The notes below the pieces were generated by a model. That model did not search any database. It saw only the letters and a list, made by a program, of their open reading frames with translations, and was not told where the DNA came from. Position numbers and translations under genes: made by a program. From NCBI RefSeq assembly GCF_006345805.1, contig NC_042997.1:34658001-34722000 (forward strand): a stretch of DNA of 64,000 bases, in the 5' to 3' direction. The DNA comes from Octopus sinensis (taxonomy: Eukaryota). Below are positions 1 through 64,000 of this stretch, piece after piece; positions within the stretch are counted from its first letter, which is position 1, and the number at the start of each line of letters is the position of its first letter.

Positions 1-516
1 ATTACCTCCTCTATTACTGAACACATTCCCCAAAATTCACCTAATTGTAATTGCCGTCCTGGAACCATCTGCCCGTTACAAACCCATTGCAGAAGATATA
101 ATGTAATTTACAAAGGCACTGTCCTTAATCTATTACACAACTTTACAGCCATATACATAGAATCAACCAAACATTTTAGGCAAAGATATGCCACTCACCT
201 CCATTCCTTTAGATACGATAAACATAGTAAATCTACAACACTCACCAACCACATACATCAACTCAAAAATACAAATATTGCCTATACTCTATCGTGGTCC
301 ATACTAGACTCAGGGCTTCCCTACCGAGATCAACGCTCAACCTGCAAAATTTGCCTGAAGGAGGCACTTCACACGAAACACAACTCTCCAGCACTGCTAA
401 ATAAACATAATGAGGCACTAAGCACATGCAACCACCGCATTTTTCACACACTCAAATTCTACCACAAAACCAAATGCCTAAACGACCATACAATTCATTT
501 CCCCAATACCTATTAG
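1..516 (+). mobile_element. Penelope-like element, C-terminal GIY-YIG endonuclease coding region (5' part outside window)
   Basis: Frame +1 is open from 1 to TAG 514-516 with no ATG, so it is absent from the ORF track. It reads ...CNCRPGTICPLQTHC..NVIYK..AIYIESTKHFRQRYATHLHSF..STTLTNHI..WSIL..CKICLKEA..LLNKHNEALSTCNHR, the typical PLE endonuclease motif order. Confidence 0.85.
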
Positions 517-798
517 GTAATCCCAATAACATTATAAATCTACATTTTAACTCCTAATCCCTATCTAATTCCTCACTCATACTCGAATATCACAACCATC
601 TAATTTTATTCGTGTGTATGTGTATCCATGCGTGTGCGTGTATAGGTGTGTGTGTGTGTGTGTGTATGTCTGCAAGGTATATATACGTACGTGTACAGGG
701 GCAATAATACATGCAGATACACGTATATATGGGTGCGCATGTGCTCATATGCGTACCACTAAGAGTTGTGTATGTAGATATTGATTTGTATAAACATC

Positions 799-865
<67 letters not shown>

Positions 866-1720
866 CATATCTAATATAAACATATGTATACATCTTCACA
901 TATATATTTTCTTCTACTACTAAGCACTGACCTGTCCAACCACCCAAATTCCTAAATTCTTCATTCCATACTACTACCCCTCTCTCTGCCCCATCACTTA
1001 GACTCTGTTATTGCACAACTGACACTCCTTTACTTTTTATACCTCTCTCTCTATCCCTCCCCCTCCATTCCTCCTATCTTTTTACACTCTAATACCTTTC
1101 TCTCTCTATCAGCCTTATCTTCCCATTCCTACTTTCAAATTATCTCCACTGACCACTAACTGGTACACTTGCCATTACTATCTCTATCCTTGTTTTCCTT
1201 CTTTTTACTTTCTTTTCTTTATTCCTCTCTTCCTTATATTCTTCTTTTCTCTTTATTCTCTTTTTTTCTTTTTTCTCTTTCTTTATTCTTCTCTTCCTGT
1301 TTTCGATTTTACCTTACTAATACATTCCCTACTTTTTGGACACCTTAAATAAAACCCTTGATTCAATAACACTATGTATAAACTCTATACTTCGAATAAC
1401 CAGTTTTAAATACTATTGGATTTTACTCATAGGGTATTGAAATCTTATATGTATACCATTCTGCCTAAATAATGGATCTACAAATACAATATCCCTGCAT
1501 ATCTCACATCTATTTTCATTCCTGCACCTCTATTTCGTATCTTATCTAGATTAACTATTGCTTAACTATCTGCTCACACTATCCCCGATGAAGGAATATA
1601 ATAATTATCCTAGAAACAGCTGTAAGACCTTCTATTTATGTTCTAAAATCTACAGAATCTTGTTTTTTTTATATCTCAATACGGAAGAATTTATATATAT
1701 ATATACTTATACTCAATTTT
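517..1720 (+). repeat. Penelope 3' UTR / pseudo-LTR region interrupted by (TA)n
   Basis: Follows the endonuclease stop codon, is pyrimidine-rich, and is homologous to 18596-20110 (e.g. 'tcaaattatctccactgaccactaactggtacac'). Confidence 0.7.
1585..1628 (+). ncRNA. Minimal type I hammerhead ribozyme-like motif (core variant CCGAUGA)
   Basis: CCGATGA-AGGAATAT-AATA-ATTATCCT-A-GAAAC-AGCT-GTA-AGAC, with palindromic stem III ACAGCTGT. Sense to the PLE ORF. Stems I and II are imperfect in this copy. Confidence 0.55.
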
Positions 1721-2040
1721 GCTTGTATAATTCATTTAAGAGCATGATTTACAATAGTAGACTTTCAGGCCTAGTGTGTCGATACGTAAATCTGTGTATA
1801 TGTGTAATGTGCTCTTCGCACCTTCTTTCTCTGTATGTGTATATACCTCTCTTGGTATGTGTCCTATCGGTTTTAGAGTTCGGTCCCACATCAGAAGATA
1901 AATTTATTTTGGAACCTGCAACATGGTACAATTTCAATTCTCTTGTATATCTTGTCATTTCGTGTGTTGAGTATATGTGTGGGTGTGTGTTGCATATATG
2001 TGAGTATGTGTGGTATATATATATATATAATATATATATA

Positions 2041-2141
<101 letters not shown>

Positions 2142-2289
2142 AAAATACAAATATATATGCTCACACACATACGCCCGTGCACACACACATACACACACAC
2201 CGACACACAAGTGTATATACGTGTATATATGTGTCTCTCTACATACAAACATGTCCATAAATATAAATCTTAGGCTACATATATTGGAG

Positions 2290-2620
2290 GGAATATATTT
2301 GTTCAGCTCTTATCTATTTTTCTGCAAGACACGTCAAACTCCAGTTTGAATGTAATTTCCTGGCAATATACAGAAACGTTGAATTTCTATTTAAAATCAT
2401 CCCTTTAATATTTCTAGAAGAACGTAATTATTTCAGTAGCAGTGGCCTTCTTATGATATCTCTTTATCGTGGCATCTTTGACAATTTAACGTCTTAATCC
2501 CATATGAACTAACCTTGTCATATTCTCTGGTGTAATTACAACATTTAACGTAGACATATTCCTTATATAATATTCTAATTCAACATGGCAGTCTATTCTG
2601 TGCAGAATATTTAGGGATCT
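2290..2620 (-). pseudogene. Possible highly decayed L1/Tx1 ORF2 C-terminal remnant
   Basis: Minus-strand translation ILHRIDCHVELEYYIRNMSTLNVVITPENMTRL loosely resembles IVHCPDVSEVWVYAEHLLSGTRRVQLSTESITKI of the nearby ORF2. Multiple stop codons. Confidence 0.3.
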
Positions 2621-2934
2621 AGCAATGTACATTGATTTACATATTTAATCAAAAAGCGTTAGGCACATACGTATTCGTGTATTCGTCTGCAGGTCTTAGT
2701 CATTGTACTGCAGTTATGTTATACACACACATGCTCGTATATATATATATACTAGCATTAAAGACCCGTCGTTGCCGGGTCATAGTGCTAATGCATGTAT
2801 ATATATGTATATGTGTGTACATATTACATGTACATCTATATATATACATCTACACATAAAATGCAAAATACAAAGTTATATCTTGATATCGCTAGTGATA
2901 ACAATACTTAAAATATATAACAGACTGGAATTGC

Positions 2935-3241
2935 TAGCCCGTCTCTTGTAATTTCGATCAATTGCATCTTGTCCTCCCTCTTGTATAGAAGTGGGGCTAC
3001 AATCCAGCCTACCTCTACTTCTGGGGGGAAGGGGGGCATTTAATTTTTTTTTCCGGGACGTCCTACGTCCCAGATATAAAGATAAAAATAAAATATTTCC
3101 ACGTTGCAAGTTCGAGTCGAGTACTCCCTTGCACGCTCCGTTGACTCGAACCTTGCTTCTATTGTGGCGAATTTACCACCTCTGATTAGATACCTTTCAT
3201 AGTCGCACCAAAACACTTTTCGAAGGTGCTTTCCTCCATGT
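2935..3241 (-). pseudogene. Host Tx1-like element: 3' half of the interrupted ORF1
   Basis: Frameshifted translation MEESTFEKCFGATMKG/YLIRGGKFATIEARFESTERAREYSTRT/LQRGNILFLSLYLGRRTSR..LPP/EVEVGWIVAPLL aligns with IEEIEKCLGDIMKKATFVDRGKKYGTVEVRC..LKAENFTMWPTYKGRR..VPP of the ORF1 at 9212-10054. Confidence 0.8.
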
Positions 3242-3480
3242 GATTTTATTATTACCCACAAGGGGCGAACATAGATGGGACAATACAATCTGGGTCAGAC
3301 AAACGAATGGGTTTTTACAATAAATCGGATTTAAAAATTTTCATGAATTACAATAAATGGACAGAAATCGAATGATGGGACAGACCGGAAGACATTACGG
3401 GTGGAGTGGGTGCGGGTTTAGCTCGGACCCCACGAGCCCCGCCTCCCCACTGATACTTTTGGTTGCGCTTGGTATTACGT

Positions 3481-6400
3481 TTATGTTGTATCTTTCACTC
3501 GCAACTTTCGTGCTACATCCTTCCATCGTTCTTCATACACTCTCCTAGTCAGGCATATTCTCTCCAGCCCTATCTTCCTTTTCAGGTGAAAGATGAAATA
3601 ATTCATCAAACCAGGGCCGGAGATGAACTTGCCTGACTGTAAACCTTTCATTCTCGTCTTCCATATCACCTCTTTCGCAATTGCTACTACAACGAGAAAA
3701 CGAAACTTACCTTCATTCACGAGGAAATCCGGTGGGTCAATTTTTGTAATCGACTCAGTCGACAGCTGTACTCTTCGTGTACCTGACAACAGGTGTTCGG
3801 CATAAACCCACACCTCAGACACGTCCGGACAATGAACAATAGCGTGCAGGACGGTTTCCCTATCCCGCCCGCATCTTGGACATATCGGACTGTCTTGGCC
3901 ACCGTGCCTTGCGAGTTTATCCCGAACAGGTAGAGCTCCTCTGTAGCATTGCCATGCCAGAGACTTCTGGAAGTTGTCCAGTGTCCTCGGCTCGAACGTA
4001 CGTCGGAACAGACTGGCCAGCTGATTATCGTCGAGACCTAGGGTTTCCTCCAAGGTATCTTCACATTCCGCCTCTACCAACCCTCTATAGAGGAATGTGG
4101 TGGAACCCCCACCGCAGGCGTTGCCCGAGCGACGGAATAGCAGGAGAGCCTTGCGACACTCCGTGTACCAAGTACCAAGTTTCGATCTACGATTCAGCCA
4201 GGTTTCCCATCCACCGAAACTAGTGAACTTGGGAAACATCAGTTTTGCTAGCGAAGACCACACCCGTTCACCATCCAGGTAGAGCCACAGATGTCTTAAC
4301 CTCAGCGCATGTCTGCGCATCATCAGCCAAGGCATCCCTAGCCCACCCTTTAACGGTTGTTGACAGCAAGTAGAGCGTTTCACAAGTGGTTTCCCGCCCT
4401 TCCACAAGAAGTAGAAGAGCTGTCTTTCCAACTTGATCAACCACGAGTCAGGGCAAGGAACGACGGAAAGGCGGTAGGTGATAACCGATGCGATAAACAC
4501 ATTGGCCACCTCCGCCCTCCCTTTCAGGGATAGCCACCGCCAAGACCAGGTCTTGGCTACTGCAGCCACCTTGCTCGTTACCTCGCCCCAATTCTTCTCT
4601 ATTTGGAGGTCTGGACCGAACCAGACCCCTAGCAGTTTAATCGGACCCTCCGTCCAACGTCCCACGACGCTGTCAGGAGGCATCGACTTGCCTCTCCAGG
4701 TGCCGAGTTGCAAGCCGACTGACTTTTCGCGATTAACTTTTGCTCCTGTCACCGTCTCGTAAACCTCTATGGCCTTGCCTACTTTACATAGGTGGTCCAT
4801 TTCGGTTACGATGATGGTGATGTCATCCGCGTACGCTGACACTGATTTTCCATTACCTGGCTGTCTCGGGATGCCGCTCAGTTTTCGCAGTAATGGCTCA
4901 AGAGCCATCACGTACAAAAGCGGGGAGAGCGGACACCCTTGACGAACCGAGCGTTTGATTTTGAACGGCTTCGACAAGAAGCCGTTCACCCGAACTACCG
5001 AGTCGATGTTATCATAAATTTGGATAATCCACCTGAGGAAGCCAAGGCTCAGCCCGAACCGTGCCAGGGCAGATACCAGGTAACGATGGTCGACCCTATC
5101 AAAAGCTTTAGATTGGTCTAAATGGACCAGTGCCCCGCCCTTGCCAGAATCACTATTAAACCCCTCTATAGTGTACCGCATTAGATGGAGATTATCCTGA
5201 ATGGATCTGCCCGGAACGGCACATGTCTGTGCCTCTCCGATCAGACCATCCGCGACACGCGCCAATCTTTTCGATAACACTTTGGCCAAAATCTTCAACT
5301 CTGTGTTTAGCAGAGTGATGGGCCTGAAATTATCAATGCACTCCCCCTTGCTCGGGTCCTTTCTGACGAGAGTCACTACTCCCCGGCGCACAGATCTGGG
5401 TATAAGCCCGTTCTGCTGCCAGTTCGCATAGACCTCCGCCAGTAGGTGCCCGAACAAGTCTGGCATACTCTTATATAACTCATAGGGTAGACCATCCAAA
5501 CCCGGCGCCTTGCCCGCGCCGCAGTCCGCCATTGCCTCAAACACCTCCCCAGGCGTGATTGGCCCTTCACAGCCCTCCGCATCTCGCCCCGATAAGCGCG
5601 GCAGACCGTCGAGTAGGTCCGTAAAGGCCCTCCTCCTATCCAGTCCGCCGCACTCACCGAAAAGCTGAGCGAAGTGCTCCTGAAAGGCCTCACACATCTC
5701 CTCGGGTTCGTTTATCAACTCACCTTGTTGGTTCGTCAAAGATCGAATCGTGGCATCGTTACCATGCTGAGCTTCCACCACTCGGCCCATCTCACGGCGT
5801 TGATTCCTTCACATCCCATATGACGGATTCTAGCCCTGACAATGCAGCCCATGTGTTTGGCCTCGAGGTGCTGGTTTAACACCAGTCTCTTGGACGCCAC
5901 CTGAGCCGCAGAGCCAGTTTTCATGGCTTCCTCTAATTCCTTAACTAGAGTAGTTTCCCTTCTAGCCTCTCTAGCCACTACTCCTATGCTATATCTAATA
6001 GACTCAAACTTGATGGCTCGTTTGAGGGCGTACCACCATTTGTTATTAATGATGGTACCAGATAGTGCCCTCTGAATTATATTCCTAATCCGGTCTTTGT
6101 ACTCCTTAATCGCCAAAAGGGACGTATTAAGTTTCCAGTAACCGGATCCTCTATTTTTAACCTTATCTATGTCAAGCTTACAAGTGACCATTTTATGATC
6201 ACTGTAGCTGATCGGGTAAAACTGTGGGCACTTAGCTATTTTACTGTCTACTTTTCTAATTAGTATTCTATCTAAATATGACCTGGAAGATCCGTCGCTG
6301 TTTGACCATGTCCACAATGGAGCGTTCGGAAATTCCAGCCTATAAGGATCTGCTAGCTCAAAGCGGCTTAGCAGTTCCATGAAGCCACTGTTGCCTTTTC

Positions 6401-6877
6401 TATCTGGACACGAGCCAACATAATCTACATCCGCTTTGCAAATTGTGTTAAAGTCTCCTAGCACCACTAATGAATGCGAAGTACAAGAAAGCAGTTTTCT
6501 AGTTCACGAAAATAATCACTTTGCCCTGTATGGTTGGGTGCGTAAATTGCAACCAGTCTGATAACTTTACCATTACTGAACGTCAAATCCATGACGACCA
6601 GCCTACCTTCTGGATCTGCAAAAATTAACTTTTTCTCAGAAACCCGGTTTCTTTTTAATAGGACCAACACCCCACTCCCGCCTGTAGGACTGCCAGGAGA
6701 GAAAAAACTCTCGTAGCCGTCAAACAGCGGGAGTAGACCTCTTGGCCCCTCTAACCGGGTTTCTGTAGCAACAATAACATCTAAATTACGCGACCTGATG
6801 TCATGCAGGAAGCGACCTTGCTTCCAGCCTGCTCCCAGGCCGCGCACATTCAAACAACCAACATAAATGTAATCCAT
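3481..6877 (-). CDS. ORF2: APE endonuclease + reverse transcriptase + C-terminal CCHC zinc finger (~1130 aa after repairing two 1-bp frameshifts)
   Basis: EN motifs GCLNVRGL, ATETR, AIYAPN, LGDFN, YLDRI, YSDH. RT motifs NFRPITLLN, LDQSKAFDRVDH, RQGCPLSP, YADD. C-terminal CPRCGRDRETVLHAIVHC. Frameshifts near 6484 and 5784. Confidence 0.92.
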
Positions 6878-6885
6878 TGCTTACC

Positions 6886-8262
6886 TTATATCAGTGGTTC
6901 GGTTTTCTCTTGTTCTTCAAACTCTTTTTCTGGGCCTCGTGGGGGAGTCTGACGTAGGCCCTCGAATATATGTGGAGATGTTACATCCAACCTAAGTGGG
7001 CCTACGTCATGGAAGAATTCTGACTTTATCCGCCCGTAATCCCTCCGGTCTATTCTGTAAATTACAAAGTCATTTTTTTTTTCTACTTTCTCTACTTTGG
7101 CCATGGCTGCCAACACGTTTCCGAGTCTGCTATTTGATGCCTTTACGGCCATATATGCGTTCATTGACTCTTTTTTCTTTTTTAAAATTACTCTGGGAGG
7201 GGTGGTTTCCGTTTTTCTTTTTTTTTTTCCGATAATTTTTTCCCACCCTTCCTCATTTATCTTTTCCTCGCTCTTTTTTTTTTCCGCCGCTGGTTCTGCT
7301 GTCACCGTCACCTCCACACCTTCAGTCTTCCCTTCTGGGCCGTCTGACGCTGCTTCTGGTGACACATTGTCTTCTTTTTCTTTTGGCTTAGGTGCTTCCT
7401 GCGGTTTGGGTTGGGGTTGGCATTCCGCCCTTACATGCCCCTTCTTGCCGCAGCCGAAGCACCTCGGTTCCTGCCCTCCACGAACACTGTTATTTTCTCG
7501 TCTTCACTAATCTTTACCGTTTCTGGAATTTCTTCCAGTGTTTGCACCTCCGCCTGAATGGCTATCACTATTTTTGGCCTTTCCAAAAATCCTCTTCCTC
7601 CACTGTGGCCTGGAGGATGTTTATTTTTTCCTCCAGACCTACCATCACTGCTGCCACCAGACATTCATCATCAGCCTCTGGCGGTATGTTGTTCATTGAA
7701 ATTTTTGACGTCCTTTTTCCTTTATACAATGGTAGTAAGACAATGTTTTCCGCTTTGATCGGCTCCATCGATAGTTTCTTCGCTATATCCTCCGTAGTAA
7801 AACGCACCTCCACTGTGCCGTATCTTTTTCCTCTGTTTATATACGTTATTTTGTCCATAAACGGTTTTAGACAAGACTCTATTTTTTTTCTTCGATTTTT
7901 TGGATCATTTTTTTCGTTGTGTCGTAAGTTTTATATATTATTCTTTTTTTCTCTATATCGTCATGTATTTGTATGTTTGTGGCCACAGTCACTTCTGTGC
8001 CTTCTTTTTTTACGCAGTCTGCAAATTTTTTAAAATTGTCTATATTTATTTTTTTGATCTTTTTCCCAGCCACTTCAGCGAATTTTTTTGCTGGAGTTGA
8101 TGCTGGTACTGGTTTTTCCATTTTCTTGGGCGACGCCGCCTCTTTTTTCTTCGGCGACAACGCTTCTTTTTTTCTTGGCGACAACGCCTCTTTTTTACTT
8201 GGCGACAACGCCGGGTATTCATCCTCGCTCGTCACGGGCGAATAAGAGATGGGGGACTCCAT
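6886..8262 (-). CDS. ORF1 of unit 3 (~460 aa after repairing three 1-bp frameshifts): RRM-like region, CCHC knuckle, charged linker, C-terminal domain
   Basis: Joins ORF-track pieces 7879-8271, 7568-7858, 7431-7664 and 6886-7365. Knuckle CFGCGKKGHVRAEC at 7420-7461. Frameshifts at T8 7882-7889, T5 7571-7575 and TT 7468-7469. Confidence 0.88.
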
Positions 8263-8493
8263 CTTGAACAAATGGCTTTAACAAGCCTTTGGTAAATCCA
8301 AATTAATTGTAGTTTTCCCCCACTGAGGGGGGAACACCAACGCGAAGTCTTCGCGCGAAGGCTGACTTCGTCCGTTAGACAACAATAGACAAAAACAGGT
8401 AGACCAACAGTATATAATAACAGAGATAATAGTACGAGAGCAAAAAATATATATCAACTTACTAATAACGCAAAAAATTGCTTTCCTCCATGT

Positions 8494-10405
8494 TGTTTTA
8501 TTATTACCCACTAGGGGCTACATAGATGGGACAATACAATCGGGAAAATGAATAATGAGTTATGAAGTTTGTACAATGTGGTGCAATGCCCACTCGATCC
8601 CCGAAATCGAGCGGTTACATTTCGTCATTTATTTTTATTCGTCAACAATATTTTCAAATAAAACATTTTATACATTTTCAACATACATTTCAAAAAGTTT
8701 TACAAAGTTCAACATTTCTTTTTTTTTTTTTCCGAATTTAAAGTTCTTTTTATCATTTACAAATTAAAGTTTTCACAATACCTTTTCTTTTATATATACT
8801 CCATTATGTCTACCAAATCTGAGTAAATTTCCATCGTTCGAGGCCACCTTGGAAGTCGGCATTTCATATGTTTTAACACGTTCTTGCCAGCTGCCTCGAT
8901 GAACGCCTCGGCGTCGTTCTCGTGGACGAGTGCACCTGTTTCTTTCCATTCGGTGCCCATCCTGACCCACGTATATCCGTTTGTTTCGCTTATTAAATTT
9001 TCCATCTCCTCACAATGCTTGTGATGGATCAACGTTCCATAGTATTTGAATTTTCTATTCGTACCTGCGTTTTCTCTAGTTTTTCTCTTAGGACTTACTT
9101 CCTCTTTTTCTCCTCCCTCGGTTTCTCTCTTTCTCTCTTTTGCTTTCTCTTCTTTCTTTTTCCTTCTCTTGTCTTTTTGGCTCTTTGTCTGCCGTCTCTC
9201 TACCCTGTGCCTTAAGTTCCTTTCTGTTGTTTCTTTTCCTTTTTGCATACCATCTTTTCCTTTCTCTTGGTTCTGTTCCTTCTCTTGTTCTTTTCCTGCT
9301 TTTTCTCTTTCCTTAATGTACTTTCCTTTTCTTTCTCTTGCTTTTGCCTTGGCTCCTTCTCCTCTACTTCTGCACCCTGTGAATTTTGCTCCTTTTCTAC
9401 TATCTTCTTCCCTTTGTTTTCATTTTCCTTCAGTGCGCTGTTACTTCCCTTCTCTTGTTGTTTCTCCGTTATTTCCTTTTCCTTGTTTTCGCTGTTCTTT
9501 CCTTCGTGTTCGTTTTCCTTCTCTCCACTTGGTGTCTCTTTTTGCTCCGCTGTGAATTCATACAGCGGACATTCCTTTTTTATGTGCCCTCTTGAACCGC
9601 ACAGGTAGCAATTCGGTTTTCTGCCTTCCACTATTACACTAATTGTTTTTTCGTTTTCTATTTCTATTTGGAAGGGAAATCTTTCGATGTCTTCAATTGT
9701 GGCCATCAGCCACAACTCGACTCCGAATCCCTTCCAATTTACAACGTTCGTCTCCTTAATTGACCCTATTTCTACTTCCTCTTTTGCTGCTCCAATAATG
9801 GCTGTTACTAGCATTTCTGTTTTAATATTTGGGGGCACCTTTGGGACTCTTACCCGTACCCCTCGTCTTCCTTTATACGTCGGCCACATGGTGAAATTTT
9901 CCGCTTTCAGGACAGTGGAAGCCAATGAGGCCGCCACTTCCTTTGTTGCGCATCTCACCTCCACCGTACCATATTTCTTTCCTCTGTCCACAAAAGTCGC
10001 TTTTTTCATGATGTCCCCCAGACATTTCTCTATTTCTTCAATCGTCACTCTCACCAGTTTTCTCGTGTTTCTATCTTGCGTTCTATACGTTATCGTCTTG
10101 TTATTTTTTCTTCTATTGTTTCCACAGGCGGGACCAGCTTCACGCTGTCACCCTCCCTTTTGACGAACTTCTCGTATTCCTTCAATTGTTCTTTTCTAAA
10201 GAACACTTCTTTTATTCTAAGTGACTCGTCACTTTGTTGTGTGGCGACCCCCGCGTAAGTCTCCATGACTTGAGGGTCGACACACCTTCTATAAAAGGTT
10301 CAAACACGTAGCGGCAAACGCCTCGCGCGATTCAATTTTTGACAATTTTTAACAGTTTTTTTTCAATTTTCACATACAAAATAACTCACAACACATGTGG
10401 ATAGA
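8494..10405 (-). mobile_element. ORF1-only Tx1-like element (unit 2, HAL1-like) with intact LINE 3' tail and 12-bp TSD
   Basis: No EN/RT sequence. The 3' ~50 nt are nearly identical to the unit 3 tail. TTTCCTCCATGT at 8482-8493 and 10406-10417. Confidence 0.85.
8773..10266 (-). CDS. ORF1 of unit 2 (~500 aa after repairing about three 1-bp frameshifts)
   Basis: METYAGVATQQ... (ATG at 10266) joins 9212-10054 (knuckle CYLCGSRGHIKKEC at 9569-9610), 8790-9248 and 8773-8970. Confidence 0.85.
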
Positions 10406-10417
10406 TTTCCTCCATGT

Positions 10418-12077
10418 TATTTCTTTATTACCCACCAGGGGCTACGAAGAATGGCGGAACATAACAAAACATGGGAGACATAGAACAATATGATTAAATT
10501 TATGAGCAAATGAAAATGAAAAATGATAATATGAAAGCGATGCTAACGGCCCCCTCCGCCAGCATCACTTACCTGTCCTTTTGTTTTCACTGTCACCTGA
10601 ATGTTCATTCCCAATACGAAGACCATCCATATCCATTCTTACTCCGAAACTGTCCTCCATATATTCCACGAATTCATCGCTCATTCTTGTATCTTTCACC
10701 TCCCAATTCTCCCTTTCACACCTCAACACAAACTCATCTATATTATTTCTTTCCAGCACTGCATATCTGGTCCCATCCATTTCATACCATTCATACTCCT
10801 CCATTACCCTTTCAACCTCTTTCTGTTCAGTCACAATATAAATGTTCGGCCTGGGTTCGTTTTCAAACTCTTGTCTGTCTGTATTGTTATTTTTCTTTGT
10901 TTTTCTTGTTGGAGGGGAGCGGGTGGGTTCACGTCTGCAGGGGAAGGGTAGGATTCAGAGGGTGGGTGGTGTTGGGGTGGGTTGGGGCTTCGCACAGTTT
11001 TTCTTTTTCTTTCTTTTTTTCTCTTTTTTTTTCCTTCTTCCCACTCTTGTTGCATCTCCTCTTCTTCTGTCGTTTCTTTTTCCTTTGGTTCTCTTTGGTT
11101 TCTTCCTCTTTTGGGGCTTCCGCGACGATTTCCTTTTCTTTTTCCTTAGTGGTGGAGGGCAGTAGGCTCTTATGTGACCCCTCAGGCCACACTTGTAGCA
11201 CCTGGGCGCCTACCCTCCACCCACACTCTCATAATAATATTCCAGTTTTTATACTGTCCGTAAGCTTTTCTATAACTTCCGCCTCCGTCTGTATGTTCAT
11301 TACTAGTGTGGCACCTCTCACGCCTTCATATTCATAATGGCGTGGAGGATGTCCACTTTATCTTCATTTCCTTTGATAACCGCAGCCGTTATTAATTCGC
11401 CCTCTAGGTGTGGAGGTATTCCTTCACCCTAATTCTGGTGGTCCTTCTATTCAAATACGAGGGGAACAAGTAAACTTTTTGTACTCACCACCTTGGCTGC
11501 TATATTCCTGGCTGCTTTCTCACTTTTAAATTGTACCGTTATGGTTCCATATTCTAATCCTTTTGTCATGTACACAATTTCTTCTCCGTCCGTTTGAAAG
11601 CCTCTTCAATTCCTTCCATGTTAATCACTTCCATTTTTCTACCTCCATTCATAAATACTTTATATTTAATGGTTCTACGATGGAACCAGTCTCCGCGCCC
11701 TGCTAGAGGCAACAGCTCAACCTCTCCGTTCTCCTCCTCCTTCATGAACTCCTGGAAGTCCGTCAACTTAGCCAGGTCTATCTCTTTTTCTGTTGACTTC
11801 TTCGTTATACCTGCATAGGTGCTTTCCATTTTTTTCACCGCCAACTCCTCATCAGATGTCGACGAATTTTCAGAGAAATTTCTCCCTTCCATCTCATCCG
11901 TTTGGTAGAGGCGGCTCATAGTCGCCTCAGACCGAAAAACGGCCCCTCCCGAACAGAAAACGTGCGACGCACAGAACCAGTGCGACGCGAAACCGCACCA
12001 ACCGACGTTCCAATTCCGCAACCACAATTCACTTTTTGTTGTTTTTCTTTTTTAACGAATTTTACAGAGCGCAAAAA
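10418..12077 (-). mobile_element. ORF1-only Tx1-like element (unit 1, HAL1-like) with LINE 3' tail
   Basis: ORF1 is followed by a ~145-nt 3' UTR ending GTAGCCCCTGGTGGGTAATAAAGAAA. No ORF2 sequence. Confidence 0.8.
10565..11919 (-). CDS. ORF1 of unit 1 (~450 aa, many 1-bp frameshifts as assembled)
   Basis: MSRLYQTDE..TIKYKVF../YMTKGLEYGTITVQFKSEKAA../PSYLNRRTTRIRVK/IPPHLEGELITAAVI../knuckle CYKCGLRGHIRAYC at 11159-11200/..EYEWYEMDGTRYAVLE.. Confidence 0.78.
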
Positions 12078-12190
12078 AACGCGACCTTTTTTCTCTACAT
12101 TGTATACTTTATAGACAATAGTCTTTTCTTTAATTTAATTTTTTATTATCCATCTGGACTATTCCATTTCTGCACGCTAATTTTATTTCA
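12078..12190 (-). pseudogene. Host Tx1-like element: 5' half of the interrupted ORF1
   Basis: 12134-12078 translates to IKEKTIVYKVYNVEKKGRV, matching IEKKRIIYKTYDTTKK (unit 3) and RRTIKYKVF (unit 1). It joins MEESTFEKC at 3239 with the conserved Tyr-to-Cys spacing of 21 residues. Confidence 0.7.
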
Positions 12191-12387
12191 ATTTATTCCC
12201 ATTCATGTGAAACCACTTACTCAAGTTCAAGTCATTGATGCAATTTTATACCAATTGCTATTTTTACTTTTGTTATGTTACTACATATAATTCAATTGTT
12301 ATTATTATTTTTATTGTTAAAGTGAAAGTATTTGACATAAAATAGAGAAATGTTTTTGTTTCACTTTTAAAACGTAATACTGAAATA

Positions 12388-12724
12388 GTGGAGAAGATAT
12401 GATATTGCTATGGGCTCGCTCTATGCAAGAAGTTGAACATTTCTTTTTGCCCATGAGACTACATGAAACCTAAGTAAGGCATGTGTAAAATTTGAATGGA
12501 ATTGGTTGTGTAGTTCTCAAGTTTTAGGGAATCGTAGTGGAGAAGATATGATATTGCTGTGGGCTAGCCCTTGGCAAAAAGTTCAAAACTCTTTTTGCCG
12601 ATGGCACTCCCCGGACCCGAAGTAAGGCATGTATAAAATTTAAATGAAATTGGTTGTGTAGTTCTCAAGTTTTAGGGAAACACACAGACAGACAGACACT
12701 TTCTCAGTTTTATATGTATAAAGA
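12388..12724 (-). mobile_element. Non-autonomous Helitron-like element, 5' part, with a ~149-bp internal tandem duplication
   Basis: Minus strand begins A|TCTTTATACATATAAAACTG..GTCTGTCTGTCTGTGTGT. The repeat unit 'gtggagaagatatgatattgc' occurs at 12388 and 12537. No 3' CTAG end seen. Confidence 0.55.
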
Positions 12725-12740
12725 TATTATGTATGTATAC

Positions 12741-12787
<47 letters not shown>

Positions 12788-12925
12788 ATATATTATATAT
12801 ATATATAATATATATATTATATATATAACGGGAAGCTTTATGAAAATAGACAAAAGACGAAGGCAGGTGGAAAACAAACAAACAATTGTATTAGTATGGC
12901 GCTCAGGAAGTATAAATAAAACAAG

Positions 12926-12963
12926 TCTTTAACGTTTCGAGCCTACGCTCTTCAACAGAAAGA
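12926..12963 (-). ncRNA. Minimal hammerhead-like motif (core CUGUUGA)
   Basis: TCTTT-CTGTTGA-A-GAGC-GTAG-GCTC-GAAAC-GTTA-AAGA. Confidence 0.55.
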
Positions 12964-13980
12964 TACACAGAGAGAAAAAAACACAGAAAGAAGGAGAGAA
13001 AAAAAATGCGTGCAGTAACTAACGAACCAACATGGCGATCTGATTTCGGCCAGAAGTCAAAGATCAAGCATGAGACGCGAGAGCGAAATTAGGGGAGATA
13101 ATAGGGTTGAGTGACCAGCTCCAACATAAGGGTGTGTGTGTGTGTGTGTGTATGAGAGAGTATTAGTGCGTATGAGAGGTCTGGACGTGTGTATGTATAG
13201 GGTTGGTGTATGTATTAGTATGTATTAGTATGTATTAGTACGTATTAGTATGTATAAGGGTGTGTGTATGAGAGAGTATTAGTGCGTATGAGAGGTCTGG
13301 ACGTGTGTATGTATAGGGTTGGTGTATGTATTAGTATGTATTAGTATGTATTAGTTGGTGTATGTATTAGTATGGCACATCATATATGATGTGATGTGTA
13401 AAGTCGTGTGGTGGTAGTGTGGAGAGAGAGGAGAAGAGGGGAGGAGGAAGGAGGGGGAGAGAGGGGAGGGGGAGAAGGAAGGAGGAACGGGGGAGAGGGG
13501 GAGAGAGAAGGGGAGTGAGGGAGCAGAGGGAAGGGGAAGAGGGAAGGAGGGAGGGAGAAAGAGGGAAGAAGGCAAGGGGAGTAGGGGTGAAAGGATGAAG
13601 GACTGAAGAATTAGGGGTCGGGGGGGAAGTAGGAGAGGGGTTAGATGAGGAGGGGGGGGAGAGTTGAGACCAAATGGCGTATAAGAGCGAAGAGAGAAGA
13701 TTAATTCCTGTTCACGGCGCAAACGGGACTCCGGATGGCCTCTGTGTAAGGACAAACCGAACACAGATAGGTGTTGCAAGGAGTGACCGGTGGAGCGGAA
13801 ATGGCGAGAGACCGGTGTGTCGTTCGCAAGGTGGATGTCACGAAGGTGTTCCGCGAACCGGTATATATATATGTATATATATAACGGGAAGGTTTACGAA
13901 AATAAACAAAAGACGAAGGCAGGTGGAGTACAAACAAACAATTGTATTAGTATGGCGCTCAGGAATAGAAATGAAACAAG

Positions 13981-14018
13981 TCTTTTACGTTTCGAGCCTA
14001 CGCTCTTCGACAGAAAGA
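13981..14018 (-). ncRNA. Minimal hammerhead-like motif (core CUGUCGA)
   Basis: TCTTT-CTGTCGA-A-GAGC-GTAG-GCTC-GAAAC-GTA-AAAGA, with perfect stems I and II and palindromic ACGT stem III. Confidence 0.6.
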
Positions 14019-14312
14019 TACACAGAAAAGAAACAAGGAGAGAAACAAGGAAAGAAAGATAATATATGAGAAAATAAAACGAAAGGGACAGTTTATACGA
14101 ACAAATCCAAGGTTAAAAATGTATAGACGTCGTGGTATATTTTAAGGATTTCACATCAATAACAAAGTCACTTTGATCCGTGAAGTGCAGCCAGAAGGTA
14201 GGTGTCCTTAGAGGTAAGAAAATCCAATGGAGAGGTAGTGGTACTGGTAGAATATAGCATAAAAGCGTGATCACGTGAGCGCGTGATATATAACGGGAAG
14301 GTTTATATATAT

Positions 14313-14378
<66 letters not shown>

Positions 14379-14412
14379 TATATATACATATATATGTATA
14401 TATATACATATA

Positions 14413-14570
14413 TACGACGGGCTTCTTTCAGTTTCCGTCTACCAAATCCACTTACAAGGCTTTGGTCGGCCCGAGGCTATAGTAGAAGACACTCGCCCAA
14501 GGTGCCACGCAGTGGGACTCAACCCTGAACCATGTGGTTCGTAAGCAAGCAACTTACCACACCGCCACTC
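14413..14570 (-). mobile_element. tRNA-derived CORE-like SINE (family A), 5' half
   Basis: tRNA-like head plus 'caccttgggcgagtgtcttctactatagcc'; multiple copies in this window. Confidence 0.8.
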
Positions 14571-14607
14571 TTACACCTGGTACTTACCACACAGTCACTC
14601 CTACGCC

Positions 14608-14668
<61 letters not shown>

Positions 14669-15097
14669 TACATACATTTCGCCTAGCAAATTATTTTATT
14701 TGCTAAAAAATTTGAAACCTAGGTATAACCGTAAAAAAATAACATGGTAAAAGTTTTTATTCTTCATTCCCTTCGAAATTGATCTTAAATGTGGTTTTGG
14801 TCGTTTTGACTGCTTCTTCTAGCGTGTAAAATTACATGGTAAAGGTAGTTTCTCTTGTGTTTAAATGTACACTATTGTATATTGAGAATATGTTGTCTAT
14901 TGACTTTTTATACATGCTAGGCCACTGGTGGTGAAATTTCTAAAAATATTCACCATCCTATATATATTTTACATTCATACATATACAAATTTATATAAAT
15001 AAGGATGAGATCGTTATTTAAAATACCGATCATATCAGGTGGCTAGCATGAGAATAAAAAGCTCATAGGTAATAATTATTATTAAAATTATAATTAA

Positions 15098-15259
15098 GGA
15101 TATTTAAGAGATACCACCATGCTAGATGTAGCAACCAAAACTTGACTCTAAACCACATTAAATGTTCATACAGCACCAGGTACTGTATGAACATTTAATG
15201 TGGTTTTAGAGTCAAGTTTTGGCTGCGATATCTAGCATGGTGGTATCTCTTATATACCC
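15098..15259. mobile_element. Near-perfect palindromic MITE flanked by TTAA
   Basis: TTAA at 15094-15097 and 15260-15263; ~80-bp arms around a 3-nt loop near 15178. Confidence 0.7.
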
Positions 15260-15341
15260 TTAATTATAATTTGACACACACACACACACACACCACACAC
15301 ATATATATATGTATGTATATATATATGTATACATACATACA

Positions 15342-15396
<55 letters not shown>

Positions 15397-15458
15397 ATAT
15401 ATATATATATGCAATAAAGGGTGGAATATAATTAATTTAATAAAATTAATCAATTTCA

Positions 15459-15563
<105 letters not shown>

Positions 15564-15579
15564 CGTACATACATACATA

Positions 15580-17103
15580 TATAACCTCCACATCGTGCAA
15601 ATGATGTATCGGTCACCGCGGTGCTGGAGAGGATAGAGTTTCAATGCTATAAGGCAGTCTCAATGATCATGATCAGTCATGCCCTTTATTCTTTTAGTCA
15701 ATGAACTCTGAGGTGATTCAATTTTAGATATGTTTTGTTTTGTATGGGGAGACCATAGGGGGCAGCGGTATTCGAGATGTAGCTGTTCAAAGGACGAGAA
15801 AAGAGGAATCATGGTATCTTGTTCTCTGGGCCGGAAGGTGCATAGGATATCCAGGAGCTCATCCTTCGACCTATATCGACTTTATTGTTTGAGTGAGCAC
15901 TCCAGCTGACTTTGTTATCAACAATCACTCTAAGTTCTCTGATATTATTAGATGCCCTGAAGAAAGAGAGTATGGCTGTTTCAGCATAGTCTTTTTTCCA
16001 AATTTTCCCTCGTTTTAGTTGCATTTTCTTTTTGTCAACCCATTGACTCTCAGCATGTAGATCAGAATGGAGTTCAGTTCGGTCTTCTTCTCCATTGATA
16101 ATTTTCTGGAGCTTGGAGTCATCAACGAATATTTTTACTTTACTGTATTTTATGACGCTAGAAAGGTCAAATATGTAGACTATAAAGAGTAGCTAGCCCA
16201 AGACAGTAGCCTGATGGACACCACTGGTGACTTTTGCTGGGCTTGAGTGGATTCCACCGATCACAATACTCAATCCAGTGTAGTAGTTTCCCACGGATTC
16301 CAACATTTGACAATTTTGACTGTAGGATATTATGGTCAACTCTGTCGAACGCTCTACTGAAGTCAAGATATATGACATCAGATTTCGAATCTGATCCCAA
16401 GGCTAAAAGGATATCATCAATAAGAGCTGAGTTGGACAGTCCCTGCCGCAGCGAAAGCTATGCTGGTTTGACATTAGGAGATTGAGGCTTTCCAGGAAGC
16501 CAGCTATCCTTGATCACACCACCCTTTCAAACACTTTAATAATATGGGAGGTGAGTGAGATTGGGTGATAGTTGACTGCGAGGGATCTGTTTCCCTGTTT
16601 GAAAAACGGGATAACAAACTGGGATAAGAGCTGTTTCGGTGTATAACCTGAGTCTAAAAAATTTCTCTAGAAGTTGGTCAGAGGACTGCAAGTTGGTACC
16701 TACATTCCTTCAGGAGACTAACGGGGAATCTATCAGGGCCCACAACAGAATAGTATTTGATCTTATTTATTGCTGCTATGATGTGTGAAGCAATAATGGT
16801 GATGTCCGAGATTATATGCTGGGAAACGATTTCGTTCACTTCACTTGCGTCAATATCAGTGGGATCACTAAAGACAGAGCAGTATTGTTTCTGCAGTACT
16901 CTTTACTCTTTTACTTGTTTCAATCATTTGACTGCGGCCATGCTGGAGCACCACGACCCCGGGACTTATTCTTTGTAAGCCCAGTACTTATTCTATCGGT
17001 CTCTTTTGCCGAACCGCTAAGTGACGGGGACGTAAACACACCAGCATCGGTTGTCAAGCAATGCTAGGGGGACAAACACAGACACACAAACACATACACA
17101 CAA

Positions 17104-17140
<37 letters not shown>

Positions 17141-18540
17141 CATATATACGACAGGCTTCTTTCAGTTTCCGTCTACCAAATCCACTCACAAGGCATTGGT
17201 CGGCCCGGGGCTATAGCAGAAGACACTTGCCCAAGATGCAACGCAGTGGGACTGAACCCGGAACCATGTGGTTGGTTAGCAAGCTACTTACCACACAGCC
17301 ACTCCTGCTATTTCTTTAGCATCGTTATGGTGAATGCCGTTATCATCGATAAATGGACCACTGGGTGAGATGGCGGCCCTTTGCTTATTTGCATATGACT
17401 AGAACACTTTTGGTCTCTGTTTGATTATTTTGATTACCCACATTTCTTCTGCAACTCTTTGATTTTCAATTCAGGTTCTCATGTTGGTCTGCAGATAAAG
17501 CTTTTCCAACTCCAGCCTTTTCATTGTTGTTGAATGTAGATGTTGTATGTAGGAGTATTTTAATTGGTTGATTATTTTTATTAAGTCTTTTGGGGTGCCT
17601 GATGAGTGTTCTTTTTCTCTCTTGGAAGCCAGTTTCCGTTTGTGTTAGTGGATTTCATAGGAGCATGTCTTGAGCATGTGTATGTGACAATGTCCTCAAA
17701 GTACTGCCACGTGGCTTCAATGTCAGTGGAGCTGAGAGTGAAAGACCAGTCGATAAAGGACAGGTCATTTGTGCTTGCTCCCCACTCAGCTTTGTGGAAG
17801 TATATGTTGTCAAATAAGTGCTGTGGAGTGTGACTGGCTGGTTTGGTTTTGATACGGCGGAAATAAATGCTGTAGAGTATCATGTTGTTGTCTGAGAGGA
17901 GAATCTTTTCAATTGAAATCCTGTGAATGGAGCTTGAGTGGTTTATTAATATTAGATCCAAGATCCTTTTATTCTGTCTTGTTGGTTCGAGCACTAGCTG
18001 TGTCAGGAAAAATTCATCCATTAGATTAAAGAGTAATTCTGTTGCTGCTTTGTCTGGTGTAGTGAAGTTGCATAACTTCAGAATATTTGTGAGCTAGTTT
18101 ACATAAGGGAGGTTTAAATCACCCATAATTGTATGTTTCCAGAGTCGGAGTTTTAATAGAAGGACTTGATTTTGTTGAGGCATTCTTCAAAGCACTTTAG
18201 AGGTTCTTAGGGAGACCCGTAGAGACCAACATTGATTATGTCGTTGGCCTTGTAGTGATATGGATTCACAGTAACCATTTGAAAATATGTCCTTGGCATC
18301 AACTGAAAAAGAGTCATGGAGAAAGATAGCTGTTCCTCCTTTATTTCGGTTTGTGCAATTTTCACGGATGATGGTGAATTTTTTAATTTTGACTGTAGGA
18401 TATTATGGTCAACTCTGTCGAACGCTCTACTGAAGTCAAGATATATGACATCAGATTTCGAATCTGATCCCAAGGCTAAAAGGATATCATCGATAAGAGC
18501 ATGGCATCCATGTGAGTGCTGTTTAGGTAAGTTTTAGTAA
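15580..18540 (-). mobile_element. Decayed CR1-clade LINE (EN and RT remnants) with a nested SINE
   Basis: MGDLNLP, FLTQLVLEPTRQNKRILDLIL, GPDRFPVSLLKEC, DVIYLDFSRAFDRVDH, VTSGVHQATVLG, IFVDDSK, YRCPLWSPH. Many stops and frameshifts. Confidence 0.85.
16898..17308 (-). mobile_element. Full-length SINE family A with internal (TA)/(TG) microsatellite, nested in CR1
   Basis: Head, CORE-like part, microsatellite and 3' part 'ggtgctccagcatggccgcagtcaaatgattgaaacaagtaaaag' are all present. Confidence 0.85.
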
Positions 18541-18595
18541 GGATAAAGAAAGGGATGCAGTGCGCCGTTTTGGCAAGCCAACTCTCAGGAGTAAC

Positions 18596-20110
18596 TTCTA
18601 TCTGTTTACACTCTAATACCTTTCTCTCTCTATCACCCTTTATAATCCCACTCCTACCTTCAAATTATCTCCACTGACCACTAACTGGTACACTTTCTCT
18701 TATCTATATCTTTATTTTTCTTTTCCTTTCTTTCCTTTATTCCTCTCTTCCTGTTTTTTTAATTTTTTCATTATTTCATTATTTAATGAAGACAGGCAAA
18801 TACCTAGAAACTGCAGTCCGTGCATGTCACTTAGGGTTACGAGAGAGGGATGACCTCCCTTTGCAAATACCATAAGGGCACAGAAAGTGTGCCTAAAGCC
18901 AGCTGGAGACGATGTTCTCCTGGGGCTACAAGCTACAGTAACACCCACCCTTAGTGGTTAACCATATTGAGATGGCTAGTATACTTTACATTATTTAATT
19001 ATTTTCTTCTTACTTTCTTCTCCTCTCTTATTTCTCTTATTCATCTTCTTTCTCTTTTTCTCTTTCTTTATTCCTTTTGCAGTAAATCACTAAATCATCC
19101 ATAACTTTTGTATTATTCTCTCAAATTACACCAAAATCTCATCTCAGACAATAACAAATAATATCGTATTTATTGTCTGTGAAAATTATAGAATATAAAA
19201 CAACTTTGATAAAAAATTATACCTACTTTTCTGACGAAAAGAATGCCGTTCTGAACATTCTGGCCGCAACTGTATATATACGTCTAATATATACATATGT
19301 ATACATCTTCACGTATATATTTTCTTATATTACTTATTACAACCTGCCAAACCATTTAAATTCCTAAATTCTTCATTCCTTACTGCCAACACCCTCTGCG
19401 CCCCATCACTTAGTCTCTATCACTACACATTTGTCACTCCTTTACCTTTTATCTCCCCACATTCCTTCTATCTTTTTACACTCTGATATCTTTCTCTCTC
19501 TCTATCAACCTTTATCTCCCCACTCCTACTTTCAAATTATCTCCACTGACCACTAACTGGTACACCTTCCCTTATCTATATCTTTCATTTTCCTTTTCTT
19601 TCTCTTTCTTTCCTTTATTCCTCTCTTCCTGTTTTTTATTCTTTAATTTCTATTATTGTATTATTTTTCTTCTTACTTTCTTCTCCTCTCTTATTTCGCT
19701 TTTTTTTTCTTCCTTTTCTCTTTCTTTATTCCCCTCGTCCTGTTTTCGATTTGACCCTACTAATACACACCCTATTTTTAGGTCACTTTAAATAAAACCC
19801 TTGATTCATTAACACTTTGTATAAACTCTATACTTGGAATGACCAATTTTAAATACTATTGGATTTTACTCATAAGGTATTGGAATCTTATATGTATATC
19901 ATTCTGCCTAAGAAATGGATCTAAAAAGACAATATCCCTACATATCTCACATCTATTTTGTATCTTATCTAAATTAACTATTGCTTAACCATCGTCTCAC
20001 ACCGTCTCCGATGAAGGGATATAGTAAATATCCTGGAAACTGCTGTAAGACCTTCTATCTATAAATGTTCTAAGATTTACACATCCTTGTTTTTTTTTTA
20101 TTTCATTACG
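18596..20110 (+). repeat. Rearranged Penelope 3' UTR / pseudo-LTR fragments (same family as 517-1720)
   Basis: Two copies of the 'caaattatctccactgaccactaactggtacac' block and terminal homology to 1330-1700. Confidence 0.7.
20004..20051 (+). ncRNA. Minimal hammerhead-like motif (core CCGAUGA)
   Basis: GTCT-CCGATGA-AG-GGATAT-AGTAA-ATATCC-TG-GAAAC-TGCT-GTA-AGAC. Stem I is GTCT/AGAC and stem II has 6 Watson-Crick pairs. Confidence 0.6.
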
Positions 20111-20309
20111 AAAAAACAATTATATACACACGCTGACATGGGACCAACGTTGAACACTTTATTAGCATAATCACCAAACCTGGAACTTAATTATGGTCTA
20201 TCTATAGCACTTATTCAGCATTACTTGACACTTTTGGGTCTCAATGACACCATTACCTCTCATAACCTATACACACACACACACACGCACACACACACAC
20301 ACACACACG

Positions 20310-20342
<33 letters not shown>

Positions 20343-20343
20343 C

Positions 20344-20542
20344 TTTTACTTTTTTACTCTTTTACTTGTTTCAGTCATTTGACTGCTGCCATGCTGGAGC
20401 ACCGCCTTTGGTCAAGTAAATCGACCCCGGGACTTATTCTTGTAAGACCAGTACTTATTCTATCGGTCTCTTTTGCCGAACCGCTAAGTGACAGGGACGT
20501 AAACACACCAGCATCGTTGTTCAAGCAATGCTAGGGGGACAA

Positions 20543-20575
<33 letters not shown>

Positions 20576-20785
20576 ATAATATTATATATATTATATATAT
20601 ATATATATATATACGAGAAGGCTTCTTTCAGTTTCCGTCTACCAAATCCACTCACAAGGCTTGGTCGGTCGGGGCCGGGGCTATAGCAGAAGACACTTGC
20701 CCAAGATGCCACGCAGTAGGACTGTGAACCCAGAGAACATGTGGTTGGTTAGCAAGCACTACTTACACAAAGCCACTCCTGCGCC
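20344..20785 (-). mobile_element. Full-length SINE family A with internal microsatellite
   Basis: Colinear with 16898-17308. Confidence 0.85.
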
Positions 20786-21559
20786 TCTATATATATATAT
20801 GAATGAGTAATAGATGAGTGTACACATACTAAACTCTTACAGCCGTAAGGAGTATAATGGAAACACGATGTAAACAGCAGCCTGCGGAAATTTCTCCTGA
20901 GTGTAGCTTTATTTATTTATTTATTTACCACATGACAGAATACCATGGATTGTAATAAAAAATTAAAATGAAGTTCTTACCATTCCTTACTATTTCTATT
21001 ACATTATTTCTATCTTATTTTATTTTACCCTACTCTATTATTATAACTTATTTTCCATATGTTATTTTCCTAACCTTTGGACTTTCTAAAGAAGAATTGG
21101 GGCTCAACCAATCCCTGTCCAATGTTTGTTCATCCCTGTATATCACTGACGTGATGAGGATAACTTGGAAGATTTGGCTGTAAGCGTTTAGCATTTGTAC
21201 ACTCATCTATTATTCACTTTATTTCTCTCTATATATCTGTTTACGTATCTATTGACTTAATTTCATTCGTTTACTTGAATCATTTACACATATTTTTGTA
21301 ATCAATTAATAATAGATATAATTGAATGTTTAGTGGCTGATGTCTTTCGATTGTTTATCCCCTCCACTTTCTTATTTGACTTATAATCCTGGGTAAATTT
21401 CTAATTTACCCCCGCCTATACCTAGTATTCAATTGCGATATTGCCATGCAATAGTAAGCCCTTGGTTATAAATACGTAGGTACACATCGAGTAGTATATT
21501 GGATATTTCATATCCCTTAGATGGTTTCTTAACATCTAACTCATACACATACACACACG

Positions 21560-21623
<64 letters not shown>

Positions 21624-21669
21624 CATACACACGTACGTAAACGTGTTCGTTGTGTCCGTATGCTCAAAT

Positions 21670-22745
21670 AGCATCGAGCGATGAATGTTCTCCAGCGGTA
21701 TTATTCAGAGCGAAACTCCACTCTTCCCAGATGACATCCATCTCAGTCAAGTTTTCACGTACGGTACTTTGTCACAACTTCCCCATCCTGCCTCTACTTT
21801 TCCTCTCCCTTTATCCTTTTATCTGACGGCTGTACTTGCCCGTCTTTCAAACGGTAAGTGCAATACATGGCCATGTTGTTTCCTTCGTCCAGCTGTGATG
21901 GTGTCTTGTATGTTACTTAGGCCAGCTCTTTTATGATTTCATCAAGTTGATCTTCAGGATATTCCAAGGTACGGTGATGAAAAACGTTTGTCATATTGCA
22001 AATCTTGTCCTTCTGCCTCCATGTTTTGCTCGTATACAATGCCATATGAATTATAAAAGAGGTATATATATGAAAATATGTTATCAACAGGAGCAATATT
22101 AATACCGAGAGGTAACATTTATCCTCACTTAAACATGGATGTTCTGTTAGAACAAACTATACTGCTGTACGTATCATGGGAGAAACTCTTACATTGGCTT
22201 TTGGTGCAAAATGCACTCCTGTTTATATCGCGAGTGGTGAAATAAATCTCCACCACCTCCAGCGCCGACAACACTAGATCACGTAATTGCCACCGTCGTA
22301 TATAGATGAAGTTTAATCCCTCGGCAAATAGTAGATTATGACCACAGAGTCTAAAACCATCATCACTTCTAAAACTATCATCAATGAGTCTAAAACTATC
22401 ATCACTTCTAAAATTATCATCACTTTGCCCATGTCTGCTTTTCCATCGATGTCAATGTTAGTGCCTATGTATGAAAAAGAATCGACAAATTTTATATTTT
22501 GTCCACCAAGATTGAGGAGTTTAGGCTCATATTCGCCGATAAGGCATTATTTTTTCACAAGTATTGATACAGAGACCAAATTAGGAGCTGATGACACAAA
22601 GAGCTATCACTGATCAGAGCAATGTCTGCAAAACAAAGACCTGTCAGTTTGCTATGCCTCCGGCTAATCCTTAAGGTCGGGTTATTCATGGCCTGTTTCA
22701 TAATAAATCGACTGCGAACACGAAAAAAATTGTTGCTAACGTAAG
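21670..22745 (-). mobile_element. Decayed RTE-clade LINE, 3' fragment
   Basis: LTGLCFAD(D)IALISDS, IKFVDSFSYIGTNI, and C-terminal ..AGLSNIQDTITAGRR..HGHVLHLPFERRASTAV.. Confidence 0.7.
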
Positions 22746-23465
22746 ACATAGTAGTGTTTACGTTTTTGGTTCCTACACACGAACTAAACTTCAGGGTGAG
22801 TCAGCGTATGATATTGACAGACTTTCATGGTGCTCCATAGAATTTGACTCTAAATGGACACTTTTTTTGAAATCGATAAAGTTAACTATGAACAAGTTCT
22901 AAAATTTTATTCAGCAAATGTTGTGAAAGGCGTGTATCGTTTCTATCCAAGACTTCCATTTTCGAGACACCGCCCAATGATTCAGTAATGAAATAAATGT
23001 AGATATCATATTAACTTTATGAAAAATACTTTCGCAGTCATCATATAATAACGATTATATATAAAAGCAAATTTAATAAAATTTAAAAAGACACCGTCTA
23101 ACGAGCAGAACGTTCATTCTAAAGTTACGTAATTTTTCTGTAATCTGATGTTATAAATTTTTGTAACTGAAATCTTGAAAACAAGAGAGATGATTATCAG
23201 AAATAATTGAATTTAAACTGACTTTTTGATCTAACCGTTCAGATAAATTAAATGCTTTTGAATTTAGATAGCTTGCTAGCAAAAAAATAAGTAGATAAAT
23301 AAAAAAGCACAAAACATGATAGAATTATTGTCTGCCCAGTCGCATCGCATAGCAAAACACATACATATACACATAGCATATATATATTCACACACAGACA
23401 AATGCAGAACACAGACGTGCACAAATTTATCCTTCCATGATATCTATATATCTATCTGTCTTTCT

Positions 23466-23496
<31 letters not shown>

Positions 23497-23577
23497 CGTC
23501 CGTCCGTCAGTCTGTCTGTCTGTCTGTCTGTCTTTCTTTCTGTTTGTCTGTTTTTCTATCTGTCTTTCTACCTATCT

Positions 23578-23760
23578 ATCTTTTCACTTGTTTCAATCAT
23601 TACACTTTGGCCATGCTGGGGCACCACCGTCAAGATTTAAATCGAACAAATTGACTCCCGTACATTTTAAAGTCTGGTGCATATTCTGCTAAGTTACAGG
23701 GACGTAAACATACAAACACCAGTTGTCAAGCAGTGGTGATGAGTAAACACGGAAACAAGG
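23578..23760 (-). mobile_element. SINE family A, 3' fragment
   Basis: 'ttttcacttgtttcaatcatt..ggccatgctggggcaccacc..gggacgtaaacatac'. Confidence 0.7.
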
Positions 23761-23966
23761 GCCGTCCCTCACACACACATACACATATATACATGTCACT
23801 TCAGCCATGTATACGCATACATACGCTTTTCTCGGATTATTTTTTCTTTCTCTCCGGACCTTTGCTCTTTCCTCCTCTTGACAAAGATCTATACTCGAAA
23901 CGTCACACCTCCTTCCTTTTAACAGTGTAAGTCCTTTTTACTTTAGTTGCTTTTGTTTTTATTCTG

Positions 23967-24010
<44 letters not shown>

Positions 24011-24040
24011 AGATATGTATATTATATTTATTTATATTAA

Positions 24041-24182
24041 GGGCATTACTATACATAAATGCCTCACGCTAGGAGGGACTCTTAAAGTCAAAACTACAAT
24101 AATAAATAAATGTTTATTTATTATGGCAGTTTTGACTTTAAGAGTCCCTCCTAGCGTGAGGCATTTATGTATAGTAATGCCC
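24041..24182. mobile_element. Near-perfect palindromic MITE, TTAA|GGG...CCC|TTAA
   Basis: TTAA at 24037-24040 and 24183-24186; the arms are reverse complements apart from a few central mismatches. Confidence 0.75.
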
Positions 24183-24759
24183 TTAATATAAAAATAGAAA
24201 TAAATAAATTTAAGAGGAATAATTGCTGGATTTTTCCCTTATGAGGTTTTTCACGCTAACTACTTGATACATTCTTATAAAGATTGTTTCCTATATTTCA
24301 ATTATCTATATATTATGTGTGTGTGTGTATGCATACACACACACGCACACACGCACACACATATATGTATATAATCTACAATAGTTTGATTCAGCTCAAT
24401 AAAAATAAAAGTTTCGTATGCTCATTAGGGGAACCTAGCACGTCGGGTATGACCGGCTGTCTGAAACAGACAAGCTGTGCATTTCTAACGAACCTACGAA
24501 ATTTTGAGTTGCATGGGGCCGAATCAGACTGTTTTAGATAATAATATATGTAATTCTCACTCAGTGTATTGAGTCGACCAAGTCGACTAACACGTACTTC
24601 GTCCTCCATCCCCGGAGAGGACAGCTGGCCAAGGTGCTACGCAGAGAGACTTCTCCCAGGAACATGCGTTTGGGAAGCAAGCTTCTTACCATACATCCAC
24701 TCTGCCTCTCTTTCTATTTGTTTCTCTCTGGGTCTCTGTCTCTGTCTCTGTCTCTCTCC

Positions 24760-24867
<108 letters not shown>

Positions 24868-25133
24868 CATATACATACATACAGACACATATATATGCCT
24901 GCAGCTTTCGTACTGGTACTAGTTAAAGAGTATATATAGAATGAACATTGACTGTATAATTTTACTTTATACACGGCCAGCGCTGGACACTCAAAAGTTC
25001 ATTACTGGTATCGTTCTATAATTATTGTTATAAGCAAATATACCACACAACAAATCCTGAATATAATCTAGAACTTACACCCCACCGCATCTAGACGTTT
25101 AGTTGACTTTGACCTCACTACTTACTCACACAA

Positions 25134-25427
25134 TGTTGTTGTTATTTCTTCCTTCTCGAGCCATGCCTGGCTCATAAGGCTCATTGGCGTATAGGTCCCC
25201 CCCCTTTGTGCACGGGATGCCGGTCCATTGCAGGTGAGCTGCAAGATGCAGGAGGAAAGAGAGAGAGAAAGTTGTGGCGAAAGAGCCAGCAGAAGATCGC
25301 CATTCTGCCGGAGCTACGTGGAGCTTAGGTGTTTCGCTCATAAACACACACATCGCCCGGTCTGAGATTGGAACCTGCGATCCCTCAAGCGCGAGTCCGC
25401 TGCTCTAACCACTCGGTCATGTGCCTC

Positions 25428-25428
<1 letters not shown>
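25134..25428 (-). mobile_element. tRNA-derived SINE family B with (AAC)n tail
   Basis: Head GGAGGCACATGACCGAGTGGTTAGAGCAGCGGACTCG.. with A-box and B-box-like motifs; body shared with 56375-56682. Confidence 0.75.
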
Positions 25429-25459
<31 letters not shown>

Positions 25460-25543
25460 GACACACATTCGCACACACAGAGACACACACACACACACAC
25501 ACACAGATACACAAACACACACAATATACGTACTTACAAAGAC

Positions 25544-25746
25544 GGCGAACTAGCAGAATTGTTAACACGCAGGGTGAAATGCTTAGCGGCTTTTCGTCCA
25601 CCTTACGTTCTGAGTTCAAATTCCGCCAATGTCATCTTTGCTTTTCATCCTTTCTTGGACAATGGAATAAATACCAGTATAAAACTGGGGTCGATGTAAT
25701 CAACTACCTCGAAATTGTCTGCCTTGTGCCACAATTTGAAATCATT
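25544..25746 (+). mobile_element. tRNA-derived SINE family C (Meta-domain-like core)
   Basis: GGCGAACTAGCAGAA..GAGTTCAAATTCCGCC..TTTGCTTTTCATCCTTTC..TACCAGT. Confidence 0.7.
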
Positions 25747-27702
25747 ATACATACATACACACGAACACGCCCACGTATGTATAATACGTTTGTGATTGCT
25801 TGTATAAATGTATGCATTAATATGGGAAAGATATTTCTTATATGGCGTGGATCATTTAAATATAATATTCAGGAACCAATACTAGGAATGAAATGCTTTC
25901 AATGGTCTTGATATAAATATATGGTGCACGAACTGGCAAATAACTAAATAGTATGTAAATCTGTATGTTTGATTTGGAACAGTCAGACAACATTCAAGTA
26001 ACGATAACGATTTCACAGGATATTTAACTCTCTATCCCATTTTCATTTAAATACATAGCAATTTCAATGAAAAGCGAAACTTAGATTACATCATATCAAC
26101 GGAGCCTTCTTTAAGCTTATTAATTTTATTCTATCTAGCATGAAAATGGAATATACTTGTAAGTTGGTGATTTTTTCTTTTCATATTTGTACTGAATAAT
26201 CTAAAAATGATTGTGTATTCATTTATAGGTCTTTTCGTTTCTGTAACTTTTCGCTATTAGATCGTACTGTAGTAGTAGTTGTAGTTGCAGTATTATAATA
26301 TTTGCTGTAGTAGTAGTAGTAGTAATTCTCGTTTACTTTCTCCTGTTAATAGTATCAGCCTTAATACCCCAGTCGTCTTGTGTATTCTTATCGATACTCT
26401 TTTTGTTGCTGCTGTCGTTGTACTTTTCAACAAAAAAGAAACGAGAATAAAAGGAGAGAAACTAAGCACCTAAGCATTGGTATCTGTCTTTTCTGCAACA
26501 TTAATTAGAAAATGATGCAGTGAGACATAGGACGATTAAAACCCTGAGACACTATCTGTCTGTTTTCTCACACATCTGAAATAAATAGAGTCTGCGTTAC
26601 TTTACAATTCGAATCTATCAATGAATGATTAATCAGTTGATGCGGAAATAGAAGTTATGTGGCATCTGTGTCTTGGATAAAAAAAAAAAAATGTCTCAAA
26701 GTGCAATTTTATACTATTACATTCGTGCAATCTACTATATACATAAAATAGATTCTCATCAGCAGTTTCAATTTCGTGGATAACATTCTGAATAATAGAC
26801 GAAACTTTGCTTTCTCCTGGCATTCGGCGTCGCTTGGCTGTTTTCATCGAACTGCGAATGTTTTGATAGGTCAAATCCGCACTAAAGATTGTTTGGAGAA
26901 CAAAGCATGGAGTCTTCAATAAACTAGTTAGAGACAGAAAATATAGATGATTTAATAAACTTTGCACAAGAGTTTGAATGTAATATGTACTAAAAAGACA
27001 TTTATAGTATATTTCATGAAATATTGAAAAAAAAAAAAAGAGAAAAACCATTCGAATCGACGAATAGAATTTGTACTAAAATTTCAGTAGAAATTTTTAT
27101 CCATGGATAAATATAAAATTACATTGAATTAAAAGTATAAACAGAAGAAATGAATAATAAAATATTTATGTATCTTCGAAACTCTGAAATACAAGTATAA
27201 TTCAACATTTATGTAACAAAATTGATTAGTATCAAACGAAGAAATGAACTTTCTTCGTATTATATTTGTGTGTGTATGTGCATTTATGTGCGTGTGTTTT
27301 GTTGGTGCTTAATGAGAACATACCAATTACCACAGTCTTGATGTAACAAGGCTATGATAAAAGGTTTTTCGCCCTTGATTTACAATAGTAAGACATAATT
27401 TAAATGAACTTTTGTTGCTATTCTTAGCTTATGAACCGCTTAATTCTCTGTGCAATAGTAAGAACCAAAACAAAATTAAATCATGCCATTTCTCGCGAAA
27501 AAAGATTTTGACAATACGTGTACACGCATGCTTCCTAACTAGTCAAGGTTTTGACTAACTTCATAGAATTTTCTTATAATTCTAGACTGTTAGCTGCGCT
27601 AATACATATGATTTAGCTCAGCTAATTGAGTAATACCCCATTGAAACAGAAACAATCCTCGTATATATACATAAATATATACGTACATCACCCACATCTC
27701 TC

Positions 27703-27992
27703 TCTTTACTCTTTACTTTTTTACTTGTTTCAGCCATTTGACTGCGGCCATGCTGGAGCACCGCCTTTAGTCGAGCAAATCGACCCCAGGACTTATATTT
27801 GTAAACCTGGTATTTACAAGCACCACCTGTAGTCGAAGAAATCGACCCAAGGATTTCTTCTTTGTAAGCCTAGTACTTATTCTATCGGTCTCTTTCGCCG
27901 AACCGCTATGTTACAGGGACGTAATCACACTACCATCAGTTGTCAAGCGATGTTGGGGGACAAACACAGACACGCAAATACACACACACACA

Positions 27993-28035
<43 letters not shown>

Positions 28036-28118
28036 CATATACATATATACGACGGGCTTCTTTCAATTTCCGTCTACCAAAGCCACTCACAAGGCTTTGG
28101 GCGGCCCGAGGCTATAGC
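27703..28118 (-). mobile_element. SINE family A, 5'-truncated, with internal microsatellite
   Basis: Colinear with 16898-17230. Confidence 0.8.
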
Positions 28119-29647
28119 AATGAATCATTGTTTAAAAATAGTTATCGCTTACCTACGAAGCATGACCGGAATATTGTAAATATAATCTATAGCTAATCCA
28201 GAGGATACAGCTGTGTAGAGATCATAATCACTCATGATATAAATAACACTGGTGGAATGTTCCTGTCAGAATGAGAAACATAATGCAAGCCAAACAGATC
28301 AGAGCCAATGATCCTGGATGGCGGAAAGAAATTATGCATAGTAGTGGAACCCTGATGCCCAGTAATATGGTCACAGTGTTACAGATTCATGAAAAGAAGA
28401 CATCATTGCTGAATTAATGAGATATCTTCAGTAACTTTCTCCAGACAAGGAATTTATTTATGTGCCGATAATCATTGTAGGACATGGACACATGACTAAA
28501 TTTATCAGCCCATATCTTTCAGAGCCTGAGGTTTAAAGGAAAAAAATTAAATAGAAGAATATGAAGAACACGGCTAATTAGAAAACTACAGAGGGCACCA
28601 GTTACTAATTTCATTCAAAGAATATGTGGAACATACAGGAGGTTTAGCATGCAGTAATTGAACATACACATGCACAGCATAAACATGCAAACAGGTCAAC
28701 CCATACAGGTCCACTTAAGTTATATGAATGCTTAAACATAATTGTGCGTGTACATAGATACGTACATATTTGCAAATAGCATAAAAGATGACGACATTGA
28801 TGTTTAAATTCTAATGGAAAAGAGTTGTATCTCACTAAACCTACCACTATTTCCATTTTATGAGAAATTAAAAGCAAAACAAACCAAATAAGTATACACG
28901 AATATTCATGCATGTACGTAGAATCATATATAGATGACAGATGTGCATTAAGTTATTTAAATAATTTAGAAGAGTTTTTGAATATAAATAGTATGTTTAT
29001 TGTCTCATTCCGTGAAACATTTATCATGCTAACGCAACCTGTAACTTTTCCACTTTCAGCACTTTTGTAATTCCTTTTCTTCTGTAGATGATATGCTTTA
29101 GAGAACAAATATCTTAACACCCGTTTGTCATTTATGAACATTAGAATTTATGATATTGTTGGAGATCTATCTAGGCTTTTCCTTTGCACGATTCAAAAAA
29201 AAATTTTAATAGTTTCTGCCAAAGTAGCTTCTGGTATTTGTGTGTATGTGAAGCTTTTACGTATGCATATGTGTTGGTACTTATGCGAATAAACATGCAT
29301 TCATGTAATATAGCCCTTTATGAAATTTAAGTACACAAGTATGTGCTACAATAATGTTTATGTATAAATGTGTTCACGCACGTATGCATGTGTGTGTGCT
29401 TATATGCACATGCAATTAACTGCACATTTTTATCCTGGAAAATCAAGTGGAAAATTGCTGGATTTTTATGAAATGATCACTGTACTACTAATCGATTGCA
29501 TCTAAAGAATGCAAACCTGTTTGCTTTGTCTTTTCTTAATCCCTACATTACATTTCTCATTAGCTCGCCAGAAATCTATATTTCTTTAATTTAAATGAAT
29601 GTTCTACTTCAGCTGGTAAGGTGGACTTTAAATCATCATTTCTATTA

Positions 29648-30195
29648 TAGAGGCACAAGGCGTGAACTTTATGGGAGGAGGGCTAGTCGATTTCATTGAC
29701 TCCAGTGTTCAAGTGGTACTTACTTAATCGACCCCGAAAGGATGAAAGACAAAGTCTACCCCAGCGGAATTTGAACTCAGAACGTAGCGACAGGCGAAAT
29801 ACCGCTAAGCATTTCGTCCAGTGCGCTAACGATTCTTATTTCTTTACTGCCCACAAGGACACAAACAAGGACAGATAAACGGATTAAGTCGATTATATCG
29901 ACCCCAGTGTGTAACTGGTACCGCTAAGCATTTCTGCCAGCTCGCCGCCTTCGACAGGCGAAATGCCTATTTCTTTACTACCCACAAGGGGCTAAACACA
30001 GAGAGGACAAACAAGGACAGACAAACGGATTAAGTTGATAATATCGACCCCAGCGCGTAACTGGTACTTATTTAATTGACCCCAAAAGGATGAAAAGTAA
30101 AGTCGACCTCGGCGGAATTTGAACTCAGAACGTAACGGCTGACGAAATACAGCTAAGCATTTCGTCCAGTGCGCTAACGTTTCTGCCAATTCGCC
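29648..30195 (-). mobile_element. Cluster of three family C SINEs (29648-29833; internally deleted 29836-29948; complete 29968-30195)
   Basis: Repeated 'gaatttgaactcagaacgta', 'gctaagcatttc' and 'aaacggattaagt' blocks. The latter two copies have a tail resembling the Tx1 3' end. Confidence 0.8.
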
Positions 30196-30752
30196 GACTT
30201 TGATAATGCACGTATTTTCTTTGCTGAGCCAATGAAAAATATCATACTTAAAGCGTCTCTTCTAATTTGCTGTACATTCCTTCAAATATTTCACCGAGAA
30301 TATTCATTTTTAATGCCGCGAATGTATTAATGACACAGCGGACATTTTTATCGAAAAATGGAATTTAAGAGGTATCCACCTACTTTTGAGCAAGTATTTA
30401 GTTGCTTACTTCTCCGAAAGTACATCATTCTAGGTGAGATGTGATATATTTCTCATGAATCATGGAGAATTTACTCTTCTTACTAATGTTATCGACATTA
30501 ATTTCCTTGCAAGAAATGCACTCATGCATAAACTTCTGTTGATTTGATGATATTCTCCTCCAGGATTCTTTATAAGTAGGTTGTCTTCTAATCTCACTAT
30601 GTTGTTTATAATGCTGTATACACATGATACACACGTAGTCTATGTATATTTGCATGTATATATTAATGCCTATATGTCTGTAGCTATTCCTCCATCCATC
30701 CATCCACTCCTTTCACTCCCTGTCTGTCTCTGTCTCTCTCTTTCTGTGTCTG

Positions 30753-30863
<111 letters not shown>

Positions 30864-31729
30864 GTCTGTCTGTGTGTCTGTCTGTTTGTCTATCTATCAT
30901 TCTATGTATATATTTATATGTACATATACCAAACTAACACCCATAGATACACAGTGGCACATACATAGGTATATATATTTATACATATATTTAAAAACAC
31001 ATACATATAATAAATATTGTCTGTGTATATATATATATCAAGCATGTGTGCGCGTTTTCTCGTATATATATATATATATATATATATATGGTCATAAGGC
31101 TCTGGAAAACATTACATGCAGTTAAATAAGCTCCTTATTGTACTTCTCTCAGAAGAATATTTCAAAGAACTTTATAGAGCAAAATGGCCCCAATAAATGA
31201 AAGATATTATCTGATGTGAATAAACTCATGAATCTCCATAAACTTTAAATGTGCTCTCAGTGTGCTAAAAATCTAGATAACTCGATACGCTAATTAGTTT
31301 GAAATGGAACAGTAATGGGAAAAAAACTTTAATATAAATTGCGCAATTGATTGAATTTGGCAAAATCGATTATAAGTAAATAAATACGAGCTTTATTATC
31401 AATGCTATTACTTTTATTTCTAACGATTTTTCTGTTATATAGTAGTGAAATATTTCGTTTTATTGCTTTCTTGTAAATGAAATTTGTATGAAAATTATCT
31501 CGCCAAAAGACTTTTATACACACATATACATATACATACAGACCAGCACCTAAACACACATGTACGCACACCTCCGTACTAGCGCATTCAATATAAACAC
31601 GCAAACACACACACATATGTAAATGGCGGTATATGTGCAGAGCTACAAATATAATTGATAAATATATGTTATACATGCAATAAGCAATCCTAATTTTTGA
31701 TCTAGCTGAGAGAGAAATACATACACATA

Positions 31730-31818
31730 TACAAATTTGTGTATGTGTATGTATAGATAATGTATGTATGTATGTATGTATGTATGTATGTATGTATGTA
31801 TGTATGTATGTATGTATG

Positions 31819-31853
<35 letters not shown>

Positions 31854-31946
31854 CGTACATACGTAGTATGTATATATATATAGATATATACATATGCATG
31901 CATATATATGTATATGTGCATGTGTGTGCGTGTATACATACGTATA

Positions 31947-32002
<56 letters not shown>

Positions 32003-32125
32003 TATATGTATACACGCACACACACACATATATATGTATGTATATATATATATACATATAATATATACATATATATATACGTATGTATACACGCACACAC
32101 ACGCACATATACATATATATGTATG

Positions 32126-32177
<52 letters not shown>

Positions 32178-32210
32178 CTACGTATGTACGTATGTGTGTG
32201 TGTCGGTGTG
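31730..32210. repeat. Compound (TATG)n/(TA)n/(CA)n microsatellite (representative of many such tracts in the window)
   Basis: Direct reading; source of spurious YI/IY-repeat ORFs. Confidence 0.95.
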
Positions 32211-35200
32211 TGTTTAATACATAGTACGTCTAGTAATTAAGGAGCGATTAATATCTATGAGTATGTGCACATTTTCTAAAATGTTCCTCTTTATCTTCAG
32301 TTATGTATTCATAAATGGAGAAAATTTGTTTTCGTATTTAAATATGTGAAATTTGCTAAATTACTACATATAATCTATATAAATGCCATATTTCACAGTT
32401 ATGTGTTGTCAGTAGCCTAAAGGCATATTTTGAGTTCAGAATATACACATGAGTATTTTTCTCTTGCACAGAAGTATCTAGTTTTTAGATTAAAGCGAAC
32501 AAGTCCACACCGCTTCTTCAATAATTTAGATAATGTAAAAACTATAGTTTAGACTACGTTCAGATGATGCTCTGTATGAACGCATATGGCTTGTAACTTT
32601 TAGGAGCAGGGTGTGAATATAGTTTTCATTGCTGTCTTGGAGAATGAACCGTTAGAATATATAGGTCAATGGAAAGGATGGGTAACAGTTAAATTTGAAT
32701 GCACAGCTATATAGATGCATGAAGTATTTATAATTGTGACGTAGAGAAGAGACAGTATATTAGTCTGGTAACGCTTGCATTGTGTTGGCCGTGCTTTTCT
32801 TTACTGTGAAACTCTATTTTCCGTACGAGGTAAGTGAACAGTATATCACAGTGAATGCGGATTCATGTTCGAAAAGAATAAATACAAGATCAAAGCAGAA
32901 GATACTCAGTTTTTCTGTTTTTTTTTAATGCAGTTTTGGCTGTGTTATATGTGACAATGCTGATTCTACCTGCTTCTTCCATCTTTGATTCTTTCCTATC
33001 GTCATTCTCATAAGTTTCTATCATTTTATTTTTCTGTTTTATTAGAAAATATAAGTTGTGACGTATCCCATATTTGCACATTTTAGGGGTGTCATTGTTA
33101 TCATTAGAAACTTGCGGGGGCTTTCACTTGAATTATTCACGAGTAGTGAAAATGTACTGTGTTAATTGATAAGTATCGAAAATATGATTCCACTGTTCAT
33201 TGAGACTAAGTTACCTTGTTATATTGTTGCTTGATATTTTGAGGAGCTTCATTTGGAAATAATTTAAATCTGTTAATGCTGTGCAGGTTGCTTGCAATAA
33301 CATCTGAACATAGGAGGTTAAAGATAAATGCAAGTGTGCATCATATGCATGGTAGAGAGTGTTAACAGAAGTAATACATAATAGGCCTTTAATGTACATT
33401 CAACAAATGAAAAATATGAATGGAGTATAAATCCCAGTATATAGATCAGAGATCGCCATCGGTTTACGATGACCAACAACTAACTCATATCGAAGAATGG
33501 AAAATTACATTAAACTAACTCGCTTGAAGAAAACTAGGGTTATAATCTGAATACAATTGGAGATTTTGCCGAACGCTCCATGGACCAAAAAAGATCTATA
33601 TAATGTATAAGTGCATTTTCTACAGTACGTCTTTGTCGAGAGAAATCGAGAAAAAAATATAACCGGAAAATAATGAAGAAGGTTCATGTATATGATAATA
33701 GTTGAGATGATAAAAACTAGAGTGATACATCTGTGGTTGCCAGCTTTGAGACATTAATCTATTTGGAAATGCAATACATATCTCCATTTCCAGAACCTGG
33801 AGCGAATCTAGATAACGAGTGACAAACTGAGATGTATAAAGATGCGGATGAAAATTGCCGTTTCAACTGGCATTAAAAGAGGGAAATTTTCTTACTTATC
33901 AACTGCAACATGATTTGATGACTGAAATAGAATCTACTAGCTATATTTTCCAAAGTTATTACAGATAATCGTGACAAGGGTGTATAAGGCCATAGCTTAC
34001 TCAGATAGCAGAATATCCAGCCTGTAGAATGGACTAATTCTTTGTTTTCATGGTTGTCATTTTGGACCAATAATTACATTCCCGTTGGCGATGATGATGA
34101 TGGGTGGCTACAGAAAATGTAGTCAGAGCCTTCGGCTATTTTATCACAATCCTATTGAAAATAGTACAGTCGTGCGTGTGATCTTTGCATGTAAGATGGT
34201 TGTGAAAAGGTGTCATGAAGTAAGTTATCAGATAACTGCTATCGGATTGTACTTGGCTAGAAATTAAGCTTATTTGTTGCTAATAGTAAACAACACGAGG
34301 ACGTGAGCATCACTTACATAATAACCTGAAATTCCAAAGGACTTGGTCGGAAGACGAATATGTACGGTCGGTTGATGTGTTTTGGCTTGCTTGATTATTA
34401 ATGAGAATAGTGACTGAGTAAATGAAAAGACTGAAGACTAATTTAGATCTTAGGAAGAAATTGGATTATGTAGATCAGTACGGCAACCCACTCTACACCA
34501 ACATTATCGACATAGTCACTGCAGAAATCAGAGAAATGGTGCTTTATGAATATTGAAGTGAGCAAACGTAATGACTTGAAATAGATGTCCCAAAAGTAAA
34601 GTGAGAAAGAATCGAAAACATGCTGGCAATTAGGAGAGTTCGGAGAGCAGTAGGAACAAAAGATGATATTAGGGAGGACTAACGAAGAGAAATGAACCAG
34701 TTAAATTATTGGAAATATATTAGAAAATATTGGTAATAGCAGAACACTATTTTGCAGACAAGGTGGATAAATTCCTTTAAAATATTACTTCAGATGCTTA
34801 GATTCCTTATTAATATTACTGATTGCGTACTTGTTGAGTCACTCTTTTACACATCTTTATATGATCTATACAAATATAAATATGTAGATGTCTCATATGG
34901 CGCAAGTATGAGCATAAATATATATTTTATTGACTTTCACTGGTCATTCCATTTTTCAAAATATTGATATTTTATAAATTTTTTCAATATTTTTTTTTAC
35001 TTAATTAAACTTTCATGATTCACACTATAAATACTAAGAGTGTAAGAAAATGCTTGGTAATTTGTTCTGTTGTATTGATTGTGTGTGGACTATTTATTAC
35101 CCGTTGGGTGCTTGAACGGGAATACAAATATAATTTTTATTTCGCATACTTTCCATGTAAAAACGTTGTAACCGTCGACATAAACTGAAATTCAGATGGT

Positions 35201-35799
35201 GTTGTTAGATGGAATGTAGATCCTGTAAAAACAATGAACCGTCCCGTCCATTTTGAACGAAACCTGATAAGAATAGTTGGTAGAGGAAAATAAAGATTAA
35301 CTGTCTGGATTATTCATTTAAAATTCAATCTCCGCCGCCATATTTTGATTTTCACAGTCAAAAATTTCAAAGAGTTATAAATTGCTCTCTTCCTAAAATA
35401 TAAAGACATCTACGCACCTTAAGGCAATACAAACATACATCAGTAAAACAGTAATTTTCGTTATATGTACGAATAAGTAAATACAAAAAAATAAAGCAAA
35501 ATCATCATACAAGTACTTTTATTTCAGGTCAACATATGGTTGCAAATGGCATACAAAATTTTGCCCATGGCACAGATCTTTTCAGAAAAGTTTGTCTACT
35601 TGTGTTCAAATCGTGGCTCGGAGATAAAATGTATACAAACATAAATACGTAAATGCACCATTTTTGCGCAAATGCGAACATAATCTCGCACATACATGTA
35701 CACATAAATATAGATGCATGCATACATATGCAGGAAGATACATGGAAAAACATGTATGCATAGACACGCATGAATACGTTACAATATATACATATATGC

Positions 35800-35889
<90 letters not shown>

Positions 35890-35930
35890 GTATATATATA
35901 TATGTATATATAAGTATGTATATATATATG

Positions 35931-35967
<37 letters not shown>

Positions 35968-36662
35968 GTATATGTATATATATATATGTACACGAATAGT
36001 ATACTTATATTTGTATGTATGCATTTATAACCAAAATAACAGATGTGACAGTTGTCATTATTACAAATATGAAAAAAATTGTCTGTACTACTATTCAAAC
36101 CTCAAACTACTTACAGGCTGAGTATAAAATGAGATGAATGATACAACTTTGTTATATCATATTACAAACATTTCATATCAATTCCGCCATATATTCTCTT
36201 AAATATAAAAAACAGAACACACTCAAAATTTATTAAAAAAAAATTATACATTTGAACCACGTGAAACACATTTAGACAGGAAATCATATGTTATTTCTTT
36301 ACCTGTATTTATTGAAAATTCTTGCAATCGTTTTTTTTGTTTATCATATGTTAGTTTGTACAAAGTATTAATATGGTTCTTTGTTATACCTTTACCATGT
36401 GCAGTGAGAGCATAACAAATATGTTTGCTATCAAAAGTCAGATAGATGCTATATTTGCGTTAAATCATTTGCTAAACGTCTTCGCACGTCTCTTAAAAAT
36501 AAAATACTCATTGCTCGGAATCAACCAAAAATTTCATGTATAAAGTAAATGATAAAATCGCGTATATGTATATGTATATATACATATATATATATATACA
36601 TATATACATGCATATATATGCATATATATATATATATACATATATACATGCATATATATGCA

Positions 36663-36736
<74 letters not shown>

Positions 36737-37491
36737 CATATATTCATATATATGTGTATATATATGAACATGTTTGAACATATATATAAATATAAATATG
36801 TGATTAAAAAATTGACACAAATATTATGTGTAACTTACACATATATGTCTTAATATATTTAATTATATGTTATACGTATGCATATATATTAATATATACA
36901 CAAATATATATACATATATACATGCATATATATGCATATATAAACAAATTTATTCTCATTCTGTATATACATGCATATTACACACGTTTAAATGTAAGAT
37001 AGCATATGTATGTGTCTGTGTATGCAGGGATGTGATTGCGTAATATACGTAAACATTATGCGTATATTTATATACTTAAGCTTCTCACTAATATACATAC
37101 CCATTCATTCACACATAGACACATTATAAATAACATTATAAATAACACTATAACTATTATATGAATTATTTCAAACAATATATGGACATAAAGAAGACCA
37201 CAGATCCATATATAGTCATATGCTTGCTGACGTTCATATAGACATCCATACATATGTTTTAATAATATACATACACTTGTGTAAGGGAATATACATATGT
37301 ACATTTTCAATATGTATATATAGGTATGTATATATGCATATACACACACACAAACACATATATATAAATGTATATATATACACACTCATGCTTACGTGTA
37401 TAATATACACGTACTCCTAATACATATACACATATATGTATACTTTTATATATATGTATATATATATGCATATATATATATATATATACAC

Positions 37492-37595
<104 letters not shown>

Positions 37596-38032
37596 GTAGT
37601 TTTATGAGCTCGGTTCACTCAAATACACACATTTCCAAGCATAAATAACGGTGCAAATATGTTTATTTGTGTATACATTTGCTTCTGAGTTTCAATGTTT
37701 TGGTCTGAATATATCTAAATTATGTGAATTATAATAGTGAACTTCTTTATGTATATATTCATATGTGTATCCATGCCTCCACTCGTATATAAATCGATAT
37801 ACATAACCTGTTTATAATTGTGCAAATATTCCATATCAGCTTATATGTATATATGTATATCTACATACATTCATACAGATACACACCTACAAAGACACAC
37901 ACTCACACATACACGCTTATATATATATACTCACACGTGCACACACACATATATATGTATATATATGTATATATTTTAATGTAAATCTATTTGCATACAC
38001 GCCCACTCCTGTGTACGGCATAAATATATATA

Positions 38033-38118
<86 letters not shown>

Positions 38119-38474
38119 TTATGTGTATGTATATATATACACATACATAAATAAATATTAAATCGTATATATATATATATATACGTATATATATATATAT
38201 ATATCTATATATATATATACACATATTTATACATTTATATATGTACATTTATCTATATAATAAACATGTTATTATATAACATGTTTATTAATATGTAAAT
38301 GAAAGTATATTTAGCGATATATATATATATTTGTATATATATATATATATACATATGTATACGTGTCTATATATATATATATATATATGAATGTGCAACT
38401 TAACTTATCAGTTATCAATTATACAGATGATATATTTCTAATTGTATTACGTTTCTTGTGCATATGTACTTATG

Positions 38475-38507
<33 letters not shown>

Positions 38508-38540
38508 GTATATTATGTGTATTTAGACATATATATATGC

Positions 38541-38582
<42 letters not shown>

Positions 38583-39060
38583 GCATATAGATAGTTACAT
38601 ATTTTCTTTCAAAAATGTTTACGCATATTTACTTTTATTTAAAAGCTTCTTGTAGACCTGGTTTAGCAAAACAATCCAATCGAGCATAAAATCTCAACGT
38701 AAGTCAATTGTAATGAGATATCTTTTGAAGCAGTCTGATGCAGTCTGTGTCTTAATTGTTTTATAATCCATTATATATGAACCAGGATAGAAAAAAAAGG
38801 ATCACAATGAAAAAAAAATAACACAAGTATTCGTTATAGTAAACAGAAACAGGGAAGCATTAAAAATCGGTATTTTTTTGTTTTACAAAAAAAAAAAAAA
38901 TTAATAACTTATGTATCAAATTTAAATCCCGTTAGTTATCAACATGAATAAAATTTCATCCAACGTAAACGAAAACGAAGTCCTTGTTTCAATTGTTATC
39001 TTGTTTATATTTATTTTCAGTTCTGTGTTATGCAACTGTTCTGGTTTTCATATCTGAAGT

Positions 39061-39061
<1 letters not shown>

Positions 39062-39132
<71 letters not shown>

Positions 39133-39157
39133 GTAGTAGTAGTAATAATAATAATAA
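39062..39157. repeat. (TAA)n microsatellite
   Basis: Direct reading; others at about 41285-41348, 42005-42200, 44493-44580 and 47583-47720. Confidence 0.95.
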
Positions 39158-40043
39158 TTCTTATTATTATCAATGTGAAAGGGCTTATATATATATATAT
39201 TGTTTCGAAATTATAATTTCCATGTAATAATATTTACTGTTAAGATCCATGAGAACTAAGCAAAATGTCTTCATATTCTTCATTCAGTTTTATGAGAAAT
39301 AAAAAAGGTACAATACAGATTTCATCACCCCTCTTACAACACATGTTCATCTTGAAAAGTTTTCATCATTCGAATTTCCCATCATAATTGTAAATAATTT
39401 TTAATGGGTAGATTTCTTTATTTCTTTTTTTACATTCTTTGGCGTGTAAAAAATCACATCTATATGTCACAAAGATGGCGTCTCTTCATTTTACAATGGC
39501 GTTTACATTTTACTCACAACATGTAAATTACAATTTAAGTTTTTGCCATACGCGTTTGTCGCACCCGCTTTTTCTTTGGTTTGTAATTCTTTCCAATATT
39601 AATGGCATTGATATTAATATTGCGAGGCCATGATCATATTCGAATCGGACAGAATCCATGGTCTATTTTATGTAACATTTTATGATTTTATAATGCTGTC
39701 AAAAATCATCATAATAATTCATTTAAAATAATTCTGTAAAGTTTCTCGTAAAAGGAAGGTTCATTTAGAACTCTAAATAGAGATAAAACACAAAGAAGCT
39801 TTTAGAAAACAAAAAGCGATCGAAGTAACCCACAACATAATTCCATTGCTTATCATCATCATGTAATGTTAATTTTAAAACAAACATATAATTAAAAATG
39901 TAACATAAATATAGTACAGGGACACTCACACACGCCCACGCGTACACATGCATATAAATACATATATATATATACGTTTACTTATATATATGTGTGTGTT
40001 TGTGATATTAATATATATATATATATATATATAATATATAAAT

Positions 40044-40108
<65 letters not shown>

Positions 40109-40115
40109 TATATAA

Positions 40116-40164
<49 letters not shown>

Positions 40165-40490
40165 ATAATATATATATATATATTAAATATATTATATATA
40201 AATATATATATATATTATATATATATATATACATACACACACACATACACACACACAGACACACACCCATATATATATATTCATACACAAATATTATTTC
40301 AGAAATTGCTTATAATATAATAAAATATGGTGGTGCGTGCTACTACATATAAAACCTAATTGTCCATACATGTCGATAGATATGTAGGTTCGTATGATTT
40401 ACGTAGGAGTATATTCATGACTTTATGCTTTTATGGGATAATATATTGGCGTGCGGTTATACGAATTTGTATATGAATGCTAATATTGTT

Positions 40491-40552
<62 letters not shown>

Positions 40553-41287
40553 CATACATATGTGTGTGTGTGTGTATGTGTGTGTGTGTGCGCGTGTGCG
40601 TGTATTCCTGTGTGAAAATATTATACATTTTTCCAAGACACAATAAGTGTTTTTCATAGTTGTAATAGAACTATAGAAGTAGATCTATTTTGTGGATGAT
40701 GCAAATATCAAAGAAGGGAACAGTTCCCCCTTCTGTAGCATCATGTAGCGATAGTACATCGCCTTGTTAATTTTCTATGATTGTCACTATTTCAGCTAAG
40801 TAAACTTAATCAGTAATCCCGAAATAACGAAATCTACAGCAACTATATTAAGCGTAACAATATTATTATCAACAGTAATATTATTATCTATTGTATTCTC
40901 ATTACTATAATTAGTGGTCAAAATGTTAATTGTTACATTAGTTATTTGGATAAGAGTTCTTCTGTATTTAGTTCTTAATTCAAATATTGCCTCAGTTCGC
41001 TGTAACTTAATTTGGTGAAACCTATTTCAATGATTTTCGCAGTATGAAAAGAAAAGTTATTGTTTCTTTAGATATTGAACTCTGAACGTAAGAGTTACAG
41101 AGAAAAAATGTTATGTGGAGTATTAAATTACTATTCCTCTCTGATGTGCAGCACCTCTGCATCCTTGGTTTGAGGGGACAAAATGAAAGAAAAGAATTAT
41201 ATGAAAAGGAAACAATTAGAAGCGGGATAATTTAATTACCATAATCATTAACAATATTATTTATGTATTGGACTACATTTATAATGT

Positions 41288-41350
<63 letters not shown>

Positions 41351-42072
41351 GTAACGATAATAACAAGCAACAACAATGACTTCAAAAATAACGCGGCGGC
41401 TAAAAACAACGTTATAGTAACAATGAAATCAATTTGTATAAGATGATGATGATAATACTAACACTAATAATATAATAATAATAATAATAATAGTAATAAT
41501 AATAATAGTTATAATAATAATAATAATAATTATACTTATAATAATAATAATAATAATAATAATAGTAATAATGATGATATTAATAATCTCCTCAATAATG
41601 GATAAGCAAAAATGCTATTTCCGTGGTTAGTAATCTATATGGCGGATATTTTTAAATTTCGGCTTCGAACATTTAAGTTTTTCCTCATCCCACTGACTCT
41701 CTACAGTTATTCCTATGACCAAGTTATAATGATAGTGTTGATGATGAAGATTAAGACGATGATCAACACGAAATCTATCAATATCGTTTTTGTCATCGTG
41801 ATAACAAAATCCACCATCATCATCATCATCATACATGAACTGCTGATTGATCATCATATCACCATTACATATATCACTGATATATCGACATCTTCAACAC
41901 TTCCGTACTAGTTATCGTATAGATCATATCAATCAATCTATATCGTTGTCTTTATCTTTCTAATGATGATGATCATGATGTTCATGATTCAGTAATTAAT
42001 AAGAAATATTATTATTATTATTATTATAATTATAATTATATTTATTATTATTATAATTATTACTACTACTAC

Positions 42073-42113
<41 letters not shown>

Positions 42114-42454
42114 TTACTACTACTACTATTATTATTATTATTATTATTATATTATTATTATTATTATTATTATTATCATTATTATTATTATTATTATTAT
42201 TACATGCGTACCTATATCTGTGTGTGTATAAGGACAGGCTGAAATCCATTATAGATACTATTAGAGATATTACATTCTTCCCTTAAACCATTTTTTTATC
42301 ACCATTTGACATGTTCTAACGTTAATAATGTCTTTTTTTCTAAATATAGTGTGAGCGATGTCATATCTCTTCAAGCAGAAATCAGCACAACAGCTTTTCT
42401 CACTATTAAAGATATTTCTATTCATACTAAAACATTTAAGCTTTCTAGCCATCA

Positions 42455-42808
42455 ATATACCATACCTATAGTTGTCGACATCATAAATTTCATCAGTATA
42501 ATCTCTGTCATCATCATCATTATAATCATCACTGTCGTTATCATCGTCACCGTCCTTCCTCTCTTCTGTCTTGTATCTCATTGGTTTTTCAAATTTTACG
42601 CCACCTACATCATGATTGTCTTCTATATCACTTTCCTTACAGCCGTCTCCTCCCTTCCACGCCTTCATGATAACGGCCGCCACCAAAACAAGAGCTATTA
42701 CGTCTGTCGTCATCATTCTCACTATTATCATCATCATCATCATAATTGTTGTCGTTGTCGTCACCGTCGTCATGGTCATCATCATCATCGTCATTATCCT
42801 TTCTTTTC

Positions 42809-42860
<52 letters not shown>

Positions 42861-42915
42861 TTCTTCTTCGTCTTCTTCTCCTTCTTCTTCTTCTTCTTCT
42901 TCTCCTCCTCCTTCT
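42455..42915. repeat. Compound (ATC)/(GTC)/(TTC) trinucleotide low-complexity tract
   Basis: Direct reading; produces poly-S, poly-F and poly-I ORFs. Confidence 0.85.
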
Positions 42916-44489
42916 TCCGTTTGTATTATTTTTTTAATATTTTACTTTCCATTCTAACCCATTCACAGCTATTTAAGGAATTAGTGAGATATATGTTTAA
43001 AACCTGCCTTATATCTAGCAATATAAAAATTCCAATCTTTTAAAGAGCATAACTCGGATAACATACTGGAATTCTGAAACAGAGCATGAGAAATGTACAT
43101 AGAATTTGTGTATATTCCGACTTATCCCTTGTGCATATGTGATATGTCTGAAAGGAACTAGCTAGAGCGGGTATTGATAACGCTCTACCAGAAAATCGCA
43201 TTCGAATATCAGTTACCTTCTCAATAAAGAGTAAGTGTTGGTAATTGGATGCTCAAAAGACTAGCAAAATTTCCCTACTGTTCGAATGTTTTGATTCAGC
43301 CAAATTTGATTACATACTTTACTCCGCAGTCGGGTACATAATGTGCTAGGTTTTGATACAAATGGTTATATCTGCATACTGCTAAGAAATGCCTTGTCTA
43401 AGATATAGTCATGGTTCTATAGTTTTATTTAGGTATCCACAATAACGTACCAGCCTATCCGTCAAAGTTTACCCGATGACATTGCAGGAAAAATAACTTC
43501 ATGTTATCCCTATTAGAAAATAATGTACTCCCGTTTGAGATCGTCCATTAAATATCAGGTGTTTTCTATAACGTCAAATACACGCTATATAAAACACACC
43601 AACATATTTATATACAAACACTTATATAGATCTATATGTACACGCTTATTACTTTCTGAAACTTCACATTTAAAAATTAAGGCTTAGGCGTGGTTGTCCT
43701 GTAAGGAGGTTAATATGTGATTCAAAGAAAACTTCAGCTTGCCTATACAGATATGTATAGTCATAGAAATCTTTCTAAGAGTAGCTAACAATATTTAGTT
43801 ATTGTTATCTCAGTTTCTTTAAGAATACTGACAATCATGATAAATAGTAATATGAATAAGCGTTACACTAATGACCTAATATATATTACCAGTGGAATTA
43901 CCATTGTATGAATATGATGACCGACACCATGTATATTATCGTTATTTTTGTCAAAGATGATGTGGGATTCGTAGTTGATGATAATATGTCTGATGGCACT
44001 TCAGGAGAGGAAGGACGAAAGAGGAAATATTTACGATGAAAGCAATTATAGTTGTAATTGTGTCTTCTATACCTGTAATGGTGGCGATGATGATGGCAAT
44101 GCTGTTAATATAAAGTAATGAACTTGATGAAGAAGTAAATATCTCTCTTAAGTTAGTAATTCGGAATTTTACATCGATGTGCAATTAAAAAGAAATAAGG
44201 AATAAGGGAACACAAAAAAAGATAAGGGGAGATAAGTGGAGAGAGGGAGAGAGAAAGAGAGTGTGATAGGGAGAGATAGAGAGGGAGAGGAAATAACATA
44301 GTTGCAAAGCGATTCTTCACCATGTGATTTTTCAGTTAATAATGATGTAAATTTACAGTTAAAACGATAACCTACACATTTGACTGATACATTGTATCTA
44401 TGACATTGCTATGTAGTTCTATGTATATTATTATTGTAGTTCTATGTATATTGATAAATGCAAACATATTTAACACGTTCTATAAATGA

Positions 44490-44565
<76 letters not shown>

Positions 44566-45573
44566 ATTATTATTATTATTATCTCGTTGATTTAAATGGA
44601 TTGTGTTTTATCTCCGTTTTTAACTGCTGTCTTTCTTTCACATAACGCTTTTAAAAGAAATATAATGAAAATTGGTGAATGCAGAAAAGAAAATATAATA
44701 ATGATAATTAAAAAATTATTAAATTAGTTGAAAAACAAACAATGTTCATTGTTTTCGCTCTCTCTGTAAATTGACCTAATTTTGGTCTGTTAAATCATAT
44801 TATTATTCCATTTTTTATTTACTGACATTTTATTCACAATTCTTGTTCAACATCGAAAAATGTCCATAAATTTTGAGAATTGTTTATCTTTATGAATTCA
44901 TATTTTGTTTAATTCAGCGAAAAATTTTGACTTCAGTTATCTAAGTTTTACGAGCAATGATTTGTCCACTCTTAATTTTTTTGTTACTTTTCAAACTTCC
45001 CACGAGTTTCCGAAGCTGTATTTTTCGTTAAATTTTAACAATCTGTTTAATATATAACAATAAACTAAAAACATGGTTAATAAAATGACATCATTGTTTC
45101 CTTCTTTCTTTTTTGAAGTTTTTCTTTTTTCATTGATTGGAATTTTATAACATACGTGACCAGTAACGCCGTAACTAAAGGTGGTTTCAGTCATAATTGG
45201 AAAGGAAACATAGAAATCAAACAACAGTAACAGCAATATTAATATTAATATTAAAAATAATTAAAAATAAACATGAAGATGATGATAGTCATAGTAATAA
45301 TAATTCTAACTGTATAACATAATTATTAAGAACTATATTCATTTTGCATTCTTAACGAGTAAGAATTTGTGTGGATGCCTCATGGCTGTTTAACAAACCA
45401 AAACTTTCTCATGTTCTTGCGTATGTATTCCTTTCTTGTATACTTAAGAAGCCCAGTTTTGGTGACTGACATAAAACTTCCTCTAGCAATTTAGGTGCAT
45501 TGTCCCACAATTAGACCATGAATTTATATTTTTCTTTTCATTTTTACTCCAATAGAATTTTAAAAACATTATT

Positions 45574-45903
45574 TCAAGGTCCTTGGAAAAAAACTGTTAA
45601 AGTTACGGTTATTGTGAGTCCTAGAAATATAAGGAGAAGTACTCTGTCTATAATCAAGGCCAGCTGTTGCCATTCCTGTTTGATGAGGTCACGTCGGTCT
45701 TGCTCAGCCAGTCTCATTTCATTGCGTTCAATGGTTTGATAGACTTTTTGGAGGACACGCATGAATTGCCTTTCGAAAGTCTCGCTGGCTGTAGCCGAAG
45801 CCGATGGATTCAATTTGCGAATAAACCTTGGGGAAAGTCGGCCATTTTCAGGAAGTTTGTCGGTATCAAAACGTCTATAATAATCCGCTACAGGGGCTGC
45901 AGG
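45574..45903 (-). CDS. Terminal coding exon of a nicotinic acetylcholine receptor-like Cys-loop channel subunit (end of M3-M4 loop, MA helix, TM4)
   Basis: Acceptor tttctttttcgtttcag|CCT (phase 0). Translation ..FERQFMRVLQKVYQTIERNEMRLAEQDRRDLIKQEWQQLALIIDRVLLLIFLGLTITVTLTVFFQGP*, containing the EW-x-x-x-A-x-x-x-DR + TM4 signature of nAChR subunits. The subunit identity cannot be determined from this exon. Confidence 0.9.
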   Translation of the reverse strand, partial: PAAPVADYYRRFDTDKLPENGRLSPRFIRKLNPSASATASETFERQFMRVLQKVYQTIERNEMRLAEQDRRDLIKQEWQQLALIIDRVLLLIFLGLTITVTLTVFFQGP

Positions 45904-47656
45904 CTGAAACGAAAAAGAAAATAAGAACACGAATTAATACAATTCAAATACTCTATTCTCTGTAGAGAAGTAAACTATTATTCTAAAAAGGCAATATTGA
46001 GATTTTTTTGTGATATACGTAAAAATATGTAAATCTCCAAATAACACCCTGCAATCTTCAGAGAAGAAGATAAATTTATTAGCATCGCCGCAAAAAAGAA
46101 TGACAAGATGGAAAGATCACGGCTGGTGCACGAATTTTTATGTACGTCGGATTAGAACTGGCATGGGCTAAAAATTGTAGTCATCATGATTAATAATAAT
46201 TATTAGCCTGGTATGTTCTATATCTAAGAGATGAGGAATTATGTACGCAGAGATAAATTTTGTTTCAGATCATTTAACATTAAAACGAACAAAGAAGACA
46301 AGGATAGAATCCACACAACACAACACGCACACACACGCATACAAATACACACATAAACACACACATACGCGCAGACATATGGTCGTTTGCAGCAAACTTT
46401 CTGATAATGGAGAGGAGGAGGAAACTTTCAAGTCCTTGTCAACATTTTCCTTGTAAAAATTAATGTGTACTTTAATAAGAGGTATTGAATAATTCTTTAG
46501 ATATTATTAAATTGGTTTTAAGTATGGCTTGTTAGAAACACACACACACGCTCGCACATACAACCACATACACACACACGCGCTCGCTCATACAGCCACA
46601 TACACACACATATACATTCTTGCATACATATAGTGTGAATATATATGTATATATATAAATACTATAAAACCATCAAAATCAAAAATCGTATCTATTACAA
46701 ACCACAAGTTTACACAGCTAAGTATACACTGAAAATGCGAGTTGTTAACCAAATTTATTCCTTATTCATTCAAAAATATTATTACTTCGTACATTCCCGA
46801 GAACACTTTGGTAATTAATATTTTAGTGCTAAACAGTTTTTGGCTTAATAATTTGCCGTACCAAATTTCATGTATTCAAAACCAAGTGTTCATTTTCTAC
46901 ATACCAGAACTATTATTGTATCATCTAAACCTTTTAATTTAACTGAAAGCTTAAACCTTGAACTTATTCCATATTAAAACAACGTGTAATCATTCAAATA
47001 ATAAAATCTCTACTCATTTCTATTGTTAAATCAACTTCACTACCTATTATCCCAGATCTTATTTTCAATGCTGCGTACATACTATTCATTTAATAAGGCG
47101 TACAGATTTCTACACACGGTAAAACAATGAGCTTCTTGTTGGCTTTAAACTGTTCCTAATTACATGGCTTTACACGAAATACACGAATTTTAACTTGATG
47201 GAAAAGCATCAGACTTACTATATGAATTAGTAACCAAACATTCATTACATACCTCAGTCGTAACATCTAGATAATTTATTTTAATAACATCCTAAACATT
47301 TTACTGGCTTCTAAATCCCTATTAAATACACTCGAATGATGAAAAATAAGGAACGGATAAATCCTCAATATATCTAGATACATTAATTTTCCTAACCAAA
47401 CTTGTTTCCCCTTTTATGATCCTTTTAGAAAACTAAACCACATGCTATGCTAAATAAGATGCGCTAAAAGAGGACTACAATTAGCCACTCCACTTGGCGT
47501 TGCCTCTAAACTGTTTTAAAATATGTTTGTGAATGAAACATACACGTTACACTTAGTAACACTGCAACTCTTTCCACTTTTATAATAATAATACTAATAC
47601 TACTACTAATAATAATAATAAAAATAAAAATAATAATAATGATAATAATAATAATA

Positions 47657-47710
<54 letters not shown>

Positions 47711-48112
47711 TAATAATAATACTATACCCATAGTATCTAATATTAGATGAGAACGCTTCCTCATTTTTTATTCAATTACAGATATATTTATTACCAAATA
47801 TCAAATCTAATAGATTAACTGTATCCACACCCACTAGTTTTAAAATTCTATTAGTTGAAGATGATACTTCTGCATTGTCTTGGCCTTCTTCACGTCCTTA
47901 CGCTTTTCTTAGGATTTCAAGCAACACCTGATATTGTGTATCAGAATACACACACGCTACCGCTCTCTCATACACACACACGGACATACAGACACACATC
48001 GATTAAATTTGGGTCTCTCAGTAATAATTCCCATCTTCCTATGCTGGAAGATAAACCAAATTAAACGATGCAAGTGGAACAAATTCGCGGACCAAGAATG
48101 TAAAAATGGTGA

Positions 48113-48145
<33 letters not shown>

Positions 48146-48158
48146 CTCTATCTCTCTC

Positions 48159-48282
<124 letters not shown>

Positions 48283-48305
48283 CATGAATACACGCACACA
48301 GACAC

Positions 48306-48341
<36 letters not shown>

Positions 48342-50809
48342 TATACATAAAAAACTTATATAACATTATATACGCACCTACGCACAGATATATGTGTATA
48401 TGTGTGCATGTGTGTGTATGCGTATATATATATATATATGTGTATGTGTGTGTGTGTGTATGTATATGTATGTGTGTATGTATCTATGTATGTATATATG
48501 TAGATGTGTCCGTAGTTGTATGTGTGTCTCTGCGTGTTTTTATGTCTATTTAAACGGTGTTTGTCTCAGAGATATCGATACAAAGTATATATGATCTATA
48601 TTTATGTCTATGCTACGATAATATTATGAATTATATGCTCCAGTTAGTCTGTCGTGGTTACTTCACTAAAAGTAAATTGTAATGTCACAATTATCCCGTG
48701 TCTACTCGTAATGACAACGCTCTGTGATAAAGTACATGGAACCATAAGAAGAGATATCCTTTGCACCATGGCAATAGGTGTCTTGAAGTGGACAGAAATA
48801 ATTCTACTCTAAAAAGCCTGTTGCTTCTTAAGTATATATAGTAATCTGGGAAAAGTAATATGCACTATAGTTTATGACATTTCATTATGTGACTGAAACT
48901 AGTATAAGAGGGAAATAATATTACTGGATAATTATGAAAAACGTTATATTTATTATACATTGTTCATTATCTTCTCATAAGTATTTGTAATGCCTTAAAT
49001 TCTACGTGTACTGTATACAGGATATCGCAGTTATTCAACTCGCTAAGTGTTTGCCCATTAGTAAAAGAAATATGCACACGCTTCGTATGGTTATAAATAC
49101 TTGAAAAATTGGCGAACGATTTTTTGAAGGTATTATTCACTTGAAACAAAATATAAAATTCCAATAGATTTCAAACTGTAAATCATGTTTTTTTTCTATT
49201 CTTAATAGATTGAGAAAAACTTAGAGACGATCATATTATCTTATTGGGATTTATTCTTAAAACGAGACTTTGATAATCTATATTGTATTTACTTGTAAAA
49301 TACAAAATACGTTTTAAAGCTTCAACAATGTTTTACTGACAAAAAATCACGCTTCAGTTTAAATTATAATATTGTTAAAATGTAGTTTTTCAAGGATATG
49401 TATTACAAAACATATCACACTATTGTGCAAGAATATAGTTTATACACCTAATATTTCAATATTTGTTATATCATCTGTGTATTTAAAGAAATTCCAATTA
49501 AGCTATGGTGTTAAACTGAACATCGAACAGCAGAGATCCATCTACAATATGCCTTGCATAACCTAACATTTACGTACAAGAATATATCATCATTTAAAAA
49601 TATCTTTTCTTTTTAAAGTACCAGGGTCAACACTTACACGAAATGTACAGAAATTCTGGATATTTTTAGTCAAAAAGAGAAGTAGTTGACATTAATTTGA
49701 GAACAGTTTTTACTCAAGCATATATACGTTGAAGGATTGGCGAAGTTACTTTAGTCGATTTCATTTGACGTTGTCTATTTTATGTAGCTCATCAAGTAAA
49801 TGCCGATGAATAATTTTGACGTACTGAGAGTGAGTAGTTTAATAGAAGTAAATGAGAGACATTCTAAGGAATGAGAGAAGATGGAGAAGATGCATGAGAG
49901 AGAAGAAAGTGAAGTAAAAATATGAACTAACTTGAAAATGGAAGACATCATAATGCATTTGGGTTTGCGAGAAAATGATAAAAACGACTAAACAAAAGAT
50001 AATGGAAAAATATAAGTGAACGAAAGAAATGAACAAAGGTGGTAAGTAAGAGAAGTGTCTCGAATCTAAATGTAGTCATTAAGAAAAAAGAAAGAAAATT
50101 ATTATGTTGTGATTGCTAAGTTAGAGAAGAGAATGTATAGTGGCAATAAAAAAGCAGTGAAGAAGCTGACAATATACGTCAGTTTAAAGAAGTGCAATTA
50201 GAAGACATTTACATCGAATAAAGAACTGAGAGACTATTATTTTCTCCCTGATAAGGATCTGGTTTGAAAGAAGAAATATGTTGCGATTTTATTTGAACAT
50301 TAATGCAGTAGACGCGTTACGTTTCTTTATTTTTATTTTCGCTTTTATGCTATTGCATTATATCAAGCGACAATTTGTTTTGGCATTTGATGTTCAAGTG
50401 CCAAAAGAAGAATAATGTTGACATAGATAAATCTAACAGCTTTAAGAGTACAAGTTACAGCCTGGCTATCATTTGATTCTTGACTGTAAGTATTTTGCCT
50501 TGCACACGTCGCTACATTAATTGAGAAAGGATTGACATAAGCAATATACTTATTTCAAAAAAGAAATTGCATATACTGAGATTATTCATAACATTAATAG
50601 AACGAAAAAAAGCCCTCTTGGGCATTCCAAAGTCTTCAACATAGAAGCTAAGATTAGTTGAGTGAATTTTTTTGGGGAAATATGGACAATGCAGATTGAG
50701 TCAACTAGCGGACACTTCGGAGTTATACTTCTCAGTGAAGTATATTCATTATGTTTATATCTATCTGTCTGTTTGCTAGCCTGCCTGTCTGTCCGTCTAA
50801 CCATTTATC

Positions 50810-50850
<41 letters not shown>

Positions 50851-50854
<4 letters not shown>

Positions 50855-51290
50855 CCGGTGGCACGTAAGAGAACCATCCGAACGTGGCCGTTGCCAGCGC
50901 CGCCCCGACTGGCCTCCGTGCCGGTGGCACGTAAAAAGCACCATCCGATCGTGGCCGTTTGCCAGCCCCGACTGGCCTCCGTCCCGGTGGAACGTAAAAA
51001 GCACCATCCGATTGTGGCCGTTGCCAGCCTCGTCTGGCCCCCATGCCGGTGGCACGTAGAAAGCACCATCCGATCGTGGCCGTTTGCCAGCCTCGTCTGG
51101 CACCTGTGCAGGTGGCACGTAAAAAGCACCCACTACACTCACAGAGTGGTTGGCGTTAGGAAGGGCATCCAGCTGTAGAGACACTGCCAGATCAGACTGG
51201 GCCTGGTGCAGCCTTCTGGCTTCCCAGACGCCAGTTGAACCGTCCAACCCATGCTAGCATGGAAAATGGACGTTAAACGATAATGATGAT
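50851..51290 (+). mobile_element. SINE-like element with 4-5 tandem 62-66 bp units and a (GAT)n tail
   Basis: Unit starts at 50854, 50920, 50983, 51045 and 51108, followed by 'ggttggcgttaggaagggcatccagctg..catgctagcatggaaaatggacgttaaacgataatgatgatgatg'. Confidence 0.75.
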
Positions 51291-52318
51291 GATGATATAT
51301 ATATATATAAACATACTGAAGAGAGAGAGAGAGGGAGACAGAGAAAGAGAGGGAAATTTCGGGGCGATGGAAAACAATGCGGTATTCAATAAACAAAACA
51401 ACTGCGGTGAGCATCACACGAATAGTAGAATAAGCAATAAAAGCTGGAATGAATACGATTATACATGCAACTAAGCGGCAAAATATGTCTGTAGGAATGC
51501 TTAGAAATGTAAACACAGTTTCAGACATGTTTATCACTTACCCCAGTTGCTTTTAAAAGCCAGATCCATTCCTAATCGTATTTGGAATTTTTCAAACTTA
51601 ATTTTTCTGAGCTTATAAAAATTTTCTCCAATTCCTTACTGATTTAGATAAAAGACTTCCCTCAATGCTTTCCAGCTTATTACATTGCATACGTTAAACT
51701 GTAGCGTGCAAGTATTTTGTATGGGAAACGTTTGCTTATGTACTTTCAGCCAACTGTGTCATCGTTATATATCAAAATCACAATATACTCCTTCTATAAA
51801 AAATCTTAAGCTATATTGTATCGATAGCATATGTTCATAGCAACAGAAATCGACAAGTTCGGCGCTTTGTCTTACAGCGACGTATCTAGAAGATTTGATA
51901 TAAGTTACGTGACATGAAATGAACTAAGTACGGGTCATCTCTGTTCCAGTGAAACTTACTAATGGTGTACTCTTTTCCCTATTTATGCTGTGTTATATTT
52001 CAAGGTCGTCCCTCTAAGCCCCCAAAAGGAACGCCTACGCAACCAATCACCTTCAAACATCGTAGCATAATTTCCTTTCACCACCTTCTAATATTATAAA
52101 AACACGTTAGGTAATGTGGTAATGTAGTAATAGATAAACAAGAAGAGAATGAAAAAAAATCAAGGCTGGCATACACATGACCATATATCTGTTTCATCAT
52201 GATTGACCTCTGGCTAAACGACAACAAAAACTGGCCAATTTTAATATTAGTGTTCTTCATGTCCTATTTCGATTTTCTTATTAGTTAAGTATTCCTAACT
52301 ATTTATAGGGAATAATTG

Positions 52319-52532
52319 TGCAGGTGTGGCTGTGTGGTAAGAAACTTGCTTCCCAACCACATGGCTCTGGGTTCAGTCCCACTGCGTGGCAACTAGGGCA
52401 GGTGTGTTCTACTATAGCCTCGGGCCGATCAAACCCTTGTGAGTGAATTTAGTAGACGGATACTAAGAGAAACCCGACGGTGCTCCAGCATAGGCGCAGT
52501 CAAATGATTGAAACAAATAAATGAATAAAAGA
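52319..52532 (+). mobile_element. SINE family A with internal deletion
   Basis: Head and CORE-like part joined directly to 'ggtgctccagcataggcgcagtcaaatgattgaaac'. Confidence 0.8.
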
Positions 52533-52888
52533 ATATTAATAAGGAATGAACATTTGGTTTTTATTAAAATAGATCCTAAAGCTTTTCCAGTACTGAATAA
52601 CAATGATAGATAGAAAGTGAAAGTGTTACCGATTTGGAAACTGTTATGGTGTTTAGCCCAGTTCCTTTAGATAATCAGTTCAATGTCATTATGTTATGAC
52701 TTCAACGGACGTGATGAGTTCTTTCACATGTTTTGTTTCCACTTATTGAAGCGTGGCCATGATGGATAAATTCCTACAAGGTCTTTGGTCGATAGTATTT
52801 ACAACAGTACATTTTCTAGTGTATATTTCAGCATTAACCAAAATACGAAACGTAACATAGTCACTGGCACAATGAAAGATTCAAGACG

Positions 52889-53018
52889 GTTTCCGTCTAC
52901 CAAATCCACTCACAAGGCATTGGTCGGCCCGGGGCTATAGCAGAAGACACTTGCCCAAGATGCCACGCAGTGGGACTGAACCCGGAACCATGTGGTTGGT
53001 TAGCAAGCTACTTACCAC
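52889..53018 (-). mobile_element. SINE family A fragment
   Basis: Nearly identical to 17162-17292; truncated at both ends. Confidence 0.8.
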
Positions 53019-53440
53019 GTATATATTTACAAACGTATATATATATACCACAGGCAAGAAAAACAAATTCCATTCCAGAATAATTTCATTAAAAGTTCAC
53101 TGTCTTTTTGTACAATACCAGAATAATTCATCATATACAAATGATACTCAGTCAAAGTCTTTCAGTTTTCTTCATCTCATTGGTAAATACACACACAACC
53201 ACAACCACACAAATACACACACACACACACACGTACAAGCATATGCATGTATTTAGTGTATTACAGCATAAACTATGCCTCTCGTACACAATTTCAATAG
53301 CCTATATTAAGGAATCTGGAGGACAGTTTAACTTAAAATTTAAAGTATTTTGCAGTTATATACTCACTTTCAACACTTTCGTCACTTTCTTCTGACGTTC
53401 CACACGAAAAAAATCACCGCACCATACATATATATTTAGG

Positions 53441-53529
<89 letters not shown>

Positions 53530-53887
53530 GGGTAAAAGTGGCAAAAATGGTCAGTATGAAAGACAACACAATTTTAAGCGTAAATCTGTGACCAAAAGAG
53601 ACAACGAGAGGTAAGGCGACTTACTCATGTGTTCATTTTCGAACTGTCTGAGGTGACCTTGGTCTTTTTTGTAGGTTTTTCTTTCCAGGGCTACACCTAA
53701 ACTGTGAACTTTATTTATATATATATATATTATATTTTTATTCACCACACAACCCACAGATCCCTATTGATCGAACGTTTCTTTTTCTTTGTGTCCCACC
53801 CATCCCACCTCGAAAAGAAAAAAACTCTACATTGTATTTCGTCCATTTTTATTCTGTGTTTAGCCCTGTGTGGCCACAATAAAAAGT
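53530..53887 (+). mobile_element. 5'-truncated Tx1-like LINE 3' end
   Basis: WVKVAKMVSMKDNTILSVNL* (stop 53589-53591) resembles the ORF2 end WKDVARKLRVKDTT*. Tail GTGTTTAGCCCTGTGTGGCCACAATAAAAAG. Possible 7-bp TSD TATCTAT at 53523-53529 and 53888-53894. Confidence 0.6.
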
Positions 53888-53956
53888 TATCTATATAATT
53901 TTTAAAGAGGACAACAAATATTAAAGTAAGGTAAACATCTCGTATACTATACGCCC

Positions 53957-54006
<50 letters not shown>

Positions 54007-55467
54007 GACATTGAACACTTGCATTCAGACCGCAGAATTCTTCATCGTGGGCGTAATGCTCTTGTAATACCTGAAGAATTACAGCATGCAATTTCTTACA
54101 GAGAAATATTGAGCTGTGTATGTAAGGTTTCAATTCTTATGGCATTTCATAAATTTCCCACGATGTTAAGGACTACTGCTTTTCATGTAGATACACACGA
54201 ACACATGCATGCACACACATATATCTATTTATCTATCTATCTATATGTATGTGCATATATATACATATATAATGCGTGTAATATATATATATATAAGTAT
54301 ATATACATATTGAGATAGGGGTTGTGAGTGCAACCCACCATGGGATAACATATATCCAAGGTGCATGTGTATATACACTTATATGTATGTGTATATTATA
54401 TATTATGTATATGTACTCATTCTTGTATAGGTGTACCTTCTCTTATATTCATATTTAGATTGTACTTTATAATCTCTGAAGAGGCCTTGGGATATATTTG
54501 TAAGTGTCTCATTTATAACCACATATTAACTTGTCACACCTGGCTAATATGAGCATAATGAGATACTCATATCTACATGGCTGAAACAGATGTAAGATAT
54601 AGTTTATATTTATATTTATTTATATTTATTTATACATATTTTACTTATTGTATCATATTACTCATTGATGTGCACTGTTTAGTTCTGTACTATTATGTTT
54701 GACCTTGATGTTCATATGTAGTTGGTTAATAAATTATGTGAATGGGTATTATCTGGTAGTTGATTATTGATTAAGGTGTATTCCACCATTTTATTATTTT
54801 GTATATATATATACATATACATTTATACATACATATTTGTATATATTTACAAACGTATATATATATACCACAGGCAAGAAAAACAAATTCCATTCCAGAA
54901 TAATTTCATTAAAAGTTCACTGTCTTTTTGTACAATACCAGAATAATTCATCATATACAAATGATACTGTGAAGGCATGAAATTAACGACTCTCAATTTG
55001 TATCTTAGATGAGGGGCCAAAAGTGTGAATGACAATTTCAGGATTTACTAACGATGTAGACTTAGGCTGCAAACTACATCATAGTTAAATGAGTTATATA
55101 ATTCTCGAAAACCATCTGTGTGAATGCAGCAGCTAATTTAGTGTTCTTATCCATAGTATTCAATTCGTGAGCAATTTTAGATAGTCATCTGAAATAACTC
55201 ATCGACCAAATAGCGTTTGCGAACAAAAAGAAACAACATCTTTGGTAGTTGCAGTAAAGTAATAGTAATAGTTACCTACTATAATAGCAGAAGTCATGCA
55301 GTTTTTAATTTTCGTGGAAAACTGAATATATGCTACATTCGTTGGCACATTGATAGGAAACGATAATATGCGAGAAAAATTCTCAAATTAAAGTATTTAC
55401 GATTTAGTACTTGTCTAACGTAGGTACATACTTGCAATGCTAATGTCATGCACACACACATACATAC

Positions 55468-55512
<45 letters not shown>

Positions 55513-55675
55513 GAGAGAGACTTGTATATGCATACATGTAATATGTATATGTACGTATGTATGTATGTATCTATATACATCTGTATATATCGTATATATA
55601 TATATGCGTGTGTGAGTGTTTGTGTGTATGTGTGTGTGCATATATATATACACACATACATATATATATATTCAT

Positions 55676-55761
<86 letters not shown>

Positions 55762-56225
55762 GATATATAGGTATATAGATATCTGCATATATAAGCGCAT
55801 ATAATATTTTTCTTCCTGATAGCTTTCTATGATAACGACATTTGAAAAATAATGAGTCTGGATAACGGCTGATGAAAATTTCTAAGCGCATTTAGTACTG
55901 ATATACCTAACATGAAATCATATGACGTAATTAATCGCCTCTCAAAAAAAAAAAAGCCAAAAATTACAATAAGCAAAAGAACATAGACACACAAAGACAT
56001 TGATGCACGTTAAAATTGAATATACATTAAGTGATAATGGACTCGTTAATACCCAATATACAAAATGATATCCAATATATACATTGCTAACTACTAGATT
56101 AATATGAAGCCGTAAATTCTCATACATATGCACATTAATGCGCAGGCATATATATATAGTATTACTGTTCTAACGTTTAGGGTGTGCTTCCTTTTGGGAT
56201 ATGATCTACTAATTCACTGACACTG

Positions 56226-56308
<83 letters not shown>

Positions 56309-56313
56309 CTCTC

Positions 56314-56373
<60 letters not shown>

Positions 56374-56374
56374 T

Positions 56375-56682
56375 CACCGTGATCACCGTGACCGACCAGA
56401 CCATCAGATGTTGCTGCACATCGCTGGTCACAATGCGCTTCGCATTGTTTTAGCCTTCAAATGACGCCACCCCGCTGGCTAAGTGAGCAGGCCAACAGAA
56501 GAAAGAGTAAAAGTTATGGCGAAAGAGTACAGCAGGGATCGCCACCACCACCCTGCCGGAGCCTCGTGGAGCTTTTTAGGTGTTTTCGCTCAATAAACAC
56601 TCACAAGGCCCGCTCTGGGAATCGAAACCGCGATCCGACGACCGCGAGTCCGCTGCCCTAACCACTGGGCCATTGCGCCTCC
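56375..56682 (-). mobile_element. SINE family B with a different 3' tail from 25134-25428
   Basis: Head GGAGGCGCAATGGCCCAGTGGTTAGGGCAGCGGACTCG..GGTTTCGATTCCC; tail ends in (CACGGTGAT)2. Confidence 0.78.
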
Positions 56683-56712
56683 ATATATATATATATATAT
56701 ATATATATTACG

Positions 56713-56753
<41 letters not shown>

Positions 56754-57109
56754 CTTATATACATACATACACAAAATTATAAATGCATACCTACAATCTA
56801 TCTACATAAATGATGTATAAATACCCTGTTGATGCTGTGGAAGTTCTAACGAAGGGACATCGGATTTAGCTTAGAAACCGACTCTTTCGCTATTGGCAAG
56901 AAATCTTGAAATAAAACTGAATAATGACATATATACATATATGCTTAAAGCATTAGACAAGGTAATATATGCTTTAAGATGTTATAAGTTATAGCCGGTC
57001 ATAGAGCAACCATTATATTTTCACATATAAAATTATTTTAGCATATTCAACCTTGCCTTATTTTCCTACAAAAAAACAATACAAATCACTCAAGAGACTC
57101 CCCAAAAAT

Positions 57110-57535
57110 GCATAACTATACTCAGTACAAACGATGCCAACATTTAAAAAGTGCAGACGACCTAATTGTGGTACATGCCTATACCTAACTGAATGTTCGG
57201 AATTCACATTCAAGCAAGGGGGAACATTCTCAAATTTAGGACCAACTTCACATATACTTCTCAGAACCATATCTATGTCATAACCTGCTCAAGTTGTGGC
57301 CACAATTATGTGGGCCAAACGAGCCTTACTTTGAGACGCAGTGACGCTGCATAAAGATCAGATTCGTTTTCCTCAATACAGGAAGATAGCCCTGAGCGAA
57401 CATATCGACAGATGCGCAAGAAATAAAACGCAGAATTTCTATATCGTTCCATTATACCAATGCAAAGATTCAATCTCCTTACAAGAACGCCTAAACAAGG
57501 TGAATTACGAAATAATAAACAAACTTGACTACTTC
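57110..57535 (+). mobile_element. Penelope-like (Neptune-type) GIY-YIG endonuclease remnant
   Basis: KKCRRPNCGTCLYL../NHIYVITCSSCGHNYVGQTSLTLRR/VTLHKDQIRFPQYRKIALSEHID, with two frameshifts. Confidence 0.8.
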
Positions 57536-57722
57536 AAAAATTATACTGCGGAGTTAGGGTTAGGGTTGTTGCCTCCCTTTGCCCACTCTCTAGACTCGTT
57601 CTTATTTTTTAAGCATCCAAAATGGCGAGATCACTTTGTCACAAGAAGTGATTGCTTCACACCGTCCCTTGAAAAGCTAATTTAAATAGTGAAAACCGGT
57701 TGGATATCACGACATCCATAAA

Positions 57723-57744
<22 letters not shown>

Positions 57745-57759
<15 letters not shown>

Positions 57760-58139
57760 TCAAGTTGTGTGTCTGTCTCCAACGATTTAGATTCCTAACT
57801 ACTCCCACATTTTGCGGTGCAGTTTAACCAAAACCGGGTATCTTATAGTCGTGATTCATATCGAGCCCTTCTGGGTATTAGCGCGCGTCTACGATGAGTC
57901 TACGATTTAAAAAAAAATTAACATCATTTTTTCCATTTGAATGCATTTTTTCGCTATTATATAAGGGAAGTAACTCTCTAAAAATGTCTACGATGAGTCA
58001 ACGATTTAAAAAAAAATTGACCATAATTTTTTTTCCATTTTTAATGCATTTTTTTGCTATTTTTTTGCTTTAACTCTCTAAAAATGCTTATATAGTTATT
58101 TCCCTTACAAATCCGAGCAACGCCGGGCGATACTGCTAG
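57745..58139 (+). mobile_element. Non-autonomous Helitron-like element
   Basis: 5' (TA)nTATAAAAGTC..GTCTGTC; 3' GC-rich hairpin TCCGAGCAACGCCGGG followed by CTAG|T at 58136-58140; ~100-bp internal duplication. Confidence 0.75.
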
Positions 58140-58301
58140 TATATATATATATGTTAAAAAAATTTCTTTATGGAAAGATATTAAACTATGTGAAACGAAG
58201 GCATTTCTCTTCCACTTTTTATATGTGCTTTCCACATACTTTCAACTCATAATTTTGCCACATGGTAAATACTGAATCTCTTGGATTTTTGCTCCTTTTA
58301 T

Positions 58302-58333
<32 letters not shown>

Positions 58334-59160
58334 CAATACGGAGCAAATAATTCTGCAGAATATATTTGCAGTGGTGCCATTAACTCTATCATTATCTAGG
58401 ATAAAATAATTGAATTAATTATATAGGCGATTGCAGGCCCCCAAAAGCACTAAGTAGCTGAACGATTAAAATTTTTATTAATCAAAGAACATACTGAGTA
58501 TATCTACCTGCTAGATATAACAGTCAAATCTCTTAGTTAAACCACCGAAAAAATAACACTGACAGTAACTACAGAAATGAACCGTCTGCGAGCATACGGG
58601 TTAAGAAAATAATCCAACGTACCAATATAGGATCCAGCTAAATATTTTCTATTATTTGGACTCAAGTGGACCGGTTTCTGGAATGGCATTATAACCCTCA
58701 CCTTCTTCAGCTATTTAATGCTTTTTGGGGACTGCAATCTCCTATATTATTAATTCTGTCATTATCAATTTAATTATTTTATCCTAGGCGAAATGTATCT
58801 TCGCAAATATTTTCTGCTGAATTAATTGCTCTGTGTTGGAATTTTTTTCTCACAGAGAAAATGCTATGATTAGGCGCAAAAGAAATCAGTTGCAGCCCAA
58901 ACTTCTACGTGACGGGTTGTGGGATATTTTTCCATCATGGTAACACGCGCTGAAGAAGGGTGAGGCTATAATGTCAGTCCAGAAACCGGTCCTCATGAGT
59001 CCAAATACTAGAAAATATATAGCTGGATGCTTTATTGAATAATTGTCTTAACCCTTAAGCTCGCAGACGGTTGATATCTGTAGTTATTGTCAGTGTTACT
59101 TTTTCGGTGGGTTAAATATGAGTTGAGACCGTTATTTCCAGCAGGTAGACATACTCAGTA
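58334..59160. repeat. Double inverted repeat A / (AB) reverse complement / B carrying hammerhead-like motifs; probable PLE pseudo-LTR rearrangement
   Basis: 58334-58462 is approximately the reverse complement of 58704-58838. 58492-58711 is approximately the reverse complement of 58949-59160. Confidence 0.75.
58950..58991 (+). ncRNA. Hammerhead-like motif (canonical core CUGAAGA...GAAAC-CG-GUC); second copy at 58669-58710 on the minus strand
   Basis: Core and palindromic stem III ACCGGT are present; stems I and II are degenerate. Confidence 0.45.
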
Positions 59161-59200
59161 TTTTCCATGATTAATATATACAGACACACACACACACCAA

Positions 59201-59274
<74 letters not shown>

Positions 59275-59318
59275 CATACATACATATATGTATACATATA
59301 TATATACATACATATTAT

Positions 59319-59369
<51 letters not shown>

Positions 59370-59422
59370 TATATATATACATACATGCATCTATATATAT
59401 ATAAATACATACATATATACAC

Positions 59423-59479
<57 letters not shown>

Positions 59480-60429
59480 ACAGAGATAGATAAATAGATA
59501 GAGAGAGGTGAGGCAGAGGGGAAGTGAGAATATAAGTATGATTCTAAATTCCTTACGAAAGGACTTCTGCATCTCACAGTGTGTGCATTTATGTGAGTGC
59601 GCGCATATGTGTGTTCATGAGGATGTGTGAAAAATAATAAGAAAGGATTGAAACTGTTGTTTTTGTACGTACATATTTGAATAAAAGAAGGTTATTTTTT
59701 TTATCATAGAAAGTGTACGTTTCTATCATATATTTACATGAATGAAAGCAAAATACGAAAATATACTTCCACATAACAAATGTTTTCGCATAATAGCTTT
59801 GCTGAAAATATATTAGTGAATGTTTTCACCAGCTGAGTTTTTACAGACACAACGCGTGCACACATACTTTCAAAACAGGAGAGAAAGTAAAAAATCGCAT
59901 ATTGCTTAAACATTCTCGGTATCGATAAAAGATTTTCGTATGATAAGAGTTTTAGTGAAAAAACTTCTGTGTATGTTGTAGTCAAAAGAGGTTTCATCGT
60001 AGAACAAACATCATATCTTATTGACGGGTTCGGTTTTAGCAGTTGATTCGCTCACCAAATTTCGAGGTGTATTATCATTGTATGTTAAGACCTTGTGCTC
60101 AGTTTATTTGAGAATAGTTAAACATATAGTTATGACGCTTATGATATTTTAAAGGCAAGGGATGTAACTTTTAGTATGTTGGTTTTTTTGTCGCTTATGT
60201 TCCTTAAGTGACTACATATGTCGGTTAATGTACACAGAGAAAGATATTTTCCCTTATGCAGAACAAGGACGTTAACAGAGGAGAGCAGGGTGTTCCATTA
60301 AAATATCGGTATGCACAGATAAATTCGCTTTTATTCTTATGAAATAGGGTTTTGTGTTCCAACAAAAGATTGTTGTTATTGTAACGGCTATCGTTGCTGG
60401 TGTAGTTGTTTCTGTTGTGAATGTGCGTG

Positions 60430-60935
60430 ATTAGTGGTAAGGGTATTAGGCTCACGATGTTATGATCGTAAGTTTGGAAAGCGGCAGCGCGTTGTATCCT
60501 TGAGCAAGGCAATTTATTTCACATTGCGAATCTTTAATGTTTGGCTGCCAACTTCAATTTCTGTTCGAATTGATTTCATATTCAGTGCAATGGTACATTT
60601 TTCAGGCTAATCGATGTCATAAAAATCATTTTCGTTATAAATCAGTAAATAAAGAGTTATTAGCTATTACAGTTTGAACATTTTGGGTAGACAGATTCAC
60701 TACATCATTATATTTCATTTGGACTGATAACAAAAGCAGCAGGCACTCCGTCGGTTACGACGAGAGTTCCAGTTGATCCAATCAACGGAACAGCCTGCTC
60801 GGGAAATTGACCTGCAAGTGGCTGAGCACTCCACATATACGCGTACCCTTACGTAGTTCTCAGGGAGATTCAGCGTGACGCAGTATGGAACAAGCCTGAC
60901 CCTTTGAATTACAAGTGCTCTTCATTTATTGCTAG
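60430..60935 (+). mobile_element. Degenerate CORE-like SINE with an internal insertion
   Basis: Head 'agtggtaagggtattaggctcacg..tgtatccttgagcaaggcaatttatttcacattgc' and body at 60740-60930. Confidence 0.5.
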
Positions 60936-61279
60936 CTGAGCAGACTAGAATAATGTGGGATGTTTTCCGCTTGGCTGCCAAGGTTTCAAAAGCCTATCGA
61001 ATTTTTTTTATTTGGTACATTAATCTAGCTGAATTGCTGGAGTTGTATCACATTTTCCAGAATTTTTTTCTTTTTTTTTAGTTATATAAGTTTAAAATTT
61101 GATCATTTTCACCCGGTCAGGAAACAGAATTTTGAAGTGACAGCACATTTTGTCAACATCCTGAAAGTAGCACTGTTGTCAATATTTGTATTATATACAC
61201 GGAAAATGTATAAACAACACATCTTTTGTAGTTTTAAGCATTCAATATGCATATATATAAGTATATATATCTATATCTA

Positions 61280-61318
<39 letters not shown>

Positions 61319-61384
61319 ATATATATATTTAAGTATATATATATACGTACATACATATATATATATATATATATGCATACATGA

Positions 61385-61660
61385 ATAACTATGGGATTAC
61401 ACCTAGAAAGTTACCCTGCGAGGCACAAGTCACGGCAACGTTGTTTTTGGAAGGCCAGCAGTCGGCCATGCATACCACATCCTCTTGGCACCAGTGATGT
61501 TGCAATTCATTTCTACAGCTGAGTTAACTGAAGCAACGTGAAATACAGCGAAATAAAGTGTCTTGCTGAAGAACACAACGCGCGGGCCCGGTCCGGGAAT
61601 CAAGCTCACAACCTCATGATCGTAAGCTCGATGCTTTGATCACAGAGCCATGCGCCTTCA
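61385..61660 (-). mobile_element. tRNA-derived CORE-like SINE
   Basis: Minus-strand head 'gaaggcgcatggctctgtgatcaaagcatcg..gcttgattcccggacc..ttcttcagcaagacactttatttc'. Confidence 0.6.
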
Positions 61661-61674
61661 CACACACATACATT

Positions 61675-61724
<50 letters not shown>

Positions 61725-62754
61725 GTGTGTGTGTGTGTGTGTGTATGTATATATACACACATATATTATTCTATATTGGCTTCCGTCACTTGACTGCCGC
61801 TTTCTATATTTATGTCATTATTATTTCATATATATACATATAAGCAATAGATAAAAGCGTCTCTGCCTTTGCATATGACTGATTATGTACAAATGAGGTT
61901 ACTGCTATATTCTGATGGTACTATTGTAGAAAAGTTAATTATGTATAATTTTCCTTGTCTCTGGACTTCGTTCTGAACAATACTAAAACTACTAATGAGA
62001 TCTGTGACAGTTTCATTTTTTACCAAAGTCTGTTTTAACTTTGATGTATATAGAATATCTCTTTTCGGTTTGATTGTTCTGTTGATATTTAGTTTAATGT
62101 TGATATGTTTCAATTAGATATGCGTTGACATTTGCTCTATTTGTTTGTTTTTTTCCCTCTACGAACGGAATAAATTCGAAAGAAAGAAATACATCATTCA
62201 AAAAATAAGAAACTGACTTAAATCATGCCAAAGTATTTGCTAAGTAATGCAGGAATAAAAAAAGTAGTTGTATATGCGAATGAATTTGCTTTTGTTTGAT
62301 GTACCTATATCTGTGCAGATCATTATACATATATCAGAAACAATGGATTGGTTAGAGTTGAATGTGCTGAGTCATCTGATCTAATTTCCGGCTATATTGC
62401 TAAATATATACTGCGGTTTCATGTTCGTACACTCTTTGTTAACAAACATACAGTAACACCGGTATATGTTAAAATATATATAAACTTACACATACAACCA
62501 TACGGAGATAGCAACACCAATAATAAAATTAAAAAGTGCCAAAACTTTTCACTATACGTAGTAGTTACTTTTTAAAAACGTCAATCAATGTTGATGTATG
62601 CTGCAGTAAAGCATATATCTGTAAATTCTTAACTAACGTTGTATGAAGAGACAGATTTTTAAAAAAATCATGTCTTTATTATGTACAATATTTTAGTGAG
62701 CATATACAAAAGATGAGAACAAGATACTGAATGTTGGTGAAATATGTATTTTCA

Positions 62755-62900
62755 GTACATATTCTATCTTTAATTATTTGTTACTTTTTTCAGTCATTGA
62801 ACTGCAGCCAAGTTCGGGTGTCCCCTTGAAAGGGTCAGACGAACAAATCTGCTGTAGTATTACTTTAACGTCTGGCATTTGTTATATCAGTTTCATAAAA
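62755..62900 (-). mobile_element. Diverged SINE family A 3' fragment
   Basis: 'tgttacttttttcagtcattgaactgcagcc'. Confidence 0.45.
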
Positions 62901-63149
62901 CTAACTGTATTATTCTTTCGTCGAAATAAACTTTTAATGAAAAATTGTAGCAACATGGGGTAACCCATTGTTTTGATTTCTTTCTCATGTATTTGTGTGT
63001 ATGTGTGTGCGCGAGCGCGTGTGTATTTGTATATATGTGTTCATACTTGAGTGTTAGAGAATAATTAATTTGTACTCCACAAAATGTCGTTATAGTCCTT
63101 CAGTTTTTATTGTAACTTACTATAAGATCTAATATATATGTTTGTGTTT

Positions 63150-63201
<52 letters not shown>

Positions 63202-63546
63202 ATATATATTATATTATATATATATATGCATGTATATATACACAATATATATACATACACGCATACATATACATACACATATATATATACATACCTATAT
63301 AGAAAATGAGGAGTTTATTTTATGAGGAGTGATCTAAAGGAATAGGTACACTTGGGACAACACAGAAACAGTTGTAAGACATCCATTAATTAATTAACTA
63401 ATTAATCTTATTACTTCAAATTCCCCTAACTCTAAATATTTAAAATCACTTGAGATACTCGTCCTGCCTTGTGTTTGTTGTCTTTTTTCCTCTAATACAT
63501 ACATACATACATACATACATACATAATACATATGTACATATATATG

Positions 63547-63656
<110 letters not shown>

Positions 63657-64000
63657 ATATATATATATATTGTATGTAGGTATATATATGTATATATAGC
63701 GAGTTTCTTAACTACACAATCATGTCTACTTCTATCTTCCTAAATTTACACTAACATTGAAAAAAAATCAGCCAAGATGAATGTGACGAAAATTCCACCG
63801 GTTCCGAATTGACCTGGAGCCCAAACAATAACGACAAGTGCATCAAGAAAAACAAGAAAAATAACAACTTAACTGTAAGTACAATTTCTAAAGTGTTTTA
63901 ACCTGCACGCCAACGTGAATAATTTCTCTAATCTTACCAAACGAAATGCACTGGTAAAGGTTAGAGAAAAGAAAACAATGTGAAACGAAGATGATAGGAC

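What the first reader, a model, noticed from the sequence alone, without database searches (positions are those of the whole stretch)
2935..12190. A LINE family that appears to target the ORF1 gene of a related LINE: three successive insertions at one site
Seen in the sequence, minus strand: host ORF1 5' half ending ..YKVYNVEKKGRV (12078); unit 1; ACATGGAGGAAA; unit 2; ACATGGAGGAAAGCA; unit 3; ACATGGAGGAAAGCA, which is itself the host ORF1 3' half (x-M-E-E-S-T-F-E-K-C..). Removing 3242-12077 and restoring one base rejoins the host frame, with exactly the Tyr-to-Cys spacing of 21 residues found in the ORF1s of units 2 and 3. Established: Tx1-clade APE endonucleases are often sequence-specific (microsatellites, U2 snRNA, tRNA, a DNA transposon in Xenopus). 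Inference: the target here is coding sequence in another LINE's ORF1, making this a hyperparasitic retroelement system that disables a competitor. I do not know of a described Tx1 family with this target.
Basis: partly seen in the sequence, partly recalled or inferred. Interest (0 to 1): 0.92.

Follow-up and report, generated by a model that had tools for sequence, protein, structure and literature searches.

The report
Site-specific LINEs stacked in relic repeat
An octopus jumping-gene family, made of one autonomous LINE and several ORF1-only hitch-hikers, always inserts at the same nucleotide of a dead 1-kb repeat derived from a related LINE's ORF1 and builds head-to-tail stacks there; this is a new example of the known "safe landing pad" strategy, not an attack on a living competitor.

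Summary
The arrangement is real. On the minus strand, three head-to-tail LINE-type units, each followed by ACATGGAGGAAA(GCA), split an ORF1-like sequence. Six Octopus vulgaris loci on five chromosomes, found through unit-2-like ORF1 proteins, show the same architecture in unrelated flanks. Each has a host 5' arm, 1 to 8 or more ORF1-only units, exactly one ORF1+ORF2 unit in last position, and the host 3' arm.

Site-specific insertion is therefore well supported. All 27 tails are followed by a copy of the local target. Units cluster by subfamily across chromosomes, not by locus.

Three parts of the interpretation need correcting:
- Units 1 and 2 are ORF1-only non-autonomous partners. They share only the 3' tail of about 40-70 nt with unit 3.
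- The host is a roughly 1-kb non-coding relic. Its consensus already carries stops and frameshifts, so no competitor is being disabled.
- The 15-mer is a target-site duplication, not the recognised sequence. Host variants that lack it carry arrays at the same distance from the 5' arm, with a different duplicated spacer.

Tx1-clade membership was not tested; only the L1/Tx1 type is shown. Tx1 families that target other transposons and stack tandemly around a duplication are already published. This is a new member of a known kind.

The parts
12086..12531 (-). Host 5' arm (H5'). AT-rich and non-coding except for about 20 ORF1-like codons next to the insertion site (..IKEKTIVYKVYNVEKK). A partial tandem duplicate lies at 12535-12679, and a microsatellite marks the left edge at about 12711-12827.
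   Evidence: 90-96% pairwise identity among the window and five O. vulgaris loci (L016, L018-L021) in otherwise unrelated flanks.
12080..12085 (-). Filler GTCGCG at the 5' junction of unit 1. It replaces about 11 nt of host (AAGATTTGAAC) and the left copy of the duplicated target.
   Evidence: Alignment of the window with five O. vulgaris host copies.
10418..12079 (-). Unit 1: an ORF1-only non-autonomous element. It has a 5'UTR starting TTTTTTTGCG, an ORF1 at 11919 to about 10565 with at least 4 frameshifts and at least 4 stops, a CCHC knuckle and a C-terminal domain, and a tail ending ..GTGGGTAATAAAGAAATA.
   Evidence: Three-frame translation, tblastn, tail alignment.
10406..10417 (-). Spacer 1: ACATGGAGGAAA, a 12-nt target-site duplication.
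8494..10405 (-). Unit 2: an ORF1-only non-autonomous element. Its ORF1 runs 10266-8790 with 2 frameshifts and a zf-CCHC hit (E=1.3e-5). The tail ends ..GTGGGTAATAATAAAACA.
   Evidence: 91-94% identical to units in L016 and L019, where the ORF1 of L019 unit 3 is intact at 493 aa.
8479..8493 (-). Spacer 2: ACATGGAGGAAAGCA, the left copy of the 15-nt duplication flanking unit 3.
3242..8478 (-). Unit 3: the autonomous-type LINE. ORF1 runs 8262-6886 (frameshifted, CCHC). ORF2 runs 6877-3481 and carries an APE endonuclease, a reverse transcriptase and zf-RVT. Two window-specific frameshifts lie near 6468-6493 and 5787. The 3'UTR is 3480-3242, with the tail ending ..GTGGGTAATAATAAAATC.
   Evidence: Pfam hits. 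The best solved-structure match is human L1 ORF2p at 1e-47. The ORF2 part is 98.5-100% identical to the L017, L018 and L021 copies. The L021 copy has an intact 1129-aa ORF2 with the endonuclease above Pfam's cut-off.
3227..3241 (-). Right copy of the duplicated target, ACATGGAGGAAAGCA, and the first bases of the host 3' arm.
   Evidence: Identical in the window, L017, L018 and L021.
2932..3241 (-). Its stops and frameshifts are shared by all copies.
   Evidence: Consensus of four loci. 32% identity and E=5e-17 to unit 3 ORF1; 28% and 2e-8 to unit 2 ORF1. Absent from the deletion-variant hosts L016 and L019.
2738..2931 (-). Host 3' end (H3end). It starts ATTCCAGTCTG, which is the alternative duplicated spacer in L016 and L019. 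It ends in a hairpin at 2749-2797 (ACTAGCA..GACCCG GCAACGA CGGGTC..TGCTAGT) followed by (TA)n. Homology between loci stops here.

Best explanation
The elements. A target-specific L1/Tx1-type LINE (unit 3) has an ORF1 with a CCHC knuckle and an ORF2 with an APE endonuclease, a reverse transcriptase and a C-terminal zinc domain. Several ORF1-only non-autonomous families (units 1 and 2, 'U2p' and others) share only its 3' tail of about 40-70 nt.

The target. All of them integrate by target-primed reverse transcription at one fixed nucleotide of a dispersed, dead repeat of about 1 kb. That repeat is the relic of a related LINE's ORF1-bearing element.

The array. Each integration duplicates the 10-15 nt that follow the nick. 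Repeated integration therefore builds a head-to-tail array in which every unit is followed by a copy of the local target.

Inferred steps:
- The site is chosen by the host's 5' arm, that is, by sequence upstream of the nick (..GTAGAGAAAAAAGAAGA N6-7^), not by the duplicated 15-mer.
- New units enter at the 5'-arm side of the array, so the ORF2-bearing unit next to the 3' arm is the founder.
- In the window, the last insertion (unit 1) resolved its 5' junction with a small target deletion plus filler. This removed the left spacer and part of the recognition arm.

Biologically this is safe-haven targeting of a neutral multicopy sequence. It is not interference with a live competitor.
For: Shown:
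- Architecture. The same architecture occurs in the window and in six O. vulgaris loci on five chromosomes. The flanks share only short dispersed repeats.
- Tails. 27 of 27 tails are followed by a copy of the local spacer. The spacers are locus-specific. L016, L018, L019, L020 and L021 keep a spacer copy between the 5' arm and the first unit.
- The 15-mer is not part of the element. Relatives in Argonauta (L001) and a JGI contig (L003) end at ..AATAAAGAAATC and continue with unrelated sequence or (ATT)n.
- Independent events. U2p units cluster by subfamily across chromosomes. L017 u1-4 are 99.0-99.2% identical to L018 u1-2, L018 u3-4 are 97.2-97.3% identical to L021 u1, and L020 u2-3 are 95.9-96.0% identical to the U2p unit of L019. 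Unit 3 copies are 98-99% identical where their host flanks are 89-96% identical. Inside arrays the junction nucleotides differ while unit bodies are 98-99.9% identical.
- Upstream determinant. Deletion-variant hosts (L016, L019) lack the 15-mer and the 309-bp ORF1 relic. They still carry arrays 6-7 nt after AGAAGA, with ATTCCAGTCT as the duplicated spacer. The same ATTCCAGTCTG sequence is present but unoccupied in all four full-length hosts.
- Direction of growth. L021 reads H5'|ACATGGCTCCAAGCT|U2p|ACATGGCTCCAAGCT|U3|ACATGGAGGAAAGCA. That fits only unit 3 inserting first and U2p then inserting at the 5'-arm side. In L018 and L020 the youngest U2p subfamily lies nearest the 5' arm.
- Dead host. 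The host consensus has shared stops and frameshifts.
- Precedent. Tx1 families are known to target other transposons, and tandem insertions 'sandwiching a TSD' are published (PMC4494074).
Against: - No empty host copy was seen, and none could be searched for.
- All loci were found through unit-2-like ORF1 proteins, so the sample is small (7 loci) and restricted to annotated ORFs.
- Unit 3 is single and last in 7 of 7 arrays. The model does not predict this (chance about 1 in 8640 if its position were random).
- The ORF2 of unit 3 is 98.5-100% identical among loci. That is as young as or younger than some units that should have inserted after it.
- In the window the leftmost unit, which the model makes the newest, is the most degraded.
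- Spacer copies within arrays vary much more than unit bodies, for unknown reasons.
- In L020 the 5' arm has a 3-nt gap next to the site, yet the nick position relative to TTTGAAC is unchanged. So 'distance from AGAAGA' is not exact.
- No biochemical evidence exists for endonuclease or DNA-binding specificity.
Confidence: 0.75

Rival explanations
1. The endonuclease recognises the coding 15-mer ACATGGAGGAAAGC in the ORF1 of a related, competing LINE, and insertion disables that competitor (hyperparasitism).
For: The site lies in ORF1-derived sequence. The four full-length hosts all have ACATGGAGGAAAGCA at the 3' junction. Unit 1's own ORF1 has a near-copy at the homologous codons (AACATGGAAGGAA, 11610-11622).
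Against: The host consensus is already non-coding, and the host is a relic of about 1 kb without ORF2. Arrays occur at the same place in hosts that lack the 15-mer (L016, L019) or carry diverged versions of it (L020, L021). After the first insertion, the intact 15-mer next to the 3' arm is never used again: 0 of 7 arrays have a unit to the right of unit 3.
Confidence: 0.08
2. One ancestral composite (host plus unit 3, with or without others) was copied around the genome as a block by segmental duplication or read-through retrotransposition. The arrays then grew by unequal crossing-over, so there was only one real insertion into the host.
For: Unit 3 is always single and last. The T2-type hosts carry their own unit 3 subtype. 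All copies share the same 3' end, and L018 has a truncated 5' arm.
Against: Unit 3 copies are 98-99% identical (ORF2 part up to 100%) where their host arms are 89-96% identical. ORF1-only units group by subfamily across chromosomes rather than by locus. The junctions between near-identical neighbouring units differ. The flanks are unrelated.
Confidence: 0.07
3. Self-tail targeting. After a first chance insertion, new copies are directed to the 3' tail of a resident unit and duplicate whatever follows it, whichever host sequence that is.
For: Every spacer except the one abutting the 5' arm is preceded by a tail. The Argonauta relative has a second 3'UTR copy just after its tail.
Against: It does not explain why the first insertion hit the same nucleotide of the host in at least two host types and seven loci. 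It does not explain why the spacer next to unit 3's tail is never reused (0 of 7 arrays). The L021 spacer pattern requires insertion at the 5'-arm|spacer junction, where no tail is present.
Confidence: 0.07

Closest known systems
Tx1L inserted in Tx1D (Xenopus laevis), and crocodilian Tx1-Mar / Tx1-9_AMi / Tx1-8_Crp families with SINEU-3 (Kojima 2015, PMC4494074)
   Same: An APE-type L1-group LINE inserts at a fixed position of another, multicopy transposon (piggyBac, Mariner, Harbinger or LTR elements). Non-autonomous partners share the 3' tail and the same target. Tandem insertions sandwich a TSD of about 16 bp through sequential insertion.
   Different: Here the target is a relic of a non-LTR element, an ORF1 pseudogene. 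The partners are ORF1-encoding half-LINEs rather than SINEs. Arrays reach 8 or more units, with one ORF2-bearing unit always last. Clade membership of the octopus element was not tested.
R1/R2 in 28S rDNA; Keno/Utopia in the U2 snRNA gene; Kibi/Koshi/Dong in microsatellites
   Same: Strict target specificity for a repeated, largely neutral sequence, and precise junctions. Relatives of the octopus element end in microsatellites (L003 in (ATT)n).
   Different: Those targets are host genes or simple repeats, not another retrotransposon. R2 uses a different, restriction-like endonuclease.
HeT-A / TART / TAHRE at Drosophila telomeres, and HAL1 (half-L1) in mammals
   Same: ORF1(gag)-only elements depend on an ORF2 supplied by a related autonomous element. 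HeT-A and TART also form head-to-tail arrays.
   Different: The octopus arrays are internal, sit inside a defined repeat and are separated by target-site duplications. They are not added to chromosome ends. The only sequence shared with the autonomous element is the 3' tail.
Stringent-type LINE/SINE partnerships (shared 3' tail, e.g. eel UnaL2/UnaSINE1)
   Same: A short conserved 3' tail with a small predicted stem-loop is the only sequence shared between the autonomous and dependent elements. An abundant octopus SINE carries the same tail.
   Different: Stem-loop support is weak here: 4 pairs, one of them compensatory. Recognition of the tail by the reverse transcriptase is inferred, not tested.

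Membership tests
L1 group of non-LTR retrotransposons (L1 + Tx1 clades) | ORF2 with an N-terminal APE-type endonuclease, a central reverse transcriptase and a C-terminal Cys-rich (zf-RVT-type) domain | tested here: met
   Window copy: RVT_1 1e-31, zf-RVT 3e-8, and two half-hits to Exo_endo_phos. Intact L021 copy: Exo_endo_phos 44.6 bits (cut-off 24.5), RVT_1 109 bits, zf-RVT 35.6 bits. The best solved-structure match is human L1 ORF2p at 1e-47, against 7e-26 for R2.
Tx1 clade | Reverse-transcriptase phylogeny places the element inside the Tx1 clade rather than L1 proper | not testable with these tools
   No Tx1 or Repbase reference sequences are available, and the supplement of PMC4494074 is not held. 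O. vulgaris is reported to have 13 recently active 'L1-Tx1' families (PMC13282606), but no link to this element was made.
Tx1 clade | ORF1 of the RRM + CCHC zinc-knuckle type (a Type I variant, described as consistent with Tx1 in PMC5203782) | tested here: inconclusive
zf-CCHC was found in unit 2 and in the intact L019 ORF1s. No Pfam RRM hit was found.
Tx1 clade | No poly(A) tail; a specific 3' tail; target-specific insertion with a TSD | tested here: met
   Tails end ..GTGGGTAATAA(T/A)(A/G)AA(A/C/T)NN with no A-run. The TSD is 10-15 nt. The site is the same in 7 loci.
Target-specific LINE (general) | Independent insertion events at the same nucleotide of the target | tested here: met
   Subfamily clustering across chromosomes. 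Unit 3 copies are younger than their host arms. Spacers are locus-specific. Flanks are unrelated.
Target-specific LINE (general) | Existence of unoccupied target copies (empty sites) | not tested
   No genome-wide DNA search of octopus assemblies is available. Three attempts failed: a host-peptide search, and pattern scans of prokaryotic genomes and viral contigs.
ORF1-only non-autonomous LINE derivatives (HAL1 / HeT-A type) | Contains a 5'UTR, a full ORF1 and a 3'UTR but no ORF2, and is amplified as such | tested here: met
   Units of 1.66-1.92 kb with no ORF2 hit. Intact ORF1s of 473 and 493 aa in L019. At least 4 families or subfamilies and at least 25 copies in 7 loci.

The most novel reading that the evidence does not exclude
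The site may be read out by a DNA-binding function that recognises only the upstream arm and cuts at a fixed distance whatever lies downstream. The natural deletion-variant hosts suggest this. The arrays would then be ordered archives of successive retrotransposition waves, founded by the autonomous element. Alternatively, live LINE relatives carrying the same ORF1 stretch are, or were, also hit, which would make the original hyperparasite idea partly true.
Probability: 0.15. Interest if true: 0.65.

Novelty: new member of a known kind. Interest (0 to 1): 0.45.

Why it matters
This adds a mollusc example to the target-specific L1/Tx1-type LINEs, with a target class not listed so far: a relic of another non-LTR element. 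It also has ORF1-encoding half-elements as co-targeted partners.

The deletion-variant hosts form a natural experiment. They separate the recognition sequence from the duplicated sequence, which is rarely available for APE-type LINEs and matters for efforts to understand or re-engineer LINE targeting.

The age-ordered arrays, and an intact ORF2 copy in O. vulgaris (L021), make the system testable in the laboratory.

It does not reveal a new kind of mobile-element warfare.

Tried and rejected
- Metagenome scan for the tail (GCCCCTNGTGGGTAATAA). It gave 11 hits, all chance matches in bacterial-looking contigs.
- Protein search with the host frame-1 peptide, to catch called ORFs of empty host copies. 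No hits.
- Exact-pattern scans for the host junction in prokaryotic genomes and viral contigs. No hits.
- ORF2-based retrieval of same-family copies. The best hits are only 58-61% identical (Argonauta, an unnamed assembly, JGI contigs). They were useful only for defining where the element tail ends.
- Supplement of Kojima 2015, sought for Tx1 reference sequences. Not held.
- The idea that the 15-mer is the element's own 3' end. Rejected because relatives end before it and because the spacers are locus-specific.
- The idea that spacers are carried on the RNA by 3' read-through. Rejected because the same unit family has ACATGG.. in the window and ATTCCAGTCT in L016 and L019.
- The idea that arrays grow at the 3'-arm side. 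Rejected by the L021 spacer pattern.
- A tail hairpin. Only 4 predicted pairs with one compensatory change, which is too weak to claim.
- An unfiltered BLAST of the 5' flank was swamped by microsatellites. It was repeated with the low-complexity filter on.

Full report
**What is in the window.**

Read on the minus strand, 12531 down to 2738 holds the following parts in order.

| Part | Window coordinates | Notes |
|---|---|---|
| Host 5' arm | 12531-12086 | AT-rich |
| Filler | 12085-12080 | GTCGCG |
| Unit 1 | 12079-10418 | |
| Spacer | 10417-10406 | ACATGGAGGAAA |
| Unit 2 | 10405-8494 | |
| Spacer | 8493-8479 | ACATGGAGGAAAGCA |
| Unit 3 | 8478-3242 | |
| Spacer, start of host 3' arm | 3241-3227 | ACATGGAGGAAAGCA |
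| Rest of host 3' arm | 3226-2738 | |

- The 12-mer occurs three times in 64 kb, against 0.38 expected.
- BLAST of the region against itself finds only the last 40-68 bp of the three units to be alike (alignment).
- Unit 3 has an ORF1 and an ORF2 with endonuclease, reverse-transcriptase and zf-RVT hits. Its nearest solved relative is human L1 ORF2p at 1e-47.
- Units 1 and 2 have a 5'UTR, an ORF1 with a CCHC knuckle and a C-terminal domain, and a 3'UTR. They have no ORF2. They are half-LINEs, not LINEs.

**Whose genome, and where the element ends.**

- ORF2 searches gave cephalopod hits at no more than 61% identity.
- The Argonauta hians copy (L001) and a JGI contig (L003) have the same tail motif. 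They end at ..AATAAAGAAATC and continue with unrelated sequence or (ATT)n. The ACATGG.. 15-mer is therefore not part of the element.
- A search with the unit 2 ORF1 core returned six Octopus vulgaris proteins at 75-96% identity. Their loci in assembly GCA_951406725.2 were fetched with 10-kb flanks.

**Seven loci, one architecture.**

All six O. vulgaris loci (L016-L021, on five chromosomes) repeat the window's plan:
- the same 5' arm, which was not reached in L017 because the array runs off the locus;
- one to at least eight ORF1-only units;
- exactly one unit 3, always last;
- then the same 3' arm, ending in the hairpin plus (TA)n. In L019 and L020 the unit 3 copy is cut short and the 3' arm was not found within the fetched locus.

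Beyond these arms the loci share only short dispersed repeats. The arms are 89-98% identical between loci. The 'host' is thus a discrete dispersed repeat of about 1 kb.

Its consensus, built from four to six copies, already contains stops and frameshifts. It lacks a zinc knuckle and an ORF2. Its frameshift-corrected peptide still aligns to unit 3 ORF1 (32% identity, E=5e-17) and to unit 2 ORF1 (E=2e-8). The host, however, was dead when it spread.

**The repeated 12-15-mer is a target-site duplication.**

I tabulated all 27 tails of these families in the seven loci. Every one is followed by a copy of the local spacer.

| Loci | Spacer |
|---|---|
| Window, L017, L018, L021 | ACATGGAGGAAA-type |
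| L020 | ACGTGTCTGAAATC |
| L021, twice | ACATGGCTCCAAGCT |
| L016, L019 | ATTCCAGTCT |

- L016, L018, L019, L020 and L021 also keep a spacer copy between the 5' arm and the first unit.
- The same unit family (unit 2) is flanked by ACATGG.. in the window and by ATTCCAGTCT in L016 and L019. The spacer is therefore local and is not carried by the element.
- In the window the left-most copy is missing. The other hosts read ..AAAAAAGAAGATTTGAAC|spacer, but the window reads ..AAAAAAG+GTCGCG+unit 1.

**Independent insertions, not a copied block.**

- ORF1-only 'U2p' units cluster by subfamily across chromosomes, not by locus. L017 u1-4 are 99.0-99.2% identical to L018 u1-2. L018 u3-4 are 97.2-97.3% identical to L021 u1. 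L020 u2-3 are 95.9-96.0% identical to a unit in L019.
- Unit 3 copies of the window, L018 and L021 are 98-99% identical, and their ORF2 parts reach 100%. Their host arms are 89-96% identical.
- Neighbouring units that are 99.5-99.9% identical have different junction nucleotides. That fits separate reverse-transcription events rather than unequal crossing-over.
- One O. vulgaris copy (L021) has an intact 1129-aa ORF2 with the endonuclease above Pfam's threshold. The family may therefore still be active.

**What is recognised (inference).**

- L016 and L019 carry a host variant in which the 15-mer and the whole 309-bp ORF1 relic are deleted: ..AGAAGA|GCTAAC ATTCCAGTCTG...
- Their arrays sit 6-7 nt after AGAAGA. 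That is the same distance as in full-length hosts (AGAAGA TTTGAAC^ACATGG). They duplicate ATTCCAGTCT instead.
- The same ATTCCAGTCTG sequence exists 309 bp downstream in all four full-length hosts and is never occupied there.
- The intact 15-mer next to the 3' arm is never reused once unit 3 is in place (0 of 7 arrays).
- The simplest reading is that the 5' arm specifies the site and the nick falls a fixed short distance downstream. The 15-mer is merely what gets duplicated.

**Direction of growth (inference).**

- In L021 the two spacers flanking the U2p unit are the same mutated 15-mer, while the one right of unit 3 is canonical. That requires unit 3 to have inserted first and U2p second, at the 5'-arm side.
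- The L020 spacer series, and the position of the youngest subfamily in L018 and L020, agree with this.

**Points that do not fit well.**

- Unit 3 is single and last in 7 of 7 arrays (about 1 in 8640 by chance).
- Its ORF2 is nearly identical among loci, while its ORF1 region is mosaic. In L017 that region is only 76-87% identical.
- The window's left-most unit 1 is the most degraded.
- Spacer copies vary far more than unit bodies.
- Recombination between tandem unit 3 copies that resets the arrays is one possible explanation. It is untested.

**Comparison with known systems.**

- Tx1-clade LINEs are known to target other transposons: Tx1L in the piggyBac element Tx1D, and crocodilian families in Mariner-N4_AMi, Harbinger and LTR elements. 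Tandem insertions of their SINE partner 'sandwiching a TSD' through sequential insertion have been described (PMC4494074).
- ORF1 with CCHC domains is described as consistent with Tx1 (PMC5203782).
- O. vulgaris is reported to hold 13 recently active L1-Tx1 families, with no mention of this arrangement (PMC13282606).
- I could not place the reverse transcriptase phylogenetically. 'L1/Tx1-type' is shown; 'Tx1 clade' is not.
- The features that appear new, as far as my four full-text searches and the three papers read went, are the target class (a non-LTR relic), the ORF1-encoding partners, and the natural separation of the recognition arm from the duplicated sequence.

**Verdict.**

Site-specific insertion is well supported. 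The hyperparasite reading and the 15-mer-as-target reading are not supported. This is a new member of a known kind, of moderate interest.

Noticed in passing
window 29969-30198 (-); also L018 about 5545-5591 (+) and L021 about 494-760 (-): An abundant octopus SINE ends in TGTCCTCTCTGTGTTTAGCCCCTTGTGGGTAGTAAAGAAAT, the same tail module as the LINE units. Its copies are followed by unrelated sequences. The tail therefore looks like a reverse-transcriptase recognition module that is also shared with a SINE that is not site-specific.
   Followed up: partly
L021 12664-16050 (+) (O. vulgaris OX597816.1, about 52.2 Mb): This unit 3 copy has an intact 1129-aa ORF2 (endonuclease 44.6 bits, reverse transcriptase, zf-RVT). 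It is a candidate active master copy.
   Followed up: partly
alignment of unit 3 copies, window 8120-7330 equivalent (unit positions 355-1150): Unit 3 is mosaic. ORF2 is 98.5-100% identical among the window, L017, L018 and L021. The ORF1 region of L017 is only 76-87% identical, and the L016 5' part only 66-80%. This suggests exchange of ORF1 modules between lineages.
   Followed up: no
window 2749-2797 (-), and the same place in L016, L017, L018 and L021; an inverted partial copy at L020 8433-8563: The host repeat ends in a nested hairpin (ACTAGCA..GACCCG GCAACGA CGGGTC..TGCTAGT) followed by (TA)n, and TA-rich microsatellite also lies upstream of the host in L016. The host itself may have been a (TA)n-targeting element.
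   Followed up: partly
L003 1990-2105; L001 12000-12660: Relatives with about 58-59% ORF2 identity have different targets. The JGI contig copy abuts (ATT)n directly. The Argonauta copy is followed, after about 115 bp, by a second 5'-truncated 3'UTR with its own tail.
   Followed up: no
spacers in L017 (405-12855), L018 and L020: Spacer copies within one array differ at 1-5 of 13-15 nt, often creating CG (ACATCGAGG, ACAGCGAGG, ACATGCGG, AAATGGCGG). The flanking unit bodies are 98-99.9% identical. The first 5-10 nt of unit heads are equally variable.
   Followed up: no
window 12386-12531 and 12535-12679 (-): The host 5' arm carries a tandem duplication of about 146 bp at about 85% identity. It is also present in L020 and L021 but not in L016 or L019.
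   Followed up: no
window 11610-11622 (-): Unit 1's own ORF1 has AACATGGAAGGAA at the codons homologous to the host's AACATGGAGGAAA. It is not interrupted.
   Followed up: no
P0054: A protein labelled 'MAG: Herbaspirillum sp.' is 52% identical to this cephalopod-type LINE ORF2. This is probably animal DNA binned into a bacterial MAG.
   Followed up: no
window 16272-16394 (-); window 36000-42000: A short unrelated reverse-transcriptase fragment (44% identity to ORF2 residues 215-255). A stretch of about 6 kb has only 23% G+C.
   Followed up: no

What the first reader, a model, noticed from the sequence alone, without database searches (positions are those of the whole stretch)
3227..10417. Stacked 12-15 bp target-site duplications suggest an insertion order
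TTTCCTCCATGT occurs identically at 3230-3241, 8482-8493 and 10406-10417, each time 2 nt after a LINE A-rich tail. It extends to 15 bp for unit 3. Unit 1 has no upstream copy; its junction is blunt within about 1 nt in a T-run. Inference: each new element used the regenerated downstream target, giving the order unit 1, then unit 2, then unit 3. This fits unit 1 carrying the most frameshifts and unit 3 the longest perfect TSD. Such a self-regenerating site would allow an array to keep growing, loosely analogous to R2 or HeT-A/TART arrays.
Basis: partly seen in the sequence, partly recalled or inferred. Interest (0 to 1): 0.75.

Follow-up and report, generated by a model that had tools for sequence, protein, structure and literature searches.

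The report
Head-to-tail octopus retrotransposon array
The repeated 12-base motif is the shared first 12 bases of related octopus retrotransposons stacked head-to-tail at one spot, so it marks where each element starts and cannot by itself date the insertions as an ordinary target-site duplication would.

Summary
TTTCCTCCATGT occurs exactly three times, each directly after the 3' tail of a minus-strand non-LTR element, and the match is 15 nt around the full LINE.

The motif is not an anonymous duplicated target. In 226 kb of Octopus vulgaris loci, ACATGGAGGAAA occurs five times. Four start the same LINE family on four chromosomes. One starts the short element (U0) that follows the last copy in the window. 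One of those LINEs has the motif at its 5' end but not after its tail.

The stacking idea still survives in a modified form. Sister arrays show array-specific 10-17 nt duplications of the downstream unit's first bases, including one in front of a heavily 5'-truncated fragment. The window LINE's 13th base matches U0, not its own family.

Best reading: new copies integrate at the tail|next-unit junction and duplicate the neighbour's start. That start coincides with the incoming element's own homologous terminus.

Unit 1 is clearly the oldest. The order of units 2 and 3 is unresolved. The array lies inside a Helitron-like repeat that carries similar arrays at six or more other loci. I rate it a new variant of a known kind, of moderate interest.

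The parts
12086..12724 (-). X: 5' arm of a Helitron-like host repeat. Its 5' end (TCTTTATAC..) abuts a (TA)n tract. It ends ..ACAATGTAGAGAAAAAAG at 12086, directly against Unit 1.
   Evidence: Homologous to the sequence immediately upstream of arrays in L004, L005, L007, L010, L012 and L013. The common 5' boundary (TA)n|TCTTTATATATATAAAACTGAG is seen in six loci. The window lacks the last ~11 nt (AAGA..AAC) that the other copies have.
10418..12085 (-). It is 5'-truncated (lacks ..ACGTGTTTGAGTTCG and the terminal module), heavily decayed, and its tail ends ..GGGTAATAAAGAAATA.
   Evidence: ORF1 homology to Units 2 and 3. Three-frame translation shows many stops. At least 10 in-frame stops against 389-402 aa reference ORFs. 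Full 5' end of relatives in L006.
10406..10417 (-). 12-mer copy 3 (ACATGGAGGAAA): the first 12 nt of Unit 2.
   Evidence: Its last 4-5 nt are contiguous with Unit-2 family sequence in L006 (GAAATCTACCCACGTGTGTTGTGAG). U4 relatives start ACATCGAGGAAAT...
8494..10405 (-). Its tail ends ..GGGTAATAATAAAACA.
   Evidence: zf-CCHC hit. 93-97% DNA identity to four O. vulgaris copies. Two frameshifts and 0 stops against an intact 504-aa ORF in L006.
8479..8493 (-). 12-mer copy 2 plus GCA (ACATGGAGGAAAGCA): the first 15 nt of Unit 3.
   Evidence: Four other family copies read ACATGGAGGAAATCAATTTTTTGCG. The window copy has G at nt 13, as U0 does.
3242..8478 (-). ORF1 is at ~8271-6886 (interrupted). ORF2 is at 6877-3481 (APE, RT, zf-RVT; 2 frameshifts). 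The 3' tail is at 3242-3300.
   Evidence: Pfam RVT_1, zf-RVT and Exo_endo_phos hits. Covers residues 1-1121 of 1148-aa relatives. 97.7-99.1% aa identity to an intact 1130-aa ORF2 in L013. Best PDB matches are human L1 ORF2p, E=1e-47.
3230..3241 (-). 12-mer copy 1: the first 12 nt of the short element U0 (ACATGGAGGAAAGCACCTTCG..).
   Evidence: The same start is seen in the L013 copy of U0, again directly after a Unit-3 tail.
2948..3229 (-). U0 body: a ~294-nt non-coding unit, probably a short non-autonomous relative. Its 3' part resembles the tail region (GATTGTA..CCCA..TCTAT) and it ends ..GATCGAAATTAC.
   Evidence: 93% identical copy in the same position in L013. Absent from L004, L005 and L012. 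Element status is inferred, not shown.
2752..2947 (-). F: 3' arm of the Helitron-like host. It comprises AAGAGACGGGCTAGCA (2947-2932), a single uninterrupted ATTCCAGTCT (2931-2922), and a hairpin GACCCGGCAACGACGGGTC followed by TTTAATGCTAG ending at 2752, then (TA)n.
   Evidence: In L004, L005 and L012, ATTCCAGTCT is the motif repeated at array junctions.

Best explanation
The window, from an Octopus (O. vulgaris or a close relative), holds a minus-strand head-to-tail array of four related non-LTR retroelements. They lie inside a Helitron-like repeat.

The four elements, in element sense:
- Unit 1: an old, 5'-truncated ORF1-only element.
- Unit 2: a young ORF1-only element.
- Unit 3: a young full-length APE/RT LINE.
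- U0: a ~0.3-kb short unit.

The families share two termini. One is a 3' tail (small hairpin plus AAUAAA-like end), which the local tRNA-type SINE also uses. The other is a 5'-terminal module that begins ACATGGAGGAAA.

Shown: the three 12-mers are therefore the starts of Unit 2, Unit 3 and U0, each butted directly against the previous tail.

Inferred mechanism: new copies integrate by target-primed reverse transcription at the nick that separates a resident tail (or the host edge) from the first base of the next unit. The second-strand nick falls 10-17 nt downstream, so the first bases of the downstream unit are duplicated. Because the incoming cDNA ends with the complement of a homologous terminus, it can anneal to that overhang. 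Duplication and native 5' end then merge into one 12-15-mer. Each full-length insertion recreates a tail|terminus junction, so arrays can keep growing. Arrays are further spread and reshaped by Helitron copying and local tandem duplication.
For: Native terminus:
- Exact ACATGGAGGAAA occurs only 5 times in 226 kb of O. vulgaris loci. Four start Unit-3-family LINEs on four chromosomes and one starts U0.
- The motif is conserved even where the rest of the 5' UTR has diverged (L006).
- U4 relatives start with 1-3-mismatch variants.

Not part of the tail:
- SINE copies in the window and an Argonauta hians relative end at ..AAAGAAAT(A/C) and are followed by unrelated DNA. The Argonauta element has a 14-17-bp host TSD.

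Junction reuse with duplication:
- L013 has the private 17-mer ACATGGCTCCAAGCTAT in front of both U4 and Unit 3.
- L006 has GAAATCTACCCACGTGT three times, once in front of a Unit-1 fragment that starts at position 1346.
- ATTCCAGTCT occurs three or four times in L004, L005 and L012, but once and uninterrupted in the window.
- The same Unit-2 family carries different first 10-20 nt in different arrays.
- The window's Unit 3 has G13 like U0, against T in 4 of 4 other copies.

Sequential, not simultaneous:
- Unit 1 has at least 10 stops, while Units 2 and 3 have only 2 frameshifts each.

Families are probably active:
- Intact ORFs of 504 aa (Unit 2), 424-426 aa (U4) and 1130 aa (Unit-3 ORF2) exist elsewhere.

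Precedent:
- Double insertion with the duplicated target kept in the tandem junction is documented for R1, P and jockey (PMC5932611).
Against: - No solitary full-length copy flanked by host TSDs was recovered, so 'native terminus' and 'duplicate of a neighbour's terminus' cannot be cleanly separated for Unit 2.
- The G13 argument rests on one base.
- No duplication is visible upstream of Unit 1. The host lost ~11 nt there instead.
- In L007 and L008 the U4 units carry a different variant from the adjacent Unit-3 copy, so not every unit copies its downstream neighbour.
- The duplicated motifs (ACATGG.., ATTCCAG.., GAAATCT..) share no sequence, so what directs the nick is unknown.
- Shared Helitron flanks mean that some apparently independent arrays may be copies of one ancestral array.
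- All comparison loci were found through Unit-2-like proteins, which biases the sample toward arrays.
Confidence: 0.6

Rival explanations
1. Reader's model as written. ACATGGAGGAAA is an ordinary genomic target. Each insertion duplicated it, and each new element used the regenerated downstream copy, giving the order Unit 1, 2, 3.
For: The three copies are identical, with sharp boundaries on both sides, whereas the adjacent functional tail is only ~90% conserved. There is a 15-nt identity around Unit 3. A related Argonauta element makes 14-17-bp TSDs. Unit 1 is the most decayed.
Against: The 12-mer starts the Unit-3 family at four other loci and starts U0 in L013. The L006 Unit-3 copy has it at the 5' end but not after its tail. 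There are only three copies for three or four units, and none upstream of Unit 1. The downstream 'flank' is itself a repeated unit (U0), not unique DNA.
Confidence: 0.08
2. One-step concatemer. A single TPRT event started on U0 RNA. The reverse transcriptase then jumped end-to-end onto the 3' tails of Unit 3, Unit 2 and Unit 1 RNAs. Each unit keeps its own native 12-mer and no duplication is involved.
For: All internal units are full length to the first base, and only the 5'-most unit is truncated. Tails abut starts with no spacer. Template jumping is a documented property of non-LTR reverse transcriptases; this rests on the literature list and on established knowledge of R2.
Against: Unit 1 is far more decayed than Units 2 and 3, which argues for different ages. 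Array-specific duplicated motifs sit in front of truncated fragments in L006 and in L004/L005. G13 of Unit 3 matches U0. L013 shares Unit 3-U0 but has a different upstream unit.
Confidence: 0.15
3. Inherited block. The array was seeded once and copied around the genome inside the Helitron-like host, or by segmental duplication. Unequal crossing-over and gene conversion then reshaped it. The identical 12-mers reflect homogenisation rather than insertion mechanics.
For: Seven arrays share the same X/F host with Helitron-type ends in (TA)n. L013 has the same Unit 3-U0-F arrangement. U4 arrays show blocks of 99.2-99.8% identical neighbours.
Against: This does not explain how tail|start junctions arise in the first place. 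Arrays of the same kind exist outside the host repeat (L006, L009, L011). U4 units that are ~99% identical within L008 have different 5' junction sequences. Units 1 and 2 are specific to the window locus.
Confidence: 0.15

Closest known systems
TE tandems formed by double insertion at one site, with the duplicated target kept in the junction (R1 arrays with a 33-nt rDNA duplication; P-element and jockey dimers; McGurk & Barbash 2018, PMC5932611)
   Same: Head-to-tail units are separated by, or begin with, a short duplicated sequence. The site is regenerated by each insertion. Arrays can then expand by unequal exchange.
   Different: Here the duplicated sequence is the 5' terminus of a resident element of the same superfamily, so it merges with the newcomer's own end. 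Arrays mix an autonomous LINE with several ORF1-only families. No rDNA-type fixed target is involved.
Drosophila telomeric HeT-A / TART / TAHRE arrays
   Same: Mixed head-to-tail arrays, all in one orientation, of Gag(ORF1)-only non-autonomous elements with autonomous LINE relatives.
   Different: The O. vulgaris arrays sit at internal chromosome coordinates (for example 12.6 of 118.9 Mb and 64.2 of 225.7 Mb). There are no poly(A) junctions. The 5' ends are mostly intact rather than eroded. The arrays are short (3-9 units) and embedded in another transposon.
ORF1-only LINE derivatives (mammalian HAL1)
   Same: Units 1, 2 and U4 keep an ORF1 homologue (intact 424-504 aa ORFs in O. vulgaris), lack ORF2, and share termini with the autonomous partner.
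   Different: They belong to a different clade. They carry an extra C-terminal domain. They are arranged in tandem arrays upstream of the LINE.
Stringent-type LINE/SINE partnerships with a shared 3' stem-loop tail (for example eel UnaL2/UnaSINE1)
   Same: A LINE, ORF1-only elements and a tRNA-type SINE all end with the same ~40-65-nt tail, with no poly(A).
   Different: Here the 5' terminus is shared as well, and the copies cluster head-to-tail.
Composite Tx1L-in-Tx1D elements of Xenopus and other target-specific L1/Tx1-clade LINEs
   Same: A LINE with APE, RT and a zinc knuckle is found repeatedly at one position of another repeated transposon.
   Different: Clade membership was not established here. 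Helitron copying may explain part of the recurrence. Arrays also occur outside the host repeat.

Membership tests
Stacked target-site duplications (double or multiple insertion at one site) | The junction motif is copied from the sequence that lay downstream of the nick before insertion. | tested here: inconclusive
   The motif equals the first 12-15 nt of the downstream unit U0, which has the same start in L013. G13 of Unit 3 matches U0 rather than its own family. However, the same 12 nt are also native to the Unit-3 family.
Stacked target-site duplications (double or multiple insertion at one site) | There are n+1 copies of the motif for n inserted elements. | tested here: not met
   There are three copies. 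None lies upstream of Unit 1, even with up to 4 errors allowed. The weak ACAATGTAGAGAAA match is ancestral host sequence present in all host copies.
Stacked target-site duplications (double or multiple insertion at one site) | The motif is absent from the family consensus and differs between loci for the same family. | tested here: not met
   The Unit-3 family begins with the identical 12-mer at L006, L007, L008 and L010. This feature is met only for the Unit-2 family, whose first 10-20 nt differ between arrays.
Stacked target-site duplications (double or multiple insertion at one site) | Sister arrays show the same duplication in front of 5'-truncated units, with a single copy at an unoccupied site. 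| tested here: met
   L006 has a 17-mer three times, including before a fragment starting at position 1346. ATTCCAGTCT is repeated in L004, L005 and L012 and is single in the window at 2922-2931.
APE-type non-LTR retrotransposon (L1/Tx1-like architecture) | ORF2 with an N-terminal apurinic-like endonuclease, a reverse transcriptase and a C-terminal zinc knuckle, plus an ORF1 with a CCHC motif. | tested here: met
   Pfam Exo_endo_phos, RVT_1 (1e-31), zf-RVT and zf-CCHC hits. Full-length alignment to 1143-1148-aa ORF2 proteins. Human L1 ORF2p is the best PDB match. Clade (L1-Tx1 or CR1) was not determined.
APE-type non-LTR retrotransposon (L1/Tx1-like architecture) | A poly(A) or A-rich simple-repeat 3' end. 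| tested here: not met
   The elements end in a conserved hairpin plus AATAA(A/T)AAA(N)N, not in poly(A).
HeT-A/TART-type telomeric arrays | Arrays form the chromosome terminus. | tested here: not met
   All ten O. vulgaris loci are at internal coordinates of 41-226-Mb records. The window array is flanked by a Helitron-like repeat and unrelated DNA on both sides.
HeT-A/TART-type telomeric arrays | Head-to-tail mixed arrays of Gag-only and autonomous elements. | tested here: met
   The window has Unit 1 | Unit 2 | Unit 3 | U0. L007 has eight U4 copies followed by Unit 3. L010 has four U4 copies followed by Unit 3.
Site-specific LINE (R1/R2/Tx1L type) | Independent insertions at the same nucleotide of a repeated target. 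| tested here: inconclusive
   Seven arrays lie within ~20 bp of one position in the same host repeat. The host may have been copied with a seeded array. Arrays also exist outside it (L006, L009, L011).
ORF1-only non-autonomous LINE derivative (HAL1-like) | An ORF1 homologue is present, ORF2 is absent, and the 3' end is shared with an autonomous partner. | tested here: met
   ORF1 identity is 21-39% between units. There is no RT or APE between ORF1 and the tail. The tail is shared. Intact ORFs are found in O. vulgaris.
Helitron (the host repeat X..F) | A 5' TC end, a 3' CTRR end preceded by a hairpin, and insertion between A and T without a TSD. | tested here: met
   (TA)n|TCTTTATA.. is seen in six loci. 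The hairpin GACCCGGCAACGACGGGTC followed by TTTAATGCTAG|(TA)n is seen in the window, L005 and L013. No Rep/helicase gene was looked for, so a non-autonomous copy is assumed.

The most novel reading that the evidence does not exclude
Octopus genomes harbour a consortium of one autonomous LINE and several protein-coding ORF1-only 'satellite' elements that share both termini. They deliberately build internal, non-telomeric head-to-tail arrays by homing to the tail|5'-terminus junction of resident copies. Homology between the incoming cDNA end and the neighbour's terminus is used to complete full-length integration. This would be a HeT-A/TART-like array lifestyle uncoupled from telomeres, and it hitch-hikes on a Helitron for dispersal.
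Probability: 0.35. Interest if true: 0.7.

Novelty: new variant of a known kind. Interest (0 to 1): 0.5.

Why it matters
If junction homing is real, it gives a concrete, testable route from dispersed LINEs to tandem arrays and possibly to satellites. It also offers an example, outside Drosophila telomeres, of Gag-only elements co-arrayed with their autonomous partner. In addition, it provides a natural system for asking how the 5' end of a LINE insertion is joined, which is the least understood step of TPRT.

In practical terms, identical short repeats at LINE junctions should not be read as TSDs, or used to order insertions, until the family termini are known.

For octopus genomics, these arrays and their Helitron carrier are likely to be mis-annotated as genes. 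Several ORF1-only copies are already in the O. vulgaris protein set as 'uncharacterized protein'.

Tried and rejected
1. The 12-mer as the 3' end of the elements. Rejected: SINE copies in the window and the Argonauta relative end before it, and O. vulgaris tails are followed by other motifs.

2. My interim conclusion after L004/L005 that the 12-mer is purely target-derived. Revised once L006-L013 showed that it natively starts the Unit-3 and U0 families.

3. A fourth, degenerate copy upstream of Unit 1. The only candidate (ACAATGTAGAGAAA at ~12103) is host sequence present in all host copies.

4. Known RNA genes or 5' self-cleaving ribozymes at the unit starts. Rfam at gathering and at E<=5, and ARAGORN, found nothing relevant.

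5. 5'-3' panhandle complementarity between the 12-mer and the tail. No better than shuffles.

6. A metagenome scan for tail+12-mer. The single hit is a ciliate nanochromosome (C4A4/G4T4 ends) and is a chance match.

7. A homologue search with the N-terminal ORF1 piece of Unit 3, aimed at finding solitary LINE copies. No hits.

8. Dating from frameshifts alone. Several lie in homopolymer runs and could be assembly errors, so I relied on in-frame stops and on identity to intact relatives.

9. LINE clade assignment (L1-Tx1 or CR1). Not achievable with the named hits available.

Full report
**Observation**

TTTCCTCCATGT occurs exactly at 3230, 8482 and 10406 and nowhere else in the window at up to 1 mismatch. 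Chance expectation is 0.31. The identity is 15 nt (TGCTTTCCTCCATGT) at 3227-3241 and 8479-8493.

All coding capacity in 3.2-12.1 kb lies on the minus strand:
- A full-length LINE. ORF1 is at ~8271-6886. ORF2 is at 6877-3481 with APE, RT and zf-RVT. It covers residues 1-1121 of 1148-aa relatives with two frameshifts.
- Two ORF1-only elements at 10405-8494 and ~12085-10418, whose ORF1s are 21-39% identical to the LINE's.

In element sense the layout is:
[Unit 1 ..GGGTAATAAAGAAATA] ACATGGAGGAAA [TCTATCC.. Unit 2 ..AATAAAACA] ACATGGAGGAAAGCA [ATTTTTTGCG.. Unit 3 ..AATAAAATC] ACATGGAGGAAAGCA CCTTCG...

At DNA level the three units share only a 40-67-nt 3' tail.

**The motif is not part of the 3' tail**

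The same tail ends tRNA-type SINE copies at 29.8-30.0 kb, which are followed by other sequence.

The closest named relative of ORF2 is from Argonauta hians, at 58% identity. It ends ..GGCTAATAAAGAAATCTAT and is flanked by a 14-17-bp host duplication, (T)ATTTTTAAAATTTGTA.

**Related loci**

A search with the Unit-2 ORF1 found Octopus vulgaris proteins at up to 89% identity. I fetched ten loci of assembly GCA_951406725.2, on eight different chromosome records.

These loci contain copies of Unit 2 (93-97% identity), of Unit 3 (up to 97% over its full length and 98.5% for a fragment) and of a related ORF1-only family that I call U4 (72% to Unit 2). Nearly all lie in head-to-tail arrays. The window is therefore from O. 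vulgaris or a close relative.

**The 12-mer is a native 5' terminus**

In 226 kb of these loci, exact ACATGGAGGAAA occurs five times.
- Four are the first 12 nt of Unit-3-family LINEs (ACATGGAGGAAATCAATTTTTTGCG..) in L006, L007, L008 and L010. They sit behind U4 tails or, in L006, behind ..CCTTGAAC.
- The fifth is the first 12 nt of a 93%-identical copy of the ~294-nt sequence that follows the last 12-mer in the window. I call this unit U0 (window 3241-2948). In L013 it again sits directly behind a Unit-3 tail.

In L006 the LINE's 5' UTR has diverged, yet its first 25 nt are unchanged. The tail of that same copy is followed by ACGTGTTTGAG.., not by the 12-mer.

U4 copies start with close variants: ACATCGAGGAAAT.. 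in L008 and L010, and ACGTGTCGGAAAT.. in L007.

The one difference is that none of the copies is solitary.

**Junction duplication is nevertheless real in the sister arrays**

- In L013, a private 17-mer (ACATGGCTCCAAGCTAT) begins both the U4 unit and the Unit-3 LINE behind it. U0 in the same array keeps ACATGGAGGAAAGCACC. This needs local copying from one unit to its neighbour. The most parsimonious order is LINE first, then U4 inserted at its upstream edge.
- In L006 (+ strand), GAAATCTACCCACGTGT follows three successive tails. One of these precedes a Unit-1-type fragment that starts at position 1346 of the element. That copy cannot be a native 5' end.
- In L004, L005 and L012, each unit is preceded by ATTCCAGTCT, including at the host edge. 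That gives n+1 copies in L005. The window carries the same host sequence uninterrupted, with one ATTCCAGTCT at 2931-2922.
- The Unit-2 family is 93-97% identical in its body but carries quite different first 10-20 nt in different arrays.
- In the window, Unit 3 has G at nt 13, like U0. The four other family copies have T.

**Synthesis**

Shown: the three 12-mers are the first bases of Unit 2, Unit 3 and U0. Tails and starts abut without a spacer.

Inferred: integration occurs at the nick between a resident tail (or the host edge) and the first base of the next unit. The staggered second nick duplicates that unit's first 10-17 nt. Because the families share the terminal module, the cDNA end can pair with the overhang. 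Duplicate and native terminus then become one.

It removes the idea that the 12-mer is a neutral target whose copies and lengths record the order.

It matches the documented 'double insertion' route to TE tandems, as in R1 with a 33-nt rDNA duplication and in P and jockey dimers (PMC5932611).

What positions the nick is unknown. The duplicated motifs differ between arrays (ACATGG.., ATTCCAG.., GAAATCT..), so the constant feature is the upstream tail or host edge.

**Order of insertion**

- Unit 1 has at least 10 in-frame stops against 389-402-aa reference ORFs.
- Unit 2 has two frameshifts and no stops against an intact 504-aa ORF.
- Unit 3's ORF2 is 97.7-99.1% identical to an intact 1130-aa ORF in L013, with two frameshifts.

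It is also 5'-truncated, and the host lost ~11 nt at that junction. U0 predates Unit 3. The order of Units 2 and 3 cannot be decided. L013 shows that additions also occur at the upstream edge of an array.

The age difference argues against a one-step concatemer made by template jumping. That model does fit the pattern of full-length internal units with a truncated first unit.

**Context**

The array sits inside a ~0.9-1.2-kb repeat (arms X at 12086-12724 and F at 2752-2947) that has Helitron hallmarks:
- (TA)n|TC.. at the 5' end in six loci.
- A hairpin plus ..CTAG|(TA)n at the 3' end in three loci.

Seven arrays lie at nearly the same position in copies of this repeat. This could reflect target preference, copying of a seeded array by the Helitron, or both. 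Arrays also occur outside the repeat, in L006, L009 and L011.

Within the long U4 arrays, neighbouring units are 99.2-99.8% identical in blocks, so local tandem duplication also contributes.

**Literature**

The recent O. vulgaris repeat annotation lists active L1-Tx1, CR1, RTE and Dong-R4 LINEs and abundant Helitrons. It does not describe such arrays (PMC13282606). Searches of the held library found no description of them.

**Verdict**

I classify this as a new variant of a known kind, with interest 0.5.

Noticed in passing
window 2752-2947 and 12086-12724 (minus sense); L004, L005, L007, L010, L012, L013: The array is nested in a Helitron-like non-autonomous element. It has a 5' TC and a 3' hairpin plus CTAG, and is inserted in (TA)n. 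Copies on at least six other chromosome sites carry LINE/ORF1-only arrays at almost the same internal position.
   Followed up: partly
L007 4269-18506; L008 1-8857; L010 3787-10849; L013 5312-7083: There are tandem arrays of 1 to at least 8 copies of an ORF1-only element (U4, ~1.78 kb, intact 424-426-aa ORFs), always directly upstream of a Unit-3-type LINE. Several copies are annotated as 'uncharacterized protein' genes in O. vulgaris.
   Followed up: partly
window 29640-30250 (minus strand); also L006 30033/30217 and L011 15241/15425: Three tRNA-type SINE copies lie head-to-tail with no spacer. The same tail|GG(C/T)ATTTCG.. and tail|AGAATCG.. junction points recur in O. vulgaris loci. This suggests that composite SINE multimers propagate as units or form by the same junction mechanism.
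   Followed up: partly
window 2948-3241: U0 is a 294-nt non-coding unit that starts with the LINE 5' terminus. Its 3' part resembles the LINE tail region, and it contains two strong palindromes. It is possibly a SINE-like deletion derivative. It is conserved at 93% in L013.
   Followed up: partly
L001 (Argonauta hians) 12016-12650: The Argonauta LINE relative carries two tandem copies of its 3' UTR and tail, separated by ~130 nt, inside a single 14-17-bp TSD. This indicates either 3' transduction or a second insertion at the tail.
   Followed up: no
L009 8261-8300 and 10285-10330: Two successive tails are each followed by AGAAACGT(C/T)AGCACGCCG, which is the SINE head sequence. One instance begins an ORF1-only element and the other begins a SINE. 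This hints at how SINE heads and LINE bodies become joined.
   Followed up: no
L011 1-5345 and 26612-31929: Another array of related elements, with a different 5' motif (..CATCGATACTC), lies between two large hemocyanin genes (Tyrosinase/Haemocyan_bet_s domains).
   Followed up: no
window 16272-16436 and 18198-18497 (minus frames): There are short, diverged reverse-transcriptase fragments of other LINE copies (30-44% aa identity to ORF2 relatives).
   Followed up: no
window 12386-12531 / 12535-12679; 12808-13000 / 13863-14056: There is a 146-bp tandem duplication inside the host arm X (85% identity), and a ~190-bp dispersed repeat pair (90% identity).
   Followed up: no
window 6480-6497, 5790-5800, ~10100, ~9230: The frameshifts in Units 2 and 3 fall in or near homopolymer runs. 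They may be assembly errors rather than real mutations, in which case both copies could be intact.
   Followed up: no

What the first reader, a model, noticed from the sequence alone, without database searches (positions are those of the whole stretch)
8494..12077. Two ORF1-only (HAL1-like) Tx1 derivatives with full ORF1s and the autonomous element's 3' tail
Seen: both units encode a complete ~450-500 aa ORF1 (RRM-like region, CCHC knuckle, C-terminal domain), then go straight to a 145-280 nt 3' UTR with no trace of EN or RT. The last ~50 nt of unit 2 (ttttattattacccactaggggcta-catagatgggacaatacaatc) are almost identical to those of unit 3, although their ORF1 proteins are very divergent. Established: ORF1-only HAL1 elements have arisen from L1s. 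Inference: these are long-lived non-autonomous families that make their own RNA chaperone and borrow a tail-recognising, site-specific ORF2p.
Basis: partly seen in the sequence, partly recalled or inferred. Interest (0 to 1): 0.8.

Follow-up and report, generated by a model that had tools for sequence, protein, structure and literature searches.

The report
ORF1-only LINE families in octopus Helitrons
The two units are decayed copies of two real, multi-copy octopus retrotransposon families that keep only the first LINE gene under purifying selection, share a 3' tail with a full LINE and a SINE, and pile up head-to-tail at fixed spots inside a Helitron DNA transposon.

Summary
Minus strand of an Octopus genome. 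Three head-to-tail units are present. Unit 1 is 12085-10419 and unit 2 is 10405-8495, both without EN or RT. Unit 3 is 8478-3243, a full L1/Tx1-type LINE. All three end in the same ~45-66 nt tail, which a SINE-like repeat at 29965-30225 also carries. The claim of complete ORF1s fails for these copies. Unit 2 has five 1-nt frameshifts, unit 1 has at least eleven, and unit 3 is broken too.

The family-level interpretation holds. In O. vulgaris I found about 30 unit-2-type and 15 or more unit-1-type units at 11 loci on 9 chromosomes. None has ORF2 and some have intact 467-493 aa ORF1s. dN/dS is 0.19-0.27 between subfamilies and 0.6-1.0 between neighbouring near-identical copies. TSD-flanked and 5'-truncated copies show real retrotransposition.

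The new context is where the units sit. They lie in head-to-tail arrays that sandwich target-site duplications, at two fixed positions in a non-autonomous Helitron (window 12724-2752). The arrays also grow by tandem duplication, and apparently by being copied along with the Helitron.

This is a new member of a known kind (HAL1 or HeT-A-like). Tx1 clade membership, an RRM fold and the ORF2 donor remain unproven.

The parts
10419..12085 (-). Unit 1 (u1 family): ORF1-only LINE derivative. Decayed ORF1 region about 11919-10565; 3' UTR and tail end at about 10419.
   Evidence: Three-frame map. At least 11 frameshifting indels against the intact relative L008 unit 8, 472 aa. 97% identical to the L008 unit at 20836-22521 and 95.5% to L010. 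No EN/RT.
10406..10418 (-). Spacer AACATGGAGGAAA between units 1 and 2, a copy of the target-site duplication.
   Evidence: The same sequence follows units 2 and 3 and continues into the 3' flank.
8495..10405 (-). Unit 2 (u2 family): ORF1-only LINE derivative. ATG at 10266, stop at 8792-8790. CCHC at about 9625-9569. Five 1-nt frameshifts.
   Evidence: Pfam zf-CCHC E=1.4e-5. 90-97% identical to units in L002, L004, L007, L010 and L011.
8479..8494 (-). Spacer AACATGGAGGAAAGCA between units 2 and 3, a copy of the target-site duplication.
3243..8478 (-). Unit 3 (u3): full-length L1/Tx1-type LINE with ORF1, APE endonuclease, RT and zf-RVT. Both ORFs are broken by frameshifts.
   Evidence: Pfam RVT_1 1e-31, zf-RVT 3e-8, Exo_endo_phos. 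ORF pieces lie in three frames each. Closest solved structure is human L1 ORF2p, E=5e-48. 98.4% identical to the L005 copy.
3227..3242 (-). Third copy of the target-site sequence CACATGGAGGAAAGCA, at the junction of the unit 3 tail with segment Y.
2956..3226 (-). Segment Y: about 270-310 nt present only in the 'site B' variant of the host Helitron. It carries the site-B target at its 5' end.
   Evidence: Present after the arrays in L005, L006, L008 and L010 and absent in L002 and L004.
12086..12724 (-). 5' arm of the host non-autonomous Helitron. It starts with TC after an A inside (TA)n and contains a 148-bp x2 tandem repeat at 12386-12679.
   Evidence: Conserved at 88-97% in 7 loci with an identical terminus.
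2752..2955 (-). 3' arm of the host Helitron. It carries the hairpin GACCCG-GCAACGA-CGGGTC, then TTTAATGCTAG, followed by T of (TA)n.
   Evidence: Identical terminus in 7 loci. Homology to all paralogous loci stops at window 2738-2749, just outside this terminus in the flanking (TA)n.
29965..30225 (-). SINE-like repeat whose last ~50-65 nt are the same tail as units 1-3.
   Evidence: It is multi-copy in the window and in the loci. The head is not recognised as a tRNA.

Best explanation
Units 1 and 2 are dead copies of two old families of non-autonomous, ORF1-only derivatives of an L1/Tx1-type LINE in Octopus.

Anatomy of a functional member (shown). It is 1.7-1.9 kb. It has a ~140-170 nt 5' UTR and one 467-493 aa ORF1. 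The ORF1 has a conserved central domain, a CCHC knuckle, a K/E-rich linker and a ~90 aa C-terminal domain. A 150-350 nt family-specific 3' UTR follows. It ends in a ~45-50 nt tail (...TTGTAYTGTCCCCTCTRTGTNGCCCCTNGTGGGTAATAAWRAAAY) shared with the unit-3 LINE and with a SINE-like repeat.

Mobilisation (inferred). Their RNAs are bound by their own ORF1p. They are reverse-transcribed in trans by the ORF2p of a tail-matched autonomous LINE (unit-3 type), which recognises the tail as stringent-type LINE/SINE partners do.

Integration (shown). It leaves 11-25 nt target-site duplications and sometimes 5' truncation. It strongly prefers two positions in one non-autonomous Helitron family:
- site A, AATTCCAGTCT(GTTATA)
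- site B, CACATGGAGGAAAGCA
It also prefers positions directly next to resident units. Each insertion regenerates the target, so successive insertions build head-to-tail arrays that sandwich copies of the duplication. The window array u1-u2-u3 at site B is one of these.

Further amplification at the DNA level (shown in part). Arrays grow by tandem duplication and apparently by being copied together with the Helitron.

Selection (shown). ORF1 is kept under purifying selection along the ORF1-only lineages and decays neutrally after insertion.
For: Family status:
- ORF1 searches hit 9+9 O. vulgaris proteins on many chromosomes.
- The 11 loci fetched hold about 30 u2-type and 15 or more u1-type units. 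All are 1.65-2.0 kb and none has EN/RT.
- Intact ORF1s exist: L007_3 493 aa, L001_5 467 aa, L007_1 473 aa, L008_8 472 aa.

Selection:
- dN/dS is 0.19-0.22 among three u2 subfamilies (dS 0.87-1.5) and 0.26 among u1 subfamilies.
- It is 0.19-0.27 even at dS 0.1-0.24, and rises to 0.6-1.0 for near-identical neighbours.
- All domains are below 0.4. The bootstrap interval is 0.13-0.26.

Shared ORF1-only ancestry:
- u2 subfamilies align over the whole unit, including 3' UTR sequence that u3 lacks.

Retrotransposition hallmarks:
- L003 has a u1'-u2' array with three copies of a ~19-nt duplication, inside the head of a SINE-like repeat, with no u3.
- L009 has 5'-truncated u1 copies with an 18-25 nt duplication at a non-Helitron site.
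- L011 has three u1'' insertions with different 5' truncation points but the same duplication, which is made of the 5' end of u2.
- 5' junctions vary inside the L005 and L006 arrays.

Tail.

Site preference:
- 9 of 12 arrays lie at two positions of one Helitron family with exact termini.
- u3 in W and L005 is 98.4% identical while their Helitron arms are 93.5% identical. The LINE therefore entered pre-existing Helitron copies.

Precedent: Tx1 elements and their SINEs target DNA transposons at two unrelated positions and form tandem insertions sandwiching a TSD (PMC4494074).
Against: - No intact ORF2 was found in 7 u3 copies, and none close to it in the protein database. A current ORF2 donor was therefore not identified.
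- Most copies seen lie in Helitron-borne arrays. Some arrays are clearly DNA-level duplications: L001 has identical junctions, L008 has a higher-order repeat without spacers, and L009 has an identical truncation point. The window array is colinear with L010 at a uniform ~95% identity, Helitron arms included. Copy number therefore overstates retrotransposition.
- The sample came from annotated proteins and is small.
- The RRM fold and chaperone activity are not shown. The AF2 model is poor (pLDDT 38), and only CCHC is found by profile searches.
- Tail structure is unsupported: a 3-bp invariant hairpin with no covariation.
- There are no expression data.
Confidence: 0.78

Rival explanations
1. 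Passenger model. An ORF1-only fragment was captured once or a few times in a Helitron. It became multi-copy only through Helitron rolling-circle transposition, gene conversion and unequal crossing-over. The units themselves do not retrotranspose.
For: - 9 of 12 arrays are inside the same Helitron family.
- The window and L010 are colinear, with arms and cargo equally diverged at about 5%.
- The L001 and L008 arrays are homogeneous.
Against: - Purifying selection on ORF1 (dN/dS ~0.2) cannot act on passive cargo.
- TSD-flanked arrays and fragments occur outside Helitrons, in L003, L009 and L011.
- Different 5' truncation points share the same TSD.
- Mixed subfamilies occur within one array, in L007 and L010.
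Confidence: 0.1
2. Composite-element model. u1-u2-u3 is one long LINE with several ORF1 modules and internal tail repeats. It is transcribed and retrotransposed as a whole, and the units are modules, not elements.
For: - The order of ORF1-only units upstream and u3 at the 3' end recurs in 8 arrays.
- u1 precedes u2 in the window, L003, L010 and L011.
Against: - Spacers between units equal the local flanking target and differ by locus: ACATGGAGGAAA, AATTCCAGTCT, CAGAAACGTYAGCACGCCG and GAAATCTACCCACGTGT.
- Unit number and type vary from 1 to 10.
- Arrays without u3 exist, in L003 and L008.
- Each unit has its own 5' UTR and tail.
Confidence: 0.05
3. Template-switch model. Arrays arise in a single TPRT event when the RT, on reaching the 5' end of one RNA, jumps to the tail of another tail-bearing RNA.
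For: - In L008 successive u1'' units abut tail-to-5' end with no target-derived spacer.
- u3 is the 3'-most unit in most arrays, as cis-preference would predict.
Against: - Most junctions carry a copy of the local target duplication, which a jump between RNAs would not create.
- L011 units are truncated at different points, each with the same TSD.
- The L008 pattern is also explained by tandem duplication of a few founder junctions.
Confidence: 0.07

Closest known systems
HAL1 (half-L1) of mammals
   Same: A non-autonomous LINE derivative that keeps ORF1 and has lost ORF2. It forms its own multi-copy families and depends on a related autonomous LINE (PMC5753468, citing Smit 1999 and Bao & Jurka 2010).
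   Different: - HAL1 derives from mammalian L1 and ends in poly(A) (relaxed recognition). These units end in a specific ~45-50 nt tail shared with a LINE and a SINE-like repeat (stringent type).
- Their ORF1 has a CCHC knuckle.
- They insert site-preferentially and form head-to-tail arrays.
- They sit in a mollusc, alongside an L1/Tx1-type LINE.
HeT-A and other ORF1-only telomeric Jockey-clade elements of Drosophila
   Same: ORF1-only elements live in head-to-tail arrays with ORF2-encoding relatives and depend on their ORF2p. ORF1-only lineages can give rise to new ORF1-only lineages (PMC13534243).
   Different: - Different clade (Jockey) and a different target (chromosome ends).
- The octopus arrays are internal, at chromosome positions of 12-157 Mb, inside a Helitron.
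- No host function is suggested.
Tx1 clade target-specific LINEs (Tx1L in Tx1D; Tx1-Mar and SINEU in Mariner-N4_AMi)
   Same: - A LINE with APE endonuclease and RT that prefers a specific DNA-transposon family.
- Two unrelated preferred positions within that transposon.
- Non-autonomous partners that share the target.
- Tandem sequential insertions sandwiching a TSD (PMC4494074).
   Different: - The target here is a Helitron.
- The non-autonomous partners include protein-coding ORF1-only elements.
- Membership of the Tx1 clade was not tested by phylogeny.
Stringent-type LINE/SINE 3'-tail partnerships
   Same: A short conserved 3' tail is shared between a LINE and non-autonomous elements. It is presumed to be the ORF2p recognition site (principle cited in PMC4494074 and PMC5786205).
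   Different: Two of the tail-sharing partners here are 1.7-1.9 kb and encode a selected protein.

Membership tests
ORF1-only non-autonomous LINE derivative (HAL1-type, in the broad sense) | Encodes a homologue of LINE ORF1p | tested here: met
   u1 and u2 ORF1 are 33-42% identical to u3 ORF1 over ~100-250 aa, E down to 1e-42. zf-CCHC is present.
ORF1-only non-autonomous LINE derivative (HAL1-type, in the broad sense) | No endonuclease or reverse transcriptase between ORF1 and the 3' end, in all family members | tested here: met
   - tblastn and Pfam were negative in the window.
- About 45 units at 11 loci are all 1.65-2.0 kb.
ORF1-only non-autonomous LINE derivative (HAL1-type, in the broad sense) | Dispersed copies with TPRT hallmarks (TSD, 5' truncation) | tested here: met
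   Seen in L003, L009 and L011. Many other copies are DNA-level duplicates.
ORF1-only non-autonomous LINE derivative (HAL1-type, in the broad sense) | ORF1 maintained by selection in the ORF1-only lineage | tested here: met
   dN/dS is 0.19-0.27 between subfamilies and about 1 between recent duplicates.
HAL1 sensu stricto | Derived from mammalian L1, with an L1 3' end and poly(A) | tested here: not met
   The host is Octopus. The 3' end is a specific tail without poly(A).
Tx1 clade of non-LTR retrotransposons (for unit 3 and, by descent, units 1-2) | RT groups with Tx1 references in a phylogeny (e.g. RTclass1) | not testable with these tools
   - No Tx1 or L1 reference set was available.
- The closest solved structure is human L1 ORF2p (E 5e-48, against R2 at 1e-25). 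This shows L1-superfamily affinity only.
- O. vulgaris is reported to hold 13 recently active L1-Tx1 families (PMC13282606).
Tx1 clade of non-LTR retrotransposons (for unit 3 and, by descent, units 1-2) | APE-type endonuclease, RT and C-terminal zinc-binding domain in ORF2; separate ORF1 | tested here: met
   Exo_endo_phos, RVT_1 and zf-RVT are present in unit 3.
Tx1 clade of non-LTR retrotransposons (for unit 3 and, by descent, units 1-2) | Target-sequence preference, often for a repeat or DNA transposon | tested here: met
   Two fixed positions in one Helitron family in 9 of 12 arrays. Other sites are also used, so this is a preference and not strict specificity.
Type I LINE ORF1p (RRM plus CCHC) | RRM fold in the central domain | tested here: inconclusive
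   - Only a weak RRM_3 hit (E 0.099).
- The profile against PDB and Pfam finds only CCHC.
- The AF2 model has pLDDT 38.
- An RNP1-like motif RGKKYGTVEV is conserved.
Helitron (the host element, window 12724-2752) | 5'-TC and 3'-CTRR termini, a hairpin ~11 nt before the 3' end, insertion between A and T without a TSD | tested here: met
   The termini A|TC...GACCCGGCAACGACGGGTCTTTAATGCTAG|T are identical in 7 loci, always inside (TA)n.
Helitron (the host element, window 12724-2752) | Rep/helicase gene (autonomous copy) | tested here: not met
   The arms total ~0.85-1.1 kb and hold no such ORF. The copy is non-autonomous. No autonomous partner was searched for.
tRNA-derived SINE (tail-sharing repeat at 29965-30225) | tRNA-like head | tested here: not met
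   ARAGORN and Rfam find no tRNA. Only a B-box-like GTTCAAATTCC is visible.

The most novel reading that the evidence does not exclude
A two-tier transposon partnership. A non-autonomous Helitron serves as the preferred landing pad for a Tx1-like LINE community: an autonomous LINE, two ORF1-only families and a SINE. The Helitron then copies whole retroelement arrays of about 9 kb as cargo by rolling-circle transposition, so retroelement genes spread by a DNA-transposon route. Loss of ORF2 may also be favoured specifically in array-forming, target-specialised LINEs, which would be convergent with the Drosophila telomeric elements.
Probability: 0.3. Interest if true: 0.75.

Novelty: new member of a known kind. 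Interest (0 to 1): 0.55.

Why it matters
ORF1-only LINE derivatives are documented mainly as mammalian HAL1 and Drosophila telomeric HeT-A-type elements.

This case adds two deep ORF1-only families in a cephalopod. ORF1 is measurably under purifying selection along lineages that have no ORF2.

That makes them a natural experiment on what ORF1p contributes in cis when the reverse transcriptase is borrowed. It also bears on how a specific 3' tail lets coding and non-coding parasites share one ORF2p.

The array-in-Helitron setting links three transposon classes in one locus. It also explains chimeric 'genes' in the O. vulgaris annotation.

Tried and rejected
- The look-up of encoding contigs with the window's own RT ORF found nothing on record, so the window's own locus and species stay unidentified. 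None of the 11 loci is allelic or orthologous to it, because homology stops at the Helitron ends.
- Rfam (gathering thresholds) on the whole window gave no hit. ARAGORN on the SINE-like repeat gave no tRNA.
- The AlphaFold2 model of P0001 with a 13-sequence alignment had pLDDT 38 and pTM 0.22, so no fold search was run.
- A profile of the central ORF1 domain against PDB and Pfam returned only CCHC knuckles.
- RNAalifold on 14 tails gave only a 3-bp invariant hairpin with no covariation.
- The ORF2 homologue search returned no close O. vulgaris protein (best 60% identity). Further u3 loci could not be reached that way, and Tx1 clade placement could not be tested.
- I considered assembly error as the cause of the window frameshifts. 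It is not favoured, because the indel spectrum against paralogues is symmetric.
- I considered segment Y as part of the unit 3 3' UTR. I rejected this because u3 copies in L002 and L004 end at the tail without Y.
- Pfam on three other ORFs in the window (1-513, 13354-13893, 17581-18021) gave no hits.
Full report
**What is at the coordinates**

Everything of interest is on the minus strand. Reading 5' to 3' on that strand there are three head-to-tail units.
- Unit 1 is 12085-10419, unit 2 is 10405-8495 and unit 3 is 8478-3243.
- Units 1 and 2 are 1.67 and 1.92 kb. Each has a short 5' UTR, one ORF1-like coding region with a CCHC knuckle (Pfam zf-CCHC) and a 150-290 nt 3' UTR.
- tblastn with unit 3's endonuclease and RT finds nothing in 8480-12085. 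Pfam on all three sense frames finds only the knuckle.
- Unit 3 has ORF1, an APE-type endonuclease, RVT_1 and zf-RVT. Its closest solved relative is human L1 ORF2p (E 5e-48, against 1e-25 for R2).
- At the DNA level the three units share only the tail. Unit 2 vs unit 3 is 66 nt at 91%. Unit 1 vs units 2 and 3 is 37-40 nt at about 90%.
- The tail core occurs four times in the window against 0.01 expected.
- The fourth copy ends a ~260-nt SINE-like repeat at 29965-30225. That repeat is multi-copy in the window and in related loci.
- Aligned over 14 elements, the conserved tail is about 45-50 nt. Upstream of it the 3' UTRs are family-specific.

The ORF1s in the window are not complete.
- Against an intact 493-aa relative that is 95% identical, unit 2 has five single-base deletions at about 10109, 9315, 9225, 9142 and 9110. 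All lie in short homopolymers and there are no stop codons.
- Unit 1 needs at least eleven frame corrections.
- Unit 3 is also dead. Its ORF1 and ORF2 each lie in three frames.
- The indel spectrum of the window against paralogues is symmetric and similar to paralogue-versus-paralogue controls. I therefore read these as real mutations, though I cannot exclude assembly error.

**Organism and family status**

A conceptual unit 2 ORF1 hits nine Octopus vulgaris proteins, and a unit 1 ORF1 hits nine more. Both sets lie on many chromosomes. I fetched 11 loci from assembly GCA_951406725.2 and mapped them.
- They contain about 30 unit-2-type units in at least four subfamilies, 71-97% identical to the window copy.
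- They contain 15 or more unit-1-type units or fragments in three subfamilies.
- Every full unit is 1.65-2.0 kb, so none has room for ORF2.
- Some carry uninterrupted ORF1s of 467, 473, 493 and 472 aa.
- The units are therefore members of ORF1-only families, not local deletions.

**Selection**

- Between three intact unit-2 subfamilies dN/dS is 0.19-0.22, at dS 0.87-1.5.
- The bootstrap interval for one pair is 0.13-0.26, and every domain, including the C-terminal one, is below 0.4.
- Frame-aware comparisons give 0.26 between unit-1 subfamilies and 0.19-0.27 even at dS 0.1-0.24.
- Near-identical copies in the same or sister arrays give 0.6-1.0.
- This is the expected signature of active lineages under purifying selection whose copies decay neutrally.
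- The unit-2 subfamilies align along the whole unit, including 3' UTR sequence that unit 3 lacks. All of them are ORF1-only. The simplest reading is that this divergence accumulated in the ORF1-only state.

In the window and in 8 of the 11 loci, the array lies inside the same ~0.85-1.1 kb element.
- Its ends are exact in every copy. The 5' end is A|TCTTTATATATATAAAACTGAG. The 3' end is the hairpin GACCCGGCAACGACGGGTC, then TTTAATGCTAG|T. The element always sits inside a (TA)n microsatellite.
- These are the defining termini of a Helitron, here non-autonomous. In the window it spans 12724-2752.
- Arrays sit at two positions. Site A is AATTCCAGTCT(GTTATA), in L002, L004 and L007. Site B is CACATGGAGGAAAGCA, at the start of a ~290-nt segment Y that only some Helitron copies have. 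Site B is used in the window and in L001, L005, L006, L008 and L010.
- Array content varies.

| Locus | Array |
|---|---|
| Window | u1-u2-u3 |
| L001 | u2' x8, then u3 |
| L002 | u2 x2, then u3 |
| L004 | u2-u3 |
| L005 | u2' x4, then u3 |
| L006 | at least 7 u2', then u3 |
| L007 | u2''-u2'-u2-u3 |
| L008 | u1'' x9, then u1, with no u3 |
| L010 | u1-u2'-(u2'/u2 chimera)-u3 |

- Between units there is a spacer equal to the first 11-21 nt of the local 3' flank. The units therefore sandwich copies of a target-site duplication.

**Evidence that ORF1-only units really retrotranspose**

- L003 has u1'-u2' inside the head of a SINE-like repeat. There are three copies of a ~19-nt duplication and no unit 3.
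- L009 has 5'-truncated unit-1 fragments with an 18-25 nt duplication at a non-Helitron site.
- L011 has three unit-1 insertions upstream of a unit 2: one full-length and two truncated at different points. All are flanked by the same duplication, which consists of the unit 2 5' end. They entered one after another, after unit 2.
- 5' junctions differ from unit to unit in the L005 and L006 arrays.
- Unit 3 in the window and in L005 is 98.4% identical while their Helitron arms are 93.5% identical. That LINE therefore entered Helitron copies that already existed.
- This behaviour matches what is published for Tx1-clade elements and their SINEs in crocodilians. Those show a preference for one DNA-transposon family, two unrelated preferred positions within it, and tandem sequential insertions sandwiching a TSD (PMC4494074).

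**DNA-level amplification also occurs**

- L001 has seven identical junctions.
- L008 is a higher-order repeat with no spacers.
- The two L009 fragments share one truncation point.
- The window array is colinear with L010. Arms, unit 1, unit 2 and unit 3 are all about 94.5-96.5% identical, and homology stops at the Helitron ends.
- That pattern is what copying of the whole Helitron with its cargo would give, or gene conversion between Helitron copies.
- Copy number therefore overstates retrotransposition. The selection result and the TSD and truncation evidence carry the argument.

**Mechanism and its status**

Shown:
- the anatomy
- the shared tail
- multi-copy ORF1-only families
- purifying selection
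- TSDs and truncation
- site preference
- arrays

Inferred:
- ORF1p binds its own RNA.
- A unit-3-type ORF2p recognises the tail and mobilises these RNAs in trans.
- Each insertion regenerates the target.

Not shown:
- No intact ORF2 was seen in seven unit-3 copies or in the protein database.
- An RRM fold is not shown.
- A tail structure is not shown.
- Tx1 clade membership was not tested by phylogeny.
- Expression was not examined.

**Comparison and novelty**

Functionally these are the counterpart of mammalian HAL1 (PMC5753468). Through their head-to-tail arrays with ORF2-encoding relatives, they also resemble the ORF1-only telomeric elements of Drosophila (PMC13534243). They are not HAL1 itself:
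- no poly(A)
- a specific tail
- a CCHC-type ORF1
- site-preferential insertion
- a mollusc host

A 2026 repeat annotation of O. vulgaris lists L1-Tx1 and Helitron families but does not mention ORF1-only elements (PMC13282606). I rate this as a new member of a known kind, with an unusual three-class nesting of Helitron, LINE community and SINE. Interest is moderate, at 0.55.

Noticed in passing
window 12724-2752 (minus strand): The whole three-unit array sits inside a non-autonomous Helitron. It has 5' TC, a 3' hairpin followed by CTAG, and lies between A and T of a (TA)n microsatellite. The same Helitron family hosts arrays at 8 of the 11 O. vulgaris loci.
   Followed up: yes
window 29965-30225 (minus strand); also 25523-25705, 29695-29921: A SINE-like repeat ends in the same ~50-65 nt tail as the LINE units. 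Its head has a B-box-like GTTCAAATTCC but is not recognised as a tRNA by ARAGORN or Rfam.
   Followed up: partly
window 2956-3226 (minus strand): Segment Y is about 270-310 nt with two short palindromes (GTTCGAGTC...GACTCGAAC and GGGACGT...ACGTCCC). It is present only in Helitron copies whose arrays are at site B, and it is flanked by AAGA(G) direct repeats. Its origin is unknown.
   Followed up: partly
window 12386-12679: A 148-bp unit repeated twice (84% match) in the Helitron 5' arm. The copy number of this repeat differs between Helitron copies.
   Followed up: no
window 3243-8478 (minus strand): The supposed autonomous unit 3 is itself broken, with ORF1 in three frames and ORF2 in three frames. 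None of seven unit-3 copies examined has an intact ORF2, although L011 has an intact 443-codon ORF1.
   Followed up: yes
L008:5234-22506 and L001:2261-16503, L006:1-12854: These are long homogeneous arrays of ORF1-only units. There are 10 unit-1-type units with no LINE at the end, and 8 or more unit-2-type units. L008 shows a three-unit higher-order pattern and no target-derived spacers.
   Followed up: partly
L010:8036-19375 compared with window 12724-2752: The composite (Helitron arms, u1, u2, u3, Y) is colinear at a uniform ~95% identity, at a different genomic site. This suggests the Helitron was copied together with ~9-11 kb of LINE cargo, or that gene conversion occurred between Helitron copies.
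   Followed up: partly
O. vulgaris proteins P0004, P0010, P0014, P0018 (loci L003, L008, L011, L010): Annotated 'genes' in GCA_951406725.2 splice ORF1 pieces of neighbouring units into chimeric proteins. One example joins three C-terminal domains in a row, and another joins a unit 1 C-terminus to a unit 2 linker. These are annotation artefacts of the arrays.
   Followed up: partly
window 16272-16394, 17581-18021, 18384-18467 (minus strand): Fragments of other LINE-like elements: weak RT similarity to unit 3, and a 146-aa ORF that looks like the end of an endonuclease/RT junction. Pfam gave no hit for the ORF.
   Followed up: no
window 1-513 (+) and 13354-13893 (-): Two ORFs of 171 and 180 codons with Cys/His-rich motifs lie next to (TA)n-rich sequence. 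They are possibly remnants of another transposon's nuclease domain. Pfam gave no hit.
   Followed up: no
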